Origin: Patescibacteria group bacterium
GTDB lineage: Bacteria; Patescibacteriota; Patescibacteriia; 2-01-FULL-39-33
Direction: 5' to 3'
NCBI GenBank assembly: GCA_038065695.1
Contig: JBBTQN010000016.1
Span: 11,738 to 75,737, forward strand
DNA length: 64,000 nucleotides
How positions within the stretch are numbered: position 1 is the first letter of the stretch; the number at the start of each line of letters is the position of its first letter. Below the pieces are notes generated by a model. That model did no database searches. It had not been told where the DNA came from and saw nothing but the letters and a program-made list of their open reading frames with translations. Made by a program: the position numbers and the translations under genes. This document shows, one piece after another, positions 1 to 64,000 of this stretch.

Positions 1-1796
1 AAATACTGGCCGGTAATTGATTTTTTATTTTTCTTAATCTGCTCAAAGGTGCCTGCGGCGACCACTTCACCGCCGCGGATGCCCGCGCCCGGCCCGATAT
101 CAAGGAGCTGGTCGGCCGCGGCCATCATCTGTTCGTCGTGCTCCACGACAATCACGGTGTTGCCTTTGTCGCGCAATTTTCTCAAGGTTTCAATCAATTT
201 GGCGTTATCCCGGGCGTGCAAGCCGATGGACGGCTCGTCCAAAATATAAGTGACGCCTTCCAAACCCGAACCGATTTGCGTCGCGAGCCGCACCCGTTGC
301 GCCTCACCGCCGGCAAGCGTGTTCGCGCTCCTTGACAGGGTGAGATAGTTTAAGCCGACATTTTGCAAGAAGCCGATTTTCCTCAAAATTTCTTTCAAAA
401 CCTGTTTGGAAATCTTGCCTTCGCGCGAAGCGCCTTGCCATTTCTTGCCCAGGTCGGCGAAAAATTTCTCCGCTTGGTCAATATCGATATTGGTGACTTC
501 CACGATATTGAGATTATCAATCGTGACCGCCAAACTCTCGGGCTTAAGCCGCGCGCCGCGGCAGGTGGGGCAAGTGGAGACGCGCATATATTCTTCCAAA
601 GTTTTTTGCAAATATTCTGATTTGCCTTGATCGTATTTTTTGTTCAAAAAACCGATGACGCCGTCAAATTGCCTTTTTTCATCGCCAGCGTCGTAAAATT
701 CGCCGTCGCCGTAAAAAATAGTTTGGAGCGCTTTTTCGGCAAGCTCGGCCACGGGCGAATTCAAATCAAACTTGTGTTTTTTCGCCACCTGCTCCAGCAG
801 TTTAAAATTGGAATTTTGGGAAGCAAAATTCCGCGCCCAGGGCTTTACCGCGCCCTCGGCCAAAGTAAGCCGGCGATTCGGGATGACCAAATCCGGGTCA
901 AAAACCATTTTAACGCCGAGGCCCTTGCAAGCCGGACAGGCGCCATAAGGCGAGTTGAAGGAGAAACTTCTCGGCTCCACTTCAGGCAAAGAAACCCCGC
1001 ATTCGCGGCAAACATAATAAAGGTTAAAGGGCAATTCTTTATCCTTTTCCGGAAGATAGATATTGATAAATCCGTCGCCCAAATCCAAAGCCAGATTGAC
1101 CGCTTTGGCCAGTCGCTGCCATTCAATGTCGTCTTGGTCTTGCTTTTTGAGCTCTTCGGACAAAACAATATTATCAATTAAAATTTCAATCGTGTGCGCC
1201 AAATTCTTGTCCAATTTCAGCTCCCGCGCCTCGTCAATGTTATAAAAATGGCCGTCTATTCGAAGCAATTCGTAATTGGCTTTATTAATCGCTTCTATTT
1301 GGGCGGTGTGAACGCCCTTTTTGTGATAGACGACCGGCGCTAAAATTTGGATTCTTTCGCCTCCAGGCAAGCTGATGATCTGTTCCAAAATCTGCGCCGG
1401 CGTCTGGCGAGAAACCTCTTGGCCGCATTTAGGGCAATGGATGACGCCGACTTTGGCATATAAGAGTCGCAAATAATCGTAAATCTCGGTAATCGTGCCG
1501 ACCGTGGAACGCGGATTGACCGAAGACGATTTCTGGTCAATGGCGATGGTGGGAGTGAGCCCCTCAATACTGTCCACATCCGGCTTGTCCATTAAATCCA
1601 AAAACTGTTTGGCGTAGGAAGACAAACTCTCGGCGTAACGCCTTTGGCCTTCGGCGTAAATCGTGTCAAAAGCCAGCGAGGATTTGCCCGAGCCCGAGAG
1701 TCCGGTGATGACCACCAGTTTGTTTTTGGGAATATCAACGCTGATGTTTTTCAGGTTGTTGACGCGCGACCCTTTGATGGAAATTTTATCCGGCAT
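1..1796 (-). CDS. uvrA: excinuclease ABC subunit A (UvrA), N-terminal ~598 aa; C-terminal half lies beyond window start
   Basis: Minus-strand translation from ATG at 1796 reads [54 protein letters not shown]..., with CxxC zinc-finger pairs and the [22 protein letters not shown] signature. The frame is still open at position 1 (...[17 protein letters not shown]). Confidence 0.9.
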
Positions 1797-1800
1797 ATCG

Positions 1801-1845
1801 TCGTCCCCCTCCCCTTACGAAGGGGAGGGTTGGGGAGGGGTTTAG
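1801..1845. repeat. GGGGAGG-family palindromic element (half unit): ccctccccttacgaaggggagggttggggagggg, directly upstream of uvrA start
   Basis: Hairpin CCTCCCCTT-N-AAGGGGAGG followed by TTGGGGAGGGG. The same architecture recurs at 24113-24226, 44515-44612 and 54511-54565. Confidence 0.8.
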
Positions 1846-1904
1846 AAAATAAAAAGTCAACATTTATTATATACGAAACCGTCAAGGGTGTCAAAGGGAA
1901 TTTA

Positions 1905-1950
1905 TAACCAGTAACCAGTAACTGGTAATTGGTAATTGGTAATTGAATTT
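1905..1950. repeat. short tandem/inverted word repeat (accagtaaccagtaactggtaattggtaattggtaatt)
   Basis: Direct reading. A related ggtaattggtaaatggtaactggtaatt word occurs at 41101-41130. Confidence 0.7.
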
Positions 1951-1959
1951 TTTTAACAA

Positions 1960-2340
1960 AACCTCCTCCTCCGTCATTCCCGTCCCCGCCTTCGCGAGGA
2001 TAAACTCCAGCGGGAATCCAGACTAATTCCAATTAAATCCGTGACTTTATCCTGGATCCCGGCTTTCGCCGGGATGACGGAAAAAAAAGGAGAAAAAATG
2101 TGGGACAAAAAATCCCCGCGTAATAAGACATCTTATCACGCGGGGGAACAAAAGGGGTCAAAGGGGTCAGGACTGCCCGCCTGCTTCGCTATGCGAAGCA
2201 TTGCGGGCAGGCTTGCGGACGGCCGCGAAACGCCAAAAGTCGTAGAAATCATCCCCAAGCCAGCCGAGGTCCAAGACGCGCCTAGCACTGCCCCCGTCGA
2301 GGCAGGCGAAGCGACGACCGCCGACGGCACTACGCCAAGT
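1960..2340. repeat. GC-rich hairpin repeat region (tcattcccg...cgggaatccag; tcctggatcccggctttcgccgggatgacg; gcccgcctgc...gcgggcaggc)
   Basis: Local GC is far above that of flanking DNA and several perfect stems are present. The plus-frame translation gives the repeat-derived peptide SWIPAFAGMT. Confidence 0.6.
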
Positions 2341-2877
2341 TGAGCCCAGCGCTCCGATTGGAAACTGCCTTTGAAGTTCGGGCTGGGCAGCGCCCAGAGC
2401 CAGAAGCTCTTCAATCTTGGCGGGACGATAGCCGAGTTTGTCTATCTCGGCCAGTACCTCATCGCCGTTGTTGAAATGGCGGTTGAAATGAAGAAGCTCC
2501 ACCGTCACTTCTTGTTTGCCTGTTCCAGTGATTGGGAAGTGTTCGGCGGTGATGTCCGGGTTCTCCCGGTCATACTTGCCGGCGGTAATTATGTCGGCGA
2601 GGGATTGGGTGTAATCGATGACGAGATTGTATTTCCCTGCCACATAGCGGCTGGCTTCTTCGGCCGCTTGGCGCGCCGTTTGAGCAGTAAAGATTTCCGC
2701 GACTTTGCGAGTTGTGATAATCATTTCCGCGACTCTTTGTTTTAAATTTTTATCCGTCTCTAAAAGACGCAAATCATCGTCGCTTCCGCCTGCCGCGAGC
2801 ACCTCATCGGCAAGCGCCTTAAAAACCTGAAACGCCTTGCCAAACGCCTGCAAAAATTCACTCTTTGGCTTACCCAT
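2167..2877 (-). CDS. hypothetical protein; C-terminal ~60 aa read through the GC-rich repeat region
   Basis: The ORF 2167..2916 is minus-strand. The likely start is MGKPKSEF at 2877, and there is no recognisable family. The 3' end overlaps repeat DNA (2167-2340). Confidence 0.45.
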   Translation of the reverse strand: MGKPKSEFLQAFGKAFQVFKALADEVLAAGGSDDDLRLLETDKNLKQRVAEMIITTRKVAEIFTAQTARQAAEEASRYVAGKYNLVIDYTQSLADIITAGKYDRENPDITAEHFPITGTGKQEVTVELLHFNRHFNNGDEVLAEIDKLGYRPAKIEELLALGAAQPELQRQFPIGALGSTWRSAVGGRRFACLDGGSARRVLDLGWLGDDFYDFWRFAAVRKPARNASHSEAGGQS

Positions 2878-3025
2878 CTTCTCACTCCTTATTTTTATGG
2901 CCTGCCACCTGTCCAAAGCCCATCTCCGGACTTATGGCTTACCATTATCCGCGTTAAAAGGACAACGAGTCATTATAGCAACCTTCGATAATTCTGTCAA
3001 ACTGCTATTTAGCGCATAACAAAAC

Positions 3026-3165
3026 GCGTAGAGACGTTGTGCTGCAACGTCTCCGGAGCCGTAGCATCGCTACGGCTCTACCTAACAAAACCGCCCTTCA
3101 GCGGTTTCATTGTAGAGACGCGGCGGTGCCGCGTCTCAAAAGACGCCCCAGCGGGGCGTCTGCTA
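3026..3165. repeat. cluster of five consecutive GC-rich hairpins (agagacgttgtgctgcaacgtctc; gagccgtagcatcgctacggctc; aaaccgcccttcagcggttt; gagacgcggcggtgccgcgtctc; agacgccccagcggggcgtct)
   Basis: Perfect inverted repeats read directly. They belong to the gtagagacgc...gcgtctctac family, also seen at 27728-27755, 45568-45630, 54927-54995 and 60215-60244. Confidence 0.8.
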
Positions 3166-3175
3166 CATTTTTATA

Positions 3176-4072
3176 TTACAGCCCAAATTTTTTAATATTT
3201 TCATTCGCGATTTTCTGGATTTTGGCGATTTCCGCTTTGCCGGCCGGCGAAGCAAATAAATGTTTGAATCTTTTTTGAACTTTTAAAAATTCTTCAACGG
3301 GGATTTTTTTATTTATCTTTATCCTCCCGACCAGCTCGCCGTTGACATATTCAATTATCGGATAAGATCCCGACTGAACCGCGAGTTGCGCCACCGAAAC
3401 CGTGTCTTTGGCTTCAATCCCCCAGCCCGGCACGCACGGCGTATAAATTTGTAAATATTTCGGACCCTTGATGCTCAAGGCCTTTTTCACCTTGGCCGTC
3501 AAATCCGGCAGATCGCCGACCGTGACGGTCGCCACATAAGGCAAATGATGCGCCAAAGCGATTCCGATCATATCCTTTTTAGACAAATCATTGCCGAAAG
3601 AACGCTCCCCGGCTGGAGTGGTGGTGGTATTAGCGTCCAGAGGCGTGGCGCCGCTGGACTGGTAGCCGGTATTTTGGTACGCCTCGTTGTCGTAGCAGAT
3701 GTATAAAATATTTTCGCCCCGTTCCCACATGCCGGAAATATTTCCCAAGCCGATGTCAAAAGTCGCGCCGTCCCCGCCGATGGCAATAATATTTATGTCT
3801 TTGTCTTTTTTTTGGTATTTCAAGGCCGCCAAAATGCCGGAAGCGACCGAGGAGGCATTTTCAAACAAGCTATGGATGTAAGGCGTCTTAAAAATAGTGT
3901 TGGGATACTTCGTCGTCGTCACTTCCATGCAGCCGGTGGCGTTGGTGATGATCGTGTCGGGCCCGGCCGCGTCAATTATAAGCCGCAGCGCCACGATCAT
4001 CCCGCAGCCGGCGCAAGCGCTGTGCTTCGGGGAAAAATTTCTGGATAGGGGAGATTTATATTTTTTATTCAT
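3176..4072 (-). CDS. porB: pyruvate/2-oxoacid:ferredoxin oxidoreductase beta subunit (TPP-binding)
   Basis: Carries HSACAGCGMIVALRL and GCME Cys motifs, the IAIGGDGATFDIG TPP-binding motif and YDNEAYQNTG. Confidence 0.9.
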   Translation of the reverse strand: MNKKYKSPLSRNFSPKHSACAGCGMIVALRLIIDAAGPDTIITNATGCMEVTTTKYPNTIFKTPYIHSLFENASSVASGILAALKYQKKDKDINIIAIGGDGATFDIGLGNISGMWERGENILYICYDNEAYQNTGYQSSGATPLDANTTTTPAGERSFGNDLSKKDMIGIALAHHLPYVATVTVGDLPDLTAKVKKALSIKGPKYLQIYTPCVPGWGIEAKDTVSVAQLAVQSGSYPIIEYVNGELVGRIKINKKIPVEEFLKVQKRFKHLFASPAGKAEIAKIQKIANENIKKFGL

Positions 4073-4120
4073 AAAATTATAGTGGAATAAAACTACTTAA
4101 ATCACTAACAATAGAATTGT

Positions 4121-4969
4121 TTACTTCTTCTGCTTTTGTTCGAGATAATTTTTAACTTTATTAATTGTAGAATAATCATATCCCTTCGCCTTAAGTAATT
4201 CCACGCAGACAGAAGGATCTTCTCCTTTATAATATTTTATATCATCAAAACACCTCGCAATATTAAAAGGATAATCAATGCTGTATCCTGACATTTTTTC
4301 TACACCAATACATATATTACAATCATCATTAATATTATTTTTTTCATTAAACATTTTATTCCTTTGATTTATATAATACCAAAACTGGTAAGCCGTCATG
4401 CAAGCGTTCGGATAATAGTCTTTTTCATCGGTGATTTGCCAGTCATCATAAGGCCAAGCAAAATAATCAAGATCTAATTTATATTTATCATATAATTCAT
4501 CACATAATTTCAAATCGTTAGTGGCCATTAGTTTATCATGATAAGTATTAAATAAGCACAGATTTTTATCAGCAGAAAGAGAGCACAATTCCGGCGCTGG
4601 TATGGCGGGTACGCCCAAATAACTGCCAAAAAACAACCGCCAAGCTACAAATCCGCCAAATAATAGAAAACAACAAAATCCGATGATTGAAAAAATACGC
4701 AAGAATAAATTTTTCTTTATTTCTTTTAATAATAATATAAAAAATAATATAATCCATAATACCAAACCAACGACCGCGCCAAACATAAACGAAATAGCTT
4801 GTCCGATATTAAAACCAAAAAAGTCGCCCCTCAATAAAAAAGCGCCCCCCGTATAAATAATCAAAAACACGATGAAAGCTACCAAAAATGAAGAGGAAAA
4901 AATTTCAAATTTATTTAATTTATTACGCTCCTCGGCAGAGCGCATAAGCTGATCACTTAGTTGGTTCAT
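4121..4969 (-). CDS. hypothetical integral membrane protein with Cys-rich (8 Cys) C-terminal domain; very AT-rich, inserted between porA and porB
   Basis: Three to four predicted TM helices (FLVAFIVFLIIYTGGAFLL, FMFGAVVGLVLWIILFFILLL, IIGFCCFLLFGGFVAW) are followed by a Cys-rich domain (CSLSADKNLC...CDEL...CMTAY...CNICIG...CFDD...CVEL). Codon usage is dominated by AAT, TAT and AAA. Confidence 0.6.
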   Translation of the reverse strand: MNQLSDQLMRSAEERNKLNKFEIFSSSFLVAFIVFLIIYTGGAFLLRGDFFGFNIGQAISFMFGAVVGLVLWIILFFILLLKEIKKNLFLRIFSIIGFCCFLLFGGFVAWRLFFGSYLGVPAIPAPELCSLSADKNLCLFNTYHDKLMATNDLKLCDELYDKYKLDLDYFAWPYDDWQITDEKDYYPNACMTAYQFWYYINQRNKMFNEKNNINDDCNICIGVEKMSGYSIDYPFNIARCFDDIKYYKGEDPSVCVELLKAKGYDYSTINKVKNYLEQKQKK

Positions 4970-4989
4970 ATATTTATTAAATTATTAAA

Positions 4990-6165
4990 TTATTTTCCGA
5001 CGAAAATTATTTTCTCTTTGGTTCTCTTGGATATCTCAATGGTCTTTTTTATCATCTCCTTGGTAATATCGCGACCGCCCAAACCCATGATAACACCGGT
5101 GATTTTCGCTTGGCTTTGGCCATACAAAGCGCGCTTTATCTCGGTCGCTAAAATCCCTTCAGTGCCGAGTGAAATCGATTTGTCCAGCACGGCGATATTT
5201 TCGGCCTTAACCAACAATTTAATAATTTCATCGTCCGGAAACGGCCGGAAAGCGGTGATTTTTAAGATACCGATTGTGTTTTTGTGTTTTTGTGTTTTTG
5301 TGTTTTTGTGATATTCATCCACCGCCTCTTTCATTGTCCCTAAAACTGAACCCATCGCCACGATGACGGTCTTGGCGTTTTTATCGCCATAATATTCCGC
5401 CAAGTTAAGCGGCCGGCCGAATATTTTTTTAAAATTATCCATTTCCTTTTTAATCTCCGCTTTTGAGGCGGCCAAATCATCGTGCAAACTTTTCCTGATT
5501 TCAAAATAATGTTCCGGCGTGACCAGCGGCCCGAAAGTCAAAGGATTTTTTACATCCAATTTTTCCGAGGACTGATAAGCCGGCAAATATTTTTTGATTT
5601 TTTCCGCGGCTTCAATTTCCACCGGCTCCACCACATGAGTGAGAATAAAGCCGTCCAAATTCACCATCACCGGAAGCTCCAATTTCTCCCCCACTTTATA
5701 AGCCAAGATATGTAAGTCACAAACTTCCTGCACGGTCTCGCCAAAAAGCATTATCCAGCCGGCGTCGCGCATAATCATCACGTCCTGCTGATCATTCCAG
5801 ATATTTATCGGCGCCGAAACTGAACGATTGGCGTCGGTCATAACCACCGGGAGCCGCATGCCCGCCAGATTATAAAGCACTTCAGCCATAAGCAGTAACC
5901 CCTGCGAAGAAGTGGCGGTATAAGTCCTCACCCCGGCCGCCGACGCGCCCAAAACGATGGAAGCCGCGGCGAATTCGCTTTCCGCCCGCACATATTCAAA
6001 ATCCGCCTTGCCGGCCTCGCTGTTGGGCTGGCCATCGGCTTTCAGCTTGGCCAGTTCTTCCACAATATGCGTCTGCGGCGTGATGGGATACGCAGAAACC
6101 ACACCTACGCCGATATTATTAATTGTCTCGGCAATCGCCCGACTGCCTTCTAATATTTTTTTCAT
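4990..6165 (-). CDS. porA: pyruvate/2-oxoacid:ferredoxin oxidoreductase alpha subunit
   Basis: Reads MKKILEGSRAIAETINNIGVGVVSAYPITPQTHIVEELAKL..., which is the POR alpha domain architecture. Confidence 0.9.
   Translation of the reverse strand: MKKILEGSRAIAETINNIGVGVVSAYPITPQTHIVEELAKLKADGQPNSEAGKADFEYVRAESEFAAASIVLGASAAGVRTYTATSSQGLLLMAEVLYNLAGMRLPVVMTDANRSVSAPINIWNDQQDVMIMRDAGWIMLFGETVQEVCDLHILAYKVGEKLELPVMVNLDGFILTHVVEPVEIEAAEKIKKYLPAYQSSEKLDVKNPLTFGPLVTPEHYFEIRKSLHDDLAASKAEIKKEMDNFKKIFGRPLNLAEYYGDKNAKTVIVAMGSVLGTMKEAVDEYHKNTKTQKHKNTIGILKITAFRPFPDDEIIKLLVKAENIAVLDKSISLGTEGILATEIKRALYGQSQAKITGVIMGLGGRDITKEMIKKTIEISKRTKEKIIFVGK
5275..5310. repeat. 8-bp microsatellite (gtgttttt)x~4.5 inside porA coding sequence (encodes KNTKTQKHKNT in frame)
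   Basis: Direct reading of tgtgtttttgtgtttttgtgtttttgtgtttttgtg. Confidence 0.85.
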
Positions 6166-6177
6166 AAACCAAAAAGA

Positions 6178-7209
6178 TTAATACTTTATATACGCCTTTA
6201 CTAAGTCTTCATCTCCTCCGGCATTAATAAATTCTTGTAAACGCGGATCGTCCGAAAGATTATATTTTTTTCTGAAATCAATAATCGCCTTCGCTTGATT
6301 GATATCTTTTTTATTTTCAAAGTCGGCTAAATCGCGGAAACAGTCTCGTCCCAATGAATTGATTAATTTCGCCGTTGGTTTCAACCTGGCGGAAAAATAA
6401 GGCCTGACCAAATCGTAATAAACCTGATTTTGATCATCGAATTTATCATGATTCAATTCATATATTTTCTCCACCATATCGGAAAACAGCCGTGATAAAA
6501 ATTCATACTCCGAGTTTCCTTCACTGATCACGATCATCCCCTCTTCAATCTCTTCGGCTGAAAGCAACCTTTTGTCGCGTTCAATCGCCAACTCGCGATA
6601 TTTAGGATGCTGGCGAATATTATTCCTAAAAAAATCAACATTCAATCTGTCGGTGATCATCTCGTCCCAGCCCTTAAAATGAAATTCCTCTTTTTCTTCC
6701 ACTGGTTTCCCATGTCTTATACTCCAACCTTGTCGTAATTGATCTCTTATTTCTATCGTGTCATCGGTGGCGACAATATAATGTTTCGTGACCGCGTAAA
6801 GATGAAGAAATTCATGAGTTAAAATGTCCAATATCGCGAGTAAGTTATTTTTTTGTTCCTTTAAAAACTCTTCACAGATAAAAATACCTTGATTATTGCA
6901 AAACGCCGGATTGACTTCGTAATCCCTATTATAATTTTTCTCACATAAATCTCGGGGTAAAATATGAATCATGGATGGAGTTATTTCAATCGGCTCAATT
7001 TCAATTTGTCTTTTAATAGTTTCTCTTAATTCAAGTGCCAGCCATTCTATGTGATTTACTAGTTCCGGTGATTTCTCCACTTCGCCCTCAACGGTCATTT
7101 CTAAAAAATCTTTGAAGTCAGCTGAAACTACCTCATTATCTTCTCCCTCAAGCGGCCTCTTGCTTGAATCGACAAAATATAAATTTTTTTCAAGTTTGCC
7201 TTCGGGCAT
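6178..7209 (-). CDS. HExxH-motif protein, paralog A of tandem triplet (putative zincin-like metallohydrolase, unknown family)
   Basis: Carries HEFLH and a C-terminal IIDFRKKYNLSDD, and shares GEVEKSPEL...IHILP motifs with the neighbouring paralogs. Confidence 0.7.
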   Translation of the reverse strand: MPEGKLEKNLYFVDSSKRPLEGEDNEVVSADFKDFLEMTVEGEVEKSPELVNHIEWLALELRETIKRQIEIEPIEITPSMIHILPRDLCEKNYNRDYEVNPAFCNNQGIFICEEFLKEQKNNLLAILDILTHEFLHLYAVTKHYIVATDDTIEIRDQLRQGWSIRHGKPVEEKEEFHFKGWDEMITDRLNVDFFRNNIRQHPKYRELAIERDKRLLSAEEIEEGMIVISEGNSEYEFLSRLFSDMVEKIYELNHDKFDDQNQVYYDLVRPYFSARLKPTAKLINSLGRDCFRDLADFENKKDINQAKAIIDFRKKYNLSDDPRLQEFINAGGDEDLVKAYIKY

Positions 7210-7231
7210 ATAAATTATCCGCCGAAATTAT

Positions 7232-8245
7232 TTATTTCTTAATCATTTTTAACGCTTGCTCAATATTTTTATCCTCCGGCAAGCCGTATTTTTTTCTAAA
7301 ATTGATGATTTGATGAAGAGTATCATCCCCTTCAACTAAGTCGATATTAGCCAAATCAGTGAAGGCGCCATCACCTAATTTCCTTATCAATTTTCCCGCC
7401 CCAGGTAAATCGCCATTAAAATAATGATAAAAAAATTTGTTTCTCACTTCTAAATCATCTTCAAAATCATCTTGATGGCGTTTATAAATCGATTCATATA
7501 AATCTTTGAATAACGACTCTAAAAAATAATAAACACCAGAGAATCGGTTAGGAAGAACTGTTTTTCCTTCTTCTTTTTGTTTAGTGGTTAATTTTTTTTC
7601 CAATTGCTCTACCTGTTCAGCAAAACGCGGATCTTTAGATATCTTTCGAATATATATCAATCTGGTTAAATATTGCGTGATCGCTTCATTTAGCCCAAAG
7701 AATAAACGACGCGACTTTTTCACATCTTGGTAGGTGGCTCCATATCCGACAGCATAACCTTTTTGATATGGTCTAACATGGACTCGGCCTTCTTGATCAA
7801 TAAATTGAGAAAACTTATGAACCGAGGATTGATGTAAAAATTCATGTACTAATAAAAGTATTTTTTCTAATTCACTAACTTTATTATCCTTCAACTTATC
7901 AGCATCTAACCAAATACCAAAATCGGTTGCTGTAAAGGTTGGAATTCTTTCGGGATTATGAGAGCTAAAGATAGATAGAAGAGTGTCGTGAGGTAATAGG
8001 TGTACTAAATTTCTGTCGTTAAAAACATTAACTTCAACACCGAATTCTCTCGCCTCATTATGGACAATCTTTCTGGCTGAATCAATGAGCTCGGAAAGTT
8101 CTTTAGACTTTTCCAACTCTTTTTCCTTAACAAATTCAGAAACAATAGTATAATTACTATCTTCTTTCATTGGATTATTAAAGTCAGCCCCTTCATCTGA
8201 CTTTTCATTTTTAATAAAAATGTTTTTTCTTAATCCTTCAGACAT
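7232..8245 (-). CDS. HExxH-motif protein, paralog B of tandem triplet
   Basis: Carries LVHEFLHQSSV, GLNEAITQYLT and INFRKKYGLPED. The ORF track starts at 8305, but the Met at 8245 avoids overlap with paralog C. Confidence 0.65.
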   Translation of the reverse strand: MSEGLRKNIFIKNEKSDEGADFNNPMKEDSNYTIVSEFVKEKELEKSKELSELIDSARKIVHNEAREFGVEVNVFNDRNLVHLLPHDTLLSIFSSHNPERIPTFTATDFGIWLDADKLKDNKVSELEKILLLVHEFLHQSSVHKFSQFIDQEGRVHVRPYQKGYAVGYGATYQDVKKSRRLFFGLNEAITQYLTRLIYIRKISKDPRFAEQVEQLEKKLTTKQKEEGKTVLPNRFSGVYYFLESLFKDLYESIYKRHQDDFEDDLEVRNKFFYHYFNGDLPGAGKLIRKLGDGAFTDLANIDLVEGDDTLHQIINFRKKYGLPEDKNIEQALKMIKK

Positions 8246-8264
8246 ATTATTTTTTAAACAATTT

Positions 8265-9209
8265 TTAAATCTTTTCCTTAAGCAATCCTTTTTCAGAATA
8301 TTCAATTCTACCAGTTAATATTTCATCTTCCGGCAAGCCGTACTTTTCTCGGAAAGCCGCGATTTGTTTTAATGTCTCAAGAGAGTCATCTGGTTTTAAT
8401 CGGGAAATATCAAGATAACTGTGGGGATTTAGGATCGCAAAAAGAGGCAACAGCGAACCGCCTGAAAAATAAGATTTTACCATTTCCTTAATCACTTCAT
8501 CTTTGTCTTGATATTTATCTTGATTAACTTCTCTTAATTTTTCGGCTAAATCATCAAGTAATCTTTCCAAATAGTCATAACCGCGCGGTCCCGGTATCTC
8601 TTTTTCTTTCGCTGCTCCTTCTTCCTGGTTTTGGATATGATCCCGATAAAATTTTTTTGTCAAATATTGAGTAATTGTTTCATTTAAACCGCCAAAACAC
8701 ATTTCGGTTTTTGATAAATCGGCATAACCGCCTCTTTTTACCGACAAACCAGCATAAAAATCAAATTTTTTCTCCTCATCTTCCAAATAGGCAAGTTTTG
8801 TTATTGATGCTTGATGGAATAATTCATGAATCACGGCAATGAGTGAATCAATATCGACCGTCTTAAAAAATTTTTCATTCAATAAAATGCCGCGATTTGT
8901 GTGAGTGCCATAAATATTTTCATGAAGAGGCCGTTTTACATACGCCCGAAGTTTTTCTTCCGGCAAAAAATGGACGATATCAGCCGTAAGATTAAACGGC
9001 TCCACCCCGTATTCGGCGGCTATCTCGCGAATCTTTTCTGTCAACCAATCAATCTTTTCCGACCATTCCGGAGATTTCTCTATCTCTCCTTCAAATGGAC
9101 GGCTCTGACACTCACTTAATTCTTTTTTTAAATCGTCTTCTTTTTCTTTGGAAACCTGCTTTTGTTCCTTGCCGCGGAAAAAAATATTTTCTTTTAAGAT
9201 TTGTCTCAT
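8265..9209 (-). CDS. HExxH-motif protein, paralog C of tandem triplet; start overlaps porG stop (ATGA)
   Basis: Carries VIHELFHQASITK, GLNETITQYLT and AAFREKYGLPEDE. Its ATG at 9209-9207 overlaps the porG TGA at 9208-9206. Confidence 0.7.
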   Translation of the reverse strand: MRQILKENIFFRGKEQKQVSKEKEDDLKKELSECQSRPFEGEIEKSPEWSEKIDWLTEKIREIAAEYGVEPFNLTADIVHFLPEEKLRAYVKRPLHENIYGTHTNRGILLNEKFFKTVDIDSLIAVIHELFHQASITKLAYLEDEEKKFDFYAGLSVKRGGYADLSKTEMCFGGLNETITQYLTKKFYRDHIQNQEEGAAKEKEIPGPRGYDYLERLLDDLAEKLREVNQDKYQDKDEVIKEMVKSYFSGGSLLPLFAILNPHSYLDISRLKPDDSLETLKQIAAFREKYGLPEDEILTGRIEYSEKGLLKEKI

Positions 9210-9757
9210 AAAACTAAATTATTACTCACTACTTCGTACCCTCTCTTCGCCGCTTCTATATTCTTTTTTCCCACTTCGCCCTCAAATTTTTTACTAATCG
9301 CCTTTTCTACCGCTTTGAAACTGACTAAACCCGACAAGCCGGCAAAAGCGCCGACTAAAACCGTGTTAAAAATCGGCTTGCCGATGGTTTCTGTCGCAAT
9401 GTCAGTGGCAGCAATCGTTTTAATGGCCACGCCGGGCGGCGCTTTGAATTCCACCGCCGATCTTTTGGTGTTTATTAAAACGATCGTCCCTTTTTTCGCG
9501 CCCTTGAAAATTTCTACGATGTTAATTAAAGATTCATCTTGAATAATAATATAATCCGGCTCATAAATTTGCGAGCGCAACCGGATAAATTTGTCGTCAA
9601 TCCTCACATACGCCTCCACCGGCGCGCCGCGCCGCTCCACGCCGAAATTAGGAAAGGCCTGCGAAAATTTGCCGTCATAAAAAATCGCTTCCGCCAGAAG
9701 CTCGGCCATCGTAACTGACCCTTGGCCGCCACGGCCATGAATACGGATTTCTATCAT
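9206..9757 (-). CDS. porG: pyruvate/2-oxoacid:ferredoxin oxidoreductase gamma subunit
   Basis: Reads MIEIRIHGRGGQGSVTMAELLAEAIFYDGKF...FPNFGVERRGAPV. Confidence 0.9.
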   Translation of the reverse strand: MIEIRIHGRGGQGSVTMAELLAEAIFYDGKFSQAFPNFGVERRGAPVEAYVRIDDKFIRLRSQIYEPDYIIIQDESLINIVEIFKGAKKGTIVLINTKRSAVEFKAPPGVAIKTIAATDIATETIGKPIFNTVLVGAFAGLSGLVSFKAVEKAISKKFEGEVGKKNIEAAKRGYEVVSNNLVL

Positions 9758-9761
9758 AAAA

Positions 9762-10517
9762 TTATTTCAATATTTCCAACGCCTTATTTATAATCTGCTC
9801 CCACTGCTCCTTGGTCACCACGCCTTCCAGCTTGTGGCCGTTGACGAAAAAAGTCGGCGTGCCTAAAACGCCCAAAATCGTCGCGTCGTTAAAATCCTCT
9901 TGGACCGCCGGCAGATATGTCCCCTTTTTAGCACAATCGTCGTATTTTGCCAAATCCAGTCCTGAACGCTTGGCGATGTCGCGCAAAATTTCATCGGTAA
10001 AACCTTGGCTCTGCCCCAAATACATCCGGTCGTGAACCGGCCAGAATTTACCTTGCTCATTAGCGCACAAAGCCGCCGCCGCGATGGTCGGCGAATTATT
10101 ATCAATGGCCGGATAATTCCGATAAATGAAAAAAATCTGTTTTTGGTAGCGGCTGATAATTTCCCTGATAATCGGAAATTCCTCGCCAGTATGCGGACAT
10201 TGGAAATCGCCGAATTGCACAATCACCAACTTGGCTTGAGGGTTGCCAAAAGCCGGTCGGCCGGTTTTTTCCACTAATTGGCGAACGGCGCTCTTAGTTC
10301 CGCTGACGGCAAAACTGTCCAAATCAGTTGAACGAACGGCGCTCTTTCCTCCGCTGACGGTAAAATTGTCCAAATTGGTTGAATTGGCGTTGGCATTCGC
10401 CTCACCGGAAATATTTTTATTTTTTGAAGAGTTAAAAACCGCGGCGGACATAAAGCCAGCCACAAATAGAATTAAAATCACGAATAAAATTAAAAAAAAT
10501 ATTAATAATTTTTTCAT
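9762..10517 (-). CDS. DsbA/thioredoxin-fold protein with N-terminal membrane anchor; active-site variant CPHT; contains 42-bp in-frame tandem duplication
   Basis: Has an N-terminal TM segment and FGDFQCPHTGEE. A duplicated DLDSFAVSG(G/T)KSAVR unit is encoded at ~10290-10375. Confidence 0.7.
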   Translation of the reverse strand: MKKLLIFFLILFVILILFVAGFMSAAVFNSSKNKNISGEANANANSTNLDNFTVSGGKSAVRSTDLDSFAVSGTKSAVRQLVEKTGRPAFGNPQAKLVIVQFGDFQCPHTGEEFPIIREIISRYQKQIFFIYRNYPAIDNNSPTIAAAALCANEQGKFWPVHDRMYLGQSQGFTDEILRDIAKRSGLDLAKYDDCAKKGTYLPAVQEDFNDATILGVLGTPTFFVNGHKLEGVVTKEQWEQIINKALEILK

Positions 10518-10624
10518 TCCAAAAAAATATTAAAATATTGAATATTCAATATTTAAACTTGAAGTAATAAATCAATAAGATTTATCTTTATTATACCATA
10601 GGTTTATTTTTATTCCAAACATAT

Positions 10625-10652
10625 TGACTTCTTAAACCAAGTGTGATATACT
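10625..10652 (+). promoter_or_regulatory. sigma70-like promoter upstream of secG (TTGACT-16-TATACT with upstream TG)
   Basis: ttgact at 10625-10630 and tgatatact at 10644-10652. Confidence 0.5.
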
Positions 10653-10699
10653 AAAAACAAGCTGAAAATCGTATTTTTTTTCTCATCTTCAAAAAATAA

Positions 10700-10909
10700 A
10701 TGACCTTCAATATCATCCAATTAATCTTAGCCACCGCCTTAATTGTTGTCATTATTTTACAAAATCGGGGTTCGGGACTGGGCGCGGCTTTCGGCGGGGA
10801 CAGCAATGTCTATCGCACCAAACGGGGAATGGAAAAATTCCTGTTTCGGGCAACCGTCGTCATCGCGATAATTTTTTTCGTCACCGCGTTTATCAATGTC
10901 TTATATTAA
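10700..10909 (+). CDS. secG: preprotein translocase subunit SecG
   Basis: Reads LQNRGSGLGAAFGG...RTKRGMEKFL with two TM helices. Confidence 0.85.
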   Translation: MTFNIIQLILATALIVVIILQNRGSGLGAAFGGDSNVYRTKRGMEKFLFRATVVIAIIFFVTAFINVLY

Positions 10910-10939
10910 TCGTCTTTATATTAATCCGGTAAAAAAACC

Positions 10940-12772
10940 GTGAGTTTATTTTCATCTTGGGGAAAAAAGCTTTTTAGCGGCCTTTCCCAAACAAACAGAA
11001 AACTTAAACAGTTTGAAAGGCAACACCAGTTGGACAAACACCTGGTGCGTTCTTTAAATAAATCCAAATTCCTCTCTTTGAAGCAAATCAAATATTTTAC
11101 TCGCGTTCTTGACCGCCGAGAAAGCCGAAAAGTAAAATTGATTTCCGCCGTTGCCGCGATTGCCATCATCTCTCTTTTGGTAAAAATTTATTTTCTGACG
11201 ACCGTCGCCTTGCCGGCCTACGGCGGCGAGTATTCCGAAGGACTGATCGGCTCACCCCAATTCATCAACCCGATTTTAGCCCAAAGCAACGATGTGGATC
11301 TGGACATCTCCAGCTTGGTTTTCAGCGGGCTGATGCGGCAAGATAAAAACCGCCAGTTGACGCCGGACTTAGCCGACAGTTATGAAGTTTCCGACGACCA
11401 ATTGACTTATACCTTTCATCTGAAAAAAAACGTTAAATGGCACGACGGCGAACCGTTTAAAGCCGATGATGTAATTTTCACCGTCGCTTCCATCCAGGAC
11501 CCCGAATTTAAAAGTCCTTTGTCGCGAAGTTTCCGCGGCGTGGTCGCGGAAAAAATCGACGACTTCACGGTTAAATTCACTCTAAAAGAACCGTTCGCGC
11601 CTTTTTTAGGGCTTTTGACCTTTGGTATTTTGCCCGAACATTTATGGTATAATATCCCGGCCGCCAACGCCGATCTGACCGAGCTCAATAAACGGCCGAT
11701 TGGCACCGGCTCTTGGCAGTTTGAAAATCTAAAAAAAGACAAAGACGGCAATATCCGTTCCTATGCTTTAGTAAAAAATAAAGATTTTTACGGCGAGAAG
11801 CCGTATCTTAATGGAATTACTTTTAAATTTTTTGGCGATTTTCCGTCACTAGTGGAAGCAATAAAGAACAAGGATGTTTACGGCCTTTCTTATCTGCCGC
11901 GCGAATATCGCGAACAACTCAAAAAATACAAAAACATCAATTTTAATAATCTGAACCAACCCCAATACACGGCCATCTTTTTCAACCAGACCAAAAACGA
12001 CCTGCTTAAAGCCGACTATATCAGGCAGGCGCTCGCTCTCTCGGTTGACAAGCAAAAAATTCTTGACGACGTTTTCAAGTCGACCGGCAGAATTATCGAT
12101 TCTCCGACATTGCCGGGCATTGAAGATAATCCGGATATTAAAAAATATTCCTATGACCCGCAAGCGGCCAGCGCGCTCTTGGAAAAAAATGGCTGGGCAA
12201 TAATGAGCACCACGACCGAAGAAAGAGTCACTAAAAATATCAGACAAAAGAAAAATTTTCTTCTTACGATTACCTTGACGACCGTGGACCAACCGGAATA
12301 TGTCAAAACCGCCGAGCTGATCAAAAGCTTTTGGGAACAAATCGGCGTGGAGACAAAATTGAACATCGTTGACAAAGAAAAAATTCTGCCAGAAACAATC
12401 AAGCCGAGAGAATACGAGATTTTGATTTTTGGCGAAAATCTGGGCTCCGATCCGGACCCGTTCGCTTTCTGGCATTCGTCCCAAAACGAATATCCCGGTT
12501 TGAATCTGGCGATTTTTTCCGACAAAAAAGTGGATAAACTCTTGGAAGACGCGAGAAAAACCAACAATTGGGAAACTCGGAAAAAAAATTATCTGGAATT
12601 CCAAAAAATCGTCGCTGCCGAACTGCCGGCGATTTTCCTTTATAACCCGACTTACACTTACCCTCAAAACAAAGCCATCGGTGGCTTTGATTTGATCAGC
12701 ATCTCAGCGCCCGCTGACCGATTCGCCAATATAAACGAATGGTACATTAAAACAAAACGGGCGTGGAAATAA
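10940..12772 (+). CDS. ABC transporter substrate-binding protein, family 5 (Opp/Dpp-like), membrane-anchored
   Basis: An N-terminal anchor is followed by an SBP_bac_5-like region (YEVSDDQLTYTFHLKKNVKWHDGEPFKADDVIFT). Confidence 0.7.
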   Translation: MSLFSSWGKKLFSGLSQTNRKLKQFERQHQLDKHLVRSLNKSKFLSLKQIKYFTRVLDRRESRKVKLISAVAAIAIISLLVKIYFLTTVALPAYGGEYSEGLIGSPQFINPILAQSNDVDLDISSLVFSGLMRQDKNRQLTPDLADSYEVSDDQLTYTFHLKKNVKWHDGEPFKADDVIFTVASIQDPEFKSPLSRSFRGVVAEKIDDFTVKFTLKEPFAPFLGLLTFGILPEHLWYNIPAANADLTELNKRPIGTGSWQFENLKKDKDGNIRSYALVKNKDFYGEKPYLNGITFKFFGDFPSLVEAIKNKDVYGLSYLPREYREQLKKYKNINFNNLNQPQYTAIFFNQTKNDLLKADYIRQALALSVDKQKILDDVFKSTGRIIDSPTLPGIEDNPDIKKYSYDPQAASALLEKNGWAIMSTTTEERVTKNIRQKKNFLLTITLTTVDQPEYVKTAELIKSFWEQIGVETKLNIVDKEKILPETIKPREYEILIFGENLGSDPDPFAFWHSSQNEYPGLNLAIFSDKKVDKLLEDARKTNNWETRKKNYLEFQKIVAAELPAIFLYNPTYTYPQNKAIGGFDLISISAPADRFANINEWYIKTKRAWK

Positions 12773-12859
12773 CGAAGTCAAAAGTCTATAAAGTCTATAA
12801 AGTCAAAAGTTTAAAAATGACTTTGGACTTTAAGGACTTTCGACTTTAAGACTTCGTTC
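12773..12859. repeat. AT-word palindromic spacer of the 'tataaagtc/gactttata' family
   Basis: The sequence is gtcaaaagtctataaagtctataaagtcaaaagtttaaaaatgactttggactttaaggactttcgactttaagac. The same word set appears at 50461-50520, 57730-57842 and 61445-61566. Confidence 0.75.
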
Positions 12860-12944
12860 GCCGATGTGGCGGAATTTGGTAGACGCGCACGGTTCAGAGC
12901 CGTGTTCCCGCAAGGGAGTGAGAGTTCAAATCTCTCCATCGGCA
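12860..12944 (+). tRNA. tRNA-Leu (anticodon CAG), long variable arm, no encoded CCA
   Basis: Full cloverleaf read by eye: acceptor gccgatg/catcggc, anticodon loop ttCAGag, variable hairpin tcccgcaaggga and T-loop ttcaaat. Confidence 0.85.
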
Positions 12945-12960
12945 CAAAACCATCTCTCTT

Positions 12961-14919
12961 ATGGGCGCTTATCCCATAACCCTTAATCAATTAATAAAAT
13001 CTAACCAAAATAAAATGACACCAGAAAAGAACTTTCGTCCGGCAAGTTATGCCGGCCGAAGAAATTTTCGCTCAAGCGGAAAAAGCCGTTTTGACGCCTC
13101 TAAAAAAACGACTACTAACCGAAGCGACCATGGGCAAACCCCAAGCCGCCAATTTTTTCGCGGACAAAAACCAGCCGGACCGACTCAAGAAAAAAATAAA
13201 CAAAAATGGGTCGCAACGCCCCAAGTCGCCAAAAGAAGCAACGATAAAGGCGAGAGCCAAGTTTTAAAAATCATTCCGATCGGCGGCTGTGAAGAAGTCG
13301 GCCGCAATATGACTGTTTTTGAATACGGAAATGACATCGTCATCTTGGATATGGGCATCCAATTTCCGGAAGAAGACATGCCCGGCATTGATTATATTAT
13401 TCCCAACATCAACTACCTGAAAGGCAAGGAGAGAAATATCCGAGGCGTAATTTTCTCGCACGGACATCTGGACCATATCGGCGCCGCGCCAATTCTCTTG
13501 CCGAAATTGGGCAATCCGCCGGTCATCGGCCGCGACCTCACCCTCGCGATGATTAAAGAACGACTGGAAGATTATGAAAAAGGCAGCGCCAAAAAACTGA
13601 AGACCATTAATATTAGAAATATTAAAGAACGGATAAAATTGGGCGTTTTCCAAATCGGATTTTTCCAAATTGAGCATTCTATTATGGACGCAGTCGGCAT
13701 TATCCTTTTCACGCCGCGAGGCACCGTTATCCACCCAGGCGACTGGACCATGGAAAAAGACCAACGAGGCCGGCCGTTCTTGGACTACACTCACTTGAAT
13801 AAACTGCCGCGGCCGAAAATTTTGATGCTGGAAAGTTTGGGCGCGATTGATGTGAGAACCAGCGCCACTTCGGAGGAAATGAAAAAAAATATCGCAGGTC
13901 TTATCAGCGGCGCGCCGGGGCGAGTAATTATCGGGACTTTCTCTTCTCAAATTGAAAGAATCAGTTGGATTATTGACACCGCCGAAAAACTCGGCAAAAA
14001 AATCGCTTTGGACGGCTACAGCATGAAGATGAACGTGGAAATCGCCAAAAAACTGGGCTACATCAAATATCGAAAAGACGCGGTGATTAAAATCGACCAA
14101 ACCGATGATTATCCCGATAATAAAATCGTCATTTTGTGCACGGGCGCCCAAGGCGAAGGCAACGCGGTCCTCTCGCGCATTATTGAAGGCGACCATCGGA
14201 ATATAAAACTAAAAAAATCAGACACCGTCATTTTGTCTTCTTCCATCATTCCGGGAAATGAGCGCACCATCCAGCGGCTTAAAGACAATCTTTACCGCCA
14301 ATGCGACAATGTCATCCACGGCAGCGTCATGGATATCCACGTTTCCGGCCACGGCAACAAGCAGGACATCATCCACATGCTCAAATCGGTGCGTCCTGAT
14401 TATTTCATCCCCGTCTATGCCAACCACTATATGCTCAAAGAAGCGGAAAAACTCGCCCGAAATATCGGCTTTGACCCGCGGCGGATTTTCGTCCCCGACA
14501 ACGGCCAAGTAATTGAATTTGACCGGCGCGGCGGCCAGCTTACGACCAAAAAAGTGCCCGCCAGTTATGTCTTTGTCGACGGACTGGGAATTACCGACAG
14601 CAACAATGTGGTCCTTCGCGACCGGCAAATGATGGCGCAGGACGGCATGATCGTCATTATCGCGACGATTGATTCGCGAACCGGCCAGCTCATCCATAAT
14701 CCGGATTTAATTTCACGCGGCTTCGTCTACCTCAAAGAAAACAAGAAGTTGATTGAAATGACGAGGCAAAAAGTGAAAAAAATCCTTAAAGACACCGATT
14801 TAAGAACGGCGCCCGAGGATCAATATCTCAAAGATTCAATCAGAAACGAAATCGGCAAATTCTTGTACCAAAAAACCGAAAAGCGGCCGATGATCTTGCC
14901 GGTCATCATCGAAGTATAA
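12961..14919 (+). CDS. rnj: ribonuclease J (metallo-beta-lactamase/beta-CASP) with ~95-aa basic N-terminal extension
   Basis: Reads KIIPIGGCEEVGRNMTVFEYGNDIVILDMG...FSHGHLDHIGA. The RNase J domain starts ~aa 100. The true start may be a downstream Met, for example 13015. Confidence 0.85.
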   Translation: MGAYPITLNQLIKSNQNKMTPEKNFRPASYAGRRNFRSSGKSRFDASKKTTTNRSDHGQTPSRQFFRGQKPAGPTQEKNKQKWVATPQVAKRSNDKGESQVLKIIPIGGCEEVGRNMTVFEYGNDIVILDMGIQFPEEDMPGIDYIIPNINYLKGKERNIRGVIFSHGHLDHIGAAPILLPKLGNPPVIGRDLTLAMIKERLEDYEKGSAKKLKTINIRNIKERIKLGVFQIGFFQIEHSIMDAVGIILFTPRGTVIHPGDWTMEKDQRGRPFLDYTHLNKLPRPKILMLESLGAIDVRTSATSEEMKKNIAGLISGAPGRVIIGTFSSQIERISWIIDTAEKLGKKIALDGYSMKMNVEIAKKLGYIKYRKDAVIKIDQTDDYPDNKIVILCTGAQGEGNAVLSRIIEGDHRNIKLKKSDTVILSSSIIPGNERTIQRLKDNLYRQCDNVIHGSVMDIHVSGHGNKQDIIHMLKSVRPDYFIPVYANHYMLKEAEKLARNIGFDPRRIFVPDNGQVIEFDRRGGQLTTKKVPASYVFVDGLGITDSNNVVLRDRQMMAQDGMIVIIATIDSRTGQLIHNPDLISRGFVYLKENKKLIEMTRQKVKKILKDTDLRTAPEDQYLKDSIRNEIGKFLYQKTEKRPMILPVIIEV

Positions 14920-14945
14920 TAATCCGTCATAAAATTTAAACTAAT

Positions 14946-14986
14946 AAAAATCGTCCCCCACCTTTAAAGGTGGGGGACGATTTTTT
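14946..14986. terminator. bidirectional rho-independent terminator between convergent rnj and the downstream minus-strand gene
   Basis: The hairpin aaaaatcgtcccccacc-tttaaa-ggtgggggacgatttttt has A- and T-runs on both sides. Confidence 0.8.
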
Positions 14987-14996
14987 AAGGTTAAGA

Positions 14997-16034
14997 TTAC
15001 GGCTGTAAAATATCTTCCGTCCGGCCATTAATGGAAATAATCACCTTTTTGACGGTGGAAAATTGTTTCAGGGTCTGGATGATTTGGGCGCTGATCGCCG
15101 CCACGCGGCAAGAACCGCCGACTTGATACTCTAATTGCTCGTCAAAATCCGCTTTAGCCGTGCCACTCACAATCGTCACCTTTTGCAGTTTGACTCCCGG
15201 ATTAATATTCGTCTCATAACCGGCTTGCGCTTCGTCCTGGGTCAATTCGCCGGCTAAAAGAAGTTCTAAAGCGGCTTTGGCCGGCGTTTCGGTCTTAGCT
15301 ACAACCCGGTCAACCGGAAAAACTTTATTGCAAGTCATCGCCGGATCTAATTTGGTGTTATTAAAATAGATTTTTAATTTAGTCGTGTCGCCCAAGTTCA
15401 ATTTTAGCGGAACGGAAATTTTATCCGTATCCGAACCGTCCTTGGCCGAGGCCTGATAAACTTCCAAAACCACATCCGTGCTGGTCGGCGTCTTGGTTAG
15501 ATAATTTATTTCTTTGGTAAAAGCGCCGAACTGGCCCAGGTCCGGGCTTTGCGCCATCGCCGTGGAAGAAAATAAAACATCGCCGTTTCCGTCTTTCAAC
15601 CTGAAACTGACCACGCTCTCAAATACCCGGGCGATACCCTCCACTTTGAACGGCAAATTTACTTCACCGCCCGCGAAGGGATAAAAAACTGAAATGTTCT
15701 TGCCCGGCTGGCATTCATTCCTGAAATATGACCACTCTTCGCAAGCGCTGCCGTCGGAAAAAAAGCAAACGCCGTACTCGCCGCCATTGGGGTTGGTTTT
15801 AATCGTTGAATTTCCGCCTTGTTTCAAGCAAAAAGCCGAAGCAGGATTGGCGATGGCGGTGTTGCCGCAACCGGTGATAGGCATCGGCGAGACCGGGTTG
15901 CCGTGTTTGACCCATTCGCCGTTTTGGCAAAGCCAAGTGTCTTCCTCGCCGCGCAAAAAGACGAGACCGACGATGACCGCTAAAATGATAATGACCATTG
16001 ACAGCCCTAAAATAATAACGGTTTTCTTGTCCAT
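14997..16034 (-). CDS. membrane-anchored protein with DUF333-like Cys-rich domain and GerMN/Gmad2-like domains
   Basis: An N-terminal TM segment is followed by CQNGEW...CGNTAIANPASAFCLKQGG...GVCFFSDGSACEEWSYFRNEC and a C-terminal GerMN-like region. Confidence 0.5.
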   Translation of the reverse strand: MDKKTVIILGLSMVIIILAVIVGLVFLRGEEDTWLCQNGEWVKHGNPVSPMPITGCGNTAIANPASAFCLKQGGNSTIKTNPNGGEYGVCFFSDGSACEEWSYFRNECQPGKNISVFYPFAGGEVNLPFKVEGIARVFESVVSFRLKDGNGDVLFSSTAMAQSPDLGQFGAFTKEINYLTKTPTSTDVVLEVYQASAKDGSDTDKISVPLKLNLGDTTKLKIYFNNTKLDPAMTCNKVFPVDRVVAKTETPAKAALELLLAGELTQDEAQAGYETNINPGVKLQKVTIVSGTAKADFDEQLEYQVGGSCRVAAISAQIIQTLKQFSTVKKVIISINGRTEDILQP

Positions 16035-16133
16035 ATTTTTTAAGATTTTTTATTCTTTATTTCCTTAATAAAATTTAAACACATTTTATTTGTAAATTAA
16101 AATTTCATATTGGAAAAATATTTCAAAAATTTT

Positions 16134-16208
16134 TTGGCAGGGGCGGAAGGTGATGCTCCCTCGTCTGAGGTTTTGGAGACCTCCGTTCTACTGTTGAACT
16201 ACGCCCCC
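16134..16208 (-). tRNA. tRNA-Trp (anticodon CCA), encoded CCA; noncanonical D-loop (single G) and T-loop (AGCATCA)
   Basis: The minus strand reads GGGGGCG-TA-GTTC-AACAGTA-GAAC-G-GAGGT-CTCCAAA-ACCTC-AGAC-GAGGG-AGCATCA-CCTTC-CGCCCCT-G-CCA, and all four stems pair. Confidence 0.6.
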
Positions 16209-16238
16209 ATATATGGCCTAGGCCATATATTTCTTTAA

Positions 16239-16394
16239 TTATTTCGTTTCCTTGTGCGCCGTGTGCTTGCGGCAATGTTTGCAATATTTTTTCATTTCCA
16301 ATCGGTTCTTTAAAATCTTTTTATTTTTGCGGGAAAAATAATTGATTTTTTTGCAAACCGCGCACTCCATTTTGATTAAGTTTTCTTGGGACAT
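16239..16394 (-). CDS. rpmG: 50S ribosomal protein L33
   Basis: Reads MECAVCKKINYFSRKNKKILKNRLEMKKYCKHCRKHTAHKETK. The ORF track extends to 16445, but that would overlap tRNA-Thr, so the start is placed at the Met at 16394. Confidence 0.8.
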   Translation of the reverse strand: MSQENLIKMECAVCKKINYFSRKNKKILKNRLEMKKYCKHCRKHTAHKETK

Positions 16395-16418
16395 AAATAT
16401 TTTATTAATTATTCTGCA

Positions 16419-16490
16419 AGCCGACCGTCGGGATCGAACCGACAACCTACGGTTTACAAAACCGTTGCTCTACCATTGAGCTAGGTCGGC
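16419..16490 (-). tRNA. tRNA-Thr (anticodon TGT)
   Basis: Reads GCCGACC-TA-GCTC-AATGGTA-GAGC-A-ACGGT-TTTGTAA-ACCGT-AGGTT-GTCGG-TTCGATC-CCGAC-GGTCGGC-T. Confidence 0.85.
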
Positions 16491-16543
16491 AAATTTAATG
16501 GTGCCTTCCGGGTTGACCCAATGCGCCGTTTTTCTTTTTAATA

Positions 16544-16625
16544 TGGGCCGGGAGGGATTCGAACCCCCGAAGGCATAGCCAAGAGATTTACAGTCTCCCC
16601 CAGTTGACCACTTTGGTACCGACCC
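16544..16625 (-). tRNA. tRNA-Tyr (anticodon GTA), long variable arm
   Basis: Reads GGGTCGG...GACTGTAAATC...GGGGGTTCGAATCCCTCCCGGCCCA. Confidence 0.8.
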
Positions 16626-16626
16626 A

Positions 16627-16702
16627 TGGAGCCGTTGCGCGGATTTGAACCGCGGACCTACTCCTTACCATGGAGTTGCTCTACCAGCTGAGCTACAACG
16701 GC
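16627..16702 (-). tRNA. tRNA-Thr (anticodon GGT), encoded CCA
   Basis: Reads GCCGTTG-TA-GCTC-AGCTGGTA-GAGC-A-ACTCC-ATGGTAA-GGAGT-AGGTC-CGCGG-TTCAAAT-CCGCG-CAACGGC-T-CCA. Confidence 0.85.
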
Positions 16703-16862
16703 AAAATATTTTTATTTTTAAATCCAAGTTCCTGGAGTTGCTCTTCCAGGGTGGCGACAAAAGCTACGCTCGCTCGCTTTTGTCGGCGTCTCGCCTGCGC
16801 CCTTCGGGCTTGGCTCACTGCCACCCGTCGCCCTTCGGGCGACCCAGCTGAGCTACAACGGC
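16703..16862 (-). pseudogene. partial duplicate of tRNA-Thr(GGT) 5' half interrupted by a ~97-nt structured GC-rich insert
   Basis: The minus strand reads GCCGTTGTAGCTCAGCTGG, identical to tRNA nt 1-19. It continues with a hairpin-rich insert (gtcgcccgaagggcgac..., ggcgacaaaagc...gcttttgtcggc) and then TGGAAGAGCAACTCCAGG, which is 17/19 identical to tRNA nt 17-35. No anticodon arm, T-arm or acceptor strand follows. Confidence 0.7.
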
Positions 16863-16890
16863 AAAAATACACCTCCCTATTCTATCATAT

Positions 16891-17739
16891 TTACTTCATT
16901 TTTTCAATCGCTTCTTTGAACTCGGCCAATTTCCCATTCTTGGGATTGATTTGTTTCAGTCGGTTAAAACTGCGCCTGGCCAAACCCTTATCGCCCGCCC
17001 TCACGCCCAACTCCGTCAGTTTATCCAAATACTTTGGATTATTCGGCTCGACCGAAGATGCTTTAAGATAAGCGTCCAGCGCCTTGTCCGGCTTCCCCGT
17101 CACCTCATAAATTTGGCCTAAATCATCATAATAAGCCACCACTTTCGGATCCACTTCAAACGAACTTAAAAAATCGGTTTCCGCTTCTTCTAAACGCCCG
17201 TTCTTCAAATGCGCGGCATCATCGCTTTTTACCGTTCGCAGCTTAATCAAATATTTAAAAACTTCTTCCGCCTGGTCGTAATTTTTATTTTTAAAATATA
17301 ATTCACCTAAACTTTCGTACGCCTCAACATTTTTTTTGTCCTTGGCGATTACCTCAATAAGCTTTTTTTCCGCCGTACTGAAATCGTCTTCCTTAATTAA
17401 ATCATCCGCTTCTTTTAATATTTCCACCGGCTCTTTTTCTTCCGTTGCTTCACCTTGATATCTTTTTTCCAATTTGGAAACTTTTTCCTTAATTTCTTTA
17501 ATCTTGCCGGCAAAAAAATCCTTTTGCCGTTTGGAAGCATTTCTTATTTTTTCTCTCGCCTTGGCGCTGCTTCTCAAAAACTTGGCGTGAAGGATCTTCG
17601 TCCTGACTTCCCCCTGTTTTTCTCCGCTAATCGAGCTGATATCCAAACTTTTCAAATCAGGCAAGTGTTTGAAAAAAATATAGCCGAGATAGGCTAAACA
17701 AAAAACAATGACGATAATTATTAAAACCAACAAAATCAT
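16891..17739 (-). CDS. TPR-repeat protein with N-terminal membrane anchor
   Basis: An N-terminal TM segment is followed by a coiled-coil and TPR-like repeats (AYYDDLGQIYEVTGKPDKALDAYLKA). Confidence 0.6.
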   Translation of the reverse strand: MILLVLIIIVIVFCLAYLGYIFFKHLPDLKSLDISSISGEKQGEVRTKILHAKFLRSSAKAREKIRNASKRQKDFFAGKIKEIKEKVSKLEKRYQGEATEEKEPVEILKEADDLIKEDDFSTAEKKLIEVIAKDKKNVEAYESLGELYFKNKNYDQAEEVFKYLIKLRTVKSDDAAHLKNGRLEEAETDFLSSFEVDPKVVAYYDDLGQIYEVTGKPDKALDAYLKASSVEPNNPKYLDKLTELGVRAGDKGLARRSFNRLKQINPKNGKLAEFKEAIEKMK

Positions 17740-18578
17740 GAAATTAAATTTATTTTTTGAAATACCGCTCTTTCCACTTCTTTTATTGCTCCGTTCATTA
17801 TTTCCCGCGGATCTATTTCCAACTTTTGCTCCTTTAGTCCTTGTCGCAGTGAGGAGACAAAAGCCAATCGTAAATCCGTGTCTAAATTAACGATATTTAT
17901 TCCCGCTTTTACCGCTCGCTTTAGGTCTTCGCTTTTCACGCCGGAAGCGCCATGAAGCACTAAGGGGATATTGGTTTCTTTCCTTATTTCTTTCAATCTT
18001 TTAAAATCAATATTCTCTCGGCCGACAAAACGGCCATGCTTGGTGCCGAGGGAAATTGCCAAAGCGTCAACCCCGGTTTGTCTGACGAATTCTTTGACTT
18101 GCTTCGGGTCGGTCAGACGCTCGCCGCTTTTTTTCAGTCCCTTTTCCATCCCTTCTTGGCCCGCCAAAGCGCCTAATTCCCCTTGCGCCCAGACGCCGAA
18201 GCGATGGCCATACAAAGCCGCTTTTTTAGTTAAGGCGATGTTTTTAGCTAAGGGAAGTTCGGAACCGTCAAAATGGACCGAAGAAAAACCGGCTTTGACG
18301 CACTGAACTATGATATCAAAACTGCGGCCGTGGTCAAGGTGGAGGGCGACCGGTATTTGTCCAGTCTCGCTTTCCGCCACTGATTTGACGATGGCAATAA
18401 TGTTTTTCAACCCCGCGTATTTTATCGTCTTTTCCGACACCTGGATGATTACCGGCCGTCGGCTTTTCTTGACCGCCCGGGCAATCGCCAAAGTCGTCTC
18501 TAAATTGAAAGTGTTAAAAGCGCCGACGGCGGAATTTTTTTTCACTTGCCTGATAACACTTTTAATGTGGGTGAGCAT
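17736..18578 (-). CDS. fba: class II fructose/ketose-bisphosphate aldolase
   Basis: Carries VALHLDHG and LVLHGASG motifs, with a 4-nt overlap with the downstream gene. Confidence 0.8.
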   Translation of the reverse strand: MLTHIKSVIRQVKKNSAVGAFNTFNLETTLAIARAVKKSRRPVIIQVSEKTIKYAGLKNIIAIVKSVAESETGQIPVALHLDHGRSFDIIVQCVKAGFSSVHFDGSELPLAKNIALTKKAALYGHRFGVWAQGELGALAGQEGMEKGLKKSGERLTDPKQVKEFVRQTGVDALAISLGTKHGRFVGRENIDFKRLKEIRKETNIPLVLHGASGVKSEDLKRAVKAGINIVNLDTDLRLAFVSSLRQGLKEQKLEIDPREIMNGAIKEVERAVFQKINLIS

Positions 18579-18614
18579 AAGATTAAAAAATTAAGAAAAT
18601 AAGAAAATAAAAAA

Positions 18615-19367
18615 TTAAAAAGAATCAATTATCTTTCTAAATTCTTCCGCGTCCAGACTCGCTCCGCCAACCAAAAAACCGCTACCTAAATCCAATTTGG
18701 CAAAATCACCGGCATTTGCTCCGTCCACGCTGCCGCCGTAAATCAATCTGATATTGTTGTTCACCAGTGTTGCCGGATACAAATCAATCAGCGATTGGCG
18801 GATAGCGGCAAAAACCGCTTCCGCCTCTTCGGCTTCGACCGGCTGGCCGGTGCCAATCGCCCAAACCGGCTCATAAGCGATCACTAACTCCTCACTGCCG
18901 GTGAGATGGATATTTTTTAGCGCCCTTTCCAGCTGGCGCAAAACCACATAGTCGGTGTGTTTTTCCCGGCGTTCATCCATGGTCTCACCGACGCAAATTA
19001 TCGGGGTTAAATTATTTTCCAAAACCGCCCTCACTTTCAAATTGACTGTCTCATCGGTTTCACCCAAATGCGCCCGCCGTTCACTGTGGCCCAAAATCAC
19101 GAACTCGCAGCCAATTTCTTTCAAAGCTAACGGGGAAATTTCACCGGTATAAGCGCCCTTTTCCCGCCAAAAACCGTCTTGGGCGCCCAATTTTATTTTT
19201 TTATTCTTTAAAACTTCAGCGACTCTCGTCAAACTGACAAAAGCTGGACAGATGACAACTTCGACATTTGACTCGCCGCTTAATTTTTCGACAAATTGTG
19301 TCGCTAAATCTTCCTCTTCTTTCGGAGACAAATTCATTTTCCAATTGGCGATAATAATTTTTTTCAT
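18615..19367 (-). CDS. tpiA: triosephosphate isomerase
   Basis: Carries IIIANWKMN, ILGHSERR, AYEPVWAIGTG and IYGGSV. The start is set at the Met at 19367. Confidence 0.9.
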   Translation of the reverse strand: MKKIIIANWKMNLSPKEEEDLATQFVEKLSGESNVEVVICPAFVSLTRVAEVLKNKKIKLGAQDGFWREKGAYTGEISPLALKEIGCEFVILGHSERRAHLGETDETVNLKVRAVLENNLTPIICVGETMDERREKHTDYVVLRQLERALKNIHLTGSEELVIAYEPVWAIGTGQPVEAEEAEAVFAAIRQSLIDLYPATLVNNNIRLIYGGSVDGANAGDFAKLDLGSGFLVGGASLDAEEFRKIIDSF

Positions 19368-19371
19368 GTAT

Positions 19372-20310
19372 TTATTGCCACTTAAAATTATGATACACCC
19401 AATAAGCCAAACTCTTAGTGTCGACAAATCGATCATCGATGGTGTCGCTCCCCAAAACAACCGTAATTAATTTTTTGCCTGATTGGTCGGTAATCTGGCT
19501 GGCGAAGGAATAACCCGCTATTTCCAAATAACCGGTTTTCCCCGCCTCCACTCGATAAGACGAACCGCCAACGCCGAAGGTTTGATTTAAAATCCAATCC
19601 GTGCTGGCGATTTTTCGAGTAATATTTTTATTCAAAATCGTTATTTTATGATTACTAGTGCTCGCCGCGCGAAAAATTTCTTTTTGAGTAAAAGCCGTTT
19701 TGACTAAAATCGCGACATCAACCGCGGTTGATTTGTTGCCGTCTTCCAAGCCGGTCAAATCCACAAACTTTGTGTCTTTCATTCCCAATTCAAGCGCCTG
19801 ATCATTCATTTTTTTAATAAATTCCTCCTCGCTTAATCCGGTAGACCTCGCTAAAGCCACCGATGCTTCATTGGCGGAAGCCACTAGGGCGGTATAAAAA
19901 ACGTCCTTGACCGAAACCACCTCGCCAACCATCAAACGACTGGTCGCACCCTCGCGAAAATCGCTTTGGGCCATTGTTATCTCCTTATCCCAACCGGGGT
20001 TGTGCTCCAGAAAAACCAACGCCGTCATGAGCTTGGTGATACTGGCGATAGATCTGACTTCTTGAGGATTTTTCTCAAAAAGAATTTTTCCGCTTTCCGC
20101 GTCAACGACCAAAGCGCTTTTGGCCGTTACTTTCACTCCCGCGCTCTCCGGGTTCTCAACCGCTTGCGGCGCTTCCTCCTCTAAATAACGCATCTCGGCT
20201 TGAGGCAGGCGATAATCAACTTGGGTAAAATTATTCAAAGTCGCCTGCTCATTTACCTGCGCGTTAAAAAACAAACTAGCTAAAATTAAATTGATTAAAA
20301 TTTCAAACAT
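19372..20310 (-). CDS. D-alanyl-D-alanine carboxypeptidase (S11 serine peptidase)
   Basis: Has a signal peptide, SITKLMT (SxxK), SANEAS (SxN) and GKTGY (KTG). The track start at 20373 lies in repeat DNA, so the start is placed at the Met at 20310. Confidence 0.75.
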   Translation of the reverse strand: MFEILINLILASLFFNAQVNEQATLNNFTQVDYRLPQAEMRYLEEEAPQAVENPESAGVKVTAKSALVVDAESGKILFEKNPQEVRSIASITKLMTALVFLEHNPGWDKEITMAQSDFREGATSRLMVGEVVSVKDVFYTALVASANEASVALARSTGLSEEEFIKKMNDQALELGMKDTKFVDLTGLEDGNKSTAVDVAILVKTAFTQKEIFRAASTSNHKITILNKNITRKIASTDWILNQTFGVGGSSYRVEAGKTGYLEIAGYSFASQITDQSGKKLITVVLGSDTIDDRFVDTKSLAYWVYHNFKWQ

Positions 20311-20420
20311 GACATTTTCAAATGTCATCCCGAGGGAGAAGTGCCGAAGGCGCGACGACCGTGGGGATCCCATGGGATTGCCACGTCGCTCCGCTTACGC
20401 TTCGCTCCTCGCAATGACGG
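20311..20420. repeat. GC-rich hairpin repeat (tgtcatcccgagggag...gggatcccatgggattgcc...cctcgcaatgacgg)
   Basis: GC-rich with perfect stems. It shares its terminus (gggattgc...cctcgcaatgac) with the element at 29221-29285. Confidence 0.65.
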
Positions 20421-20422
20421 TT

Positions 20423-20974
20423 TTAATTATTAATATTTTCCACTCCTTGGAGCAGTTTTTCCAAATTATTATTGCGATTTAATTTTTCAAAATCCGGCAA
20501 TTCCTCTACTTTCGAAAGTCCCAGATATTTTAAAAAATCAAAGGTAATGCGATAAGCCGTAACTGCCTTTTTTTTGTCTTCCTCCGCCTCGATCAGCCCG
20601 CGCATCAGAAGATTTCGTAAAATCAGACTGCAATTAACGCCCCTGATAATCTCCAGCTCCGCTTTGGAAATTGGGCCCCGATAAGCGATGACGGTCAGAG
20701 CTTCAAGAGACGGCCGCGTCAGTTCGCCAGTCATCTCGCTTTTAATGAATTTTTTCACTATTTCACCGGAGTCGCCGGCCGTCGCCATTTGGTATTTATC
20801 ATCGATCTTAAGTAATTTTATTCCTCCCGCTCTGGTCTCATATTTTTTTTCCAATTCAGCCAAAGCGTTTTTTATTTCCTCAATCTCGACCGACATGAGC
20901 TTGGCTAATTCCTTGATACTTAGCGGCTTATGAGAGATAAACAACAAACTTTCTATTTGGTTTTCTATCGACAT
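20423..20974 (-). CDS. scpB: segregation and condensation protein B
   Basis: Reads IESLLFISHKPLSIKELAKL...EALTVIAYRGPISKAELEIIRGV. Confidence 0.85.
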   Translation of the reverse strand: MSIENQIESLLFISHKPLSIKELAKLMSVEIEEIKNALAELEKKYETRAGGIKLLKIDDKYQMATAGDSGEIVKKFIKSEMTGELTRPSLEALTVIAYRGPISKAELEIIRGVNCSLILRNLLMRGLIEAEEDKKKAVTAYRITFDFLKYLGLSKVEELPDFEKLNRNNNLEKLLQGVENINN

Positions 20975-20981
20975 ATGGGAT

Positions 20982-21683
20982 TTAAGATTTAATAGATTCA
21001 ACCATAATTTCGTCAAACACGCCTTTTTGCTTCACCACCACTTCTCCTTGCTTGATGAGTTCCAGAAGCGCCATAAAACAGACGACAACTTCAGTACGCG
21101 ATTTGGCATTTTTTAAAACCTGATAAAAATTAGTTTTACCGATCTCCCTCAAATGCTCCCTGATATTCGTCACCATTTCGCGCAAGCTGACGGTTCTTTC
21201 CATCACTTTTTGGGGCAAGCTAACGACATATTCAATTCGTTTTAAAATCTCACCAAAAACATCGGATAAAACTTTAGCGTTTAATTGCGGCGGCGGAGAA
21301 AAAGCCGGTTCAAATTGGAAAGCAATCCGTTCCCGGCTGAAAGAAAACCTCTTTTGGCCGATAATCTTTTCTATTATTTTTGAGGCCTCTTGGTAATCCT
21401 TGTAAATTTTAAGTTGGGCTTCAAGCTCTTCGGCGCTGTCTTCTTCTTCATCAATAGTCTGCGGCAGGAGAATTTTTGACTTAATAACCAGAAGTTTGGT
21501 CGCCACCACCAAAAAATCAGCCAACTCGGTGGCGCTGATGTCTTTTACCTCGTCCAAATAAGCCAGATATTGGTCGGTTACTTGCGCCAGAGAAACTTGG
21601 GAAATATCTAACTTCTGATTCTCAATTAATTGGAGTAAAAGGTCTAATGGACCACTAAACTGTTCTGTCTTTATTTGATACAT
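20982..21683 (-). CDS. scpA: segregation and condensation protein A
   Basis: Reads FSGPLDLLLQLIENQKLDISQVSLAQVTDQYLAYL. Confidence 0.85.
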   Translation of the reverse strand: MYQIKTEQFSGPLDLLLQLIENQKLDISQVSLAQVTDQYLAYLDEVKDISATELADFLVVATKLLVIKSKILLPQTIDEEEDSAEELEAQLKIYKDYQEASKIIEKIIGQKRFSFSRERIAFQFEPAFSPPPQLNAKVLSDVFGEILKRIEYVVSLPQKVMERTVSLREMVTNIREHLREIGKTNFYQVLKNAKSRTEVVVCFMALLELIKQGEVVVKQKGVFDEIMVESIKS

Positions 21684-21735
21684 TTAAAATAAATTACAAA
21701 TCACAAATAAATTATAAATTTTTTATTTTTCAACC

Positions 21736-22563
21736 TTAGTTATCAACCTCAAATTCCTGACCGTCATAAATATCGTTTTTAAAGAAATTATAAAAAGTTT
21801 TATAAGCATCCCTTGCTTTGGGTGGTAAATTTTCTATAAACTCACATAAAGCGTCATTTTCCAAACAATATTGTTTTGTAAATTCCGCGATAAATTGATC
21901 AAATGAGCTCTCCATCTCTGACTTAGGATAAACCCGTCCGACCGAACCTGAAAAAAAGATTCCTTCATTTTTTAGAATTTGATAGTTATTATCCAGCACT
22001 GTTTTGGCATCAGGATTTAGTTGTTCAATTAGTAACCCAACCGGATGGCCAGCGGTTTCATGAATAACTGTCGCAGAAAAATTATCGGGATTTTTCCCAT
22101 TAAAAGTAATATATTTCGGGATTTCCGCTATACCGTCATGAAAAAATCCCTCACATCCTGCGGAAAGATAACTTTCTTCACTTTGGAAATTTATTTCTTT
22201 GAGATAGCCCTTTAGCTTTTCAAGGGGGATGAATTTTTCCACTAATTCCTTTATAGTCCGCAGCCGGTCGATTCCTAAGCGACTGGCCATTTTTAAAGGA
22301 ATTAAATAATAGAGAGGATCTATTAAAACAGCTGATTCTTTGCCTAGATTAAATAAATCGGATATGAGCTCTTTTTCTTTCAGCCATTCTCGTTCTTGCT
22401 CATCCCAATCGATGCTAGGGTCAGGATAATCTCGCCTTGCTTGAGGTATTTGCTGAATCACTTCGTCAATCCATTCCAAATTCCTCTTCTTGCATAGTTC
22501 AATCAGCTGTTTTCTTTCCTCAAAGTCATTTTCTTTACTTCTGGTAGGTTCTTTTTCTGTCAT
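21736..22563 (-). CDS. hypothetical protein with HExxH motif (VIHETAGHPVG)
   Basis: No recognisable family. AT-rich. Confidence 0.4.
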   Translation of the reverse strand: MTEKEPTRSKENDFEERKQLIELCKKRNLEWIDEVIQQIPQARRDYPDPSIDWDEQEREWLKEKELISDLFNLGKESAVLIDPLYYLIPLKMASRLGIDRLRTIKELVEKFIPLEKLKGYLKEINFQSEESYLSAGCEGFFHDGIAEIPKYITFNGKNPDNFSATVIHETAGHPVGLLIEQLNPDAKTVLDNNYQILKNEGIFFSGSVGRVYPKSEMESSFDQFIAEFTKQYCLENDALCEFIENLPPKARDAYKTFYNFFKNDIYDGQEFEVDN

Positions 22564-22572
22564 GGGATATGG

Positions 22573-23142
22573 TTATTTCTTTTTCTTTTTCGCCACCCTC
22601 TTCTTTGCTGTTTTTTTTGCGACTTTATTTTTTACTTTCTTCATAATCTGCTTCGTCTTCTTAGGAATCTTGTATCCGCCCTTCATCGCCACATCAGCCA
22701 ATTTGGCTTCTTCCATCTGGACGAAATCTTTTACTCTCAAAAGGACGCTGTCGGTAAAACTGCCGGTAGAGAAAACCGCCTTTTTCGTCCCCACCATTGC
22801 CCTATCAATCAAAACTTCCAGCTGATGAAGTTTGCCAAAAGAAGAAATCGCTCCCGGTTTGATTTTTAAAATTTTAACCATCACCTTTTCATCGGGGATG
22901 GAAACTTTTTTCGCGCCCAAAACTTTTTTCAATTTGTTTAAATCAATTCTTTTATCAGCCGGCACAATCACTAAGGCGAAAGTCTTGTCCACTTGGATGA
23001 GCAGATTCTTGGCGATTTCTTTCAATTCTTTTTTAAGCGTTTGGGCGGCGTCATAGGCGGTATAGACCGTCTTGTGGGCAATCTCCTCATAATTAATGCC
23101 CTTTTTATCCAAATAATTTTTAACCTTGGCGGGTATTGGCAT
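22573..23142 (-). CDS. YbaK/ProX-type aminoacyl-tRNA deacylase domain protein with poly-Lys C-terminal tail
   Basis: Carries YbaK-like motifs (FALVIVPADKRIDLNKLKKVLGAKKVS...PGAISSFG) and the tail KKVKNKVAKKTAKKRVAKKKKK. Confidence 0.65.
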   Translation of the reverse strand: MPIPAKVKNYLDKKGINYEEIAHKTVYTAYDAAQTLKKELKEIAKNLLIQVDKTFALVIVPADKRIDLNKLKKVLGAKKVSIPDEKVMVKILKIKPGAISSFGKLHQLEVLIDRAMVGTKKAVFSTGSFTDSVLLRVKDFVQMEEAKLADVAMKGGYKIPKKTKQIMKKVKNKVAKKTAKKRVAKKKKK

Positions 23143-23166
23143 AAAATTAAATTTAAAAAATAATAT

Positions 23167-24087
23167 TTATCTAAGTGGCGGGATATTTTTGTTCAAAGTT
23201 TGAACCGTCCGATTGAAACACTGCCGGCCCGCGCCGTGAGAAAATATATCCGCGTCATTTATTGGCTTGAATGTGCCGTTTTCCGGACCGGTTCCGGCCG
23301 CGAGAGAAAAGATGGCGCAAATTTCGTATTTATCGGAAACGACGACTTTGTACTCATACGACTGGCCGGTCTCCGGATCTTTATAGCTGGCAAATTGCGG
23401 CAAAGAAAAATTTTCCGGCAACTTACTATTCTGTTGATAATAATCATTGATGATATAATTGAGGTTGATGAGGTCATTGACTCTTCCTTCATCAAATTTT
23501 AATGCCCGTGACTCCGTCGGTGAGCTGATAATGAAAAAACTGCCGATGACCGAACAGAGAACAACCACGACGACAACGACAAACATTGAAAGAGAGGTTT
23601 TACTTCTGATGGAAAAGTCCTTCCTTCTTAAATCGTAAAAATAGTAGCCGAAGATGCCGCCGGCAATCACCAGTATCACCACCGTTCTTAAAATTACCGC
23701 CAAGGCAAAATCACCGTCCAAAAAGCGGAAAAGCTGATAAACCAGCCGGCCGATGATGGTGAGGGCCGAAGCCAAGAGCATTAAATAAGTGAGCCAGCGG
23801 TGGATGCCGCTTTGATGGTTTAGGCCGCCGGTTCTGTAATTCTTATGAAGCCAATTGGCGACGGCCAGAAATATCGGCGTGATAATGATGGCGGAGGCGA
23901 TATTGAATTTCAAAGTCCCTTGCGAAAAACTGCCGCCGTATTCAATCATTTGAGGCACAAAAAATTTATTGATGATTTGAAAAAGAACGGCGCCGACTGA
24001 AATTGACATCCAGCCGAGCGTGATCAAACTTAAAAGGTTCAAAAACGCGTCAAACGCACCCTTACCTTTAGAAGAAGATTCTTCCAT
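23167..24087 (-). CDS. hypothetical integral membrane protein (4-5 TM)
   Basis: Hydrophobicity pattern only. Resembles the membrane proteins of unknown function common in CPR genomes. Confidence 0.5.
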   Translation of the reverse strand: MEESSSKGKGAFDAFLNLLSLITLGWMSISVGAVLFQIINKFFVPQMIEYGGSFSQGTLKFNIASAIIITPIFLAVANWLHKNYRTGGLNHQSGIHRWLTYLMLLASALTIIGRLVYQLFRFLDGDFALAVILRTVVILVIAGGIFGYYFYDLRRKDFSIRSKTSLSMFVVVVVVVLCSVIGSFFIISSPTESRALKFDEGRVNDLINLNYIINDYYQQNSKLPENFSLPQFASYKDPETGQSYEYKVVVSDKYEICAIFSLAAGTGPENGTFKPINDADIFSHGAGRQCFNRTVQTLNKNIPPLR

Positions 24088-24112
24088 AAATTTAGTGGTT
24101 ATGAATTAAATT

Positions 24113-24226
24113 CTTCCCCCTCCTTGTCTTAAGGAGGGGGTTGGGGGAGGTCTTAAAATAAATTTTATTTAAGACCCCTCCGTCCCGCTTGGCGGGACAC
24201 CTCCCCTTGAAACAAGGGGAGGATTT
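24113..24226. repeat. GGGGAGG-family composite palindromic element (three hairpins)
   Basis: The sequence is ccccctccttgtcttaaggaggggg-ttgggggagg-tcttaaaataaattttatttaagacc-cctccgtcccgcttggcgggac-cctccccttgaaacaaggggagg. Confidence 0.8.
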
Positions 24227-24540
24227 TATTTAGATCTTTTAATCATTAGTGGCAATTTCTCTTGCTTACCAAACAATTCTCTGGCCTTTTTCTTGCCCAA
24301 TGGCGTCAGGATGATTTCTTTAATGAACCACTTCTCCGCCGTTTTGATGCCGACACCGCGAATTAAACCTTTTTTTATCAGCCGTTCCACACTTTTGGTG
24401 ATAATACTGATTTGGCCGTCAATTTTCGGCCGCCTCTTTTGGCTGTCGTAAAACTTTATCAAGATTGATTTTGACGCCGAGTATTTTTTACCCTCCAATC
24501 CTCGGCGTAAAATATATTTCTGTAAGGCGGAGAGAGACAT
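24226..24540 (-). CDS. hypothetical small basic protein
   Basis: ORF only. Lys/Arg-rich. Confidence 0.4.
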   Translation of the reverse strand: MSLSALQKYILRRGLEGKKYSASKSILIKFYDSQKRRPKIDGQISIITKSVERLIKKGLIRGVGIKTAEKWFIKEIILTPLGKKKARELFGKQEKLPLMIKRSK

Positions 24541-24592
24541 ATGACGGAATTTCTAATTTCTAATTTCTAATTTCTAAATAATTTTCAATGAT

Positions 24593-25438
24593 TTAATTAT
24601 TGAATTTGAAAGTGGATAAAATTTGTTTTAAAATTTCTCCTTCATCACCAACAACCTTTAAACCAATAATATTTCCATCGTGCTTCAATAAATATATAGT
24701 TTCCAAATTCATGTCCGCGCTCCAAGCTTTAATAAAATCATTGTTGCCAATTGTAATCTTTTGATAGGATGAATTTTCAGAATTGATTGTCTTTTTTGCT
24801 TCTTCCAAAGTTTTTCCGGGCCACGCAAATTCGCGAATAACATACTGGTCTATAGTATCTGATGTTTTTACGGAAATAATATTAATGATGCCAACCCACT
24901 TACACGTATCACAACCTTTTTTATCCTTATTAGCATATGCTTCTGACGTGTAGAGAGAGTTATTAAAAACTATATATCCCTTCGGATATTTAAACTCAAA
25001 TCCATACTGACTATTGGAATAAGTAGACCAGCCGGCGGTTGGGTCGGTAGCACCCGTATCTTTAACAAAAGTGATTCTGACCACCTTCACAACGCCATCA
25101 GCCAGATTGCCTTCCACGAGCACGCGGTCGCCGTCTTTAAATTCGGCAACATTACAGGGAGTGAAACCTTGGGCGTTATTGTCGCATTGGCTATAATCGC
25201 CAAATGAAAGCGTGGCCGATACGGCCGGCTTGCCCGGTTCTTCATAGAGAAAAGTTTTATTCGCCCAATTGGAAATATTACCGGTCTTGGTAAAGTTGAC
25301 GGCCGGAGCTGATTCTTGATTGGTATTGGCGTTTTGGTTTTCGTTTGACGGCTGGTTTTGATTGCCGGTCGGAATAAGCGAACAGCCGGCCAAAACAAAA
25401 GCCGCGACAACTGCCAAAGCAAGGAGAGATTTTTTCAT
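24593..25438 (-). CDS. putative lipoprotein
   Basis: Has a signal peptide with a LAGC lipobox, an N/Q-rich linker, and several Cys. Confidence 0.5.
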   Translation of the reverse strand: MKKSLLALAVVAAFVLAGCSLIPTGNQNQPSNENQNANTNQESAPAVNFTKTGNISNWANKTFLYEEPGKPAVSATLSFGDYSQCDNNAQGFTPCNVAEFKDGDRVLVEGNLADGVVKVVRITFVKDTGATDPTAGWSTYSNSQYGFEFKYPKGYIVFNNSLYTSEAYANKDKKGCDTCKWVGIINIISVKTSDTIDQYVIREFAWPGKTLEEAKKTINSENSSYQKITIGNNDFIKAWSADMNLETIYLLKHDGNIIGLKVVGDEGEILKQILSTFKFNN

Positions 25439-25575
25439 AAAAATAGTTAATTATTTTACTGTTAATTTTTACTACCCCCCCCCACAAATCTACGAATCAT
25501 TTACAAATCTACAAATTACAAATAATTATTTGTAGTATTTATAAATTCGTAGTGGGATTTGTAGATTTGCGGGGG

Positions 25576-27006
25576 TTAGCTCGCCATTTCGGTGTCAAAA
25601 CCTTCCTCGGTTTGGATCCCCTTTTCCAATTGAATATGCGCTTCTTTCAAGGTTTTTTTGGAAACCACATTGGGCGCGTCCACCATCAAATCGCGGCTGT
25701 CGCCGGTCTTGGGGAAGACGATGACTTCGCGGATGTTGGACTCGTTTTGCAAAATAGACATTATCCGATCCATACCCGCGGCAATGCCACCGTGAGGCGG
25801 GGCGCCAAATTCAAACGCTTCCAATATGTGACCGAAGCGATTCTGGATTTCCTCTTCTTTGAGGCCTAAAAGCTTAAAAATTTTTTTCTGAATATCTTGC
25901 CTATGGATCCTAATGGAGCCGCCCCAAATCTCGTTGCCATTTAACGCCAAGTCATAAGCGTAAGCGCGCCATCTTTCCGGTTCATCTGGATATTTTTCCA
26001 TATCTTCTTTTTGAGGCATGGTAAAAGGGTGGTGGTTGGCGACCAACTTCTTGGCCGTCTGGGAATGGCTGAACATCGGCGTGTCAATAACCCAACAGAA
26101 AGCGAGCTCGTCCGGATTATTTTTATCGTCCCTTAAATCCGGTTTATCCGAACCGTATTTCTCCATTGCCTCGGCGTAGGACAAGCGCGGGAAAGGCGTT
26201 TCTTTTATTTTTTTGCCCGGATACAACTCTTTAATTATTTTTATCATCAGTTCCTCGGTCAAATTCAAAACATCTTCCTGCTCAACAAAACTCATTTCCA
26301 CATCAATCTGGGTAAATTCGGCTTGACGGTCGCCTCGAGTGTCCTCATCGCGGAAACATCTCGCGATTTGGAAATATTTTTCGGCGCCGGCGACCATCAA
26401 AAGCTGTTTGAATTGCTGGGGCGACTGGGGCAAAACATAGAATTTACCGGGCCATAGGCGGGCGGGCACGATGAATTCGCGCGCGCCTTCCGGCGTGCCC
26501 TTGGTCAGAATCGGCGTTTCAATTTCCAAAAATCCTTTTTCATCGTAAAAATCACGCGCTAATTTAATAACTTTATAGCGCATCACCATGTTAGCGGTCA
26601 TTCTCTCGGTGCGTAAATCCAAATAGCGGTATTTGAGGCGAAGCTCTTCATTCACACCGGCCGTGCTCTTATCCAACTCAAACGGCGGGGTTTTGGCTTC
26701 GTTCAAAATCTCCAGACTGGTGGCGAGCATTTCCACCGTGCCTGTGGGAATCTTATCATTGATCATATCAGCCGGCCGCTTATTAATCTGACCGGTGATT
26801 TTGACCACGAATTCACTCCTTAATTTTTCTGCCAATTTATAAGCTTCCTTATTTGAAGGAATAAAAACCACCTGCATCAGGCCGCTTCGGTCGCGAAGGT
26901 CAATAAAAATAATTTTGCCGTGATCCCTCCGGCCATGGACCCAGCCGGAAATCGCCACCTCCTTTCCCGCTTGGCTTACTGCCTCCAGCACTGATGTTTT
27001 TGACAT
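25576..27006 (-). CDS. aspS: aspartate--tRNA ligase (compact archaeal/eukaryal-type, no GAD insertion)
   Basis: Has an N-terminal OB fold, FYVLPQSPQQFKQLLM, FQIARCFRDED (motif 2) and GGIAAGMDRIMSIL (motif 3). Confidence 0.75.
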   Translation of the reverse strand: MSKTSVLEAVSQAGKEVAISGWVHGRRDHGKIIFIDLRDRSGLMQVVFIPSNKEAYKLAEKLRSEFVVKITGQINKRPADMINDKIPTGTVEMLATSLEILNEAKTPPFELDKSTAGVNEELRLKYRYLDLRTERMTANMVMRYKVIKLARDFYDEKGFLEIETPILTKGTPEGAREFIVPARLWPGKFYVLPQSPQQFKQLLMVAGAEKYFQIARCFRDEDTRGDRQAEFTQIDVEMSFVEQEDVLNLTEELMIKIIKELYPGKKIKETPFPRLSYAEAMEKYGSDKPDLRDDKNNPDELAFCWVIDTPMFSHSQTAKKLVANHHPFTMPQKEDMEKYPDEPERWRAYAYDLALNGNEIWGGSIRIHRQDIQKKIFKLLGLKEEEIQNRFGHILEAFEFGAPPHGGIAAGMDRIMSILQNESNIREVIVFPKTGDSRDLMVDAPNVVSKKTLKEAHIQLEKGIQTEEGFDTEMAS

Positions 27007-27148
27007 AAGAATAGAGTAAACCCCGTTAAATAAAAATCCTTATAGGATTTTTGGCAACGAAGTTGCCTATTTAATGGGGTAAAATTTAATGAATTTATTA
27101 TAACAAAAAAGCCGATTAAAAACAACCGGCTTACATTGGGGGAAAATC

Positions 27149-27709
27149 TTAAAAAATTTTCAAAAGCGAATTGAAAGTCCTGATCTCTTTTTCGCCAACA
27201 TTAACGGCTAAATTATTTAATTCAATAATAAGTTGCCTTTGGGTTTTAGCGCGAATGACGGGACAATACCCCAAATGGCTCAACAGCCCAAAAAGCGACT
27301 TGTTTAGAATCAGCAAACCGTGTTTCGCGTCAGGAGCCAAAGAGAGCTCCGCCAAAAAATTATCCGCCAAGAAAAAAACTTCTTGGTCAATAAAATCATA
27401 TTTAATTAAGGCGTCTATCGCCTCCAAGAAGTAGTCGGCAATGATGATTTTTTCCAAACTGCCGGATATTTTCCGATATCTTTTGGCAATGCCCGCTCCG
27501 GCCACCCTTTTATACCGAGAGTTACCCGCCAGCATTAAATCAATAACCAAAAACGGCTCCAAATGGCCGCTCAATTTAGAAATAATTTTTTTGGCGCCTT
27601 TGGCGATGGCCGTCACCTTGCCGAGATCTCTGGTATAGACGATATACTGCCGGTCAAAATCATTGTAATGGTCGCGGCGCAGAATGATGCCAGTAGTTAA
27701 TTGAGTCAT
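27149..27709 (-). CDS. recO: DNA repair protein RecO (short form)
   Basis: Has an N-terminal OB-fold region (GIILRRDHYNDFDRQYIVYTRDLGKVTAIAKGAKK). The track start at 27745 lies in a hairpin, so the start is placed at the Met at 27709. Confidence 0.6.
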   Translation of the reverse strand: MTQLTTGIILRRDHYNDFDRQYIVYTRDLGKVTAIAKGAKKIISKLSGHLEPFLVIDLMLAGNSRYKRVAGAGIAKRYRKISGSLEKIIIADYFLEAIDALIKYDFIDQEVFFLADNFLAELSLAPDAKHGLLILNKSLFGLLSHLGYCPVIRAKTQRQLIIELNNLAVNVGEKEIRTFNSLLKIF

Positions 27710-27727
27710 TGGAAATTGTTTTATTTT

Positions 27728-27755
27728 GTAGAGACGCATTGCCATGCGTCTCTAC
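27728..27755. repeat. hairpin gtagagacgcattgccatgcgtctctac overlapping ruvX stop codon
   Basis: A perfect 10-bp stem. Member of the gtagagacgc hairpin family. Confidence 0.85.
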
Positions 27756-28132
27756 TGGCTATCCAAATAGCTTTGTAAAATAATCATGGCGGCGACGGCA
27801 TCTTCGTCTCCCTTGGGAGAGAGCCGCTTGGCATAGCGAGTAGTTAATTGTTCATCTTGGATTTCAATATTTATATTTAATGATTCTTCTAATCGACAAA
27901 TAAAATCTTGAGTTATGTCAACTTGCTCCGGAGAATGAGCTTGAGAATTAATCGGCAGGCCGACAATAATTTTTTCTATCCCCTCTTCATCGCAAATTTT
28001 TTTGAGCTCTTTAAATAAAAAATCTTTGTTCTTATTTTTTAAAATCTTAAAGGGCGTAGCCACTCGGCTTTCCGTGTCGCCAAGCGCCAAACCTACTTTT
28101 GATTTGCCGTAATCCATGCCTAATAATTTCAT
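27752..28132 (-). CDS. ruvX: Holliday junction resolvase-like RNase H-fold protein YqgF/RuvX
   Basis: Reads LGMDYGKSKVGLALGD...EKIIVGLP. Confidence 0.8.
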   Translation of the reverse strand: MKLLGMDYGKSKVGLALGDTESRVATPFKILKNKNKDFLFKELKKICDEEGIEKIIVGLPINSQAHSPEQVDITQDFICRLEESLNINIEIQDEQLTTRYAKRLSPKGDEDAVAAMIILQSYLDSQ

Positions 28133-28229
28133 AAATTAAACTTTATAAATAGTGCCAATGCTATGACTGGAAGCAACCCTTAAATTAAATCTTTGGTTTT
28201 AGTGCGGTGATTCGGGAGTGGGTATGGTT

Positions 28230-28895
28230 TTATTTGAAAATTTGCTTATCTATTTTCTTCGCTTCGCCAACAAAAAATTTTTGCCACTCGTTTGGGTTGA
28301 TTTCTTTAATCATTCTGGGATAATCCTTGACTTCTCTTACTCTTAACAATTGGCTGCCCAATTGAATCGGGTCGATGTGCCAATCAAATTTTATCTTCGC
28401 TTTTTTAATTAATCCGTCAAGCCGCCATTTTTTATCTTTAAGAATAAAATACAAATCAATAAAATCGCGCGAACGGGGATTCTGGTAGATGGTAAAAATT
28501 TTGTTGACGGCAATATCAATCAAGCTGTCAATAAAAAGCCAACTGATTTTGTTTTTCCTTTCAATCCGCGGAAAGGGGTAATAAGTGAATTCGGTCTTGA
28601 TGATTTCGCCGTTTTTAAAATGGAGAAAAAAAAGATTCCGATTGAAACTTTGCTTGAAATCAACTTTTTTAAAGCCGCATTTCTTACTGATTGATTTAAA
28701 AAAGATAAAAATCGCTTGGGAATCGACTTCTTTTTCGGAAAAAAAATCCAAATCTTCCGAAAGCCGATGATGGAGATAAAATCCCGCCAAAGCGATGCCG
28801 CCGGTCAAATAAAAATCACGGCAGATTCCGGAATTAGTGGAAACTGCCTCTAAAACTTTTTTTTGATTTTGAGTCAAGATTTTTTCCGCGGCCAT
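28230..28895 (-). CDS. nucleotidyltransferase AbiEii/AbiGii-like toxin family protein
   Basis: Reads FYLTGGIALAGFYLHHRLSEDLDFFSEKE, matching the GGTAL..HR.S.DLDFF signature of AbiEii (DUF1814) proteins. Confidence 0.6.
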   Translation of the reverse strand: MAAEKILTQNQKKVLEAVSTNSGICRDFYLTGGIALAGFYLHHRLSEDLDFFSEKEVDSQAIFIFFKSISKKCGFKKVDFKQSFNRNLFFLHFKNGEIIKTEFTYYPFPRIERKNKISWLFIDSLIDIAVNKIFTIYQNPRSRDFIDLYFILKDKKWRLDGLIKKAKIKFDWHIDPIQLGSQLLRVREVKDYPRMIKEINPNEWQKFFVGEAKKIDKQIFK

Positions 28896-29080
28896 AACAA
28901 AAATTCAAGATATTTTTTCTTTTGCGAATCAAGACGGAGGCGGGACCAATATTTTTTTAATTCCCCTTTTCTAATTTTTTCTTTATTCAAACCAAAATTA
29001 ACCATTTGTTCAAGACGCCAAATGGCGTATTGTTTCTTGTCTTTTTTTAACTCGCTGGTTTTAACTGACCAATTATACAT
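28874..29080 (-). CDS. small basic ORF overlapping the AbiEii start by 22 nt (possible cognate partner, or remnant)
   Basis: ORF only. Reads MYNWSVKTSELKKDKKQYAIWRLEQMVNFGLNKEKIRKGELKKYW. Confidence 0.3.
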   Translation of the reverse strand: MYNWSVKTSELKKDKKQYAIWRLEQMVNFGLNKEKIRKGELKKYWSRLRLDSQKKKYLEFLLWPRKKS

Positions 29081-29220
29081 ATAATTTATACCTATTTATC
29101 CATTAATTATAGCAAATTTTAAGTTAAAAATCAATAATAAAAATTTTCCAACAACGGCCAATTCCGAGACTGATTTATTGCCATTGTTTTGATTTTTAAA
29201 AAAAATGATTTGAAAAATTA

Positions 29221-29285
29221 TTCTTTTTTTTAGATGGGATTGCTTCGGTCGTCCCGCCAAGGCGGGACTCCCTCGCAATGACATT
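29221..29285. repeat. GC-rich hairpin repeat (gggattgcttcggtcgtcccgccaaggcgggactccctcgcaatgac)
   Basis: Has the stem cccgcc-aa-ggcggg and shares its termini with 20380-20420. Confidence 0.65.
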
Positions 29286-30054
29286 ATAAAATAGTTAAAA
29301 TATCCCCGCCTTTTTCGCCGACGGCGATGGTGTGTTCAAAATGCGCCGAGAGCGAGCCGTCACGAGTGACGATCGTCCAGCCGTCGTCAAGCGTTTCCAC
29401 TTCCCAAGAACCGGCATTAACCATCGGCTCAATCGCCAAAGTCATGCCTTTTTCAAGTTTAATATTTTTAAAATCGTTGCTGATATAATTCGGCACTTGC
29501 GGCTCTTCGTGGGCTTGGTAACCGACGCCATGGCCAACCAATTGCCGGACGATTGAAAAACCGTTTTTTTCAACCTGGCTTTGGATTTCTTTGGCAACAT
29601 CAAGAAGTCGGCTACCGGCTTTAGCTTTTTTAATACCCCGCCCTAGCGCTTCCTCGGTGACGGCCATCAATTTTTTCGCTTCCTTGCTCACCCGTCCGAC
29701 TGCCACCGTCCTTGCGATATCGGTATAAAAATCTTTGTATTCCAAGCCGCAATCAAGGCCGACAATGTCGCCATTTTTCAAAATCCGATTCGGCTCGGCG
29801 AGGCCATGGACCACTTCGTCATTTACGGAAACGCACAAAGCCGACGGATAGACATGTTCGGCCCAAGCCGCTTTGTAGCCCTTAAAACTCGGCCGGCCGC
29901 CTTTTTCTTTGATGAGTTTTTCCACCAAATCATTGAGTTCCTTGGTGCCCACGCCCGGCTTAATTTTTTTTATCACCAAATTCAAAATTCCGGCCAAGAT
30001 ATGGCCGCCCTCGCGCATAATTTCAATTTCTGCCGAAGTTTTTGGTTTGACCAT
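29284..30054 (-). CDS. map: type I methionine aminopeptidase
   Basis: Reads IEIMREGGHILA...VHGLAEPNRILKNGDIVGLDCG...HFEHTIAV. Confidence 0.9.
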   Translation of the reverse strand: MVKPKTSAEIEIMREGGHILAGILNLVIKKIKPGVGTKELNDLVEKLIKEKGGRPSFKGYKAAWAEHVYPSALCVSVNDEVVHGLAEPNRILKNGDIVGLDCGLEYKDFYTDIARTVAVGRVSKEAKKLMAVTEEALGRGIKKAKAGSRLLDVAKEIQSQVEKNGFSIVRQLVGHGVGYQAHEEPQVPNYISNDFKNIKLEKGMTLAIEPMVNAGSWEVETLDDGWTIVTRDGSLSAHFEHTIAVGEKGGDILTIL

Positions 30055-30060
30055 AAAAAA

Positions 30061-30738
30061 TTATTTCACTAAATTCAGTTTATTCCTCAAATCAAATACC
30101 AGGTGTCTGACGAATTGCTGAAAAACGCCTTCAATGTGCTTTTCGCCGTCAAGGCGGATGAGAATCTTTTTGCTTTCAAAAAATTCAATAATCGGCGCCA
30201 TCTCGCCGTGATAAACCAATAAGCGCTGTCTCACCACTTCTTCCTTGTCATCATCGCGTTGGAAAAGCGGTTCGCCGCAAGTATCGCAAACGGCTTCTTT
30301 TTTAGTCGGCGAATACTTCAAATGCCAAGAATGACCGTTCTTGCAAACCCGCCGGCCGGACATCCTTTCCACAATCACCTCATCTGAAACATGGATTAAA
30401 AAAACATAATCAAGGTCAACCGCCCCGCTGATGACTTCGGCTTGGCTTAAAGTGCGCGGATAGCCGTCAATGACAAAACCGAAACGGCAATCATCTTTTT
30501 TTATCCGCTCCAAAATCAAGCGGTCCACGATTTCGCTCGGCACCAATTTGCCTTCGTTCATATATTTTGCCACTTCCAAGGATAAGGGATGAGCCGGGTC
30601 ATCTTTAATGGGGTGTAAAATCTGCCCCGAGGAAATGTGGGGAATATCAAAAGTAGCGGCCAAGAGCTCCGCCTGCGTCCCCTTGCCCGAAACGGGCGGA
30701 CCGAGGACGATAATTTCGAATGGCTTTTCGTTTGACAT
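30061..30738 (-). CDS. adk: adenylate kinase (zinc LID)
   Basis: Reads IIVLGPPVSGKGTQAELLA with LID Cys CKNGHSWH...CDTCG. Confidence 0.9.
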   Translation of the reverse strand: MSNEKPFEIIVLGPPVSGKGTQAELLAATFDIPHISSGQILHPIKDDPAHPLSLEVAKYMNEGKLVPSEIVDRLILERIKKDDCRFGFVIDGYPRTLSQAEVISGAVDLDYVFLIHVSDEVIVERMSGRRVCKNGHSWHLKYSPTKKEAVCDTCGEPLFQRDDDKEEVVRQRLLVYHGEMAPIIEFFESKKILIRLDGEKHIEGVFQQFVRHLVFDLRNKLNLVK

Positions 30739-30919
30739 AAATATAATTTTAGTTTTTAATTTTTAAATAAATTCTAATTTTTAATGTTTAAAAATTAAAA
30801 CATTAAAAATTATTTAAAAATTAAAAATTGGAAATTAAAAATTTACAAGACACTTTTATTTTACTTTATTCTTCTTAAAAAAGAAAGCCCCTATTTAGGG
30901 GCTTCAACTGATTACCGAG
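30739..30919. repeat. AT-word palindromic spacer ('ttaaaaatt' words)
   Basis: The palindrome is taatttttaatgtttaaaaattaaaacattaaaaatta. Confidence 0.6.
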
Positions 30920-32194
30920 TTAAATTTCCTCGTAATCTCTCATCGAGAGTTGGGCGTTGATTTGAGTCATAGATTCAATCACCACCGAGACCACGATGAG
31001 CAAGCTCGTGCCACCCACGACCAGAGTCTGGGTGCCGGTGATGCCCGCCGTCACGAGAGGCAGAACCGCGACCACACCCAAAAACAAAGCGCCGATGAAG
31101 ATAATTCTAGTGACGATTTTTTGCAAATATTCCGCCGTGCTCCGGCCCGGCCTGATGCCCGGGATGAAGCCGCCGTTCTTCTGCAAATTTTCCGAAATCT
31201 GGTCGGGATGAAAAATAACAAAGGTATAAAAATAAGTAAAAGCCACCACTAAGACAAAATACAAAATGCCGTAGAACAGCTGATTCTGAAAAAATTGAAT
31301 CACCCATTGAGCGGAGGCGACCAGCCAGGTCGTCTTGGCGCGCAAAAAGAGTTGCGCGATCATCGGCGGAATCAGAATGATGGAAATCGCGAAGATAATC
31401 GGAATGACGCCGGCTTGGTTGACCCGAAGAGGCAAATGGGTGTTGGTGCCGCCGTACATCTTATTGCCCCGGACTCGACGCGCGTAAGAAATGGGGATGT
31501 TGCGTTGGCCTTCGGTGATAAGAACCACGGCCGCCACCGTAATCAAGGCGATAATGCCGAAAATAATCATATTGATAATTTCCGCCTTATCAAAAGTGTA
31601 TAAGGTGCTGCCGATGGAGGCGGGCAATCCGGAAATAATGCCGGCAAAAATTAAAAGCGAGATGCCGTTACCAATGTGTTTTTCGCTGATGAGTTCCCCG
31701 ATCCACATTAAAAATATCGTGCCAGCGGTAATGGTGGACATCGCCAAAAACATCTGCCAAGAACTGAAGTTGGGCAGAAAACCAGCCGCGGATTGGCGAA
31801 GCAGAGTAATCATGCCGAAAGCCTGCAAAAAAGACAAAGGGATGGTCGCCCAACGGGTCCATTGGTTGATTTTCGCTCGGCCGTATTCGCCTTCTTTGGA
31901 AAGCTCCTCAAGCGAGGGAACGACCATCGCTAAAAGCTGAAAAATAATGGAAGCGGTAATATAAGGCGCCACGCCAAGCATGACAATGGAAAAATTCTCC
32001 ATACTGCCGCCGGAAAAGACATTCATCAGCCCCAAAAGTTGGTTGGAACTGAAAAGTTTTTTTAATCCTGACGGGTCAATGCCAGGCACGGGAATATGGG
32101 CCGCGATGCGAAAAATCACCAGCATGCCAAAAACAAAGAGGAGACTTTTTCGCAAATCTTTTATCTTCCAAATTTGGATAAGTTTATCAAACAT
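30920..32194 (-). CDS. secY: preprotein translocase subunit SecY
   Basis: A 424-aa protein with 10 TM helices, starting MFDKLIQIWKIKDLRKSLLFVFGMLVIFRIAAHIPVPGI. Confidence 0.9.
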   Translation of the reverse strand: MFDKLIQIWKIKDLRKSLLFVFGMLVIFRIAAHIPVPGIDPSGLKKLFSSNQLLGLMNVFSGGSMENFSIVMLGVAPYITASIIFQLLAMVVPSLEELSKEGEYGRAKINQWTRWATIPLSFLQAFGMITLLRQSAAGFLPNFSSWQMFLAMSTITAGTIFLMWIGELISEKHIGNGISLLIFAGIISGLPASIGSTLYTFDKAEIINMIIFGIIALITVAAVVLITEGQRNIPISYARRVRGNKMYGGTNTHLPLRVNQAGVIPIIFAISIILIPPMIAQLFLRAKTTWLVASAQWVIQFFQNQLFYGILYFVLVVAFTYFYTFVIFHPDQISENLQKNGGFIPGIRPGRSTAEYLQKIVTRIIFIGALFLGVVAVLPLVTAGITGTQTLVVGGTSLLIVVSVVIESMTQINAQLSMRDYEEI

Positions 32195-32235
32195 AATTAA
32201 AAGTCAAAAATAGATGAAAACACACCCGATGGGCT

Positions 32236-32691
32236 TTATGATTTAGAAGATTTTATAAACTGGATTTTCCCGCCTCCTTCTTCAATCGCCTTTTGGGCGG
32301 AGGCAGAAAAAGCATTGGCAACGACGGTTAATTTTTTGGTCAACTTGCCGGCGCCTAATATCTTGATACCATTTTTAGTGTCGCGAATCAAGCCGGCTCT
32401 GATCATCAATCGAGCATTGATAACATCGCCATCTTGGAATTTTTTCTCCAAATCAGCCAAATTAACCACGGCAAACTTTTTGTTCAAGCTTTGAAAACCG
32501 CGCTTTTTAGGAATGCGCCTCAATGTCTGCTTTAGTCCCAAGAGCTTTAAACCGCCCTTGCCGCCGGATCTCGCCCTTTGGCCTTTCATACCCCGGCCGG
32601 AATAAGTGCCGCGCTTGCCCCCGCGACCAACCCGACGCGATTTTCTTTTTGAACCTTTAGCTGGTTTCAAATTGGATAAATTAAGTGGCAT
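32236..32691 (-). CDS. rplO: 50S ribosomal protein L15
   Basis: Reads KPAKGSKRKSRRVGRGGKRGTYSGRG. Confidence 0.9.
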   Translation of the reverse strand: MPLNLSNLKPAKGSKRKSRRVGRGGKRGTYSGRGMKGQRARSGGKGGLKLLGLKQTLRRIPKKRGFQSLNKKFAVVNLADLEKKFQDGDVINARLMIRAGLIRDTKNGIKILGAGKLTKKLTVVANAFSASAQKAIEEGGGKIQFIKSSKS

Positions 32692-32694
32692 AAT

Positions 32695-33207
32695 CTATTT
32701 ATTATTTTCTTGATTTAAATCTTTCTTTTCACTTTTCACCGCCTTTAATTTTTTTAGCCCCTCAATCGTCGCTTTGACGTTGTTAATCTTATTTTTGCCG
32801 CCCATTATCTTGGAAACAATATTTTCCACTCCCAAAAGTTCCAAAACCAAACGCACCGAACCACCGGAAATAATACCGGTGCCGACCGGAGCGGGTTTGA
32901 GCATCACTTTGGCCGCGCCATACTTCTGTAAAACTCCGTGAGGGATCGTGCCTTTGGTCAGGTTGACTTTGATTAAATTTTTTTCCGCTTTTTTGCTGGC
33001 CTTGCCCACGGAATCGGAAACGTCCTTGCCCTTAGCCAAGCCAAAACCGATCCGGCCCTTCCGGTCGCCGACCAAGACCGCCGCTCGAAATCTCATTCTT
33101 TTGCCGCCGGCCATGACTCTGGTGACCCGAGCGATTTCAACGATGGTCTGGTCGAATTCGGATTGCTCCTTTTTTCCCTTAAAGCTTCTTCTCTTATTAT
33201 TGGACAT
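32695..33207 (-). CDS. rpsE: 30S ribosomal protein S5 (directly followed by L15; no L30 gene)
   Basis: Reads VTRVMAGGKRMRFRAAVLVGD...GTGIISGGSVR. Confidence 0.9.
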   Translation of the reverse strand: MSNNKRRSFKGKKEQSEFDQTIVEIARVTRVMAGGKRMRFRAAVLVGDRKGRIGFGLAKGKDVSDSVGKASKKAEKNLIKVNLTKGTIPHGVLQKYGAAKVMLKPAPVGTGIISGGSVRLVLELLGVENIVSKIMGGKNKINNVKATIEGLKKLKAVKSEKKDLNQENNK

Positions 33208-33217
33208 ATATTTTTAA

Positions 33218-33577
33218 TTAAATTTTTAAACCGGCGTTTCTCGCGCCGTCGGCGACCGCCTTGATTCGGCCGTGGTATTTGGCTTCGCCTTTGTCAAAAA
33301 CCGCCTGTTTAACTCCTTTAGCCAGAGCTTTTTCCGCGATGATTTTTCCCAATCCGGCCGCCTTTTCTGTTTTGGTTTTACCGGTCTTGACTTCCCCGTC
33401 ACTTGCGCTCACGATGGTTTTTCCCGCTTCATCATCAATCAGCTGGGCGTAAATATGCTTCAAACTTCTAAATACCGAAAGTCGCGGGCGACTCTTCGTC
33501 CCAGAAATTTTTGCTCTCACTCTTTTCTTTCTCCTTAATTGAATTTGATTTTTTAATTTAGCTTTTTTCATAACCAA
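33218..33577 (-). CDS. rplR: 50S ribosomal protein L18
   Basis: Reads [20 protein letters not shown]. Confidence 0.9.
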
Positions 33578-33580
33578 TAA

Positions 33581-34120
33581 TTATTTAGCCGCCGCCTTGC
33601 CGGCTTTGCGCCTTAAAACTTCATCCGCGTATTTAATTCCTTTACCTTTGTAGGGCTCGGGTTTTTTAATTCTTTTTATTTGAGCGGCCGTTTCGCCGAC
33701 CAATTGCTTGTCAATCCCGCTGATGGCGATAATATTGCCTTCCATTTTTATTTCAATCCCGTCAGGAATCGCGTATTCCACCGGATGAGAAAAACCGACA
33801 TTTAAAATTAACTTTTTACCTGACACGGCCGCCTTAAAACCAATGCCGTTTATTTCCAATTTTTCAGAAAAGCCTTCGGTCACGCCTAAAACCATATTTT
33901 TAATCAAACTGCCGAAAAGCCCCCATAAAGCGCGTTGCGACTTTTCGGTTTCGTCTTCAACTTTAATATTAAAGATGCCGTCATTTATCGCCACTTTGAC
34001 TTGGGGATGAATTTCCTGGCGCAATTCGCCTTTCGGACCCTTAACCACGACAAAATTAGCTTCTATTTTAGCTTCTACTCCCGCGGGGATCTTGATCAAT
34101 TGTTTACCGATTCTACTCAT
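33581..34120 (-). CDS. rplF: 50S ribosomal protein L6
   Basis: Reads MSRIGKQLIKIPAGVE...FSHPVEY. Confidence 0.9.
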   Translation of the reverse strand: MSRIGKQLIKIPAGVEAKIEANFVVVKGPKGELRQEIHPQVKVAINDGIFNIKVEDETEKSQRALWGLFGSLIKNMVLGVTEGFSEKLEINGIGFKAAVSGKKLILNVGFSHPVEYAIPDGIEIKMEGNIIAISGIDKQLVGETAAQIKRIKKPEPYKGKGIKYADEVLRRKAGKAAAK

Positions 34121-34163
34121 ATTTTAAAAATATAAAAATATAAAAACTTAAAAATAAATTTTA

Positions 34164-34562
34164 TTAATAGATTTCACAGATTACCTCGCCGCCCAATCCT
34201 GTTTTTTTCGCCTCTTTGCCGGTCATCAGTCCTTGCGAAGTCGAGACGATCGCTAAGCCGTAATTATTTAAGACTTTGGGCAAATTATCTTTGCTGGCGT
34301 AAACCCGCCGGCCCGGTTTGGAAATCTTCTTGATCGAAGAAATAGCCGGCTCATTGTCTTTATACTTAAGCTGGATATTAAAACCGCCGAATTTCTTGTC
34401 TGGACTATAATCCATCTCTTCAAAACCATTAATAAAGCCTTCCTTCTTTAAAATCTTAATAATTTCCAGTTTCATCTTGGAAAAAGGAACATAAACCTCT
34501 TCTTTTTTCACTCTTGAGGCATTTCTGATTCTGGTTAGCATGTCAGCGATTGGATCAGTCAT
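34164..34562 (-). CDS. rpsH: 30S ribosomal protein S8
   Basis: Reads [15 protein letters not shown]...TSQGLMT. Confidence 0.9.
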
Positions 34563-34676
34563 AATATTAAAAACTTAAAAATATAAAAACTTAAAAATAA
34601 ATTTTTATCTGGATTATTATTTACATTTAATATTCTCTTCATATTTTTATATTCTTGTATTTTTATATTTTTATTG
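34563..34676. repeat. AT-word palindromic spacer ('tataaaaat' words) between rpsH and S14
   Basis: The sequence is ataatattaaaaacttaaaaatataaaaacttaaaaataaattttt...tttttatattcttgtatttttatattttta. Confidence 0.6.
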
Positions 34677-34862
34677 TTACCATGAAGATTTGCCAATACC
34701 TGGGATTTGACCGCTGGTGGCCAGCTCCCGGAAACAAATGCGGCACAACTTAAACTTTCTCATATAACCATGCCGACGACCGCAACGCCAGCATCGGTTA
34801 ACCGATCGGGTAGAATATTTTTGTTTCTTTTTTGATCTCGCGATTTGCGCTTCGGTTGCCAT
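34677..34862 (-). CDS. rpsZ: 30S ribosomal protein S14 type Z
   Basis: Reads [24 protein letters not shown]. Confidence 0.9.
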
Positions 34863-34968
34863 AATTTTAAAAATATAAAAATATAAAACTATAAAAATAT
34901 AAATTTTGGAACTGATTATTTTTTAGATCTAACATATTTTATTCTTGTATTATTGTGTTCTTGTATTT

Positions 34969-35514
34969 TTATGATTTTTGAAAAGGAAAACCAAGTAATT
35001 TAAACAATTCAAGTCCTCTTTCACGACTTTGGGCATTGGTGGTGATGGAAATCTCCAAACCGTGGATCCGTTCCACCTCGTCAGAACGAATTTCCGGAAA
35101 AACATTATGTTCTTTAAGCCCGATATTCAGATTGCCTTGAGAGTCAACATTTTTTTCCGGCAGACCTCGAAAATCGCGGATTCTCGGCAAGGAGACATTA
35201 ATCAGTTTGTCTAAAAAGTCATACATCCGTTTTCCCCTTATGGTCACCTTGACGCCCACGACCATATTTTCGCGCACTTTAAAAGCTGATATTGCCTGAC
35301 GCGCCTTAGCGCGCACCGGCTTCTGACCGGTAATACGCATTAAATTGTTTTCCACGTTTTCCAAGAGAGCATTGTCGGTGCTTCTGGAATTAATGCCCAC
35401 ATTGACGCTTACTTTCTCGATTTTCGGCGCGGCCATTTTATTTTTCAAGCCAAAACTAGCCACCAATTTCGGCGCCACTTCTTCCTGATATTTCTTGTAT
35501 AATTTAGATTTCAT
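34969..35514 (-). CDS. rplE: 50S ribosomal protein L5
   Basis: Reads APKIEKVSVNVGIN...GLEISITT. Confidence 0.9.
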   Translation of the reverse strand: MKSKLYKKYQEEVAPKLVASFGLKNKMAAPKIEKVSVNVGINSRSTDNALLENVENNLMRITGQKPVRAKARQAISAFKVRENMVVGVKVTIRGKRMYDFLDKLINVSLPRIRDFRGLPEKNVDSQGNLNIGLKEHNVFPEIRSDEVERIHGLEISITTNAQSRERGLELFKLLGFPFQKS

Positions 35515-35560
35515 ATCTTAATTATTCGTATATTCGTAATTATTCGCGATTCGTAGAGTA

Positions 35561-35881
35561 TTAAATTTCTTCTTTGCATTTTTTACAAACGCGCACTTTT
35601 ACTTTTTCGCCTGATTCCAATTTATTAATTTTGTAGCCGACTCTCGCGTCTCGGCCGCATTTCGGACAAATCAAAGAAACTTGCGAAATTCTGACCGCCC
35701 GAGGGAACTGAATCCTCTGCCCTTTTTCTCCCTGTCTTTTCCCTTTTTGGTGCTTAATAATCAAATTCAAACCTTCAATCATTAATCGGCCCTCACCGGC
35801 AAAAACCTGCAAAACCTTGCCGGCCTTGCCTTTATCCTTGCCCGAGAGCATTTTCACTTTGTCTCCTTTCTTAATCTTCAT
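35561..35881 (-). CDS. rplX: 50S ribosomal protein L24 with C-terminal CxxC...CxxC zinc-ribbon extension
   Basis: Reads [22 protein letters not shown]...CPKCG...CKKC. Confidence 0.85.
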   Translation of the reverse strand: MKIKKGDKVKMLSGKDKGKAGKVLQVFAGEGRLMIEGLNLIIKHQKGKRQGEKGQRIQFPRAVRISQVSLICPKCGRDARVGYKINKLESGEKVKVRVCKKCKEEI

Positions 35882-35986
35882 ATCTTAATTTAATTTGACT
35901 ACTTGATAAATTATTTATTATTTTTTCTCATCGTCCCGCCTTTTTAATTTTGATATTTTAATTTATTAATTTCTTAATTTTTTAAT

Positions 35987-36358
35987 CTACAACACCTCTG
36001 AAGCCAGAGAAATAATTTTCTGATACCCCAAATTCCTCAACTCCCTCGGTACCGGGCCGAAAACACGAGTCCCCTTCATCTCTTTTTCCTTCAAGTCAAT
36101 AATAACGGCCGCATTTTCATCAAAGCGGATATAAGAGCCATCCGAGCGGCGAACTTCCTTTTTGGTGCGGACCAAAACGGCATGGACCACATCGCCCTTT
36201 TTAACCAGGCTGTGAGGCACGGCTTCTTTTACGGAGGCAGTGACAATGTCGCCGATTCTGGCATATCTCTTTTGATAGCCGCCCAAAACTTTAATCACCT
36301 GGAGCTTTCTGGCTCCGGTATTGTCCGCGGATTTTAGCATTGACCTTGGTTGAACCAT
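35987..36358 (-). CDS. rplN: 50S ribosomal protein L14
   Basis: Reads [24 protein letters not shown]. Confidence 0.9.
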
Positions 36359-36408
36359 ATTATTTTAAAAATATAAAAATATAAAAATATTCTTGTATTC
36401 TTGTATTT

Positions 36409-36663
36409 TTATATTCTTGTATTCTTGTAAACCACCCGCCACCTTTTATCCTTACTCATCGGCCGGCATTCGATAAACTCAATCACATCCCCGATCTTGT
36501 ATTGATTCTTGGGATCGTGGACTTTATACTTTTTGCTTACTTTATATCTCTTGTGGTATCTGGGGTGCATTTTAAAACGGTCAATTTTAACCACGACGGT
36601 CTTTTCCATTTTATCGGAAACCACTTCGCCTTTGAATTTTTTTAATATTTTATTTTCCTTCAT
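36409..36663 (-). CDS. rpsQ: 30S ribosomal protein S17
   Basis: Reads [27 protein letters not shown]. Confidence 0.9.
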
Positions 36664-36672
36664 ATCTTTAAT

Positions 36673-36861
36673 TTAAGCTTTTTTTTGTTTTATTACCGTA
36701 AGTATTCGCGCGATATCTTTCTTTATCACCCTGACTTCGCGCATATTTTTCAATTGCTTCTGTCTTACTTTAAAATTTAAATCATCCAATTTACTTTGCA
36801 TTTCCTTCAATGTTTGATTTAACTCTTCAATTGATTTTAATCTAATTTCCTTTAATTCCAT
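36673..36861 (-). CDS. rpmC: 50S ribosomal protein L29
   Basis: Reads ELNQTLKEMQSKLDDLNFKV. Confidence 0.8.
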   Translation of the reverse strand: MELKEIRLKSIEELNQTLKEMQSKLDDLNFKVRQKQLKNMREVRVIKKDIARILTVIKQKKA

Positions 36862-36872
36862 ATCTGAATTAA

Positions 36873-37280
36873 TTATTTTTTGATAATAAATTTCGCCCTG
36901 ATCGGCAATTTGTAAGCGGCGAGCTCCATCGCCTCTTTGGCTTCTTTCTCGGCGATGCCATCCATCTCAAAAATGATATTGCCCGCTTTCACCGCGGCCA
37001 CATAATATTCCGGCGCGCCCTTGCCGCCGCCCATCGTGGATTGGCTGCCTTTGTTGGTAATCGGCCGATGCGGAAAAACCCGGATCCAAATCTTGCCGCC
37101 GCGCCTGATAAACCTAGCCATCGCCCGACGAGCCGCTTCCAGTTGGGAGGATTTGATCCAGCCGCCGGTCGTGGCTTTGAGCCCAAACTCGCCAAAAGCA
37201 ATGCTGTCATTGCTGGTGGCTCGGCCTTTTATATCCGGACGATGATGTTTTCTGTTTTTTAATTTTTTTGGCGCTAACAT
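36873..37280 (-). CDS. rplP: 50S ribosomal protein L16
   Basis: Reads MLAPKKLKNRKHHRP...RRGGKIWIRVFP. Confidence 0.9.
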   Translation of the reverse strand: MLAPKKLKNRKHHRPDIKGRATSNDSIAFGEFGLKATTGGWIKSSQLEAARRAMARFIRRGGKIWIRVFPHRPITNKGSQSTMGGGKGAPEYYVAAVKAGNIIFEMDGIAEKEAKEAMELAAYKLPIRAKFIIKK

Positions 37281-37294
37281 ATCTTAATAATAAT

Positions 37295-37984
37295 TTATTT
37301 TTTCTCTTTCGTATTATCAATTTCTTTACGATTGAAGACTTCGCCGCGGTAAATCCAAACTTTCACTCCGATTTTGCCGTAAATCGTCTGAGCCGCGCCG
37401 CGGCAGTAATCAATATCCGCCCTTAAAGTATGAAGGGGAATCTTGCCGGAAAAAAGCGTTTCTTCCCGGGCGATTTCCGCGCCGTTCAGCCGGCCGGCAA
37501 CGGTGATTTTGACGCCCTTGGCTCCCGCTTTTTCCACCCGGGCAATCGCCTGCTTGACCGCGCGCCTAAACGGAATGCGTTTTTCCAAATCAGCAATTAC
37601 TCCGTACATCACAATCGGCGCGTCAAGTCCCGGCTTATCCACTTCAAAAACATTAACCGTGATATTCTTAATGCCTTTCTGGCGGCTAAAAGCGTCTTTA
37701 AAAAATTTGTTGTGGATCTCTTTTTTCAGTTCCTCGGCGCCCTGCCCGCCGTGGCCGATGATAACGCCCGGCTTGCCAGCGTAGATATTGATGCTGACCG
37801 AATTGGCCGAACGCTCAATTTCCACCTTGGAGATTCCAGCCAGTTTTAATTTTTCCCTAATAAATCGGCGCGCCGAAACATCCTGTCTTAACAATTCAGG
37901 AAACTCTTGGTCGGCAAACCATTTGGAACTCCAAGTTTTATTGATTTTTAGCCGAAAAACTTTCGGATGAACTTTCTGACCCAT
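37295..37984 (-). CDS. rpsC: 30S ribosomal protein S3
   Basis: Reads MGQKVHPKVFRL, a KH domain and GAEIAR. The start is set at the Met at 37984. Confidence 0.9.
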   Translation of the reverse strand: MGQKVHPKVFRLKINKTWSSKWFADQEFPELLRQDVSARRFIREKLKLAGISKVEIERSANSVSINIYAGKPGVIIGHGGQGAEELKKEIHNKFFKDAFSRQKGIKNITVNVFEVDKPGLDAPIVMYGVIADLEKRIPFRRAVKQAIARVEKAGAKGVKITVAGRLNGAEIAREETLFSGKIPLHTLRADIDYCRGAAQTIYGKIGVKVWIYRGEVFNRKEIDNTKEKK

Positions 37985-38066
37985 AATTATAAAAATATAA
38001 AAATACAAGAATATAAAAATATTTTATTTTGAATTGTTTTTTGTTTTGTTGATTTTTTAATAACTA

Positions 38067-38600
38067 TCATCCTGATTTTCGATTAAAAAATCTTTTTGTA
38101 AATCCCTTCTTTGCCTTTTTATCTTGTCGTTCGTTTGGTTTTTTCCCTTCTTTTTTCGCTTCCGCTTTTTCTTTTACCTCAAACTCTTTCAAATCATCAA
38201 CCTTTATAATATCGTCTTTCTGATCTTCTTTTGGTTTGGCTTTTTTAATTTTCCCCGGCTCGGTTGGGACCCGCTCGGCCAAAATCAGAGAGAGATGAGA
38301 GGTGCGCTTTCGAATCGGCGTGGCTCGACCCATCGCTCTAGGCATAAAACGGTGAATCGTCGGACCGCCGTCAACTCTGATTTCCTTGATATATAAATTA
38401 CCTCTTTTCAAATTAAAATTCTCTTCGGCGTTTGAAATCGCTGACCTGATCAGCTTCTCCACTGGCCCAGTCGCTCTCTTCTTTAAAAACTTCAATTGGG
38501 TTAAGGCCTCTTCCACGTCTAAACCTTTAGTCAGATCAATGACTAATCTTACCTTCCTCGGCGACATTCTTAAAAAATTTGTTTTGGCTTTTAATTCCAT
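38067..38600 (-). CDS. rplV: 50S ribosomal protein L22 with Lys/Glu-rich C-terminal extension
   Basis: Reads KAKTNFLRMSPRKVRLVIDLTKG. Confidence 0.85.
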   Translation of the reverse strand: MELKAKTNFLRMSPRKVRLVIDLTKGLDVEEALTQLKFLKKRATGPVEKLIRSAISNAEENFNLKRGNLYIKEIRVDGGPTIHRFMPRAMGRATPIRKRTSHLSLILAERVPTEPGKIKKAKPKEDQKDDIIKVDDLKEFEVKEKAEAKKEGKKPNERQDKKAKKGFTKRFFNRKSG

Positions 38601-38618
38601 ACTGTTTTATTCGGCTGG

Positions 38619-38921
38619 TTATTTTTTCTCCGCCTCGGTCTTGGAGACGTCAATCGCTTTTTGAATCTTGCCGCCGTGCTTGACGAACTTGCGCGTCGGA
38701 GAAAATTCTCCTAGTTTATGGCCGACCATATTTTCCACCACGAAAACTTGAATAAATTCCCGGCCGTTATGAACGCCAAAAGTATAGCCTACCATTTCCG
38801 GCGTAATCGTGCAACCTCGAGACCAAGTCTTGATAACCACTTTGTCTCCCTTTTTTATTTTGGCCATTTTCTTGAGAAGTTTCTCGTCGACATAAGGGCC
38901 TTTTTTCAAACTTCTTGACAT
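38619..38921 (-). CDS. rpsS: 30S ribosomal protein S19
   Basis: Reads [18 protein letters not shown]...[17 protein letters not shown]. Confidence 0.9.
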
Positions 38922-39020
38922 ATTATTTTAGCTTATTAGCTGGTTAGCTTATTAGCTTGTTAGGATTCTCTTTTTATTTTTCCTAAGAAGCTAATAAGCT
39001 ACAAGCTACAACCTAATTAA
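38922..39020. repeat. AT-word palindromic spacer (ttagcttattagctggttagcttattagc ... gctaataagctacaagctac)
   Basis: An inverted repeat of the word 'gcttattagc' lies between rpsS and rplB. Confidence 0.65.
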
Positions 39021-39866
39021 TTATTTTTTCTTCCTTGACGGCCGGCGAGAAAGAATGAAGCGCTGTGAATACTTTCCTTTATTTCTCGTCCTGACGCCCA
39101 AAGCCACTTTGCCCCAAGGCGTTTTGGGTGATTTAAGACCGATCGGGTTGACGCCTTCACCGCCGCCATGAGGGTGATCGACCGGGTTCATCGCTTTGCC
39201 TCTCACCGTCGGCCTGATGCCTCGATGCCGCATTCGGCCGGCCTTGCCCCAGCGGATATTTTTAAAATCAGGATTGCTCACCACGCCAATCGTCGCCAAG
39301 CAGTCTTCATTAACCAATCTCACTTCTCCCGAGGGCATTTTAAGCTGAGCCAAATGGTTGTCAAAACCCATTAAATAAATTGAATTGCCGGCGCTCCGCG
39401 CCAACTGTCCGCCTCGGCCGGGAATCAATTCCACATTATAGACAAACATGCCGGCGGGGATGAATTTTAAGGGCATCGCGTTGCCCACTTTAATATCCGT
39501 CAAATTCTTTGAGCTCTTGACCGACTCACCGACTTTCAATTCTTGAGGAGCGACCATATATCTCTTTTCGCCGTCTTGATAAAAAAGCAGAGCGATCCGC
39601 GCGTTTCGGTTTGGATCATATTCAATGGAAACGACCTTGGCCGGTATCTCAAATTTGTCTCTTTTAAAATCAATCACTCTGATTTTTTTCCGCGCTCCGC
39701 CTCCTTGATGGCGCACGGTAATCTTACCTTGGGCGTTTCGGCCCGCCATTCTCTTTTTAGACACGATCAAGCCTTTCTCGGGTTTGTGCCGAGTGATGTC
39801 TCCTCTTTCCAAAACCGAAGTTTGGCGTCTCGCCGGGCTGGTTGGTTTGTATATTTTAATTGGCAT
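39021..39866 (-). CDS. rplB: 50S ribosomal protein L2
   Basis: Reads [16 protein letters not shown]...HPHGGGEG. Confidence 0.9.
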
Positions 39867-39944
39867 AATTTTATTAGCTTATGGCCCATGGCATATGGCT
39901 TACGGTATTTTATAAAAGCCATAAGCCATATGCCATATGCCGCG
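39867..39944. repeat. long hairpin spacer (gcttatggcccatggcatatggcttacgg...ccataagccatatgccatatgcc) between rplB and rplW
   Basis: An inverted repeat with a ~20-bp stem. Confidence 0.7.
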
Positions 39945-40427
39945 TTACGTGCCTTCTTGTATCTGAATCGCCTGGCCTTCAGGCAGGGTGATGATCGCTT
40001 TCTTCCAGCCCTTTCTGGTGCCAAAGCTCCGGCCCATTCTCACTTTTTTTCCGGAAAAATTTAAAATGTTAACGCTCGCGGGCTTCACGCCATAACGATT
40101 CAAAATCGCTTGGGCGATTTGAATTTTATTGGCGCCGATGTCAACGGCAAAAACATATTTATTCAAAATCCCCAAGCCCGTGCTTTTTTCCGTGATGAGC
40201 GGACGAATTAAAACGCCATGAAACTCTTTCTTCGACAAAATCTTCTCTTTCAATTCTTTGTTTGTTTTTGTCGGCTTGATGGCCGCCTTCTCTTCTTTAA
40301 TCTTCTGTTCTTTAATTTCCGGCTCCATTTTCACCTCTTCTTTTTTCGCAACTTTAACCTTCGGCTCACGCTTGGCCGCCTTCTCTTCTTTCTTGGCTGG
40401 TTTTTTAAAACTGCTAAATATTCCCAT
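39945..40427 (-). CDS. rplW: 50S ribosomal protein L23 with Lys/Glu-rich N-terminal extension
   Basis: Reads LIRPLITEKST...FAVDIGANKIQIAQAI. Confidence 0.85.
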   Translation of the reverse strand: MGIFSSFKKPAKKEEKAAKREPKVKVAKKEEVKMEPEIKEQKIKEEKAAIKPTKTNKELKEKILSKKEFHGVLIRPLITEKSTGLGILNKYVFAVDIGANKIQIAQAILNRYGVKPASVNILNFSGKKVRMGRSFGTRKGWKKAIITLPEGQAIQIQEGT

Positions 40428-40441
40428 ATAATATAGTTGCG

Positions 40442-41098
40442 TTATTTTATCTTCCGATAATGCTTCTCAATTATTTTAATCGCTTTCTCCGAGGTTAAAA
40501 TCGTGTCGTATTTCAAAACATCCAGGCAGTTCAAGCTGTCCGCCAAAATCGTGTTGGCATTCTTGAGATTCAAAGCCGCTCGGATAAAATCCCGGTCATT
40601 TTTGTCCAGAACCAACAAAAATTTCTTGCTTTTTTCCAAATCTTCAATTTTTGTCTTCAATTCTTTGAGCCAACCGCCCAAGGCCTTAGTTTTGACTTCT
40701 TTCAATTTTAATTCATTGAAAACCACCAAGGAATTTTCTTTCACTTTATCCGAAAGGCACATCGCCAGAGCCAGCTGTTTCTGCTTCTTGTTCACTTTCT
40801 CTTTGAAATTCCGGTCTTTTCTTGGGCCGAAAGTGACGCCGCCGCCAATCCATAAAGGTGAACGGATTGAGCCGTGCCGCGCTCGGCCGGTGCCTTTTTG
40901 GCGCCACGGCTTTTTGCCGCCGCCTCTCACTTCGCCCTTGGTCTTAGTGTGGGCCAAAACTTGCCTGGAGTTGGCCATTTGCGCGACCACCACCTGATGG
41001 ACGACCTCATTCTTCGGTTTGACGCCAAAAATCCGGGAACTTAATTCCATCTCTTTCATTTTCTCGCCGCTTAAATTGTAGACGGGAATCTTTATCAT
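40442..41098 (-). CDS. rplD: 50S ribosomal protein L4
   Basis: Reads QVVVAQMANSRQVLAHTKTKGEVRGGGKKPWRQKGTGRAR. Confidence 0.9.
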   Translation of the reverse strand: MIKIPVYNLSGEKMKEMELSSRIFGVKPKNEVVHQVVVAQMANSRQVLAHTKTKGEVRGGGKKPWRQKGTGRARHGSIRSPLWIGGGVTFGPRKDRNFKEKVNKKQKQLALAMCLSDKVKENSLVVFNELKLKEVKTKALGGWLKELKTKIEDLEKSKKFLLVLDKNDRDFIRAALNLKNANTILADSLNCLDVLKYDTILTSEKAIKIIEKHYRKIK

Positions 41099-41146
41099 AT
41101 CGGTAATTGGTAAATGGTAACTGGTAATTATTATTCTATTTTATTT

Positions 41147-41878
41147 TTATTTTTTTTCCTTAACCTCTTCCGACGCTTTAGTTTGGTCTTCAATTTTAAC
41201 TTCTTTTTTAATTCCTTCCACTGACGCCTCTTCTTGTTTTACTTCTTCTTTCTTTAATTCCATCTTGCCCGGTCCGTAAATCATTAGAAGTCCGTTTCTC
41301 GCTCCCGGGACCGCGCCAGAAACATATAAAATATTTTTTTCTTTATCAATCTCCACGACTTTGAGGCCGCTCACCGTTACTTGCGCGTCACCCATGTGTC
41401 CAGGCATTCTTTTGCCCTTCATCACTCTTTGCGGATCGGTATTGCCGATGGAGCCGGGCATTCTTTCCTGGTCTTTGTGGCCATGGCTGCTTTTCTGGCC
41501 GTGAAAACCGTGGCGCTTGACCACGCCCTGGAAGCCCCGCCCTTTGGAATTGCCCGTCACTTTAATTTTATCGCCGGCTTCAAAAGCCCCCACCGTAATC
41601 ACATCGCCGCGATTTAAACCGCCCATCTCATCTTCGGCGATTTCAAACTCACGCAAAGTTTTCAACTTGGGTAAATCCTTCAAGTGGCCGGCTTGCGGCT
41701 TTTTCAATTTTTTAGCCGCGCCAAAGCCGACTTGGACTGCCGTCGTGTTTTCTTTGCCCTTAGTTTTCAACTGGGTGATTACATTGGGCTCGGCCAAGAC
41801 TGCCGTGACCGGAACCACGTCGCCGTTATCCTTGAAAACCTGGGTCATTTCTAATTTTTTGCCTAGAATAAATTTCAT
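41147..41878 (-). CDS. rplC: 50S ribosomal protein L3 with C-terminal extension
   Basis: Reads GKKLEMTQVFKDNGDVVPVT...GFHGQKSSHGH. Confidence 0.9.
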   Translation of the reverse strand: MKFILGKKLEMTQVFKDNGDVVPVTAVLAEPNVITQLKTKGKENTTAVQVGFGAAKKLKKPQAGHLKDLPKLKTLREFEIAEDEMGGLNRGDVITVGAFEAGDKIKVTGNSKGRGFQGVVKRHGFHGQKSSHGHKDQERMPGSIGNTDPQRVMKGKRMPGHMGDAQVTVSGLKVVEIDKEKNILYVSGAVPGARNGLLMIYGPGKMELKKEEVKQEEASVEGIKKEVKIEDQTKASEEVKEKK

Positions 41879-42260
41879 ATTTTATATGATACCAATATAC
41901 GAATGTTTACCAATGATACGAATGTTGCTTTGGGAATAACTTAGAATGATTAGTAGCATTGGTATGATTCGTATATTAGTATCATATTTTATTTGTATAA
42001 AAAAACCTGGCCACATACCTTAAGCCAGATTCAACTTGTCGCGCCAAAAAGCACTACTTGTTAAATTCTATATCTTAATTTAGTATGTCGGTTTTCCCTT
42101 TTTAATCGATGTCGATTATGGAGGTTTTCCCCTTTTTGCTTCTATAATTACGCGGGAACTTTCTCCATTTTCTTCATTGATTATAATTCTCTACGAATTA
42201 CGAATTTTTACGAATTTACGAATATTTGTATATTCGTACCGATTCGTAATTCGTAGAAGG
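41879..42260. other. 382-bp structured spacer between rpsJ and rplC (word palindromes; terminator-like hairpin ctggcttaaggtatgtggccag + T-run on minus strand at ~42002-42040)
   Basis: Direct reading. There are no convincing ORFs, and the region contains direct repeats of ggttttccc(c)ttttt. Confidence 0.5.
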
Positions 42261-42608
42261 TTACATTTTAATCTCAATGTTGACTCCGGCCGGCAAATTT
42301 AAATTCATGAGCGCGTCCACCGTCTTACTGTCAGGATCAATGATGTCAATCAAGCGCTTGTGAACTCTCATTTCAAACTGATCTCGGCTGTCCTTATGGA
42401 CAAAAGTCGATCGGTTGACGGTATATTTTTTCTTTTCCGTCGGCAGGGGAATCGGACCGGCGACTTTGGCGCCGAATCTCTGGCAGGTCTCAATAATCTT
42501 TTTCGCCGAACTGTCAATAATCTTGTTATCGTACGCCTTGATTTTTATCCTGATCCGTTGGTGCGCCTTTTCATTAGTCGCGCTTGCCGCCGAGGTTTTA
42601 CTGGCCAT
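42261..42608 (-). CDS. rpsJ: 30S ribosomal protein S10
   Basis: Reads [24 protein letters not shown]...GPIPLPT. Confidence 0.9.
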
Positions 42609-42678
42609 TATTTTTTAATTAACTATTTCTTCGCTCACATAAGGGACCCCAAAAAAGGGATCCCTTATGGAAAAACTT

Positions 42679-43869
42679 TTATTTAATGATTTTAGTGACG
42701 ACACCCGCGCCCACCGTGTGTCCACCCTCTCTAATCGCGAATTTCATTTTTTCTTCCATCGCCACCGGTTTGCCCAGTTTCACTTTCAAATTATTGATGG
42801 TATCGCCCGGCATCACCATTTCCACGCCTTCGGCGAGTTCAATCTCACCGGTCACATCGGTGGTGCGGACATAAAACTGCGGCTTGTAGCCCTTGAAAAA
42901 CGGTTTGTGCCGGCCGCCTTCCTCTTTGGACAGGACATAAACTTCCGCTTCAAAATCGGTATGCGGGGTGATTGAGCCCGGCTTGGCGAGTACTTGGCCG
43001 CGCTCCACTTCTTCTTTTCTGATGCCGCGGAGCAAAATGCCGGCATTATCGCCCGCTCGGCCTTCATCTAATGACTTGTTAAACATTTCAATGCCGGTGA
43101 CCACGGTCTTTTTGGTTTCGCCCAAACCGACGATTTCCACTTCTTCATTGAGCTTGACCAGGCCTCTTTCAATCCGGCCGGTCACGACCGTGCCGCGGCC
43201 TTCAATGGAAAAAACATCTTCAATCGGCATTAAAAACGGCTGGTCAGTCGCTCTCTGCGGCTCGGGAATATAAGTATCCAAAGCTTCCATCAGTTTCATC
43301 ACCGGCTCGGCGTCCGGACCGGTCGGATCCGCCAGCGCTTTCAAAGCGCTGCCTCGGATAATCGGCGTAGCATCGCCGGGGAATTCATATTTTTTGAGTA
43401 AGTCGCGGATTTCTTCTTCCACTAAATCAATCAAAGACGGATCGTCCACTTGGTCAACTTTATTGATGAAGACCACGATATAAGGCACGCCGACTTGTCT
43501 CGCGAGCAAGATGTGCTCTCTGGTCTGGGGCATCGGGCCGTCAGTCGCGGCCACGACCAAAATCGCGCCGTCCATCTGCGCCGCGCCGGTAATCATGTTT
43601 TTAATGTAGTCAGCATGACCCGGGCAGTCCACATGCGCGTAGTGCCTTTTTTCGGTTTCATACTCCACATGAGCGGTCGCGATCGTTATACCGCGCGCTT
43701 TTTCTTCCGGCGCCGCGTCAATCTGGTCAACTGACTTATCCTGCGCTCTAAACCCTTTAGCTCTTAAAATCTTTAGGATCGCCGCCGTCAAAGTCGTTTT
43801 GCCATGGTCCACATGGCCGATGGTGCCCACATTGATATGGGGCTTGCTTCGGTCAAATTGTTCTGCCAT
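42679..43869 (-). CDS. tuf: elongation factor Tu
   Basis: Reads [23 protein letters not shown]...DCPGHADY...NKVD. Confidence 0.95.
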
Positions 43870-44060
43870 TTTTTTAAACCTTTGGTTGAGGCCCCCGCCA
43901 AAGGCGGGTTTTATCCAGACCTCACTCTTTATTTATAAAAACACAAGAATATAAGAAAAAATATAAAAACACAGAAACCCAAATATTTTTATGTTTTTGT
44001 GTTTTATATCTTTATAATTATAGCATATTTTAAATATTTAGCAAGAGCAGTTATCCCTAA

Positions 44061-44459
44061 TTATTCCACCGTCTCAAAATAAAGCGGGTCTTCCTCGTTT
44101 TTTTCCTTATTTTGGCTAAAATCTTCGGAAGATATTGGGTTTTCCGGCTCGGCCGGCGAGCCAAAATCCGACCCGGCTCCCTCTGTCCAATCTGGCTTAT
44201 TACGACCATTTTCCGTTAAATCAGCCGGAAAATCAGCTTGGCCAAAGGGCAAATCTTGGTCTTTATCCTCCCACCAATTACGCCAATCATCGTCGTTACG
44301 GCCAATTTCAGCCAAAAAATCATCAGGGGAAAAGTCATCGTCAGAAACCATTTTTTCATAATCGGAAAAAGGCATAATCACAAAACTCGGCTCGCCATTT
44401 TCATCCAAAATAATGGCTTTATCGCCGGTTTTTTTAATGAGAGAGAAAAGTTTTTTCAT
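44061..44459 (-). CDS. hypothetical acidic protein; N-terminus resembles Phd/YefM antitoxin fold
   Basis: Reads KAIILDENGEPSFVIMPFSDYEKMV, followed by a D/E/W-rich tail. Confidence 0.35.
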   Translation of the reverse strand: MKKLFSLIKKTGDKAIILDENGEPSFVIMPFSDYEKMVSDDDFSPDDFLAEIGRNDDDWRNWWEDKDQDLPFGQADFPADLTENGRNKPDWTEGAGSDFGSPAEPENPISSEDFSQNKEKNEEDPLYFETVE

Positions 44460-44514
44460 AGGATTTTAGGTTACCCACGAATCTACAAATCTTGCTACGA
44501 ATTTACAAATCGAT

Positions 44515-44612
44515 TTCCCCTCCTTTCTAAGGAGGGGTTAGGGGAGGTTATGAAAGTCACGAAAATTGGCGTGAGTTTCAAAACCCCTCCTAACCTCCCC
44601 TTTGAAAGGGGA
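44515..44612. repeat. GGGGAGG-family composite palindromic element (hairpin-arm-hairpin-arm-hairpin)
   Basis: The sequence is cccctcctttctaaggagggg-ttaggggagg-ttatgaaagtcacgaaaattggcgtgagtttcaaaa-cccctcctaa-cctcccctttgaaaggggagg. Confidence 0.85.
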
Positions 44613-44720
44613 GGAATTTAACGAATATTCGTAAATTCGTAAAAATTCGTAATTCGTAGTTATTTTTATCTAAATTTAGCTAATTTTTATAAATAAAATA
44701 TTAATAATTTCTCTACGGGG

Positions 44721-44757
44721 TTGACTTTTTTATTAGATATGGTATAAATGGTATAAT
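44721..44757 (+). promoter_or_regulatory. sigma70-like promoter (TTGACT-16/17-TATAAA/ATAAAT; duplicated -10 ggtataaatggtataattgg)
   Basis: ttgact at 44721-44726. The downstream gene has a strong SD, aagaggag, 8 nt before its ATG at 44843. Confidence 0.55.
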
Positions 44758-44842
44758 TGGGTGTTAAGTCAGCGCTTGTTTTGATTGGCAAAATGAGCGA
44801 GCTGACTATGAAAATAGGACATTAACAAAGAGGAGAAAAAAG

Positions 44843-45232
44843 ATGATGTCACCTTCTGAACAAAAACGATTTGTTGCTGTTGCTATTCTGTGCTTACTTT
44901 TTACTGCCGTCGTTGGCGGGACAGTAGGATACCATCATGGTCTTGCGGATGGTAAAAACGCTCTACAAGAAACCGCGCCGGTGGAAACCGCTCAAAAAGA
45001 AATGACGGAAAAGATTCCTCAATTCTTCCCAATGAACCCACCAAATATGGAAGTGGTGAGTGAATGGAGCAATAAATTATCCCCCGTTCCTTTTTCTCAT
45101 GCTAATTATGGCGACAACGCCAAATCCAGATATGTGAAAATTGATGGGAGGATGGCAGTGCAGTCAGTAGAATACCAAGCGATGTCTATTGCCTTCATCC
45201 CGCCGGATTGCGGCGAAAGCGAAGGACAGTGA
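44843..45232 (+). CDS. hypothetical membrane-anchored protein (foreign composition, strong SD)
   Basis: An N-terminal TM segment (FVAVAILCLLFTAVVGG). GC is higher than in the host genes. Confidence 0.5.
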   Translation: MMSPSEQKRFVAVAILCLLFTAVVGGTVGYHHGLADGKNALQETAPVETAQKEMTEKIPQFFPMNPPNMEVVSEWSNKLSPVPFSHANYGDNAKSRYVKIDGRMAVQSVEYQAMSIAFIPPDCGESEGQ

Positions 45233-45268
45233 ACGGAAAACGGAAAAACAGGAAAGGAGAAAAAACAA

Positions 45269-45451
45269 ATGGACAAATCACTCACAGAGATGGAGTGCGT
45301 GGAAGAAATCGGTTTTGACGATCTCCAACAGAGATTGGAAAAACTGGTTAATCTTTTGAAAGAGCGTGAAACGGGATGTTTCACTTGGCACGAGATGCTC
45401 AACGAGCAGTTGAAAAAGCTCCACGGTCTTCTGTGTCCGCTCTTTTCTTAA
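45269..45451 (+). CDS. hypothetical small protein (strong SD ggaaaggag)
   Basis: ORF only. Confidence 0.4.
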   Translation: MDKSLTEMECVEEIGFDDLQQRLEKLVNLLKERETGCFTWHEMLNEQLKKLHGLLCPLFS

Positions 45452-45485
45452 GTAGCACCTTCCCTTGTAAAACACAATCAACATC

Positions 45486-45532
45486 CGACCCGCCTTGAGA
45501 CAAAGCTGTCTCTCGGCCGGGTCTTTTTTTTG
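45486..45532 (+). terminator. rho-independent terminator (gacccgcc...ggccgggtc + T8)
   Basis: A hairpin followed by tttttttt at 45524-45531. Confidence 0.7.
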
Positions 45533-45567
45533 TTTTGAAAAGAACATTCTTGTCTTCGATGTTCCGT

Positions 45568-45630
45568 TGTAGAGACGGATTGCATCCGTCTCCGACGCCC
45601 AATTGAGACGCATGGCAATGCGTCTCTACA
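45568..45630. repeat. nested hairpins of the gtagagacgc family (tgtagagacggattgcatccgtctcc...gagacgcatggcaatgcgtctctaca)
   Basis: Perfect stems. The inner loop 'catggcaatg' is the reverse complement of the loop at 27728-27755. Confidence 0.8.
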
Positions 45631-45739
45631 TTTTCATCTTATAATATTTATAAAATAGTGGCAAGATATTGAAAACAACCCCGCAAATGCAGGGTTGCCT
45701 TTGGTAGTAAAAATTATTTCAAATTCATGATTTATTCGC

Positions 45740-46018
45740 TTAAAATAAATCATCATGCGATCCGGTAGCCACTAATTCCAAAACCAAAATGTCATGCCGG
45801 TAGCGATAGATTAAAAGCCAATCAGGCGCAATATGACATTCCCAGCAATCCTTAAAATTGCCGACTAATTTATGATTGCAATTTTTATCCGGAACATCTT
45901 TTCTTTCAATCAATAAGCTAATAATTGCTTTCAAATTATTAAATAAATCAGGATCTGATTTTTTTAATTTACGATATTGCCGCTTGAATTTGTTTGTATA
46001 CCAGATTGAATAAGCCAT
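45740..46018 (-). CDS. yafQ: type II toxin YafQ/RelE family mRNA interferase
   Basis: Reads KFKRQYRKL...HKLVGNFKDCWECHIAPDWLLIYRYRHDILVLELVATGSHDDLF. Confidence 0.8.
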   Translation of the reverse strand: MAYSIWYTNKFKRQYRKLKKSDPDLFNNLKAIISLLIERKDVPDKNCNHKLVGNFKDCWECHIAPDWLLIYRYRHDILVLELVATGSHDDLF

Positions 46019-46021
46019 AAA

Positions 46022-46306
46022 CTAGGATAAGAGCTGTTTTTCTAATTCCTTTAAACTCCTTGCCGGCTTACGACGACCGGATTTGTAAGCTGCCTCCATT
46101 GCAGCAATTTCGGCTAAAATCTTTTTTTCTTGTTCTGGCGTAAAACCATTTTCGGTCGTTAGTAAAAAGGGCACGCCCTGATCGCGAACCACTTTGGCCA
46201 AATAAATCTTGATCCCTGTGCTTAAATCAAGGCCCAAAGAATTAAAAATTTTCGCGGCTTGGCGCTTGATTTTTTTATCCACTCTGGCTTGGACTAATTC
46301 AGTCAT
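46022..46306 (-). CDS. dinJ: type II antitoxin DinJ/RelB family
   Basis: Reads ARVDKKIKRQAAKIFNSLGLDLSTGIKIYLAKVVRDQGVPFLL, 3 nt upstream of yafQ. Confidence 0.8.
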   Translation of the reverse strand: MTELVQARVDKKIKRQAAKIFNSLGLDLSTGIKIYLAKVVRDQGVPFLLTTENGFTPEQEKKILAEIAAMEAAYKSGRRKPARSLKELEKQLLS

Positions 46307-46423
46307 AAAATTTAATATTATTAATATATTCATATTGTATTACATTGTATAGACATTGTCAATAGAGTTATCCACAACCAAAAAATCCCCCGCCAGAACG
46401 GAAGATTTTTTTATTATAATAAC

Positions 46424-48556
46424 CTATTTCCTTTCCGTGGCTTTGCCGGCTCGTCCTTCCACAATCTTCATTTCCACATTCTTCGGCACTTCGCTGTATT
46501 TCAAAAATTCCATCGTGGAAGAAGCGCGGCCTTGGGTGAGCGAGCGCAGCACCGTGGCGTAGCCGAACATTTCCGCGAGCGGCACTTCGGCGGAAATCAC
46601 TTTGACTTTGGCCGAGCCGATTCCCCTTTCATCCATATTGCCGATGATGGCGCGGCGCGAATTCAAATCGCCGATGACATCGCCCATGAATTGTTCGGGC
46701 GTGACGGCTTCAATTTTCATAATCGGTTCCAAAATCACCGGACCGGCTTGCTTGACCGCGGCTTGAAACGCCAGGGAGCCGGCAATTTTAAACGCCGCTT
46801 CGGAAGAGTCCACTTCGTGATACGAGCCGTCATAAACCGTCACCCGAATATCAATCAAAGGATAGCCGGCGATGACACCTCTATCCATCGCCTCACGCGC
46901 GCCTTTTTCAATCGGCTTAATGTATTCTTTGGGAATCACGCCGCCTTTGATTTCGTCAACAAATTCAAAAATCTTGTTCGGCTCGGACGGCTCAACTTTA
47001 AGCCAACAATGGCCGTATTGTCCCCGGCCGCCGGACTGACGGATATATTTGCCTTCGGCTGCCGCCATTTTTTTGATCGTCTCTTTGTAAGCGACTTGCG
47101 GCGCGCCGACATTGGCCTCCACTTTGAACTCGCGCTTCATGCGCTCAACGATGATATCCAAATGAAGCTCGCCCATGCCGGAAATGATCGTCTGCATTGT
47201 TTCTTCATCGGTCCGGACGCGGAAGGTCGGGTCTTCTTCGGAAAGCTTGGACAAAGCGATACCCATTTTTTCTTGGTCGGCTTTGGTCTTGGGCTCAATC
47301 GCGATATCAATGACCGGTTCGGGGAAAGTGATCCTTTCCAAAAATATCGGGTGGCTCGGGTCGGACAAAGTGTCGCCGGTAGTCGTGCCTTTGAGCCCCA
47401 CGATGGCGGCGATTTCTCCGGCATACACTTCCTCAATGTCTTCGCGAGAGTTGGCGTGCATGCGCAGGATCCGGCCGACTCTTTCTTTATTGCCGTTGGT
47501 ATTGTTTAAAATATAAGAGCTGGATTTAAGGACGCCGCTGTAAACGCGGTAAAAAATAAGCTTGCCGACGAACGGGTCGGTCGCCACTTTGAAAGCCAAG
47601 CCGACCAAAGGCGCGTCGTCTTTCACTGCCACTTTTATTTCTTTACTCTCGTCGTCAACATCGTGGCCGATAGGCGCGGCGATATCCAAAGGAGACGGCA
47701 AAAATTCGTCCACCGCGTCCAGTAAGAATTGGACGCCTTTATTTTTTAAAGCCGAGCCGCAAAGAATCGGTACAATTTTATTTTTTATGGTCGCCTGACG
47801 CAAAACCCGCTTCAAATCGGCGATGGGAATTTCTTCGCCCGCCAAATATTTTTCGGTCAATTCATTATCATGTCCGGAAATCGCTTCCACTAATTTCGCC
47901 CGATATTCTTTCGCTCTTTCTACCTCATTGGCGGGAATTTCGGTGTCTTCCCATTTCGTCCCCAACTCATCTTGGTAAATGCGCGCTTTCATCTCAAAAA
48001 GGTCAATGATGCCCTTAAAAGTTTCGGCCGCGCCGATCGGAATCTGAATCGGGTGGGCGTTTGGGGTAAGCCGGTCGTGAATGGTCGCGAGGTCATGATA
48101 AAAATCCGCGCCCATCCGGTCCATCTTATTGATGAAGCCGATTTTCGGCACGTGATACTTTTCCGATTGCCGCCAGACAGTCTCGGACTGCGGCTCCACG
48201 CCGGCCACGCCGTCAAAAACAATCACCCCGCCGTCCAAGACGCGGAGCGACCGCTCCACTTCGGCGGTGAAGTCAACATGGCCCGGCGTGTCAATGATAT
48301 TGATTTGAATGTCGCCCCCGCCCAGCCACTCGGCGTTCGGCCAAAAGCAAGTCGTCGCGGCCGAGGTTATGGTGATGCCGCGCTCTTGCTCTTGTTCCAT
48401 CCAATCCATCGTCGCTTCGCCTTCATGGACCTCACCCATTTTGTGTTTTTTGCCGGTGTAAAACAAAACCCGCTCGGTGACGGTCGTCTTTCCAGCGTCG
48501 ATGTGAGCGATGATGCCAATATTTCTGATTTTTTCCAGGGGTTCTAAACGAGGCAT
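46424..48556 (-). CDS. fusA: elongation factor G
   Basis: Reads [26 protein letters not shown]...DTPGHVDF. Confidence 0.95.
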
Positions 48557-48639
48557 AAGAATCTAATTTTTAATTTTGTAATTTTTAATTTTTAAATAAT
48601 ACTCTAATTTTTAATTTTTAATTTCAAAAAAATAAAAAA

Positions 48640-49107
48640 TTAACTTGAAAAATGCGCGAAGGCCCGGTTGGCCTCCGCCATCCGATAGACATCCTGTTTC
48701 TTCTTGATGGCCGCGCCTTCATTGTTGAAAGCGTTGATGATTTCTTCCGCCAATTTTTCCGCCATCTTTTTGCCTTTCTTCGCTTTAGCCGCGTCAATCA
48801 GCCAGCGGCAACCGAGATTGAAGCTTCTTTTGGAACGCACGGAAACCGGCACTTGATAATTGGCGCCGCCGACGCGTTTGCTTCTGATTTCTACTGTTGG
48901 TGAAACATTTTTTATCGCTTGCTCAAAGACCGAAATGGCGTCCTGCTTGGTTTTGTTGGAAATAATATCCATCGCGTCGTAAACGATTTCCTGGGCGACC
49001 GATTTCTTGCCGCGTTCCATGATGTAATTAATAAACTTCGCGATATCCTCGCGATTGAATTTTAGATCTGGTTCAATGGCTCTGACTGGCGCTTTTTTTC
49101 CTCGCAT
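48640..49107 (-). CDS. rpsG: 30S ribosomal protein S7
   Basis: Reads MRGKKAPVRAIEPDLKFN...NAIKKKQDVYRMAEANRAFAH. Confidence 0.9.
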   Translation of the reverse strand: MRGKKAPVRAIEPDLKFNREDIAKFINYIMERGKKSVAQEIVYDAMDIISNKTKQDAISVFEQAIKNVSPTVEIRSKRVGGANYQVPVSVRSKRSFNLGCRWLIDAAKAKKGKKMAEKLAEEIINAFNNEGAAIKKKQDVYRMAEANRAFAHFSS

Positions 49108-49142
49108 AATTTTAAAAATATAAAAATAATAAAAATATAAAA

Positions 49143-49571
49143 TTAAGCCTTTGCCTTCTTGTCTTTCTTCACTCCGTAAATGCTTCGGCCGCGCTTCCTG
49201 CCTTCCACGCCCGCCGAATCATAGACGCCCCGGACAATATGGTATCTCACGCCCGGTAAATCTTTGACTCGGCCGCCGCGAATCAAAACAATGGAGTGTT
49301 CCTGTAAGTTGTGGCCGATGCCCGGGATATAAGCGGTCACTTCCTGGCCATTGGATAAGCGGACACGAGCAATCTTCCGAAGAGCGGAGTTCGGCTTCTT
49401 CGGCGTTGTGGTCCTCACCTGGATACACACGCCGCGTTTGAACACGTTGCCTTTTCTAATGGTCTTCCTTTGGCGATGCAAGGTGTCTAAGGTGATTTGC
49501 AAATCCGGCGTTTTGGATTTCTTTTTATTCGGTTTTCTTTTCTTCCGAAGCAGTTGGTTGATGGTAGGCAT
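49143..49571 (-). CDS. rpsL: 30S ribosomal protein S12 with ~15-aa N-terminal insertion
   Basis: Reads [13 protein letters not shown]...[30 protein letters not shown]. Confidence 0.9.
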
Positions 49572-49829
49572 AATTATAAAAAATTAAGAAATTAAAAAAA
49601 TAAAAAAATAAATTTATTTATCCAAATATTATTTGTAGATCCGTAAAGGATTTGTAGATTCGTGGGAGTTCGTGGGAGAATAAAAAGTTCCCCCGCGGGG
49701 AACCCCAAAAATTAGAATTAGGTTGTTTTTATCCTAAGTATTTTGGGGTGTAATTATTAATAATTAACTCTAAATATTCTAACTGATTCGCCGAGATAAG
49801 TCAACTAGGCAATTTTCCAATGGCTAAAA

Positions 49830-50459
49830 TTACAAAAATCTGGCCAAGAAATTTAAAATTAAATTAAAGAAAGACCCCAAAATGCTCCTAGGCAAAAAAC
49901 TGTCCAAAATCACCAAAACTAAAAGAATCCAAGGGCCATTGATGGAAAATTTATATTTAAACTCATCAAATCGGCTGGGTAATAAGCTGAACAGCACCTT
50001 TGAGCCGTCCAAAGGCGGAATCGGAATCAGGTTGAAAACCATTAAAATGGTGTTGACTAAAACCAACAAAAACAAAAAATTAGTCAAAAGATTATACGGG
50101 CCGAGAGCGGGAGCGACGAATTTTAGGATAATGCCGAATATAAAAATCCCCAAGAAATTTGAAAATGGCCCGGCCAGAGAGATTACACCCTCGGCTAAAC
50201 GAGGATTTTTGGTATTACCCAAGTTCACCGGCACCGGCTTGGCCCAGCCAAAGCCGACAAAAACCAGCATTAAAAATCCCAACGGGTCTAAGTGCGCCAA
50301 AGGGTTTAAGGTCATTCGCCCCGCCTGCTCGGCCGTGCTGTCGCCGAAAAAACGCGCGGCGGCAGCGTGGGAAAATTCATGAATGGTCAAAGTGACCAAG
50401 ATGGCGAGGATCCAAGTGACGAAAAAAATCGGGTCGGAAAATATCCAATTGATGGGCAT
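49830..50459 (-). CDS. site-2 protease family (M50) membrane metalloprotease
   Basis: Carries the TIHEFSHAAAA HExxH motif in a TM helix, plus LIPIPPLDG. Confidence 0.75.
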   Translation of the reverse strand: MPINWIFSDPIFFVTWILAILVTLTIHEFSHAAAARFFGDSTAEQAGRMTLNPLAHLDPLGFLMLVFVGFGWAKPVPVNLGNTKNPRLAEGVISLAGPFSNFLGIFIFGIILKFVAPALGPYNLLTNFLFLLVLVNTILMVFNLIPIPPLDGSKVLFSLLPSRFDEFKYKFSINGPWILLVLVILDSFLPRSILGSFFNLILNFLARFL

Positions 50460-50460
50460 G

Positions 50461-50700
50461 CGATGAAGTTGAAAGTTTATAAAGTCTGTAAAGTCAAAAG
50501 TCTGACGACGACTTTATTTTATATTAACATTATTGACTTATTTTGACAAATATGATAAGATTATATCCATAAACAAATATCTTGAGAATTTTTAATTTCC
50601 AATTTTTAATTTTTAAATAATTTTTAATGATTTAATTTTTAAAAATTAGAAATTAGATCATTATTTAAAAATTACAAAATTAAAAATTAAAAATTTCATT
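50461..50700. repeat. AT-word palindromic spacer ('tataaagtc' then 'ttaaaaatt' words)
   Basis: Direct reading. Confidence 0.6.
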
Positions 50701-50880
50701 ATGTCTCAAACTTGTTCCATCTGCGGCCGAGGGACGGCGACCGGATTCAATGTCAGCCATTCCAAAGTAAAAACCAAAAGAAAACAAAAAATTAATTTGA
50801 AAAGCAAGAAAATCGGCGGTCGGAAAATAAAAATCTGCACCAATTGCCTCAAGACGATGAGCAAGAAGGCCGCCAAGTAA
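50701..50880 (+). CDS. rpmB: 50S ribosomal protein L28 (59 aa; below ORF-track length cutoff)
   Basis: Translates to MSQTCSICGRGTATGFNVSHSKVKTKRKQKINLKSKKIGGRKIKICTNCLKTMSKKAAK. Confidence 0.75.
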   Translation: MSQTCSICGRGTATGFNVSHSKVKTKRKQKINLKSKKIGGRKIKICTNCLKTMSKKAAK

Positions 50881-50999
50881 TACGCCTCTCTGCGCCCCGC
50901 TTATCAAAAATAGCCCATCAACTATTGGGCTATTTTATTTTTATATTTTTATATTCTTGCTTGCCCCGTATCCAACTTTGTTGTGATACTGGGGTATTT

Positions 51000-51503
51000 T
51001 TAAAACGTATGCGCTTCATAAACCGTCTGGTATTCAAAAAGCTCGTCCTCATTGAACCATAAATAAATTTCCCTTTCCGCGTCATTTTTATCCGATGAAG
51101 CATGAACCAGATTTTCCACGACTTTGCCCTGCGCGTCGGCATGGCGATAACTCACATGGGCGTAGTCGCCCCTGATGGTGCCTGGCAATGCCGCTTTCGG
51201 CTCGGTTGGGCCGACCATCATCCGCACATTTTCAATCGCGTCCACGCCTTCTATCACCATCGCCACCACCGGACCGGAAGTGATAAAATCCATCAAATTG
51301 TTTCTCACTTTCTCCCCCCGCCGTTTAATAATATCCTCACCGTAATGCTCACCAGCTTTATCCGCCTTTACCCAACAGAGTCTCATCCCGACGATTTTCA
51401 TGCCCGCCCTTTCAAAGCGAGTGGTAATTTCTCCCACTAATCCACGCTTAATCGCGTCGGGTTTGAGTAGAACCAATGTTCGTTCTATCGCTTCCGGTTT
51501 CAT
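51000..51503 (-). CDS. ndk: nucleoside diphosphate kinase
   Basis: Reads ERTLVLLKPDAIKRGLVGEI...NLVHASSD. Confidence 0.8.
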   Translation of the reverse strand: MKPEAIERTLVLLKPDAIKRGLVGEITTRFERAGMKIVGMRLCWVKADKAGEHYGEDIIKRRGEKVRNNLMDFITSGPVVAMVIEGVDAIENVRMMVGPTEPKAALPGTIRGDYAHVSYRHADAQGKVVENLVHASSDKNDAEREIYLWFNEDELFEYQTVYEAHTF

Positions 51504-51508
51504 AAAAA

Positions 51509-51889
51509 TTATTTAGTAATTAATTCTTTAACTTTTTGAATTACTTCGGCGGGCGTGTGCTGGGATTTGACGAAATAATCGGCGGCGCCCAAATTCGTTC
51601 CTTTTTCCTTGTCCGATTCCTGGCCCAAATTGGTCAGGAGCAAAACCGGAATGTCTTTTGTCTCCATTTCCGCTTTCATATTCTGTAAAATAGTGAATCC
51701 GTCTATCTCGGGCAAAATCACATCCAATAAAACAACCGCCGGCTTTTCTTTTTTGGCGATTTCAATCGCCTCGCTGCCGCGGTCAGTCGCCGTCACTTCG
51801 TATCCTTCGGCTTCCAGCCGCATCTTGTACATTTCCACGATCATCGGGTCGTCTTCAATGAGGAGAATCTTAGTTTTAGCGTCGGACAT
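51509..51889 (-). CDS. stand-alone response regulator receiver domain (CheY-like)
   Basis: Reads KILLIEDDPMIVEMY...VLLDVILPEIDGF...LLLTN. Confidence 0.8.
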   Translation of the reverse strand: MSDAKTKILLIEDDPMIVEMYKMRLEAEGYEVTATDRGSEAIEIAKKEKPAVVLLDVILPEIDGFTILQNMKAEMETKDIPVLLLTNLGQESDKEKGTNLGAADYFVKSQHTPAEVIQKVKELITK

Positions 51890-52019
51890 ATTGAATAAAT
51901 AATAATTAACGAGATTATCTTAGCAAAGAAAATAAAAAATCGCAAGAAGGCCACTTCCCTCTGCCACTCCATTAATCCCAAATAAAAAAGGCATCCGTCA
52001 TCAATGACTAGATGCCTCG

Positions 52020-52619
52020 TTAAATCTTTCTCCTTGCTTTGTATGCCAGGTATTTCTCCAAATATCTTTCTTCATTGTACTTATATGAAGGATTAAAATC
52101 AGCAATAATTATCGAACCATGACTCCTTATGGTTTTTTGCGTATACTTACTCCCATAATCAAGCATTTTTAATTTTCCGTCATCAATAGAAAAATTCCTT
52201 GGGTTCATCCAGTGGTGATTATCGCTACCAAAAAACGGATTGTCGTCATTTGAATCAAATAATATCTCTGTCGCCTGACTCAAAATTGCTCCCCATTCTT
52301 TTACTTGTTCTTTTCCCGCTAATTGGATATTGAAAAATCCAAACAAAGAAAAAAATGTCGGCTGCAAAATAGGATGTCTGGTTTTTAAATAAAAAATAAA
52401 TTCCCGCCAATTTTTTAAGATACCGCCAAATAAATATGACTTGACATCACCCATATCTTCTTTTTGAAGGGGCGGATTACCTCCAAAATAACGCTGGAGG
52501 TTTCTTTTTGTCAAAGCAATAGAAGTTAAAAAACGAATCATCGGCAGTTTAAAAACTAATCCCAATTTAGGAAACACGAATACAACCCGTGTCTTTCCTT
52601 TGCAAATATACATAGCCAA
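52020..52619 (-). CDS. hypothetical protein
   Basis: ORF only. A weak kinase-like HHWMNPRNFSIDDGKLKMLDYGS segment. Confidence 0.35.
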   Translation of the reverse strand: MAMYICKGKTRVVFVFPKLGLVFKLPMIRFLTSIALTKRNLQRYFGGNPPLQKEDMGDVKSYLFGGILKNWREFIFYLKTRHPILQPTFFSLFGFFNIQLAGKEQVKEWGAILSQATEILFDSNDDNPFFGSDNHHWMNPRNFSIDDGKLKMLDYGSKYTQKTIRSHGSIIIADFNPSYKYNEERYLEKYLAYKARRKI

Positions 52620-52701
52620 TACCCTCCCTTCTGCTTATTGTCAAGTTACAATTTCTCTAGGAGAGATATTACTATATTATGATAAAAAAATCAATAGTTT
52701 A

Positions 52702-53589
52702 TTATTTAATCAACTGCCACTTTACTCCATTACTCTCAAATACTATATCTCCATTCCTATCCGTCCTAAAAATCTTCACCCCCATCTCCTCCAAATAATA
52801 AATGGCGCGGAAAGAGGGCAGGCCGTATGAATTGTCAGCGCCGACTTCAATGACGGCGTATTGGGGCTGGACAACGGCCAGAAATTCTTGGCTGTTGCCG
52901 TTGGAAGAGCCGTGATGACCGACTTTCAAAAGGTCGGCTTTGACGAGCTCGGGAGAGCTGGAAGCCAGCTTTTCTTCCTGCTCAAAATCGCCCATAAAAA
53001 GCGCGGTTGAGGAAACATAAGACAAGCGGAAAACAATTGACGAATTATTAAGATTATCAAAACGCCGACCCTCAATATTCTCTAAAGGCCAGAGTATTTC
53101 TATCGTCGTGGAGGCGTCCAGCGCGATTTGTTTTTGGCCGTCCACAATTTCCACGGGGATATTTTTTTCTTTAATTAAGTTTAAAAATTCAATATAATCG
53201 CCGGCAGTGTGGCTCGCGCCGGTCATCATAACTTTTTCCACCCGATATCTTTTTAGCACTTCCACCAGGCCGGTGACATGATCGGCATGCGGATGGGTCA
53301 AGATGACGAGCTCCAAATCATTGTCGGTGAGAGGCAGATATTTGCCCAATTTTTCCAAAACCGAATTATCCGGCCCGCCGTCAACTAAAATGTCGTCGCC
53401 TTTGGCCGTCCGGATGAGCTCGCTGTCGCCTTGGCCCACGTCAAAGAAGTAAATTTTTAATTCTGGTTGCGGGTTGGAAGCGGTATCAGATAATACCTGC
53501 GGCTGGCGAGAATTATAAAAAATTAAAAAAACAAGAAAACAAGAAAATAAAATGACAATAAATATAATTTTTGTTTTTTTGTTAAACAT
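52702..53589 (-). CDS. membrane-anchored MBL-fold hydrolase (ComEC C-terminal lactamase_B-like domain as separate ORF)
   Basis: An N-terminal TM segment is followed by LILTHPHADHVTGL and KVGHHGS. Confidence 0.65.
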   Translation of the reverse strand: MFNKKTKIIFIVILFSCFLVFLIFYNSRQPQVLSDTASNPQPELKIYFFDVGQGDSELIRTAKGDDILVDGGPDNSVLEKLGKYLPLTDNDLELVILTHPHADHVTGLVEVLKRYRVEKVMMTGASHTAGDYIEFLNLIKEKNIPVEIVDGQKQIALDASTTIEILWPLENIEGRRFDNLNNSSIVFRLSYVSSTALFMGDFEQEEKLASSSPELVKADLLKVGHHGSSNGNSQEFLAVVQPQYAVIEVGADNSYGLPSFRAIYYLEEMGVKIFRTDRNGDIVFESNGVKWQLIK

Positions 53590-53607
53590 CGTTAATTTCT
53601 TAATTTC

Positions 53608-55152
53608 TTAATTTTTTAATTTCTTATTCGTATTATACACCCAAACCGCAATCACCCCGTAGAGCGCGACCACCAAAAAAATATTTAGCCACTCTATTTG
53701 GAGGCTTGAGAGTGGCACTTTTGACAAGCGATCAACCACCCAAAGAAAATAACCAGCGGCAAAATAGCTGACATAACCCAAGAGTTTTCCGAGCGGCAAA
53801 AAAACCGCGCCAACGACCGCGTTGATAAAGCCCCAAACCATTAAAAACGGAATGGTGGGCAAAATTAAAATATTGGCCAGAAAAGAAGAAAGAGAAAGCC
53901 GATGAAAATAAAAAATTATCAAAGGTAAGGTCATTATTTGGGCGGCCAAGGTCATAATAAATATTTCTTTGACTTGCCAAAATTCGGGCAGGCGGCGGAA
54001 ATATTTTTCCAAAATAGGAACGAGATAAATCAAGCCGATGACCGCCATAAAAGAAAGCTGAAAACCGACGTCAAAAATCAAAACTTTCGGGTTGAAGGCG
54101 AGCATCACGGCGGCGGCAAAAACAATCAGATTAAGCGAGTTATTCAGCCGGCCGACTTTCTGGGCATACAAGACGAGGATGCCCATAATCGCCGAGCGGA
54201 CGGCCGAAGCCGGCGCGCCGATCATGACAATATAAAAAACAATGATGGCGGCGATGGCCCAAAACGCCTTTGGCCGAGATATCCCGAGGCCAATCGCGAC
54301 GCTCATTAAAACCATGGAAATAATGGCAATATGCTGGCCGGAAATGGCGATGATATGGGTGACGCCGGTTTGGGAAAATTTATCCATCCACGCCGGCGAC
54401 AAACCGCCGCGGTTGTTAAAAAGCATCGCCTGAAGAAGGGCGTTTTGCGGCTCTCGAATGGAGAGGGAGAGGCCATTAGACAAAAATTTTTTCGCTTTTA
54501 ATACATTAATTATTAGACCCCTCCCCAACCCTCCCCTTGAGACAAGGGGAGGGGGATTTGTTTTAGAAATCTTCGCGAACGAACACACCGAATAAATATC
54601 ATATCGGGCTAAATATTTTTCATAATCAAAATCATCGAACTTTTCCGGTTTTTTTAGTTGGCAAGAAACACCGACTTCATCACCGTATTGATATTTAGGA
54701 TAAAGCGGTAAGGTCAATAAAACTTTGCCGCTAACCGGTATTTTACCCGCCAATTTTGAATTAATAGTTATTTTCTGCTTATCAATCCGTTCGTCAATAT
54801 CGGCGACAACACCGGAAAAGTTGGTTTCTCGGCCGTTATAATAGTAAATTTTCGTTTCGTCGGAAAAATCAGGCAGAGAAATTTGATAACGCCAAACGCC
54901 GAGGAAGAAACAAAAAATAAAAAATATTAAGACGCCCCACCGGGGCGTCTCTACAACGGGCAAGCCCGCCTTCGCTAAAGCTACGGCGGGCAAGGAAAAA
55001 ATCAGCCCGAGAGCTGATATTAAAATTAAACAAAAGATAATAAACGAGTTAAAAGAAAAAAAACTGGAAACACCGACGCCGACAATAAAAAATAAAAGAC
55101 AAAATAAAAATATTTTTGATTTGGAATGGGTAATTCTCTGCCAATAATTCAT
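53608..55152 (-). CDS. comEC: DNA internalization competence protein ComEC/Rec2 (DUF4131 + competence domain) carrying two in-frame palindromic-repeat insertions
   Basis: Reads GVWRYQISLPDFSDE...YDIYSVCSF (DUF4131) and HIIAISGQHIAIISMVLM (competence domain). Repeat DNA at 54511-54565 and 54927-54995 is translated in frame. Confidence 0.75.
   Translation of the reverse strand: MNYWQRITHSKSKIFLFCLLFFIVGVGVSSFFSFNSFIIFCLILISALGLIFSLPAVALAKAGLPVVETPRWGVLIFFIFCFFLGVWRYQISLPDFSDETKIYYYNGRETNFSGVVADIDERIDKQKITINSKLAGKIPVSGKVLLTLPLYPKYQYGDEVGVSCQLKKPEKFDDFDYEKYLARYDIYSVCSFAKISKTNPPPLVSRGGLGRGLIINVLKAKKFLSNGLSLSIREPQNALLQAMLFNNRGGLSPAWMDKFSQTGVTHIIAISGQHIAIISMVLMSVAIGLGISRPKAFWAIAAIIVFYIVMIGAPASAVRSAIMGILVLYAQKVGRLNNSLNLIVFAAAVMLAFNPKVLIFDVGFQLSFMAVIGLIYLVPILEKYFRRLPEFWQVKEIFIMTLAAQIMTLPLIIFYFHRLSLSSFLANILILPTIPFLMVWGFINAVVGAVFLPLGKLLGYVSYFAAGYFLWVVDRLSKVPLSSLQIEWLNIFLVVALYGVIAVWVYNTNKKLKN
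54511..54565. repeat. GGGGAGG-family palindromic element inside comEC ORF (encodes [15 protein letters not shown])
   Basis: The sequence is cccctccccaaccctccccttgagacaaggggagggggatttg. Confidence 0.85.
54927..54995. repeat. gtagagacgc-family hairpins inside comEC ORF (encode LPAVALAKAGLPVVETPRWGV)
   Basis: The sequence is ttaagacgccccaccggggcgtctctac followed by cccgccttcgctaaagctacggcggg. Confidence 0.8.
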
Positions 55153-55195
55153 TATTTTTTGAATTACGAAATGACATGATTTATTTATATCTAAA

Positions 55196-55300
55196 TTCAG
55201 AAATTGCCTTATTTTCGCCGCGAGGACTGTTTGAGCCCCGCCTTGGCGGGGCGAGTTCCGCAGCCAGAAAATAAGGCAATTCCTGAATTTAGTAATTCGC
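55196..55300. mobile_element. MITE-like element: 25-bp perfect terminal inverted repeats flanking a GC-rich hairpin core
   Basis: Reads ctaaattcagaaattgccttattttc...gccccgccttggcggggc...gaaaataaggcaattcctgaatttag. Confidence 0.7.
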
Positions 55301-55309
55301 AGATATTTA

Positions 55310-56396
55310 TTATTCCTTAATTTTTCCTCTTAAATAGCTCTCCACAAAATCATCAATCTCCCCGTTCAAGACGCGGTCCACATCGGCAGTTTCGTGTTCG
55401 GTCCGGTGATCTTTGACTAATTTATACGGATTGAGGACATAAGAACGCGCTTGATTGCCCCATTCGGCTTTCTGATAGTCCCCTTTCATCACCTTTACTC
55501 TTTCGCCTTCCTCGGTTTCATAATATTTTAAAAGTTTTGCCTTCAAAATCCTGATGGCGCTCTTCTTGTTTTGGAGCTGGGAGCGTTCGTTTTGGCATTT
55601 GGCGGCGAGGCCGGTGGGAAGGTGAGTGATTCGTACCGCCGAGTCAGTCGTGTTGACGCTCTGTCCGCCGTGACCCGAAGCGCGCATCACTTCAATTTTT
55701 AAATCCTCGTCTTTGAGCTCAATCTCCTTAATCCCCTCCGATTCCGGCAAAACCTCCACCAAAGCGAATGAGGTGTGGCGCATTTTTTCCGCGTCAAACG
55801 GCGAAATGCGCACCAAACGATGGACGCCATTCTCGGATTTTAGCCAGCCGTAAGCCCAGCGGCCGCTGATTTCTATCGTCGCGCTCTTTAGTCCCGCTTC
55901 CGCGCCCGGCGTTTCATCCACCACCTTCGCCTCAAAATTGTGCCGCTCGCAAAACCTCAAATACAGCCGCCGGAGCATTTGCGCCCAGTCCTGCGCGTCC
56001 ACCCCGCCGGTGCCGGCGTGGATGGAGACGACCACGCTTCCCTCGTCATAACGCCCGGAAAATAAAACCAAGAATTCCAATTCTTTGAATTCTTGGATTA
56101 GTTTTGACAGTTTTTTTCCAATTTCTTCCGACAGGCCGCTGTCATCCATCTGGGCCAGCTCGCCGAGTTCATCAACTTCATTTTTTAAATTTTCCCAACT
56201 CGCCAAATCTGATTTTAAATTTTCATACCTTTGGCTGATGACCCTGGCTTTTTCCGGCTCCGCCCAAAAATCGGAGTGAGAAATTTCCTTCTCCAATTCG
56301 GCGATTTCCTTTTTTACTTTATCCAAGTCAAAGCAACCTCCAAATTCCAGAGATTTGACGCTTCAAATCTTTAATTTGACTCGATGTCTCATTCAT
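55310..56396 (-). CDS. prfB: peptide chain release factor 2 with programmed +1 ribosomal frameshift (CTT TGA C at 56333-56327, SD-like GGAGG 3 nt upstream)
   Basis: ORF0 MNETSSQIKDLKRQISGIWRLL stops at TGA 56330-56328. The +1 frame continues DLDKVKKEIAEL...RISPFDAE (SPF motif)...GGQSVNTTDSAVR...GQH-like. Confidence 0.85.
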
Positions 56397-56397
56397 A

Positions 56398-56736
56398 CTA
56401 CTTCAGTTGCTTTAATTGGTTTATAAAATCAAAAATACCATTGGCCTGCCCGAAGAGATCCTGATAATTACCGAACAAATCCTTGACTAACGGCGGCAGC
56501 CAGATGAAGGCGGCGATAATCGGCGCCACAATAACCACCAGCCAAATGATTGAAATCACTATCCGCCAAAACATGAAACTCCTGATTTTTTGAGTGTCGG
56601 CGTAAATCGCGCGGTTGTATTTTAAATTTTCTTCCAATAATTTCCTTAATTCCTCCTTTTCTTCTTTGACCAAGTGCTCGGTTGCTTTGGCGTAATTGAT
56701 GTCCTCCTCTATTCGGCTTAAAAAATTTTGATCCAT
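56398..56736 (-). CDS. hypothetical small membrane protein
   Basis: ORF only, with one or two TM segments. Its stop is 1 nt from the prfB ATG. Confidence 0.4.
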   Translation of the reverse strand: MDQNFLSRIEEDINYAKATEHLVKEEKEELRKLLEENLKYNRAIYADTQKIRSFMFWRIVISIIWLVVIVAPIIAAFIWLPPLVKDLFGNYQDLFGQANGIFDFINQLKQLK

Positions 56737-56858
56737 AAAATCTAAATTATAAATTCAAAATTACAAATCCCAAATAGTTGCTAAAAAACGTTAATTTTTA
56801 AAGAATTTTGGAATTTGATATTTTAGATTTGGGATTTATTCTATTATACCACATTACT

Positions 56859-57554
56859 CTATCTGACAACACAGTTTTCCACAAACCGACTCGCGAGGTC
56901 GCGAAACTCCGCCATTTCGCCCACCGAAAAACTCGCACCGGTATAATTTTTCTCAATCAATTCGCCTTGGGGCGAAAAATTCTGTAAATAATACGTCTGG
57001 GCGCCGGCAATCAGCTCAACCATTTTGGTCAAATCCTCTTTCTGATGGAATCCTTTAATTAAAGTGCTTCTAAATTCATGGGGCAGACCGCTGTCTCTGA
57101 TAATTTTTACGCTTTCTTTAATCGCTTCTTCAGCCACGGCCTGGCCGCAAATTTCTAAGTAACGGCCCAAAGGCGCTTTGATGTCCATCGCCAGATAATC
57201 AATCAGCCCCGCCTCAATTAATTTTTTCAAAACATCGGGCAAAAGCCCGTTGGTGTCCAATTTGACCGAATAATCGATTTTTTTTATTTCTGCTAAAAAT
57301 GCCGCGAGATCGGCTTGGATGGTCGGCTCGCCGCCGGAAATCACCGCGCCGTCCAGATATTTTCTTCTTCTGTTTAAATATTCAAAAACATAATCTTCCG
57401 GCATTGGGTTTCCGGCTGAAATGAGCTCGGGCAAAACCAAATTCGGATTATAACAAAAAGGACAGCGCATATTACAACCGCTGGTAAATATGATCGCTGC
57501 CACCTTTTGCGGATAATCCAGTAAAGTCACTGGTTGTAATCCGCCGATTTTCAT
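56859..57554 (-). CDS. nrdG: anaerobic ribonucleoside-triphosphate reductase activating protein (radical SAM)
   Basis: Reads TSGCNMRCPFCYNP. Confidence 0.85.
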   Translation of the reverse strand: MKIGGLQPVTLLDYPQKVAAIIFTSGCNMRCPFCYNPNLVLPELISAGNPMPEDYVFEYLNRRRKYLDGAVISGGEPTIQADLAAFLAEIKKIDYSVKLDTNGLLPDVLKKLIEAGLIDYLAMDIKAPLGRYLEICGQAVAEEAIKESVKIIRDSGLPHEFRSTLIKGFHQKEDLTKMVELIAGAQTYYLQNFSPQGELIEKNYTGASFSVGEMAEFRDLASRFVENCVVR

Positions 57555-57573
57555 AAGTCTTTTTGTCTTACAA

Positions 57574-57729
57574 TCAATCGTTTAAGACGCCGCTCTTTTC
57601 AAAAGTCTTCCGGTCGGAAAATTCCGATTGTTTGCCCGGATTCCACTGGTCCACCGGCCGAATGTAGCCGACGACGCGGGAATAAACCTCGCAGAGCTGG
57701 CGTTTCGCTGTTGTTTTGTCACCTTCCAT
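57574..57729 (-). CDS. nrdD: NrdD glycyl-radical C-terminal module encoded as separate 51-aa ORF
   Basis: Translates to MEGDKTTAKRQLCEVYSRVVGYIRPVDQWNPGKQSEFSDRKTFEKSGVLND, which matches the class III RNR C-terminal RVxGY...WNxGKxxE glycyl radical motif. Confidence 0.7.
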   Translation of the reverse strand: MEGDKTTAKRQLCEVYSRVVGYIRPVDQWNPGKQSEFSDRKTFEKSGVLND

Positions 57730-57842
57730 ATAAAAATTTATTTATTAATAAATTTTAATTTATAAAGTCCATAAAGTCGAAAGTCTATAAAGTCGTCTGA
57801 TTAATGACTTTAAGAACTTTATGAACTTTTAACTTTATAGAC
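57730..57842. repeat. AT-word palindromic spacer ('tataaagtc' family) separating nrdD body from its glycyl-radical tail
   Basis: The sequence is ttttaatttataaagtccataaagtcgaaagtctataaagtcgtctgattaatgactttaagaactttatgaacttttaactttatagactt. Confidence 0.75.
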
Positions 57843-59888
57843 TTAAAGCGGCAATTTATCCTCTTGCTGTCTGACAAAACCGATCTCCTCGTCACAAACT
57901 GGACAATAGCGATGTTCGCCATTAAGGTAGCCGTGCTTAGGACAGACCGAAAAAGTCGGCGTCAAGGTGTAGTAGGGCAAACGAAAATTCTCCGCGATTT
58001 TTCTGACCAATTTTTTGGTGCTTTCAATATCAGACAACCGCTCTCCTAAAAAGCCGTGGATGACCGTGCCGCCGGTGTACTTAATTTGCAAATCATCCTG
58101 CTGTTCCAACACTTCAAAGATATCATGGGAAAAATTGACCGGCAAATGAGTGGAATTGGTGTAATAAGGCGCCGCGCCCTTTTCCCGGTAGGCCTCTTCG
58201 TTGGCCACGATAATGTCAGGATAAAGCTCTTTGTCCTTTTTGGCAAATCGGTAGGTCGTGCCTTCCGCCGGCGTCGCTTCCAGATTGTAAAGCTGGTTAT
58301 CTTCTTCTTGATAGCGCGCCAGCCGTTCCAGCATAAAATCAATCACTTTAAGCGCGAATTCCTTGCCTTCGGGCGTGGAAAGCGGCCGATTCATAAAATT
58401 CAAAACCGCTTCATTCATCCCGTTGATGCCAATCGTGTTGAAATGATTGCGCCAGTATTCGCCAAATCGCTCTTTGATGTCGCCAAGATAAAAACGGCTA
58501 TAAGGATAAAGCCCGCTTTCGGTAAAATTTTCCAAAATTTTTCGCTTTAATTCCAAGCTTTGGCGGGATAAATCCATCACTTGACCGAGGCGACTGAAAA
58601 AACCGTCTTGGGTTTTGGCGAGATAGCCGATGCGAGGCAAATTGATGGTGACGACGCCGATGGAGCCGGTCAGCGGATTAGCGGCAAAAATCCCGCCGCC
58701 GCGCTTCCGAAGCTCCCGATTATCCAGCCTCAATCTGCAACACATTGACCTCGCGTCCTCCACTTTCATATCACTGTTGATAAAATTGGCGAAATAAGGA
58801 ATCCCGTATTTAGCGGTCATCTCCCAAATCGGGCTAAGCACTTCATTATCCCAATTGAAATCGCGCGAAATATTATAAGTCGGAATGGGAAAAGTGAATA
58901 CCCGCCCCTTGGCGTCGCCTTCAAACATCACTTCGGCAAACGCCTTATTGATCAAATCCATCTCCGGCTGGAATTCTTTGTAAGTTTCGGTTTGCGGCGC
59001 GCCGCCGATAATAACCGCTTCGTCGGCTAAGGTGGAAGGACACAATAAATCAAAAGTTAAATTACTAAAAGGCGTTTGAAATCCGACTCTGGTCGGCACA
59101 TTCATATTAAACACGAATTCCTGAAGCGCTTGTTTGACCTGTTTGTACTCTAAACCGTCATGGCGGACAAAAGGCGCGAGTAAGGTGTCAAAATTGGCCA
59201 AAGCGACCGCGCCGGCCGCCTCGCCTTGTAAAGTATAAAGAAAATTCACCGCGTGGCCTAAAGCGACGCGGAAATGCTTGGCGGGCTTGCTCTGGACCTT
59301 GCCGTTCACCCCGCCAAAACCGACTCTTAAAATCGCCTGCAAATCCCAACCGCAGCAATAAACCGCGAGAAGTTGGAGGTCATGGAGATGAATGGCGGCG
59401 CTTACATGCGCTTCTCTGATTTCTGGCGGATAGATCTTATTGAGCCAATAATGCGAGCTGACCGAGGAAGCGACGTGATTATTGAGCCCTTGGAGCGAAT
59501 AAGCCATATTGGCGTTTTCCTTGACCCGCCAATCCAATTGCTTCAAATAGCCGTCAATAACATCATTGGAATTAATCAGTTCTTTCAGTTCCCGAAGCCG
59601 AGCGTGCTGTTCGCGGTAAATAATGTAAGATTTGGCCGCTTTAACCAAATCGGCGTCAATTAAAATCTCCTCCACGATATCCTGAATTTCTTCAATCGCC
59701 GGAATTGAGCGAGGATGGAATTTGCTATTGAGTAGCCGCATCACTCGTTCGGCCAATTCTTCGGCCAAAGGCAAATCTTCCCGGCCGACCGCTTTTAGGG
59801 CCTTAAAAACCGCCTGAATGATTTTGTTTTGGTCAAAATCAACAATCCGGCCGTCCCGTTTCTTTACCTGCTTGATTTGGTTTTCCAT
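57843..59888 (-). CDS. nrdD: anaerobic ribonucleoside-triphosphate reductase (class III), ATP-cone + catalytic body + zinc ribbon; lacks glycyl-radical tail
   Basis: Has an N-terminal ATP-cone (VKKRDGRIVDFDQNKI), a catalytic domain and C-terminal CPKHG...CPVC. It ends DEEIGFVRQQEDKLPL without the RVxGY motif. Confidence 0.85.
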   Translation of the reverse strand: MENQIKQVKKRDGRIVDFDQNKIIQAVFKALKAVGREDLPLAEELAERVMRLLNSKFHPRSIPAIEEIQDIVEEILIDADLVKAAKSYIIYREQHARLRELKELINSNDVIDGYLKQLDWRVKENANMAYSLQGLNNHVASSVSSHYWLNKIYPPEIREAHVSAAIHLHDLQLLAVYCCGWDLQAILRVGFGGVNGKVQSKPAKHFRVALGHAVNFLYTLQGEAAGAVALANFDTLLAPFVRHDGLEYKQVKQALQEFVFNMNVPTRVGFQTPFSNLTFDLLCPSTLADEAVIIGGAPQTETYKEFQPEMDLINKAFAEVMFEGDAKGRVFTFPIPTYNISRDFNWDNEVLSPIWEMTAKYGIPYFANFINSDMKVEDARSMCCRLRLDNRELRKRGGGIFAANPLTGSIGVVTINLPRIGYLAKTQDGFFSRLGQVMDLSRQSLELKRKILENFTESGLYPYSRFYLGDIKERFGEYWRNHFNTIGINGMNEAVLNFMNRPLSTPEGKEFALKVIDFMLERLARYQEEDNQLYNLEATPAEGTTYRFAKKDKELYPDIIVANEEAYREKGAAPYYTNSTHLPVNFSHDIFEVLEQQDDLQIKYTGGTVIHGFLGERLSDIESTKKLVRKIAENFRLPYYTLTPTFSVCPKHGYLNGEHRYCPVCDEEIGFVRQQEDKLPL

Positions 59889-60214
59889 AAATTTGCCACA
59901 CCTTCGGAAAAATGAGAAAAAAGATGATAAAAGAGGAATTTAAGCCAAAATTTTAACGAATAAACAGATTTCGGCGGGTGGGGCCAGCCGATTTCAAAAA
60001 TTAAAATTAGAGTAAAAATCACAAAATAAAAAAATAGACCCGCGAGCGAAAATCAATAATTTTAAAATTCAAAAAATCTTCGCCAGATCTATCTTATCAT
60101 TGCTTCCCAACATCTTTAATTATAACACCTTCAAGCCCCTTGTCAAAAATCGCTTTTTGGCTGGTTTTTTAAAATTTTAAAGACGGTTTGGGGATAACAT
60201 TTTGGATAAAAAAA

Positions 60215-60244
60215 GCGTCGAGACGCCCGACGGGGCGTCTCGAC
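60215..60244. repeat. hairpin gcgtcgagacgcccgacggggcgtctcgac downstream of ftsZ
   Basis: A perfect stem, in the gtagagacgc family. Confidence 0.8.
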
Positions 60245-60268
60245 AAATTAATTTCTTGATTTTTTAAT

Positions 60269-61444
60269 TTATCTCATCTTTTTCCTGATGAAAGCCGGGA
60301 TTTCCAAATCCTCTTCTTCCACCCGCGGCCGAATCCTAGATGGCGGCGCCGGCCTTTCTTTTTCTTCCATTTTAGCCGTTTCTGTTTTTGGCGCTTTGGT
60401 TTCGGTCGGTTTTTCATCAATCACCCGGCGGGAAAACAAGCGATTCATTGAATATCTCGGCTCTTCTAAGGATGAACGGCTGGCCTTTTCTTTATCGCCG
60501 AATCCGGTGGCGACCACCGTGATTCTCACTCTGTCTTTCATCGCCTCGTCAATCGCGACGCCGAAAATGATTTTCGCGTTGGAGTCGGCGCTTTCCGTAA
60601 TCGCCTCGGCCGCTTCATGGACCTCGTCCATCGTCAAGTTTGGCCCGCCCATCACAATAAACAAGATTCCGCGCGCCCCGTCAATTGAAACATCCAAAAG
60701 CGGAGAGGAAACCGCCATTTTGGCGGCGGCCACCGCTCGGTTTTCGCCATTCGCCTCGCCAATACCCATCAAGGCCGAGCCAGAATCAAGCATAATCGCT
60801 TTGACATCGGCAAAATCAAGATTGATTAAAGAAGGCATGGTGATGAGCTCGGAAATCCCCTGCACGCCTTGACGCAAAACATCATCAACGACTTTAAATG
60901 AATCGAGAATGGAGGTCTTCTTGTCAATAATTTGAAAAATTTTATCGTTGGGAATGGTAATAATTGTGTCCACCCGATCTCGAAGTTCATGATAGCCGCG
61001 TTCAGCGATCGCCGCGCGCTGCGTGCCCTCAAAGGAAAACGGCTTGGTCACCACCGCGACCACCAAAGCGCCAAGTTCTTTGGCGACTTGCGCCACCATC
61101 GGCGACGCGCCGGTGCCGGTGCCGCCGCCCAAACCGCAAGTAACGAAAACCATATCCGCCCCTTTTAAGGCGTCACGGATGTCATTAATGCTTTCTTGCG
61201 CCGCTTGAAAACCAAGTTCCGGATCCATCCCCGCTCCCAGTCCGCGAGTGGTCATCTGGCCGATATGAAGCTTGTGCTTTGCTTCGTTGTGATGAAGCGC
61301 TTGGACATCGGTATTAATCGCCATAAATTCCACGCCTTTGATTTTTGAGGCGATCATTCGATTGATGGCGGATCCGCCGGAGCCCCCCACGCCGATCACT
61401 TTAATTTTGGCAAAAGTTTCAAGTTCCGGTTTTATTTCGGGCAT
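60269..61444 (-). CDS. ftsZ: cell division protein FtsZ
   Basis: Reads IKVIGVGGSGGSAINRM...GGGTGTGASP. Confidence 0.95.
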   Translation of the reverse strand: MPEIKPELETFAKIKVIGVGGSGGSAINRMIASKIKGVEFMAINTDVQALHHNEAKHKLHIGQMTTRGLGAGMDPELGFQAAQESINDIRDALKGADMVFVTCGLGGGTGTGASPMVAQVAKELGALVVAVVTKPFSFEGTQRAAIAERGYHELRDRVDTIITIPNDKIFQIIDKKTSILDSFKVVDDVLRQGVQGISELITMPSLINLDFADVKAIMLDSGSALMGIGEANGENRAVAAAKMAVSSPLLDVSIDGARGILFIVMGGPNLTMDEVHEAAEAITESADSNAKIIFGVAIDEAMKDRVRITVVATGFGDKEKASRSSLEEPRYSMNRLFSRRVIDEKPTETKAPKTETAKMEEKERPAPPSRIRPRVEEEDLEIPAFIRKKMR

Positions 61445-61566
61445 ATAATTTAGTTTATAAAGTTTATAAAGTTAAAAGTTTATAAAATCATCTTTTTAAT
61501 AATTATTTTTATCTAATATACTTTTGACTTTATAGACTTTATAGACTTTATAGACTTTTGACTTCG
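61445..61566. repeat. AT-word palindromic spacer ('tataaagtt ... gactttatagac' inverted)
   Basis: The pairing gtttataaagtttataaagttaaaagt ... acttttgactttatagactttatagactttatagac forms a near-perfect long palindrome. Confidence 0.75.
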
Positions 61567-62811
61567 TTAGGGTAAAAATGACTTAAACCATCTTCTCATT
61601 TGACTCGCGGCTTTGTCAACGCTCCGAAAGCGGCTTAAGATTTTCAGGCCGAAACCGCCTCGCTGCAGTTCGCTCCCCCAAATCACCAAGCCGATCGCCG
61701 TGGTAAAAGACAAATCGCTTACTTTATCCAGATTGGAAATCAATTCTTGCGGATAGCCGAGTGAAGCGGGAAGACGCAAAGTTTTTTTCGCCACTTCCGT
61801 CATCCCGTCAAGTTTCGCGCCCGAGCCGGTCAAAACCGCGCCCGCCGGCAACATTCCCGAACGGCCGATCTTCTTAAGTTCCTTGTCCACCCGTTCCATT
61901 ATTTCTTCCACTCTGGCTTCAATGATTTCCGCGACTTCTTTCTTGGAAAAATAACCGTCTTCTATTCCGCCCAAATCGGCAAATTTCATTTCATCCGTCT
62001 TCTTGAAACTTTCCGAAAGCGCGCTGCCTTCACGGAGTTTTATCTTTTCCGCCGTATCCAGTGAAATCCGCAGTCCGATGGCGATATCGTTGGTGATGTA
62101 TTCGGAGCCGATCGGCAAAACCGCCGTGTGCAGCACGTTATTTTCCTCAAAAACCGCGATGCCGGTCGTCGCGCCGCCGATATTTACCAACACCACTCCC
62201 AATTCTTTCTGGCGATTGGTCAAAACACTCTCCGCCGAAGCTAAAATGGACAAAACCTCATCATCAATATCCAAGCCGGTGCGATAAACGCATTTGGTCA
62301 AATTTTTTATCTGCGCCGCGAGGCCTTGGATGATTTGCGCTTCCACTTCCAGCCGAATGCCGGTCATGCCAATCGGATCCTTAATGCCAGTTTGCGAGTC
62401 AACGGTAAAACTTTTTGGGATGACATGAAGGATTTCATAATTCGGTGGAATCGCGACGGCTTGCGCCGCGGCGATTACCCGTTCCACATCCTCTGATCTG
62501 ATTTCGCCGTCCGCTTTGGAAACGGCGACGACTCCCTTGCTCTCACTCGCGATAATATGACTGCCATTAATTCCAACCCAAGCGTGGTCAATCGGCTGGC
62601 CGATCATCCGCTCCACTTTTTCCAAAGCGGAAGAAATCGAGGAAACCGCGTCTTCAACGCTGGTGACGATGCCTTTGCTGATTCCTTGAGCCGGCACTTC
62701 CGTCGCGCCGATGATTTTCAGCCGCTCGTCTCCTTTTTCCTTTTGGCCGACCACGACTCGGATCGCGGTTGAGCCGACATCAAGTCCGGTTATTAAATCG
62801 CTTTTAAGCAT
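61567..62811 (-). CDS. ftsA: cell division protein FtsA
   Basis: Reads LITGLDVGSTAIRVVVGQ...actin-like ATPase fold. The start is set at the Met at 62811. Confidence 0.9.
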   Translation of the reverse strand: MLKSDLITGLDVGSTAIRVVVGQKEKGDERLKIIGATEVPAQGISKGIVTSVEDAVSSISSALEKVERMIGQPIDHAWVGINGSHIIASESKGVVAVSKADGEIRSEDVERVIAAAQAVAIPPNYEILHVIPKSFTVDSQTGIKDPIGMTGIRLEVEAQIIQGLAAQIKNLTKCVYRTGLDIDDEVLSILASAESVLTNRQKELGVVLVNIGGATTGIAVFEENNVLHTAVLPIGSEYITNDIAIGLRISLDTAEKIKLREGSALSESFKKTDEMKFADLGGIEDGYFSKKEVAEIIEARVEEIMERVDKELKKIGRSGMLPAGAVLTGSGAKLDGMTEVAKKTLRLPASLGYPQELISNLDKVSDLSFTTAIGLVIWGSELQRGGFGLKILSRFRSVDKAASQMRRWFKSFLP

Positions 62812-62893
62812 GGGATAAAACTTAGTTATTATTATAAAACAGAAAGAAAATCTATTCAATAGCCAAAAAACAAAAAATGAACAAATTTTGTGT

Positions 62894-63346
62894 TCAAGGC
62901 ATTTTTAGGATTTTTCCTATTCTTTTTTCAAAATTTTCCATCTTTCTCGCTTTGGCCAATGAAACCCTCTCGTGCTCGTAGCCGACTAAATGCGCCAAGC
63001 CATGAATAAGGAGCCGGGCCACTTCCACTTCAAAAGAAACATTGAATTCTTTTGCTTGCCTTTTAGCGATAGGCGCGCAAATCACCACTTCGCCCAAATA
63101 ATTTTTTTCTTCCGGCGGATTGATGAATTCGCCCTTCTCTTCGGCAAAGCTCAAAACATCAGTCGCTTTTTTTTGTCCTCGCCATTTATGATTCAATTTT
63201 TTTATCTCCGCTTCGCCGACAAAAGCGAGAGAAAAATACCACTGGCCTTTTAATTTTGACTCTTTAAAAAAATATTGGACAATTTGTTTTAAATATTTTG
63301 AGGGGTAAGTCGTTTTCGTCCGATAATTAACTTCAAATTTTAACAT
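62894..63346 (-). CDS. ybeY: rRNA maturation endoribonuclease YbeY
   Basis: Reads HGLAHLVGYEHE (H3xH5xH). Confidence 0.85.
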   Translation of the reverse strand: MLKFEVNYRTKTTYPSKYLKQIVQYFFKESKLKGQWYFSLAFVGEAEIKKLNHKWRGQKKATDVLSFAEEKGEFINPPEEKNYLGEVVICAPIAKRQAKEFNVSFEVEVARLLIHGLAHLVGYEHERVSLAKARKMENFEKRIGKILKMP

Positions 63347-63370
63347 ACTTTTTAAACGGCGAATAACTGA

Positions 63371-64000
63371 TTATTTACAAACCTTTGCCTGTGCGATAGC
63401 ATCACCCGCGAGGCAATCAACCTGCTGGCAGGTTTTCCCGACAGAACAGTCGGCATTGGCCTGGCAACTTTTTTCATAGCAAACGCCGGTGGCGGTCTCA
63501 CAACTGTTGCCACCGTCGGGAAGCGGCCCGCAGGGCTTGTCTTGGCAAAAAACACCCAAGCAATTCGCGGCCAGCAAGGTGTTGACTGCTTTGAAGGTCT
63601 TGATCATCATATTGAAAATGGCGGGATAACGGAATTCATTCACGTCGCTTAGAAGATATTCAAAAGTATAAATTTTGGTCTTTTCCGGATTGACCAGATA
63701 CGCCTCCAAGCCGGAGGGCGAAAAAATCCCCTCCAAAACATCAGCTTTGACCGTCTTTAAATCGCTCAAAGAAGTTTGGGGGTGTAAATTTAAATACCAA
63801 TTGGCGGCGGAGAGCTTGTCCGGATTGTCTTTGACGGAAATCCGGATGATCTCCCCGGTGTCCGTGGTAATGACCACCTGGCGGCTGGCGGAAATCGGGC
63901 TCACCGGCCAGTTTTTGATGTTTAAAAATTCAAAATTATCGCCGGCAAAACTGGTGGTGACAACTTGAACGGCGCTCGCATCTTTTATTTTGGCTGAATT
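63371..64000 (-). CDS. hypothetical Cys-rich (likely secreted) protein, N-terminus beyond window end
   Basis: The frame is open to the window edge. The C-terminus carries CQDKPCGPLPDGGNSCETATGVCYEKSCQANADCSVGKTCQQVDC. Confidence 0.4.
   Translation of the reverse strand, partial: NSAKIKDASAVQVVTTSFAGDNFEFLNIKNWPVSPISASRQVVITTDTGEIIRISVKDNPDKLSAANWYLNLHPQTSLSDLKTVKADVLEGIFSPSGLEAYLVNPEKTKIYTFEYLLSDVNEFRYPAIFNMMIKTFKAVNTLLAANCLGVFCQDKPCGPLPDGGNSCETATGVCYEKSCQANADCSVGKTCQQVDCLAGDAIAQAKVCK

Follow-up and report, generated by a model that had tools for sequence, protein, structure and literature searches.

Five perfect stem-loops lie between a porB-like gene and the promoter of the gene downstream from it. 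The stretch of DNA that we analysed (the window) is 64 kb of a Patescibacteria (CPR) genome and belongs to an 86-kb contig; the source sample was the 0.1-µm fraction of Hainich groundwater. The porB-like gene (3176-4072, minus strand) encodes a TPP_enzyme_C domain and has POR_N/PFOR_II and POR genes upstream. All five stem-loops that an earlier note on this DNA had claimed at its end are present, with stems of 7-10 bp: stem-loop 1 at 3031-3053 (9 bp), stem-loop 2 at 3056-3078 (10 bp), the central stem-loop 3 at 3088-3107 (7 bp), stem-loop 4 at 3115-3137 (10 bp), and stem-loop 5 at 3141-3161 (9 bp). The array ends at 3166 and not at 3165 as given in that note. A sigma-70-type promoter of the next gene (2167-2877, minus strand) lies at 2972..3000 on the minus strand and matches TTGACA-17-TGnTATAAT at 12/12 positions, with an extended TG. 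Because this 12/12 promoter directly follows it, the array lies precisely at an operon boundary.

Four of the five hairpins are GTAG-footed REP units, arranged as two head-out inverted pairs. All five had been placed in one family; that holds for these four, and the middle hairpin is instead an ordinary terminator. Doublet A is made of REP unit 1 (left half, 3028..3053, plus strand, GTAGAGACGTTG-tgctg-CAACGTCTC) and REP unit 2 (right half, 3056..3081, minus strand, with the minus-strand reading GTAGAGCCGTAGC-gat-GCTACGGCTC and the foot variant GTAGAGCCG), so that the plus strand of 3028-3081 reads GTAGAGACGTTG-tgctg-CAACGTCTC, cg, GAGCCGTAGC-atc-GCTACGGCTCTAC. Doublet B is made of REP unit 3 (left half, 3112..3137, plus strand, GTAGAGACGCGGC-ggt-GCCGCGTCTC) and REP unit 4 (right half, 3141..3166, minus strand, with the minus-strand reading GTAGCAGACGCCCC-gct-GGGGCGTCT and the foot variant GTAGCAGACG), and the plus strand of 3112-3166 reads GTAGAGACGCGGC-ggt-GCCGCGTCTC, aaa, AGACGCCCC-agc-GGGGCGTCTGCTAC. 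In both doublets the units are opposite in orientation, with their GTAG feet outward. The end of REP unit 4 is 10 nt from the porB-like stop codon (3176).

The central hairpin belongs to the native intrinsic terminator of the porB-like gene, a non-REP feature at 3083..3107 on the minus strand that can be read directly from the sequence as AAACCGC-tgaagg-GCGGTTT followed by TGTTA; on the transcribed minus strand the hairpin itself (3088-3107) is AAACCGC-tgaagg-GCGGTTTTGTTA. An exact 9-bp direct repeat, TAACAAAAC, brackets doublet A, with its left copy at 3017..3025 and its right copy at 3083-3091. On the minus strand the right copy is the T-tract of the central terminator.

The array is predicted to fold stably, at -94.9 kcal/mol as minus-strand RNA (z of -8.4 relative to shuffled sequences) and at -55.1 kcal/mol as DNA (z of -9.05). 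Separate ENA and Logan assemblies carry it without a single difference (100% identity), so it is not an assembly artefact. A search of the whole window with Rfam at gathering thresholds returned five tRNAs and nothing else, and a permissive scan of 2950-3250 gave a single match at chance level (E 0.43).

Further copies in the window

Nine units at six loci were found in the 64 kb, and none in 16 kb of extra flank, with copies defined solely by perfect stems of at least 9 bp. The pattern GAGACG-N3-20-CGTCTC occurs six times in the window where 0.02 matches are expected, and GTAGAGACG with at most one mismatch occurs 15 times where 3.4 are expected. When one mismatch was allowed and any GT[AG]G-footed hairpin accepted, the scan did no better than on shuffled sequence (23 matches versus 8-22). 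The perfect stems are 9-12 bp and the loops 3-5 nt. GTAG starts eight of the nine units, and the ninth carries a symmetric GTCG/CGAC variant. Three head-out doublets are present (3028-3081, 3112-3166, and 45569-45629), and five of the six loci lie 3' of a gene. The copies are heterogeneous: two units are identical, three have variant feet, and there is no evident master sequence, a pattern that would fit an old or inactive population.

The related copies cited in the earlier note were all found, at 27728-27755, 45569-45629, 54930-54954, and 60217-60244. Its observation that some loops are exact reverse complements is correct for the pair CATTGCCATG and CATGGCAATG, and the opposite-facing units of the doublets agree with its statement that the element occurs in both orientations. 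Two details of these copies had to be changed, as described below.

The copy at 27728..27755 is a 28-nt double-foot REP (GTAGAGACGCAT-tgcc-ATGCGTCTCTAC, GTAG...CTAC). The GTAG of this REP supplies the TAG stop codon of ruvX (27752-27754, minus strand), whose product covers the full length of the RuvX profile. The REP precedes the likely recO start (27710) by 18 nt. The start of recO had been placed inside the hairpin, but in the longer open reading frame the match to the RecO_N profile does not start until residue 13, so the start is probably 27710 and the ATG within the hairpin is most likely an artefact of ORF calling.

The structure at 45569..45629, described earlier as nested hairpins at 45568-45630, is instead an inverted doublet like a REPIN, in which GTAGAGACGGAT-tgc-ATCCGTCTC and GAGACGCAT-ggca-ATGCGTCTCTAC are separated by 12 nt. 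The right-hand one of these units has exactly the sequence of the ruvX copy. A yafQ-like toxin gene and a small plus-strand ORF converge on the doublet with their 3' ends, one from each side. The copy at 60217..60244 is a double-foot REP, GTCGAGACGCCC-gacg-GGGCGTCTCGAC, 24 nt past the ftsZ stop codon, with its foot altered symmetrically on both arms.

A copy in frame within comEC

The copy inside comEC that had been reported earlier is truly in frame, amid conserved coding sequence. The REP unit (54930..54954, minus strand, GTAGAGACGCCCC-ggt-GGGGCGTCT) encodes ..VETPRWGV.. in the TM2-TM3 loop. A companion GC-rich hairpin (54964..54991, minus strand, GCCCGCC...GGCGGGC), also in frame, encodes ..LPAVALAKAGL.., and both hairpins are parts of one loop insertion, which is 13-21 residues long. 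Residues ahead of the REP (MNYWQRITHSKSKIFLF...GLIF) align with homologues. The TM2-TM3 loop is short in most of about 35 close ComEC homologues, and the window protein has ...SLPAVALAKAGLPVVETPRWGV... there. The nearest homologues, at no more than 53% identity, are from Falkowbacteria, Buchananbacteria, and Parcubacteria.

Two other ComEC proteins carry insertions. In one from Patescibacteria (P0006, 49% identical) the TM2-TM3 loop likewise holds a copy, the canonical GTAGAGACGTTG-cgcg-CAACGTCTCTAC, read there in another frame as RDVARNVST. In a third ComEC (P0097) the peptide VETQNFASL is part of another variable loop. Closer homologues of the window protein have no insert, and the insertions therefore look independent, into loops that tolerate them. 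We considered whether ComEC might be a hot spot for insertion; two of the insertions (the window protein and P0006) share the TM2-TM3 loop and that in P0097 is elsewhere, which is weak evidence for targeting, and we set this idea aside.

The palindrome family in other genomes

The same palindrome, GTAGAGACG-N10/11-CGTCTCTAC, is shared across phyla. We scanned one genome per species for GTAGAGACG-N6-14-CGTCTCTAC and obtained at least 120 loci. The matches listed come from Cyanobacteria (Nostoc, Calothrix, and others), Bacteroidota, Chloroflexi, Spirochaetes, Geobacter, Omnitrophota, and Acidobacteria, and also include one Patescibacteria MAG and one Gracilibacteria MAG. Of 130 copies in these matches, 91 have a length of 28 nt and 32 a length of 29 nt (123/130 together), and both feet are present in 130/130. 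A full-text search of the literature for 'GTAGAGACG' returned unrelated primer sequences only.

The inner part of the hairpin varies in a way that preserves the structure. Three inner base pairs are free, that is, outside the search pattern, and among the matches listed they covary, with 87 double-change cells versus 23.7 +/- 6 in shuffled data. None of 500 shuffles was as high, 99% of cells were paired, and the signal collapsed when the register was slid.

The palindromes are concentrated at gene ends. At the loci listed, 80% of 125 hairpins are extragenic, though crude ORFs cover 82% of the DNA. According to the crude ORF calls, 33 hairpins lie in convergent gaps, 46 in co-directional gaps, and 8 in divergent gaps, and the intergenic DNA at these loci is 18% convergent, 56% co-directional, and 27% divergent; convergent gaps are thus enriched in hairpins and divergent gaps depleted. 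In co-directional gaps at the same loci, the hairpin is a median of 19.5 nt from the upstream stop codon versus 97 nt from the next start codon, and is nearer the stop in 38 of 46 cases. The earlier note had proposed a gene-end bias and had named random placement beforehand as the contrary outcome; in the extragenic fraction and in the nearness to stop codons, the bias was borne out across the family.

Association with RAYT transposase genes

The palindromes are tied to RAYT genes, and RAYT genes to the palindromes, in other genomes. We clustered the ORFs near the listed hairpins and found one recurrent family, whose proteins are about 180-240 residues long and contain the motifs MPNHLH and NYIxNNP. 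Its members matched the NCBIfam model REP_Tyr_transpos with E-values of 1e-15 to 1e-18, below the curated cut-off, and matched Pfam Y1_Tnp marginally. A RAYT-like gene is at or around the hairpin in 7 of the 120 listed REP loci. At one of these loci (L023) the gene is flanked by two hairpins, and at three (L021, L083, and L114) a hairpin is in frame inside the gene, as is also seen in the contig L129 described below.

The reciprocal test used 80 RAYT loci from JGI metagenomes, each taken as the gene +/- 500 bp. The strict palindrome was found within this interval at 33/80 loci. A double-foot GT[AG]G palindrome of some kind, its feet being GTAGAGACG, GTAGAGACA, GTAGGGACG, or GTAGGGGCA, was found at 51/80. 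At 40/80 loci a palindrome was inside the RAYT gene. All of the best 120 RAYT homologues (120/120) have NHuH, with L as the usual middle residue of the HuH, and 117/120 have YIxxNP. The REP is encoded in frame, as VETHGRASL or a close variant, in 103 of these 120. These results tie the palindrome family in both directions to RAYT genes with NHLH and YIxNNP motifs.

A RAYT gene was found neither by tblastn nor by a profile HMM in the window plus about 16 kb of flank (about 80 kb in total). Nor did tblastn and a 170-sequence profile HMM detect one at loci L001, L124, and L127 or at the CPR loci L087, L120, L122, and L123, and none of the 80 metagenomic RAYT loci has clearly CPR-like neighbours. 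We considered one RAYT, P0142, labelled 'Candidatus Paceibacterota', as a candidate for an enzyme resident in CPR. Its contig (L129) is a textbook REPtron, with GTAGAGACGCAC-ggcc-GTGCGTCTCTAC inside the gene, one copy at the gene's stop, and three related copies nearby. We rejected this candidate: identity to its closest relatives is 78-83%, and those relatives that have a name are all from Bacteroidota (one is named Bacteroidales), so mis-binning of the contig is likely.

Hairpins and transcription termination

The earlier note had suggested that the hairpins might supply factor-independent termination in a genome that lacks classical terminators. Such terminators are present. Plain A/T-tract terminators were found at 14946-14985 and 2114-2145, at three more sites in the extra flank, and inside the array, and we find no support for the view that the REPs compensate for a lack of terminators.

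One copy has the full anatomy of a factor-independent terminator. The ftsZ copy (60217-60244) is followed on the minus strand by gcTTTTTTT (60208-60216), giving a stem of 12-13 bp and then T7, and no terminator-like site in 17 kb ranks higher. Downstream from it is the promoter of nrdD (60119..60146, minus strand), a perfect TTGACA-16-TGnTATAAT. After doublet A, the GTTTTGTTA of the terminator occurs a second time, as a loose T-tract. Based on the T7 and promoter at the ftsZ copy and on the GTTTTGTTA after doublet A, some copies could act as terminators. For the family in general the evidence speaks against such a role, since T-tracts beside the hairpins are at background level (36/126 versus 30/126 at a control offset, at the loci listed). 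In the window there is no T-tract after the copies at 27728, 45569, or 54930, and two copies cannot be terminators because one is inside the ruvX-recO operon and the other is in frame in comEC.

These observations bear on whether the hairpins are selected RNA elements that evolved in place, as factor-independent terminators or stabilisers of mRNA 3' ends, and share a stem simply because that stem works well. The location of five of the six loci just downstream of a gene 3' end would fit this, as would the ftsZ site (13 pairs plus T7, with a perfect promoter after it), the similar position of the por array between a stop codon and a perfect promoter, and the very stable RNA fold. However, termination does not require identity of a 9-bp stem across unrelated phyla, T-tracts next to the hairpins are no more frequent than background, the ruvX-recO copy is within an operon and has no T-tract, the comEC copy is in a coding frame, ordinary A/T-tract terminators exist (one of them within the array itself), and the family is strongly tied to RAYT genes. 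We consider an origin as RNA elements very unlikely.

Discussion

It is very likely that the hairpins are double-foot GTAG REPs and, as such, non-autonomous elements that pair with a RAYT/TnpA_REP tyrosine (HUH-Y1) transposase of subclass 2.4 (Bertels group 4). The REP/BIME-type reading in the earlier note is upheld by the analysis and can be sharpened to this class. The kind of element is already known; what is new is the host and the new members.

The closest known systems are those of subclass 2.4, which are characterised by NH[IFV]H and YIxNNP motifs and by REPs that are long or double-footed, the 5' foot being GT[AG]G and the 3' foot C[TC]AC (Quentin et al. 2018; PMC6006769). Their REPs are inserted in frame in tnpA_REP, and their hosts are Cyanobacteria, Bacteroidetes, and various other phyla (PMC6006769). 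The elements described here share the GT[AG]G foot and its C[TC]AC mirror, the long GC-rich stem, the inverted dimers, and the in-frame copies in genes, and the RAYT genes next to the same palindrome in other genomes have NHuH and YIxNNP. They differ from the published members in that the host is from Patescibacteria (CPR), no cognate RAYT is seen in about 80 kb, and the copies are more heterogeneous, with the variant feet GTAGAGCCG, GTAGCAGACG, and GTCGAGACG. Double-foot REPs have been suggested to arise through a central deletion in an inverted dimer (PMC6006769), and the window holds both forms, inverted doublets and double-foot REPs, side by side.

Several better-known repeats are similar in part. 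Like the REP/BIME elements of E. coli (with the TnpA_REP YafM) and the REPINs of Pseudomonas, the units are GTAG-footed, extragenic, alternating in orientation, and located past stop codons. The E. coli and Pseudomonas REPs are presumed to be substrates of a single-copy HUH-Y1 enzyme, and mRNA stabilisation and termination are side effects at the RNA level. E. coli BIMEs are built of alternating Y and Z types with defined linkers, some of which have an IHF site, and the stems here are unrelated to the Y, Z1, and Z2 types. The enzyme in E. coli and Pseudomonas is of subclass 2.2 or 2.5, whereas here it would be of subclass 2.4, and units in the window are often footed on both sides.

The GTAG REPs surveyed by Di Nocera et al. 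2013 form dimers of opposite orientation 3' of genes, supply TAG stop codons, and have occasional intragenic copies (PMC3733652). The units in the window resemble this super-family, including its cyanobacterial members GTAG-12/15/16, in the tag, the dimers, the location in unidirectional or convergent gaps, the TAG stops, and some copies within ORFs. The main text of that survey contains neither GTAGAG nor AGACG and does not cover CPR (PMC3733652), so the palindrome is at most a candidate for one of its 24 families. The Rickettsia palindromic elements (RPEs) are likewise small palindromes in frame in genes and tolerated in surface loops; they are longer and restricted to Rickettsia, whereas one copy of the GTAG family is intragenic here. 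In R. conorii the RPEs have a conserved tetranucleotide at their ends, and rickettsial repeats have been placed in CGTC families (PMC3733652). Rho-independent terminators also have a GC-rich hairpin at a gene 3' end, and the ftsZ copy, with its 12-13 bp stem and T7, is like them; unlike them, most copies have no T-tract, the stem is conserved across phyla, and some copies are in operons or coding sequence.

Each unit of the family is a GC-rich hairpin with the foot 5'-GTAGAGACG on one arm and 3'-CGTCTCTAC on the other, in which the inner 3-5 bp and the loop vary freely. Units stand either alone, as palindromes of 28 nt, or in head-out inverted pairs like REPINs and BIMEs. By analogy with E. 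coli TnpA_REP and IS200/IS605 TnpA, the hairpin would form in single-stranded DNA, and the transposase would recognise the stem and the GTAG foot and cut and rejoin beside the hairpin. Single-stranded GTAGAGACGCATTGCCATGCGTCTCTAC is a candidate substrate of the subclass 2.4 RAYT, with the T at -1 as a candidate determinant. Copies would persist where the harm is small, that is, past stop codons, between convergent genes, by terminators, and occasionally in frame in the surface loops of proteins. The 140-bp array would then consist of two REP pairs whose insertion left the por operon's native terminator between them. That the REPs were mobilised in this genome, and any effect of them on RNA, we infer. 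Once in RNA, the hairpins should be very stable and might secondarily protect 3' ends, and a copy followed by a T-tract, such as that at ftsZ, may act as a terminator.

The 9-bp direct repeat around one doublet is unexpected from Y1-type transposition and goes against the main reading. It could be taken as a target-site duplication if the elements were MITEs, with GTAGAGACG and CGTCTCTAC as terminal inverted repeats moved by a DDE-type transposase, and MITE-like DNA does exist in this genome, as a separate 102-nt element with 26-nt inverted ends upstream of comEC. However, the REP units are 25-61 nt, under the size of MITEs (70-300 bp), a flanking direct repeat is found at one of six loci only, the associated gene is a Y1/HUH RAYT and not a DDE transposase, and the 9-mer is also the T-tract of a terminator, so that a local duplication explains it equally well. 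Movement as MITEs is highly improbable.

The palindromes might also be bound by proteins as double-stranded sites. CGTCTC is the BsmBI/Esp3I site, and the uptake sequences of Neisseria also form inverted pairs at gene ends. We find it hardly credible that the palindromes are paired type IIS restriction sites, operators of a regulator, or ComEC-linked DNA-uptake signals: 31 of the 56 unique 28-mers among the matches listed from other phyla are palindromic right through the 'loop', but GAGACG/CGTCTC outside the REPs is neither avoided nor enriched (15 versus about 16 expected), the centre varies freely with compensatory changes, as in a hairpin and not in a sequence-specific duplex site, the loops of the window copies are non-palindromic, and the spread across phyla tracks RAYT and not competence.

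If the hairpins are REPs, as we favour, those in this genome could be orphans with no resident RAYT, retained through co-option. We regard this as rather unlikely. It draws on the terminator position ahead of perfect promoters at the boundaries of por with the hypothetical gene and of ftsZ with nrdD, and on the in-frame tolerance in ComEC loops. If it were true, ultra-small genomes would keep REP relics that have no transposase and put them to new use as signals at 3' ends.

Discussion of REP/RAYT systems has mostly centred on Proteobacteria and, lately, on Cyanobacteria and Bacteroidetes. In the literature that we searched we found no paper linking them with Patescibacteria. A published survey found that genomes with these transposase genes are larger on average (PMC6006769). 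The double-foot REP in Patescibacteria, with a copy in frame in comEC, the gene of a conserved competence channel, and another that supplies a stop codon, indicates that reduced genomes carry such elements too. The family explains odd peptides (VETxxxxSL and RDxxxxxVST) and false start codons in gene calls from CPR genomes, and the REPs at terminator positions offer a case that can be tested.

A direct repeat around one REP doublet

The inverted pair of REPs (GTAG-footed, GC-rich palindromes) at 3028-3081 in the window, next to the native terminator of the minus-strand porB-like gene, is flanked by an exact 9-bp direct repeat, TAACAAAAC, at 3017-3025 and 3083-3091. Read on the minus strand, the repeat is the T-tract of the terminator, GTTTTGTTA. 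The arrangement resembles either a duplicated target site or a duplication of local origin. Transposition by an HUH-Y1 enzyme, the class to which the REP-associated RAYT transposases belong, is not expected to yield such a direct repeat, and no flanking direct repeat was found at any other REP copy in the window.

Terminators, promoters and other intergenic elements

Long, perfect bidirectional terminators with A-tracts and T-tracts and stems of 11-18 bp lie between genes at 14946-14985 in the window and at 15150-15183, 15697-15723 and 19634-19660 in additional flanking sequence of the same genome (L124). Classical intrinsic terminators are thus a common feature here. Three minus-strand sites match the sigma-70 consensus at 12 of 12 positions (1866-1894, 2972-3000 and 60119-60146); the last two have an extended -10 TG, and each immediately follows a 3' region that carries a REP.

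The fusA and tuf genes are separated by an insertion (window ~45230-46420) that holds a relB/yafQ-type toxin-antitoxin pair along with several small ORFs and is bordered by a REP doublet. Many intergenic regions of the window also contain short AT-rich tandem arrays with a period of 7-9 nt (units TAAAAATA, TATTCTTG, TTAATTTC, TTGTGTTT and GACTTTATA), usually a short way upstream of genes on the minus strand, within the ribosomal-protein region. Examples are at 5274-5310, 34125-34156, 34868-34903, 36366-36429, 37988-38022, 49113-49146, 53592-53626 and 61526-61558.

A second hairpin family, unrelated to the REPs, has the form CCC(C)TCC(CC)TT-loop-AAGG(GG)AGGG. Copies are at 1807-1829, 24116-24140, 24200-24222, 44517-44537, 44594-44614 and 54529-54553 in the window, with five more at 7621-8727 in further sequence of the genome (L127). 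Pairs about 80 nt apart are common, a third GGGGAGG(G) copy often trails the hairpin, and pattern counts were 4 versus 0.02 expected and 2 versus 0.01 expected. No associated gene was identified for the copies in the window and L127. One of them, 54529-54553, is read in frame as part of a variable loop of comEC (..PPPLVSRGGLGRG..), and the ComEC homologue P0008 has a similar peptide at that loop position. Directly upstream of the comEC start is a 26-nt inverted repeat (55191-55292; arms 96% complementary, 50 nt between them) that encloses a GC hairpin, GCCCCGCC-aaggc-GGGGC; it represents a MITE-like element or else a structured leader.

REPs and a RAYT in other genomes

The RAYT on the 9.5-kb metagenome contig L129 (JGI 3300037067), labeled 'Candidatus Paceibacterota', is flanked by type I restriction-modification genes. 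It shares 78-83% identity with its nearest homologues, and all of its named relatives are Bacteroidota. The contig is likely mis-binned, or the RAYT very recently transferred.

Half-REP tandem duplications directly adjoin full REPs at L129 4531-4592 and at six loci from the genome-collection scan, in other phyla (L025, L031, L033, L066, L090 and L112). Examples are GTAGAGACGTTGCATT followed by GTAGAGACGTTGCATTGCAACGTCTCTAC, and GAGTTGAGACGCACGGCC three times in tandem. Such duplications may have arisen by slippage, or when cleavage and rejoining at the foot were aborted.

Among the matches listed from that scan (L002-L121), 124 of 130 copies had a pyrimidine at position 10, T immediately preceded GTAG in 51% of flanks (26% in the background), and 31 of 56 unique 28-mers were perfect palindromes through the 'loop', with centers including CATG, TGCA, AATT and CGCG. 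Symmetry that spans the loop is not something that selection for hairpin folding alone would produce, and it therefore suggests that a process which itself creates symmetry, for example dimer collapse or template switching, lies behind these palindromes.

Follow-up and report, generated by a model that had tools for sequence, protein, structure and literature searches.

Reading of the open reading frames in the 64-kb window (the whole stretch of 64,000 nucleotides analysed here) gave the minus-strand gene order dsbA-porG-C-B-A-porA-TM282-porB, in which C, B and A are three paralogs with gluzincin-like motifs (Table 1). The order and coordinates given in a preliminary description of this DNA were confirmed, and matches to Pfam and NCBIfam backed the assignment of PorG, PorA and PorB. 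PorA had PorA_Arch as its best NCBIfam family (441 bits, under the curated cut-off of 550), and PorB likewise matched the family PorB best (347 bits, under the curated cut-off of 405). The translation of PorB contains the GDG...N motif for TPP and four Cys at the usual positions of the proximal [4Fe-4S] cluster, which we take to be its ligands from established knowledge of PFOR. TM282, a guest gene between porA and porB, encodes a C-terminal domain with 8 of the 10 Cys of the protein; it has 32% GC and a GC3 of 0.30, and found no match in Pfam, PADLOC or PHROG. For paralog B the ATG start (337 aa) was used, in agreement with the database entry P0004, and the 357-aa ORF starting at TTG was regarded as an over-extension. 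The sole Rfam match was a tRNA at 12860-12944.

Table 1 Features of the por locus and its surroundings (positions refer to the 64-kb window).
Feature	Position	Strand	Evidence or signature
Terminator-like hairpin, intrinsic type, 9 bp (7 GC), followed by a T-run	3141..3161	-	AGACGCCCCGCTGGGGCGTCTTTTG; 15 nt past the porB stop
porB (POR beta subunit, TPP-binding), 298 aa, intact	3176..4072	-	Pfam TPP_enzyme_C 1e-19
TM282 guest gene, 282 aa, about 3 N-terminal TM helices	4121..4969	-	TM and Cys features read off the translation
porA (POR alpha subunit), 391 aa, intact	4990..6165	-	Pfam POR_N 3e-71, PFOR_II 5e-26
Tandem repeat in porA, perfect, 8 nt x 4.6	5274..5310		
Paralog A, 343 aa, gluzincin-like	6178..7209	-	HILP 6955-6966, HEFLH 6802-6816, GWDEMIT 6652-6672; equals P0003 / AAB358_01800
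Paralog B, 337 aa, gluzincin-like	7232..8245	-	HLLP 7991-8002, HEFLH 7832-7846, GLNEAIT 7676-7696; equals P0004
Paralog C, 314 aa, gluzincin-like	8265..9209	-	HFLP 8961-8972, HELFH 8814-8828, GLNETIT 8670-8690 (Glu177)
porG (POR gamma subunit, PorC/PorG), 183 aa	9206..9757	-	Pfam POR 2.6e-42; NCBIfam PRK08534 252 bits, above cut-off
DsbA-like thioredoxin-fold protein, N-terminal TM/signal segment	9762..10517	-	Pfam Thioredoxin_4 4e-26, DSBA 7e-14
Promoter-like site upstream of dsbA, TTGGAA-17-TATAAT with extended TG	10590..10618	-	Consensus scan; transcription of dsbA-por may begin here

The genes are tightly packed. The stop codon of porG and the start codon of paralog C overlap as ATGA at 9206-9209, dsbA and porG are 4 nt apart, and the gaps downstream of paralog C measure, in order, 19, 22, 12, 20 and 48 nt; both the overlap and the 12-48 nt range had been described before. 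Scanning found a single promoter-like site before dsbA and a single strong terminator after porB, the palindrome of which was also reported on the plus strand. The promoter-like site is weak evidence, because it is a consensus match and the total number of such sites equals the expectation from shuffling. These features suggest that the paralogs are co-transcribed with por. The guest genes stand out in composition: their GC3 is 0.27-0.37, whereas the window median is 0.52 and the por genes have 0.51-0.60. Repeat searches detected no terminal repeats, flanking repeats or mobility genes around them.

The arrangement was also found outside this assembly. Separate assemblies contributed eight or more contigs with an identical paralog C; among these, ENA ERZ1292629 (86 kb) and Logan ERR3858135 showed the same gene order, no porD and 99.9% identity across the region; the other contigs with paralog C were grouped as places similar to these two. 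Since independent assemblies share the gene order, misassembly was ruled out as its source.

Paralogs A, B and C share 27-32% pairwise identity and all retain HxLP, HExxH and G(L/W)(N/D)ExIT, in line with the earlier estimate of about 30% identity over a common motif skeleton. They are true homologues, as each matched the subfamily HMM at E<=1e-103, and the same HMM revealed no further copies in the 64-kb window. Exhaustive HMM searching uncovered a family of more than 1000 clusters at 50% identity, and every named member belongs to the ultra-small Patescibacteria. HExxH was present in 150/150 family representatives, in the form HE(L/F)(F/L)H in A, B and C, and in the structure model this motif, noticed already in the preliminary description, is placed within helix 120-134. 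The Glu of GLNExIT (E177) was invariant in 60/60 sequences and lies near the start of model helix 173-192. The predicted structure has the thermolysin-like catalytic-domain fold of clan MA(E). As described before, the paralogs have neither a signal peptide nor a TM segment.

No Pfam or NCBIfam model matched any of 60 family members, and longer members carried no informative fused domain in Pfam. A Pfam match to M76 (ATP23) was obtained for paralog A only, at 14.9 bits (E 0.023) and below the cut-off of 25.2, which does not qualify it for that family. Foldseek gave no significant match in PDB or BFVD, profile searches of PDB sequences returned matches at chance level only, and the literature search turned up no account of these zincins or of mosaic por operons in Patescibacteria. 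The paralogs belong to an undescribed gluzincin family whose fold class is assigned with confidence, and they may bind zinc and act as peptidases. We propose that they are soluble enzymes of the cytoplasm, either zinc metallopeptidases or amidohydrolases closely related to these. Zinc would be coordinated by both His of HExxH (H128 and H132), on the helix of the active site, together with the invariant Glu of G-L-N-E-x-I-T, on the long helix that follows. The Glu of HExxH may serve as the general base, and His80 and Tyr211, both near-invariant, could contact the substrate or the transition state.

The three copies had been described as a tandem triplication with rapid divergence. Phylogeny did not support this and ruled out a recent triplication, as each copy grouped with orthologues in other genomes: paralog A with copy 2 of locus L002 (100% bootstrap, 45% identity), paralog B with L005/L028/L029 (100% bootstrap), and paralog C with L001, copy 1 of L002 and L024 (62% bootstrap). 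A, B and C are three orthologous groups of old standing, and lineages differ in which of them they have retained.

The absence of porD, claimed earlier for the window, held up in motif searches, tblastn and the independent assemblies. All six reading frames of the 64-kb window were free of CxxCxxCxxxC, and relaxed Cys motifs and tblastn with the PorD of two relatives likewise found nothing there (best E 0.3), not even a remnant of the gene. Every other por locus examined has porD; a seeming absence in L009 was dismissed on finding an uncalled 91-aa ORF at 859-1134 of that locus. The POR encoded here therefore has gamma, alpha and beta, the last with its TPP motif and proximal-cluster Cys, and is devoid of an operon-encoded delta with 2x[4Fe-4S] in the window. 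At alignment columns that are invariant elsewhere, PorG, PorA and PorB show 0-4 unique changes, as in sister lineages, and their distances to outgroups are similar to those of sister lineages, without rate acceleration. The Hainich groundwater population may have lost porD independently, through a deletion that cleanly joined the porG stop to the paralog C start, and the remaining gamma-alpha-beta enzyme looks selectively maintained. We infer that the delta-less POR is active.

Comparison of por loci in relatives, proposed in the preliminary description, showed that porD is carried by the relatives and that zincin copy number varies from 1 to 3. In the close subfamily, 7/9 loci have a zincin gene in the porD-porA interval. 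The other two (L024 and L029) lie away from por, although in the tree they fall within clades of por-linked members. The six remaining loci with por linkage (L001, L002, L005, L008, L009 and L028) have porD directly upstream of the zincin gene or of the guest block, so the paralogs are not replacements for delta, and the earlier suggestion that they stand in place of this subunit, as an accessory module for a delta-less OFOR, is not supported. Two findings had been named as speaking against a tie to POR, membership of a well-characterised family and occurrence unlinked to por. The second was observed (L003, L019, L021, L024 and L029) and the first was not. Distant family members lie in unrelated gene contexts with no consistent neighbour.

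Zincin genes are missing from the por operons closest to this one by PorA identity (L013, 73%; L014, 70%; L015, 68%) and also from that of L016. Guests in L013 and L015 are a cyclophilin, an NTP-transferase-like protein and unknowns; L005 (PorA 59%) combines a zincin gene with UDG and a 23S-rRNA-IVP protein. Overall, the intergenic slots of related por operons contain cyclophilin, UDG, 23S-rRNA-IVP protein, NTP-transferase-like protein, membrane proteins and inteins, the last in the por operons of two relatives. The dsbA gene precedes porG in L005, L009, L013-L016 and L028. An SBP_bac_5 gene is encoded on the other strand and occurs as well where there is no zincin.

We consider it somewhat probable that the paralogs are passenger zinc peptidases co-transcribed with por, and that porD was deleted independently. 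The zincin genes would then be passengers using the por operon promoter rather than POR subunits, and the por operon of this clade would be a mosaic whose junctions, chiefly porD|porA and porA|porB, host functionally unrelated genes. It is unlikely that the zincins are instead accessory factors dedicated to POR, either in maturation or quality control of its oxygen-sensitive Fe-S subunits or in an upstream step of peptide fermentation (peptidase to amino acids to 2-oxoacids to OFOR), which would make co-expression functional and not incidental. Members nested in the same clades are found away from por, the closest por operons (L013-L016) do without the zincin, unrelated guests fill the same slots, the wider family keeps no consistent neighbour, and SBP_bac_5 shows neither shared strand nor dependence on the zincin. 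Quite unlikely, too, is a combined reading in which the por-linked zincins of this clade are dedicated partners of POR that feed it through the breakdown of peptides or process and police its Fe-S subunits, and in which the PorGDAB-type enzyme of the Hainich population has shed delta and works as gamma-alpha-beta via its single proximal cluster. If true, this would be a natural experiment in OFOR modularity, with the zincin set expanded to three specialised paralogs.

The position of the paralogs at the porD site and the translational coupling of paralog C to porG might suggest that they replace PorD structurally or in electron transfer, but the paralogs have 0-4 Cys, no Fe-S motif and a zincin fold rather than that of a ferredoxin, and porD stands alongside the zincin in every other por-linked locus, so we give this hardly any credence. 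A decaying locus, in which loss of porD inactivated POR and the operon and paralogs are drifting to pseudogenes, is very unlikely. The missing porD and the frameshift-prone 8-nt tandem repeat of porA would fit it, yet all seven ORFs are intact, as are the TPP and cluster motifs of PorB and the catalytic residues of the paralogs, and the POR subunits differ at invariant columns and in outgroup distance no more than those of sister lineages. The preliminary description had also offered a diversifying effector or defence-like cassette hitch-hiking on a highly expressed operon. Hitch-hiking is supported by the varied guests in the same slots. A defence, effector or toxin-like role is highly improbable, although the family evolves fast (orthologues 35-45% identical against 59-73% for PorA), varies in copy number, has low GC3 and includes one distant member adjoining an MNT/HepT toxin-antitoxin pair. 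Against such a role, A, B and C had no PADLOC match at E<=1, tblastn of phages and plasmids found no homologue, BFVD matches were not significant, and the PHROG matches, all below threshold, were to families without an assigned function. The paralogs also come without an export signal, flanking repeats or mobility genes, and their catalytic core is strictly conserved with no evident hypervariable region. The locus is an interesting mosaic of por and putative passenger zincin genes, and nothing points to a new kind of enzyme system.

These results give a large family, with named members from Patescibacteria alone and no Pfam or NCBIfam model, a confident gluzincin fold assignment and candidate catalytic residues. 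What were 'hypothetical proteins' thereby become an enzyme class open to testing, in organisms for which scavenged peptides are essential. The results also indicate that an operon of core energy metabolism has, in these streamlined genomes, repeatedly taken in unrelated genes at its subunit junctions and become a mosaic. Because of this mosaicism, guilt by association would mislead operon-based prediction of function in Patescibacteria. Finally, the POR of this locus, derived in nature from a four-subunit enzyme and now delta-less, shows no sign of decay in its remaining subunits and offers a handy system for studying the dispensability of the delta ferredoxin domain.

Among known proteins, the thermolysin-like gluzincins of clan MA(E) are among the closest (M1, with ERAP1 3qnf, tricorn factor F3 1z1w and LTA4H 5fwq; M4 thermolysin; M61). 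The family differs from them in the spacing of 44-48 residues between HExxH and Glu, a three-stranded insertion, a single domain of about 330 aa, a distinct N-terminal region (GE(V/I)EK, HxLP) and a helical C-terminal FRKKYGLxED. In M1 and M4 the corresponding spacing is about 18-19 residues. Unlike M1, the family has no GxMEN and does not follow HExxH-x18-E, and neither the paralogs nor 60 relatives matched Peptidase_M1; the paralogs likewise show neither the HExxH-x19-NExxSD of M4 (thermolysin) nor a match to its profile. M49 dipeptidyl-peptidase III, with HExxGH and EExxxH motifs and two lobes of 540-700 aa in total, is represented by 5zum, with 6% sequence identity; the motif of the present family is HExxH...NE. 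PDB 3cmn, a putative hydrolase and uncharacterised zincin-like protein of Chloroflexus aurantiacus, has 9% identity and no relation at the sequence level, and does not help in assigning function, since its own is likewise uncharacterised.

The operon resembles PorGDAB (porCDAB) in its intact gamma, alpha and beta genes in canonical order, and differs in that the delta gene is gone and four unrelated genes are inserted, three of them separating gamma from alpha and the fourth separating alpha from beta. A tight canonical PorGDAB operon is found in the relatives L016, L017 and L018. Delta-less OFORs of the two-subunit Sulfolobus type and KorAB type have the proximal beta [4Fe-4S] cluster only and reduce ferredoxin directly, as the POR described here would also have to do. 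However, those enzymes are separate lineages with gamma fused to alpha, whereas the subunits here belong to the delta-containing PorGDAB lineage, as judged by their best NCBIfam matches and by relatives that all have porD. The loss of delta would therefore be recent and secondary.

Gene order, the ATGA overlap of the porG stop and paralog C start, the short gaps and the lack of porD in the window, all noted in the preliminary description, were confirmed by ORFs, a six-frame motif scan, tblastn and other contigs. PorG, PorA and PorB were unambiguously identified as pyruvate:ferredoxin oxidoreductase (POR) subunits by Pfam and NCBIfam; the HExxH paralogs (A, B and C) and the 282-aa membrane protein matched nothing in either. 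Gaps from paralog C to porB measured 19, 22, 12, 20 and 48 nt, in order, and dsbA and porG lay 4 nt apart. A sigma-70-like site was located upstream of dsbA, the sole strong hairpin with a T-run sat 3' of porB, and no convincing internal promoter-like site or terminator was found between dsbA and porB; one transcript for the dsbA-por unit is plausible from the sequence. The palindromic pair near porB could be a REP-like or additional terminator element. Through the duplication in the dsbA-like gene, a 17-aa stretch is repeated in the linker that connects the thioredoxin domain to the N-terminal TM segment.

No CxxCxxCxxxC motif occurred in any frame of the whole 64-kb window, and relaxed motifs or tblastn with PorD of two relatives revealed no porD remnant there. 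Identical paralog C was carried by eight contigs read. The same porD-less order was found in both contig places displayed, an 86-kb ENA contig (Hainich groundwater well H43) and one Logan contig, both matching the window at 99.9% identity, and the remaining contigs were grouped as similar places; an assembly artefact was thus ruled out. Among the Patescibacteria por loci examined, porD was missing in the window alone. The 8-nt repeat in porA encodes a low-complexity insert (KNTKTQKHKNT) missing from relatives' PorA. One unit gained or lost would frameshift porA, so slippage or phase variation could occur at the repeat; its copy number was the same on the ENA contig, and one Logan contig terminated within it.

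The paralogs showed 27-32% pairwise identity and shared HxLP, HExxH, G(L/W)(N/D)ExIT and a C-terminal FRKKYGLxED-like motif. Among the matches listed by word-indexed protein searches were one JGI homologue and the proteins of the window itself. At E<=1e-3 an exhaustive profile search gave 1043 cluster representatives, of which 303 reached <=1e-10 and 16 reached <=1e-30; nearly all were 280-360 aa long and matched over their full length. Named sources were Ca. Pacebacteria/Paceibacterota, Ca. Parcubacteria and 'Patescibacteria group' MAGs. HExxH was present in all 150 best matches, none of which had a hydrophobic stretch able to serve as signal peptide or TM helix. E177 was invariant in a 60-sequence alignment, and H80, H128, E129, H132, R152, G154, F172 and Y211 were at least 90% conserved. 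The preliminary description had not recognised the family, and Pfam likewise placed none of 60 members above noise; family profiles matched no PDB sequence. The acidic stretch of the L024 copy, without a Pfam match, may be either an extended N-terminus or a start called too far upstream; distant members of greater length (545 and 622 aa) likewise had N-terminal regions without annotation.

Contexts were covered for 12 of the 16 close-subfamily representatives and two more copies from a metagenome scan (comparison loci, L numbers, in the table). Zincin copy number varied among por loci, and the L005 order was syntenic with the window. The family also occurred unlinked to por, at L024, at L029 and in distant members, which adjoined DAGK/DAC, MNT/HepT plus methyltransferase, or T4SS-pilin-like genes. 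In a neighbour-joining tree (60 bootstraps), paralog A grouped with L002 copy 2 (100% bootstrap, 45% identity). Paralog B joined L005, L028 and L029 (100%), and the group of C took in L001, L002 copy 1 and L024 (62%); a fourth clade comprised L008, L009 and four other representatives (100%). The C-type and A-type copies of L002 stood in the same relative order as in the window. A, B and C are therefore old orthologous groups, differentially retained, and the tandem triplication with rapid divergence proposed earlier, if taken as a recent event, was not borne out. Non-por members were nested inside por-linked clades, which shows relocation, and the family evolves faster than PorA.

GC3 of paralogs C (0.32), B (0.27) and A (0.37) and of the 282-aa membrane protein (0.30) was among the window's lowest (gene median 0.52, sd 0.09; porG 0.51, porA 0.56, porB 0.60). 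Relatives' genomes were AT-richer, and the gap was smaller or absent there. Either weak codon selection or intake of the guests from relatives of lower GC would fit the low values; a search for repeats or mobility genes flanking the window guests found none. The sole other window genes at guest level (see table) may be atypical or recently acquired.

The closest por operons were located by genome scan with the window's PorG. PorA identity to the window was 73% for L013, 70% for L014, 68% for L015, 59% for the zincin-bearing L005 and 53% for L016; L016 and two archaeal loci had a canonical, tight operon. The porD/porA and porA/porB junctions of this clade are slots holding many unrelated genes, of which the zincin is the commonest, though patchy. 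Inteins in relatives' porA are a further sign of the operon attracting selfish elements. L013 (CAYGKC010000003.1) and L014 (CAZEKG010000005.1), labelled 'uncultured Gammaproteobacteria bacterium', carry a DsbA-porG-porD-porA cluster like the window and L015, with PorG and PorA 66-73% identical; the label is probably wrong.

Features and gene orders in the window and comparison loci
Locus	Feature	Position	Remarks
Window	dsbA-por unit, minus strand	10517-3176	dsbA-like (251 aa), porG (183 aa), C (314 aa), B (337 aa from ATG at 8245), A (343 aa), porA (391 aa), 282-aa membrane protein, porB (298 aa)
Window	porA tandem repeat, minus strand	5274-5310	perfect, 8 nt, TTGTGTTT x 4.6
Window	palindromic element, two copies	3028-3053, 3112-3137	26 nt, GTAGAGACG...CGTCTC; just past porB terminator, before next gene
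Window	tandem duplication in dsbA-like gene	10282-10383	51 nt, 2 copies, 86% identical
Window	tRNA gene	12860-12944	Rfam, 54 bits; between SBP_bac_5 and RNase J genes
Window	low-GC3 genes	21736-22563, 52020-52619	GC3 0.31-0.32
L001	gene order		porD, zincin, porA
L002	gene order		porD, zincin, secreted cyclophilin, zincin, 229-aa membrane protein, porA with intein, porB
L002	porA, intein-interrupted	3839-5935	698 aa; Hint, intein-splicing, LAGLIDADG matches
L005 (L006 near-identical)	gene order		SecG, DsbA, porG, porD, zincin, UDG, porA, 23S-rRNA-IVP protein, porB, UvrA
L005	uracil-DNA glycosylase (UDG)	9039-9548	
L005	23S-rRNA-IVP four-helix-bundle protein	10789-11151	
L008	gene order		porG, porD, cyclophilin, zincin
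L009-L012	gene order		porG, porD (91-aa ORF, uncalled), zincin, zincin, porA
L009	porA, intein-interrupted	3192-4904	at least 571 aa
L013	505-aa and 100-aa proteins	9540-11362	porG-porD; no Pfam match
L013	106-aa protein	11669-11989	porD-porA; no Pfam match
L015 (Ca. Buchananbacteria)	secreted cyclophilin	9834-10508	porD-porA
L015	NTP-transferase-like	11687-12499	porA-porB; identity from its sequence only
L024	gene order, away from por		HAD, HD, zincin, 222 aa, zincin
L024	non-por copy in 522-codon ORF	5374-6942	~190 acidic residues ahead of zincin core
L028	gene order		DsbA, porG, porD, zincin, porA, porB
L029	gene order, away from por		TP_methylase, zincin, MetRS

On balance, we lean towards reading A, B and C as putative cytoplasmic gluzincin peptidases that would be made off the dsbA-por transcript as passengers, porD having been removed by a clean deletion independent of them. 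The main rival, which we consider unlikely, is a true functional tie to POR, either in quality control or maturation of the Fe-S subunits or in a step feeding peptides to 2-oxoacids. The constant slot of the zincin genes, the start/stop overlaps and structural neighbours of exo- or oligopeptidase flavour speak for such a tie; the members away from por, the zincin-free sister operons (L013, L014 and L015) and the miscellany of other guests speak against it. That the paralogs stand in place of delta, as first suggested, is barely credible, since porD accompanies the zincin at every other por-linked locus.

Two further readings are poorly supported. A defence or effector cassette is improbable; searches of the paralogs against NCBIfam, PADLOC, phages and plasmids gave no match, and those against PHROGs only sub-threshold ones. 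Decay of the operon is equally improbable. At columns where all the other sequences agree, the window's unique changes (PorA 3/95, PorB 4/65, PorG 0/45) fell inside the sister lineages' range, and outgroup distances were not inflated save for PorA, which dropped some three points. In the PorB translation the TPP motif GDG...N was retained, as were four Cys at what we take to be the positions ligating the proximal cluster in PFOR. The loss of porD may be very recent, a gamma-alpha-beta enzyme may still be under selection, or porD may lie elsewhere in the genome.

The finding is of use for annotating Patescibacteria, and the locus offers a natural test of whether delta is dispensable. The preliminary description is borne out in what it observed and supported in part in how it read it. 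Nothing indicates a categorically new system: the finding is a new family-level variety of a known enzyme kind, inside an unusually mosaic por operon from which the delta gene has been lost.

Follow-up and report, generated by a model that had tools for sequence, protein, structure and literature searches.

What a gene for a cysteine-rich membrane protein is doing between porA and porB, which encode the alpha and beta subunits of POR, is the question raised by this locus. The gene, here called ORF282, was found in a window of 64,000 nucleotides (the whole stretch of DNA that was analysed) from a Hainich groundwater genome, which belongs to a Buchananbacteria-like clade of the Patescibacteria. 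A first-pass annotation had described it as a horizontally acquired or fast-evolving insertion that has to be transcribed for porB to be expressed. Is it part of the enzyme, or cargo lodged in its operon?

ORF282 lies in a por cluster without porD

The following genes make up the cluster, in the direction of transcription.

9762..10517, minus strand: membrane-anchored DsbA-like thioredoxin-fold gene, active site CPHT (Pfam Thioredoxin_4/DSBA), at the head of the cluster
9206..9757, minus strand: porG, gamma subunit (Pfam POR 2.6e-42)
6178..9209, minus strand: three AT-rich paralogous orphans of 343, 357 and 314 aa with an invariant HExxH...E, between porG and porA
4990..6165, minus strand: porA, POR alpha, intact (Pfam POR_N 3e-71, PFOR_II 5e-26; NCBIfam PorA 3e-132)
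4121..4969, minus strand: ORF282 coding sequence, orphan membrane protein, NCBI MEK7653191.1
3176..4072, minus strand: porB, POR beta, TPP-binding, intact (Pfam TPP_enzyme_C; NCBIfam PorB 7.5e-104)

ORF282 encodes 282 aa and runs from 4969 to 4121 of the minus strand, with an ATG start and a TAA stop in the ORF list. It begins 20 nt past the end of porA and stops 48 nt ahead of the porB start, all on one strand, so that its wedged position is as first described. The window porA and porB each align full-length with their relatives. As in the porGDAB operon of the archaeal/Thermotoga type, the genes that flank ORF282 are bona fide porG, porA and porB. The cluster differs from that operon in that the four subunits do not include ORF282, porD is absent from the window (best tblastn E 0.13) and three extra orphans are present. 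The gene order of the relatives is porG-porD-porA-porB, and the HExxH orphan trio fills the porG-porA gap where they have porD.

The sharp shift in base composition and codon usage relative to the por flanks that had been claimed for ORF282 was borne out when measured. Its GC content is 0.316 and its GC3 is 0.300, against 0.469 and 0.556 for porA and 0.485 and 0.599 for porB. This is the lowest GC among the 69 listed ORFs of the window (the next, at 7232..8305, is barely higher), and the GC3 corresponds to a z-score of -2.4 (0.30 vs a mean of 0.50). AT-ending codons prevail (AAT 16/19, TAT 17/19, TTT 25/27). At four-fold degenerate sites the GC of ORF282 is 0.38 compared with a window mean of 0.654 (sd 0.107), the third lowest value of 68, which indicates that the shift is synonymous and is not driven by amino-acid content alone.

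The two homologs of ORF282 described below (P0002 and P0003) and the three HExxH paralogs of the por cluster are also AT-rich, as are the window ORFs at 21736..22563 and 52020..52619, neither of which has a Pfam or NCBIfam match. Since other AT-rich genes occur both in and beyond the por cluster, the low GC of ORF282 is no proof of foreign origin; it may fit weak constraint and fast evolution as well as it fits transfer.

ORF282 belongs to an orphan family of three members

An exhaustive phmmer search of 1.84e9 representative proteins returned two homologs of ORF282, P0002 (E 1e-25) and P0003 (E 1e-4). P0002 is 32% identical to ORF282 across 261 residues, keeps 7 of the 8 cysteines of its outer domain and shares the motifs LYxKYKLD, YPNxCM and WxYINxRNKMF; its locus is not a por locus and adjoins 23S-5S-tRNA-Gly. 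P0003 is a homolog of the transmembrane (TM) domain only, without the Cys domain, and its gene lies 12 nt past porA in loci L085 and L086. P0003 and ORF282 are 28% identical while the porA genes that flank them are 71% identical. The porA of L085/L086 shares 88% identity with that of the insert-free locus L007 and only 71% with the window porA. The P0003 lineage is thus not sister to the window lineage, and its nearest relatives (86-88% porA identity) are without an insert.

No further member was recovered by other routes. A word-index homolog search with the single ORF282 protein found only the protein itself, and a 3-sequence profile found no new member. When IMG/VR and JGI metagenomes were scanned four times for patterns from the full-length and ectodomain alignments, no further relative appeared; the first pair of scans used uninformative N-terminal patterns. 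ORF282 had no match in Pfam, NCBIfam, PHROG, PADLOC or PDB sequences, and no paralog elsewhere in the window by tblastn. The family is therefore an orphan one of which three members were found. An identical ORF282 protein is encoded on 9 contigs of one population, which are themselves identical across about 3.1-3.3 kb.

The NCBI label of MEK7653191.1, 'Yip1 family', was not reproduced. Yip1 proteins typically have five TM helices. Like them, ORF282 is a small polytopic membrane protein, but it has three predicted TM helices and a large Cys-rich ectodomain. The Yip1 HMM (PF04893) did not match ORF282 at E<=5 in Pfam or E<=0.01 in NCBIfam, and the match of P0003 was below threshold (E 0.0032, 17.8 bits vs a cut-off of 28.6). 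Yip1 membership was rejected on the missing HMM match and on the three rather than five TM peaks, and the database label 'Yip1 family protein' is flagged here as misleading.

ORF282 encodes a predicted three-helix membrane protein with an outer cysteine-rich domain

Topology was called from Kyte-Doolittle hydropathy and the positive-inside rule. Two regions of the protein were distinguished.

4631..4900, minus strand: three predicted TM helices, residues about 24-113 (hydropathy and charged loop)
4124..4594, minus strand: predicted extracytoplasmic Cys-rich domain, residues 126-282, with 8 Cys (predicted topology, Cys kept in P0002)

The helices are predicted at about residues 24-46, 56-80 and 91-113, with Kyte-Doolittle peaks of 2.3-3.0 and the N-terminus inside. 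The loop between TM2 and TM3 (KEIKKNLFLR) is positively charged and is placed inside; the TM1-TM2 loop would face outward under the same rule. The N-tail is charged, is 22 residues long and has no signal-peptide-like cleavage region. This TM region aligns with P0003 and with residues 122-240 of P0002. Two of the 10 cysteines lie in TM3, and the outer 157 residues contain the other 8 together with 18 Asp, 17 Tyr and 3 Trp. This agrees with the earlier description of 3-4 TM helices followed by an outer 8-Cys domain rich in Tyr, Trp and Asp, the predicted helix count being three. Under a topology that is predicted only, 8 Cys follow TM3 and 7 of them are common to P0002, as for an exported disulfide protein. 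The ectodomain is predicted to be all-alpha, and we picture it as a mainly helical domain of ~160 residues clamped by up to four disulfides. AF2 models had pLDDT values too low for use, both for the full protein (55, 3-sequence alignment) and for the ectodomain alone (54, 2-sequence alignment).

The absence of any family annotation and the extreme composition could suggest an ORF that arose by chance in an AT-rich spacer or is decaying there. A 282-codon open frame would however arise by chance at 31.6% GC with a probability of ~1.6e-10, the Cys pattern and motifs are shared with P0002 at 32% identity, and ORF282 has a coherent predicted membrane topology. The gene is genuine, and the spurious-ORF reading, effectively refuted by the homologs, the conserved cysteines and the open-frame statistics, is barely credible. 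An Rfam scan of 2800-10800 gave no match, and a non-coding RNA explanation was dropped on that ground.

The porA-porB junction is empty or holds other genes in close relatives

ORF282 was found at the porA-porB junction in none of the 17 closest species-level relatives, which are likewise Buchananbacteria-like. In 9 of the 17, porA and porB are adjacent with a gap of 2-28 nt, for example TAATTTTATG in L007 and L009. Other close relatives carry unrelated cargo at the junction, including rmlB/rmlA in L010, L016, L019 and L080; a small Cys ORF is another cargo gene found at Buchananbacteria-like junctions. At the window junction the sequence is TAA-TTT[insert]TTTT-ATG, as if an insert had cleanly split a spacer of the L007/L009 type. 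A tblastn search of the empty junctions of the relatives found no remnants of ORF282.

These comparisons support part of the first-pass reading. The absence from all of these relatives, the clean split and the deviant GC are consistent with an acquired or fast-evolving insertion, with the reservation already made about GC. A single insertion event is a poorer description, given that a second lineage also has a family member, P0003, 3' of porA and that pilin genes fill the slot elsewhere. Homologs are not routine in por operons: besides the 17 relatives, all 28 non-Patescibacteria loci lack one, and P0002 is encoded outside por. ORF282 thus shows a patchy distribution and absence in relatives together with an atypical synonymous-site composition, as accessory genes do.

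The mode of entry was sought around the gene. No target-site duplication, inverted repeat or meaningful flanking repeat was detected in a repeat search round ORF282, the por cluster contains no integrase or transposase, no mobility gene flanks ORF282, and no donor was identified. These negatives bear on the possibility that ORF282 is a mobile-element or phage moron, selfish or defensive cargo (superinfection exclusion, receptor masking) targeted to highly expressed loci. Consistent with such a moron, all three family members are richer in AT than their host genomes, the family is scattered in a patchy, non-vertical way, and P0002 adjoins tRNA-Gly and an rRNA operon, a classic integration neighbourhood. 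The silence of PHROG and PADLOC, the two IMG/VR pattern scans without a relative, and the lack of an integrase, a flanking repeat or any other phage gene near ORF282 speak against it, and we consider a moron distinctly unlikely.

Transcription and the relation of ORF282 to POR

The spacers on either side of ORF282 and the region past porB have the following features.

4970..4989, minus strand: porA-ORF282 spacer, 20 nt, AT-only (8-nt x2.6 tandem repeat at 4974-4994, Tandem Repeats Finder)
4073..4120, minus strand: ORF282-porB spacer, 48 nt, its final TTTT-ATG matching the ancestral spacer (compare L007/L009)
3032..3161, minus strand: GC-rich palindromic hairpin cluster, AGACG...CGTCT, directly past porB, likely the end of the transcription unit

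Neither spacer contains a terminator-like hairpin, and no significant promoter-like site was found in the ORF282-porB spacer. Because the promoter scan gave 23 sites where 21 were expected by chance, an internal porB promoter cannot be claimed. A consensus promoter, TTGACA-17-TATAAT, at 3000..2972 lies past the hairpin cluster and serves the next gene. With hairpins only after porB and none in the spacers, read-through transcription is the simplest model. This favours the proposal that porB needs transcription through ORF282, and expression of porB probably depends on such read-through.

Probable co-transcription inside the por cluster raises the possibility that ORF282 is a POR-associated membrane component that tethers POR or passes electrons outward via its cysteines. 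The genes for ORF282 and P0003, two of the three family members, directly follow porA, and the cluster is without porD, the usual electron-transfer subunit. Several observations argue against such a component. The close relatives have intact por genes and no ORF282, the cysteines are predicted to be outside, and the sequence has no visible Fe-S-type or haem motif. The lone CxxC (C217/C220) is absent from P0002, whose gene is not at a por locus, and P0003 has no Cys domain. We regard a POR-associated component as very improbable. Status as a POR subunit was rejected on the absence of ORF282 from the 17 relatives and the 28 non-Patescibacteria loci and on the non-por locus of P0002; an Fe-S or electron-transfer protein was rejected on the lack of a visible Fe-S motif and on the unconserved CxxC.

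VirB2-like pilin genes occupy the same slot in other Patescibacteria

Among other Patescibacteria, 29 of 31 loci have a gene for a VirB2-like pilin with a Cys-rich ectodomain in the slot 3' of porA; the count is 0 of 28 for non-Patescibacteria loci. The slot is therefore recurrently filled by proteins that combine TM segments with a Cys-rich ectodomain. Patescibacteria VirB2/TrbC-like pilins (PF18895) with Cys-rich C-terminal domains form variable tandem arrays (PMC12102498). ORF282 resembles these pilins in its slot and in the succession of three hydrophobic segments and an exported Cys-rich domain; the pilins are highly variable and probably surface-exposed, as ORF282 would be. Unlike them, it has neither a cleavable signal peptide nor a long first loop, and its hairpin is predicted to be inverted in the membrane, whereas the pilin hairpin has its loop in the cytoplasm and both ends outside. 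The pilins are dense in Cys (14-114), while the ORF282 ectodomain, predicted to be helical, has 8 Cys that are widely spaced. The pilin genes are near host GC, whereas ORF282 is 15 points under its flanks. It also differs from them in being absent from its own closest relatives.

Sequence comparisons of the two groups were mixed. Residues 29-79 of ORF282 aligned with the pilin hairpin in single-sequence hhalign (prob 62%, E 7e-5), but the probability was only 12% when the 3-sequence ORF282 profile was compared with the por-slot pilins. The hhalign scores of ORF282 were 28-37, compared with 9.5-20 for unrelated, reversed or shuffled TM controls. Pairwise BLASTP of ORF282 against the hairpin gave E 1e-5 to 2e-5, and about 17 of the 25 top matches in a relaxed tblastn search were pilin hairpins. 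A pilin-hairpin HMM matched TM1-TM2 of ORF282 weakly (14.9 bits, E 0.004), as the top match outside the family among 3383 ORFs; other ORFs scored <=7.9 bits except a 94-aa gene adjoining P0002 in L084 (13.7 bits). P0002 or P0003 alone gave no match with either the hairpin HMM or hhalign. The PF18895 (T4SS_pilin) HMM did not match ORF282, P0002 or P0003 at E<=5, in a scan in which the por-slot family scored 18-29 bits. The homology of ORF282 to the slot pilins is weak and inconclusive on these comparisons.

ORF282 could on this basis be an ancient resident: ORF282 and P0003 would be hyper-diverged slot pilins that two Buchananbacteria-like lineages kept and the others deleted. The shared slot and gross architecture, the single-sequence hairpin matches, and a rough porA NJ tree that nests the Buchananbacteria-like clade within pilin-bearing lineages all point in this direction. 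Such descent would however require at least 7 precise losses as opposed to 2 gains. The loss of the profile match when homologs are added, the silent Pfam model, the opposite predicted orientation of the aligned hairpin, the unrelated ectodomains and the difference in GC likewise weigh against it. We judge ancient residence rather unlikely.

The DsbA-like gene is another recurrent feature of these clusters, its linkage to porG being found in 48 of 52 Patescibacteria loci and 0 of 28 others. Among 49 copies the active site is CxxC in 38 and CxxS/T in 11, including the CPHT of the window. That the window protein has CPHT and not CxxC weakens a proposed local link to oxidative folding. A literature search found no account of a por-pilin or por-ORF282 linkage.

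Discussion

We lean towards the interpretation, at somewhat better than even confidence, that ORF282 is an accessory, fast-evolving, AT-rich membrane-protein gene carried as cargo in the porA-porB slot, that it is not a POR subunit, and that it likely has a surface role. In this phylum accessory genes for surface proteins recur in the porA-porB gap, which makes ORF282 cargo and not an enzyme subunit. The Buchananbacteria-like junction, normally 2-28 nt, would have repeatedly taken up unrelated genes; the ORF282 family would have entered it in two non-sister lineages, while pilins hold the slot in most other Patescibacteria. ORF282 would be transcribed by read-through in a dsbA-porG-...-porA-ORF282-porB unit and hence be co-expressed with POR. 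It probably acts at the cell surface, in interactions that involve the envelope, a host cell or phages.

ORFans or accessory genes of high AT content at integration hot spots between core genes are a general feature of bacterial genomes. ORF282 is like them in being lineage-restricted, AT-rich at synonymous sites and fast-evolving, and the porA-porB slot is like a hot spot in carrying different cargo in different lineages. It differs in that the slot is a spacer of 4-28 nt inside the operon for one enzyme, and in that neither mobility genes nor repeats were detected around ORF282. Owing to its location within the operon for one enzyme complex, transcription has to pass through the cargo if the downstream subunit is to be made.

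Because ORF282 and P0003, two of the three in the family, are encoded directly 3' of porA and a family of similar architecture holds the slot elsewhere, we keep under consideration a functional tie of ORF282 to the POR cluster or its descent from an ancestral occupant. The most far-reaching form of this idea is that the junction is a conserved expression slot that ties POR to variable, disulfide-rich VirB2-like surface proteins, with a dsbA-like gene at the head and with ORF282 and P0003 as hyper-diverged VirB2-like derivatives. We think this unlikely. If true, the slot would hold a pilin-like module coupled to POR expression, for example host-contact structures linked to metabolic state, and not random cargo.

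Taken alone, ORF282 is another orphan membrane protein restricted to its lineage, and its direct payoff is small; the conserved slot deserves more attention than the gene. Across 52 loci the por genes of Patescibacteria do not form a tight enzyme operon. A dsbA-like gene usually stands at the head of the cluster, and genes for exported Cys-rich membrane proteins usually come between porA and porB; in most lineages these proteins are VirB2-like pilins, and in two they belong to the ORF282 family. In the Buchananbacteria-like clade, different cargo has entered the few-nt spacer between porA and porB on several occasions. The slot is thus a testable place to learn how surface-protein genes are gained, expressed and turned over in ultra-small episymbiotic bacteria, and it also bears on whether their co-expression with core energy metabolism is deliberate.

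Position, composition and predicted topology of ORF282

The pyruvate oxidoreductase (POR) genes of the window and their neighbors run on one strand, in the following order.

9762..10517, minus strand, dsbA-like gene, first in the cluster
9206..9757, minus strand, porG
8265..9209, 7232..8305 and 6178..7209, minus strand, three AT-rich paralogs with an invariant HExxH...E, between porG and porA
4990..6165, minus strand, porA (Pfam POR_N and PFOR_II, NCBIfam PorA)
4969 to 4121, minus strand, ORF282 (282 aa, ATG to TAA)
3176..4072, minus strand, porB (Pfam TPP_enzyme_C, NCBIfam PorB)
3032-3161, cluster of GC-rich palindromic hairpins after porB, followed by a consensus promoter for the next gene

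ORF282 starts 20 nt after the porA stop and ends 48 nt before the porB start, as the first-pass annotation had placed it. The claim that its base composition differs from that of its flanks was borne out by every measure. The GC content was 0.316 (porA 0.469, porB 0.485), lower than in any other of the 69 listed ORFs of the window, and GC3 was 0.300 (porA 0.556, porB 0.599; window mean 0.50, z −2.4). GC at four-fold sites was 0.38 against a window mean of 0.654 (sd 0.107), third lowest of 68, and the shift toward AT is therefore synonymous and not merely a matter of Lys, Asn, Tyr and Phe content. The chance of 282 open codons at this GC is about 1.6e-10.

Hydropathy and the positive-inside rule predicted three TM helices (approximately residues 24-46, 56-80 and 91-113), with the N-terminus and the basic loop KEIKKNLFLR inside and residues 126-282 outside (8 Cys, 18 Asp, 17 Tyr, 3 Trp). 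Of the three to four helices and extracytoplasmic 8-Cys domain proposed earlier, only the fourth helix was not recovered. An identical protein is deposited as MEK7653191.1 ('MAG: Yip1 family protein [Patescibacteria group bacterium]'), found on Hainich groundwater (H43) contigs; the DNA of all carrier contigs is identical. The Yip1 label could not be reproduced with Pfam or NCBIfam, neither of which gave a match.

A small family with a conserved outer domain

A family of only three, ORF282 included, emerged when phmmer was run exhaustively against 1.84 billion representative proteins, and neither a profile search nor four pattern scans enlarged it. P0002 (536 aa, E 1e-25) was 32% identical across ORF282 residues 5-265, and P0003 (119 aa, E 1e-4) covered the TM domain alone. 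P0002 has seven of the eight ectodomain Cys as well as the motifs CxLSxDxNxC, LYxKYKLD, YPNxCM and WxYINxRNKMF. Given this conservation, the outer domain is a real and constrained fold, probably disulfide-bonded. ORF282 had no match in Pfam, NCBIfam, PHROG, PADLOC or PDB, and AlphaFold2 models from shallow alignments (pLDDT 54-55) were all-alpha and unusable.

P0002 (GC 30.7%, contig 38%) lies at a non-por locus, L084, adjoining 23S, 5S and tRNA-Gly genes. The 23S rRNA at this locus (2004-5575) measures 3.57 kb where the model has 2.9 kb, and hence contains insertions; 16S is absent from this contig, and we read the layout as typical of CPR-type rRNA organisation in the P0002 host. Directly after P0002 (8957-9241) is a 94-aa membrane-protein gene, the second-best non-family match to an HMM of the pilin hairpin described below (E 0.009), which suggests a small VirB2-like gene beside the ORF282 homolog.

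P0003, found on the short contigs L085 and L086, is a complete ORF 12 nt after the porA stop, with a GC of 0.36-0.375 against 0.48-0.505 for its porA. This porA shares 88% identity with that of L007 and 86% with that of L009, both of which have a porA-porB gap of 10 nt and no insert, and only 71% with porA of the window. Of the three family members known, two thus occupy the porA|porB junction, and they do so in non-sister lineages that each have insert-free nearest relatives. To account for this pattern, the family must have arrived twice at one site, by gain or transfer, or have been lost precisely on seven or more occasions.

The porA|porB junction in relatives

Scanning one genome per species with porA gave 80 loci, among them 17 Buchananbacteria-like relatives that have both porA and porB (porA 62-74% identical), whose junctions we surveyed. 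The two genes were adjacent, 2-28 nt apart, in nine (e.g. TAATTTTATG). Three others had junctions of 130-265 nt, one with a 54-aa Cys ORF, and four carried rmlB and/or rmlA, dTDP-sugar genes for an RmlB-like dehydratase and an RmlA-like nucleotidyltransferase (L010 5114-6928; L016 8591-10531; L019 9140-9943; L080 9288-11240); L016 and L080 encode the two as a single fusion protein of about 650 aa. The 962-nt junction of L004 held a sole ORF of 172 aa (GC 0.60, no Pfam match). In the window the junction reads TAA-TTT[910 nt]TTTT-ATG, as if the ancestral spacer had been cut cleanly in two. Around the insert we found neither a target-site duplication nor inverted repeats, and no mobility gene.

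Two short tandem repeats occur nearby. An 8-nt repeat in 2.6 copies (TTATTAAA, 4974-4994) covers the porA stop and the spacer 5' of ORF282, and a perfect 8-nt repeat in 4.6 copies (TTGTGTTT, 5274-5310), within porA, encodes HKNTKTQKHKNT. If the latter gained or lost a single unit, porA would be frameshifted.

A pilin family in the same slot of other Patescibacteria

Among the 31 non-Buchananbacteria Patescibacteria loci with enough sequence, 29 (L021-L024, L026-L038, L040-L047, L049, L052, L064 and L076) had one to three genes of a single pilin family directly 3' of porA, between porA and porB; none of the 28 non-Patescibacteria por loci had any. They combine a Pfam T4SS_pilin (PF18895)/VirB2-like hairpin with a Cys-rich C-terminal domain (5-114 Cys, mostly at least 14), and downstream of them there is often a DUF2283-like gene together with a further ORF of some 70 aa. 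VirB2-like pilin arrays are known in Patescibacteria (PMC12102498); no description of the por-pilin synteny was found in the searchable literature.

ORF282 could itself be a diverged member of this pilin family. Its residues 29-79 (TM1-loop-TM2) align with the pilin hairpin, both by hhalign with ORF282 alone (probability 62%, E 7e-5) and by pairwise BLASTP (E 1e-5 to 2e-5). With the hairpin HMM it was the top non-family match of 3383 ORFs (14.9 bits), followed by the 94-aa gene beside P0002 (13.7 bits) and then a fall to 7.9 bits; unrelated, reversed and shuffled TM controls scored clearly below ORF282. However, the hhalign probability fell to 12% when homologs were added to the ORF282 profile, P0002 and P0003 alone did not match the hairpin, and PF18895 did not match ORF282. 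In addition, the aligned hairpin would be membrane-inverted relative to the pilins under the predicted topology, the ectodomains are unrelated, and the pilin genes are near host GC whereas ORF282 is 15 points under its flanks. We consider common descent with the pilins unlikely, although well short of negligible.

Organisation and transcription of the por cluster

Neither spacer flanking ORF282 contained a terminator-like hairpin, and promoter-like matches (23) were at the level expected by chance (21). Read-through with the por genes is therefore the simplest model for transcription of ORF282. The three hairpins stacked right after porB (3032-3052, 3116-3136 and 3141-3161) are of the form AGACG-N5-15-CGTCT, of which the window has eight (also at 27732, 45573, 45606, 54930 and 60221) against 0.13 expected by chance; they look like a genome-specific family of terminators or REP-like elements.

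Immediately ahead of porG, 48 of 52 Patescibacteria loci (among L004-L052, L064, L074, L076 and L080) have a gene for a membrane-anchored DsbA-like protein, versus 0 of 28 in other phyla. The window copy, which has a 51-nt in-frame tandem repeat in two copies (10282-10383), carries the monothiol active site CPHT, one of 11 CxxS/T variants among 49 copies surveyed. The idea of local oxidative folding by DsbA is weakened because this copy lacks CxxC.

In most relatives porD, a 91-aa subunit with 8-10 Cys and two 4Fe-4S ferredoxin clusters, lies between porG and porA (56 loci by clustering, nine more by tblastn). The window (1-64000) has no porD at all, either in the por cluster, where its place would be between 9206 and 6165, or elsewhere. 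The porG-porA gap is filled by the HExxH paralogs (343, 357 and 314 aa; 27-32% mutual identity), whose invariant HExxH and downstream Glu look like a gluzincin metalloprotease motif. This family is an orphan, found outside the window only in L018, at the same position, and in one other protein.

Interpretation

The observation of an aberrant gene between porA and porB is confirmed. Its reading as an acquired or fast-evolving, co-transcribed insertion was broadly right and yet incomplete, since the slot is used recurrently, twice by the ORF282 family and elsewhere by an architecturally similar pilin-like family. Its low GC is compatible with recent transfer as well as with relaxed constraint in the face of AT-biased mutation; other orphan genes of the genome and both homologs are also AT-rich. 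Orphan-like minus-strand ORFs at 21736-22563 and 52020-52619 (GC3 0.31-0.32, no Pfam or NCBIfam match) point to an AT-rich, lineage-specific gene class beyond the por cluster. In being AT-rich, orphan and located in a hot spot, ORF282 is of a familiar kind among accessory genes, and the conserved dsbA-por-pilin arrangement is the more interesting lead.

ORF282 is very unlikely to be a POR subunit. It is best explained as an accessory, fast-evolving membrane protein, probably surface-exposed, whose gene fills a repeatedly used cargo slot at porA|porB. Its expression probably comes from read-through along with POR, in which case porB would depend on transcription across ORF282.

Follow-up and report, generated by a model that had tools for sequence, protein, structure and literature searches.

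By analogy, the closest functional precedent for the locus described in this study is MenAT1 of M. tuberculosis (MenT1 Rv0078A and MenA1 Rv0078B), where a DUF1814 toxin is likewise preceded by a 68-aa all-helical partner. MenA1 neutralises MenT1 by binding two MenT1 molecules and inducing phosphorylation of T39; like the partner considered here, it has no recognisable DNA-binding domain, and in MenT1, too, the catalytic DxD is preceded at a distance of two residues by a Ser/Thr phosphoacceptor (PMC10435456, PMC11375011). The AbiE systems of S. agalactiae and Lactococcus, as well as MenAT3 and MenAT4, have the same PF08843 domain with motifs I-IV in a bicistronic arrangement with the partner upstream, and share the phosphoacceptor motif R-x-[ST]-x-D-x-D (PMC3985639; bioRxiv 10.64898/2026.01.19.700257). 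In contrast to these systems, the 68-aa partner is not a two-domain wHTH protein of COG5340, the toxin, with 221 aa, is shorter, and an inverted-repeat operator was not demonstrable.

The closest protein in both solved structure and sequence (22% identity) is JHP933 of H. pylori J99 (PDB 4O8S/4OK0), which shares the RFSEDLDF and K...RDxxDL motifs with our toxin (PMC4125220) and differs in that it sits in a plasticity-zone ICE. The gene arrangement, in which a small ORF overlaps an AbiEii-type gene for 204-207 aa at its 5' end, recurs in the pairs of DUF6922 (PF21956) with a short AbiEii and in the 82-aa ORF with AbiEii on the plasmid ece1 of Aquifex aeolicus. Here we characterize a pair of this architecture in a 64-kb stretch of a Patescibacteria contig (hereafter, the window). 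By its toxin the system is of the MenAT/AbiE kind, and its partner belongs to none of the AbiEi, MenA1 and DUF6922 families. What is new is this partner, an undescribed and widespread family of short proteins with a putative function in toxin control.

The locus and its flanking genes

The pair lies within the minus-strand gene order rplO-secY-adk-map, pair, ruvX-recO-aspS, with all genes on the minus strand, and is separated from its neighbours by spacers of 203 nt (from map to the 68-aa ORF) and 97 nt (from the 221-aa ORF to ruvX). The same DNA is present without differences on an 86-kb contig from groundwater, whose proteins carry the label 'Patescibacteria group bacterium'. The features of the locus are collected in Table 1. 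An initial sequence-only reading of the window had proposed an AbiEii-like toxin gene from the FYLTGGIALAGFYLHHRLSEDLDFF signature and a small basic ORF overlapping its start; both ORFs are present as described, the small one encoding 68 aa with a pI of 10.2 and a net charge of +12.5. The 221-aa protein is strongly basic as well (pI 9.6).

Table 1. Features of the two-gene locus, with positions counted within the window
Feature	Position	Strand	Description or basis
Putative toxin gene	28230..28895	-	221-aa DUF1814/AbiEii nucleotidyltransferase
Small gene	28874..29080	-	68 aa, basic, four predicted helices; putative antitoxin or partner
Overlap of small gene and putative toxin gene	28874..28895	-	22 nt, read from sequence
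Cassette promoter	29106..29134	-	-35 TTGATT at 29134-29129, 17-nt spacer, -10 hexamer at 29111-29106
Hairpin directly after map stop codon	29221..29285	-	Fold energy
map (methionine aminopeptidase), upstream flank	29284..30054	-	Pfam Peptidase_M24 match, identical contig
ruvX, downstream flank	27752..28132	-	PF03652, E 2e-31
recO, after ruvX	27149..27745	-	RecO_N, E 6e-12

The GC-rich element noticed earlier after map is real; it forms an imperfect hairpin (folding energy -27 kcal/mol; z = -4.1 relative to shuffled sequences) and is not a direct repeat. The element is of a GTCATTGCGAGG...GCAATCCCAT repeat type, a second copy of which was found by pattern search at about 20330-20418. Other loci show no conservation of such a hairpin ahead of the pair, and the element is probably a neighbour of the cassette and not part of it. 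An Rfam search of positions 27500-29800 yielded nothing credible.

A DUF1814 nucleotidyltransferase

The profile search that had been suggested as a check on the 221-aa ORF identified PF08843 at residues 20-206 with 53.9 bits (cut-off 22.5; E 3.1e-14), and 16 AbiEii models of PADLOC match the same protein. Motifs I and II of the AbiEii/DUF1814 proteins have the form hG[GS]-x(~15)-DhD with a conserved Arg, motif III is K...R, and motif IV is +DxxD (PMC3985639). All four are complete in the toxin, as G32-G33, R44-x-S46-E-D48-L-D50, E102, K132...R141, and R143-D144-F-I-D147, and no variation is seen at the motif residues among 35 aligned sequences; RxSEDLD is found in 56 of the 56 toxins extracted from related loci. 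The AF2 model is confident (pLDDT 91.8) and predicts the bi-lobed fold of the family, in which a pol-beta-like beta-sheet domain is followed by a C-terminal helical bundle. Foldseek comparison of this model with the PDB retrieved JHP933 (4.7e-9), MenT3/TglT (1e-5), and MenT1 (1.4e-4), and a PDB profile search with the toxin retrieved JHP933 (E 1e-4). The ORF is thus a nucleotidyltransferase of the known DUF1814/AbiEii kind, for which toxicity and a tRNA target are suggested by analogy with the characterised members.

In AbiEii the phosphoacceptor is Thr65, and its structural equivalents are S78 in MenT3 and T39 in MenT1 (bioRxiv 10.64898/2026.01.19.700257; PMC11375011). The segment R44-L-S46-E-D48-x-D50 aligns by direct sequence spacing with R63/T65/D67/D69 of AbiEii, while the correspondence of Ser46 to S78 of MenT3 and T39 of MenT1 comes only through the structural equivalence given in the preprint (bioRxiv 10.64898/2026.01.19.700257). 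Ser46 is invariant in the 35 aligned and the 56 extracted toxins. It stands two positions ahead of the first catalytic Asp, as in type VII-like systems, which makes it a candidate phosphoacceptor.

The window's own copy has two unusual residues just past the GG motif. Among the 35 plus 56 sequences Ile34 occurs in this toxin only, with Thr in 90 of 91 others, and Gly38 is a rare replacement of the Glu found in the family. Because of these two substitutions, this particular copy may be attenuated.

An undescribed family of small proteins

Searches with the small protein collected 511 homologues at E <= 0.01, mostly of 64-68 aa and with 60-85% identity. They come from many lineages of Patescibacteria, namely from the Magasanik-, Falkow-, Kuenen-, Moran-, Gribaldo-, Jackson-, and Kerfeld- candidate groups, and further from the Roizman-, Woese-, Levy-, Peregrini-, Uhr-, and other candidate groups. 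An exhaustive profile search of 1.8 billion representatives gave 229 clusters, nearly all of them stand-alone proteins of 60-100 aa. The alignment contains 16 invariant columns, the codon-position variation of the gene has a coding pattern (0.89/0.56/1.30 bits), and none of the 78 copies has an internal stop. The small ORF is therefore a real, strongly conserved gene, having passed the two tests, conservation and coding signal, on which the sequence-only reading had made it depend.

The predicted structure has four helices and no strands, hence no wing, at moderate confidence (AF2, pLDDT 79), so that the winged helix-turn-helix for which a check had been proposed does not appear. Pfam, NCBIfam, and PADLOC contain no match to the protein, a profile search against every PDB chain gave nothing either, and none of the Pfam families was matched consistently by 109 diverse relatives. 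Two origins had been envisaged for this ORF, a novel short partner and a remnant of a truncated gene, and the first of them stands. That it is a degraded canonical AbiEi (COG5340), or merely a chance ORF, is suggested by its short length only, and we give this explanation a negligible probability: the length of 66-68 aa is kept in more than 500 clusters together with the 16 invariant residues, the coding signature is clear, no beta strands are predicted, and no similarity to AbiEi was found with Pfam and PADLOC at E <= 1.

Relationships to other short partners were also considered. No homology with MenA1 was found in sequence or in fold. A resemblance by eye to DUF6922 in a W..D...G motif was rejected, as hhalign gave about 1% and 0 of the 109 relatives matched PF21956 (E <= 1); a relation to the 82-aa protein of Aquifex ece1 was rejected in the same way (hhalign 0.6%). 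Overall, the profile-profile comparison of the three small-partner families (68-aa, DUF6922, and the 82-aa ece1 protein) showed no relation, at about 1% or less, and no mention of DUF6922 or of the 68-aa partner family was found in the literature searched.

The absence of a detectable relation to the known antitoxins AbiEi, MenA1, and DUF6922 speaks against an antitoxin role of the small protein, as does the strongly basic character of both proteins, which is unusual for an antitoxin masking an RNA-binding cleft. Instead of being an antitoxin, the small protein could bind nucleic acids in an accessory role, as a transcriptional regulator of the operon or as a subunit that targets the enzyme to RNA or another substrate; we regard this as unlikely.

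Promoter and gene overlap

The pair has a promoter of its own. In the window, TTGATT is followed after a 17-nt spacer by the extended -10 element TGnTATAAT, with 10 of 12 consensus matches in addition to the TG before the -10. In the related loci, conservation upstream of the small gene begins about 45 nt before its ATG and corresponds to TTGAyT-17-(TGn)TATAAT, and TTGAyT-17-TATAAT can be made out in 55 of 79 loci. The distance from the end of the -10 to the ATG is 5-9 nt in 42 of these 55 loci (6 nt in 27), a geometry found for 6% of the other long ORFs in the loci and for 2 of 68 window genes. With the -10 element so close to the start codon, the mRNA of most loci would have no leader or almost none. 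The window itself, where the -10 ends 25 nt before the ATG, is an exception. No palindromic operator for autoregulation could be made out in the promoter spacer, where the best inverted repeat averages 3.77 nt, compared with 3.43 in shuffles; this counts against a toxin-antitoxin role.

Among 80 species-level loci, fetched by means of the small gene, an intact toxin follows immediately downstream in 57, the toxin ATG typically being at nt +186 of the small gene; over these 57 loci the overlap is 8-25 nt, most overlaps measuring 19 or 22 nt. For the window pair, the toxin ATG lies across two codons of the small gene (TTA TGG), its A closing the Leu62 codon and its TG opening that of the invariant Trp63, and no Shine-Dalgarno sequence is visible before it. 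Judging from this arrangement, translational coupling of the toxin to the small gene would be the natural reading.

Conservation and decay of the pair

A scan of 185,579 genomes, one per species, found relatives of the small gene in 245 of them. Some taxonomic labels of the metagenome-assembled genomes (Gammaproteobacteria, Planctomycetota) are probably artefacts of binning or naming. In one case, two loci (L043 and L044) have the same match coordinates, identities, and upstream sequence, yet are assigned to two different bins. In look-ups that started from the toxin, the small ORF was present upstream in 4 of 4 cases, in each of them uncalled by the gene caller of the assembly.

The two genes of the pair are lost unequally. 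In 12 of 77 loci the toxin beside an intact small gene is frameshifted, truncated, or internally deleted, and in another 8 an intact small gene is followed by unrelated genes and no toxin. The representative library moreover contains two deletion fusions (P0193 and P0246), in which motif I of the nucleotidyltransferase is lost. Retention of the upstream gene after loss of the toxin is expected if the upstream gene encodes the antitoxin. The observed asymmetry, with 20 of 77 loci keeping the small gene where the toxin is decayed or absent, fits this expectation, although the toxin-first sample is small (n = 4) and the reverse loss may also occur. On the other side, the orphan small genes could also reflect an independent function of the small protein.

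Mobility of the pair and the operon break

Grouped by similarity, the 106 genes that lie closest to the intact pairs make up 100 clusters, so that the pair is differently placed in almost every genome; for example, it is found between uvrB and uvrA in locus L004, and between tRNA-Lys and aspS in L019. In locus L038 from Magasanikiibacteriota, the genes adk, map, ruvX, and recO directly follow one another, map and ruvX being 12 nt apart with no pair between them, and the pair starts 2,517 nt downstream of the map stop codon, past recO, tRNA-Asn, and another gene. Between the window and L038 the two proteins of the pair are 65% and 59% identical, in contrast to 27-44% for adk, map, ruvX, and recO, which points to horizontal transfer. 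The pair is a horizontally mobile cassette with its own promoter. A metagenome scan with RuvX for close relatives lacking the insertion returned only three loci, at 44% identity, and the empty site was found in L038 instead of in a close relative.

The same locus clarifies the relation of the pair to the break in the spc/alpha operon. It had been noted that infA-rpmJ-rpsM-rpsK-rpoA-rplQ are missing after map, and indeed tblastn with the E. coli InfA, RpmJ, RpsM, RpsK, RpsD, RpoA, and RplQ found none of them in the 64-kb window. A link between this truncation and the pair does not hold. As map, ruvX, and recO are adjacent in L038 without the pair, the break is unrelated to the insertion, a feature of the lineage that predates it and not its consequence.

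Neither an integrase nor a consistent tRNA association of the pair was found. Three candidate vehicles or signals of transfer were considered and rejected. Terminal inverted repeats are at chance level: the window has a 19-nt pair at 28228-28246/29111-29129 with 84% complementarity, and the average over 58 loci is 6.48, compared with 6.34 in shuffles. Carriage by phages or plasmids is not indicated, as the toxin profile has no IMG/VR match and the small protein has no phage or plasmid match. Finally, targeted insertion at tRNA genes does not account for the sites, tRNAs being located within about 80 nt in only 3 of 16 scanned loci; two tRNAs lie about 290 nt upstream of the pair in L021, and the window's own tRNAs, covered by a separate scan, are more than 11 kb away.

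These observations bear on whether the pair might be a non-toxic housekeeping enzyme with a small subunit, for example for tailing or repair of RNA 3' ends, that is inherited vertically under purifying selection. The sequence conservation across distant lineages is unusually high, and NCBIfam has no model assigning the toxin a specific function. Identity of 60-75% across distant lineages of Patescibacteria is high for a toxin-antitoxin pair, and could instead reflect a conserved cellular role. However, a vertically inherited enzyme is at odds with the patchy distribution (245 hits in 185,579 species genomes), with a genomic context that is different almost everywhere, with a module far more alike between genomes than the adjacent housekeeping genes, and with an enzyme so often pseudogenised (12 of 77 loci). 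We therefore consider the housekeeping role improbable.

Discussion

The co-oriented overlapping genes, the own promoter, the patchy distribution, and the variable context of the pair are all generic features of toxin-antitoxin systems. Taken with the identity, motifs, and predicted fold of the toxin, the conserved geometry of the pair, its mobility, and its asymmetric decay, they lead us to favour, with a probability of roughly two in three (0.68), an autonomous mobile two-gene cassette of the toxin-antitoxin type, about 0.95 kb long, in which the 68-aa protein is the cognate antitoxin. According to this explanation, a cassette with its own promoter was inserted between map and ruvX, and a single transcript with a short leader or none would serve for both proteins. 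The start of the toxin being embedded in the Leu62-Trp63 codons, toxin synthesis would depend on translation of the antitoxin. The toxin, by analogy with MenT1, MenT3, MenT4, and AbiEii, would extend tRNA 3' ends with nucleotides and so block translation. The 68-aa protein would neutralise it, most likely by direct binding and possibly with induced auto-phosphorylation of Ser46.

The same biochemistry may have been selected for a different role, the killing or arrest of infected cells, and the pair would then be a module of abortive infection or phage defence in the strict sense and not a selfish addiction cassette. This role is compatible with the main explanation and does not exclude it; we regard it as possible, though clearly less probable than not. 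The family name and the PADLOC AbiEii models agree with it, and AbiE is known to confer phage resistance in Lactococcus (PMC3985639). The surroundings of some pairs also resemble those of defence genes: a second short AbiEii pair, with DUF6922 as the small partner, immediately follows the studied pair in L039 and L055, and in L090 the pair is followed by a DUF2283 gene and an MNT/HEPN-type pair in a layout reminiscent of defence islands. However, the window pair stands alone between housekeeping genes, no phage context was seen and no match was found in IMG/VR or INPHARED, and AbiE of S. agalactiae is reported to have had no anti-phage phenotype under the conditions tested (bioRxiv 10.64898/2026.01.19.700257).

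Returning to the toxin-antitoxin cassette, a more specific and tentative version of it can be put forward, for which the odds are well below even. The small proteins may constitute a new, Patescibacteria-specific antitoxin family, with a fold that no solved structure resembles, that triggers auto-phosphorylation of Ser46, the leaderless cassette spreading between distant lineages of Patescibacteria without a recognisable mobility gene or terminal repeats. If true, this would add a third solution of independent origin to those of MenA1 and AbiEi/MenA3.

Toxins of the DUF1814 (MenT/AbiEii) group attract active research as growth inhibitors that modify tRNA, and their unrelated antitoxins appear to converge on induced auto-phosphorylation. 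A third sequence-unrelated family of short partners would test the generality of this mechanism, and the family described here, whose compact and abundant members form more than 500 sequence clusters under strong conservation, is a tractable case for such a test. As the small gene was uncalled in all four toxin-side assemblies, toxins of this kind look like orphans in genome annotation and in defence surveys. Finally, gene flow and the defence repertoire are poorly known in Patescibacteria, and the cassette would be one of the few mobile elements that can be traced across this group.

Substitutions beside the nucleotidyltransferase motif

The toxin encoded in the window reads GGIALAG where 42 of the 56 toxins extracted from related loci have GGTALAE. 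Position 34 is occupied by Thr in all 90 other sequences compared, Ile being found in the window copy only, while position 38 is more variable, with Glu in the majority of the sequences compared and Gly or another residue in a minority. Both Ile34 and Gly38 adjoin NTase motif I, and each differs by a single transition. Judged from these two residues, the toxin copy in the window may be attenuated.

Further module copies and other gene pairs

One Wildermuthbacteria contig (L063) carries the module of small gene and toxin gene twice (see table); its second copy is strongly diverged, with 35% and 39% identity to the window proteins. At two other loci (L039 and L055), the pair is followed directly by a second, unrelated one, in which a DUF6922 protein gene of 88-122 aa overlaps an AbiEii-type gene of 204-207 aa; two TA modules are in tandem there. 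DUF6922 is apparently a family of partners for short AbiEii genes, as yet uncharacterised, and goes unmentioned in the literature searched. In L090, one of the loci looked up from the toxin side, the genes downstream of the pair resemble a small TA or defence cluster. A pair of identical architecture, from a distant phylum, is present on the Aquifex aeolicus plasmid ece1, where 65 nt of overlap join the small ORF to the start of the AbiEii-family gene. Near this pair are a CopG gene as well as AbrB/PIN genes.

Location of the features described in the text
Feature	Source	Coordinates	Strand
Toxin codon 34 (Ile)	window	28794-28796	minus
Toxin codon 38 (Gly)	window	28782-28784	minus
Hairpin-forming repeat (GTCATTGCGAGG ... 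GCAATCCCAT), two copies, each just 3' of a gene	window	29221-29285; ~20330-20418	minus
Perfect 12-nt inverted repeat (GTAGAGACGCAT / ATGCGTCTCTAC), arms 4 nt apart, covering the ruvX stop and recO start codon	window	27728-27755	
tRNA cluster (Trp, Thr, Tyr, Thr)	window	16135-16702	minus
Module, two copies	L063	599-1419; 3577-4264	
DUF6922 (PF21956) + AbiEii-type gene	L039	4861-5797	
DUF6922 (PF21956) + AbiEii-type gene	L055	4861-5722	
DUF2283 gene, then NTase_sub_bind (HEPN-like) + NTP_transf_2 (MNT) domain pair	L090	3440-4408	
82-aa hypothetical ORF + 206-aa AbiEii-family gene	L093 (ece1, NC_001880.1)	1320-2124	

Repeats and tRNA genes in the window

The hairpin located 3' of map has a predicted energy of -27 kcal/mol (z = -4.1); no U-run follows it, and a classic intrinsic terminator is therefore ruled out. 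A hairpin formed by the perfect inverted repeat at the ruvX-recO junction could occlude the recO start. In the cluster of four tRNA genes, no spacer separates tRNA-Tyr from tRNA-Thr(GGT).

Taxon labels and annotation

Match coordinates, identities and upstream sequence of loci L043 and L044 were identical in every comparison made, and their contigs sit in two differently named bins (Patescibacteria and Planctomycetota). Several further loci carry the name Gammaproteobacteria or Planctomycetales. Such labels, Planctomycetota included, are probably binning or naming artefacts. Finally, in all four assemblies reached by toxin-first look-ups (L089-L092), the small gene is intact upstream of the toxin gene, yet uncalled by gene finders, so that these toxins seem orphans in the annotation.
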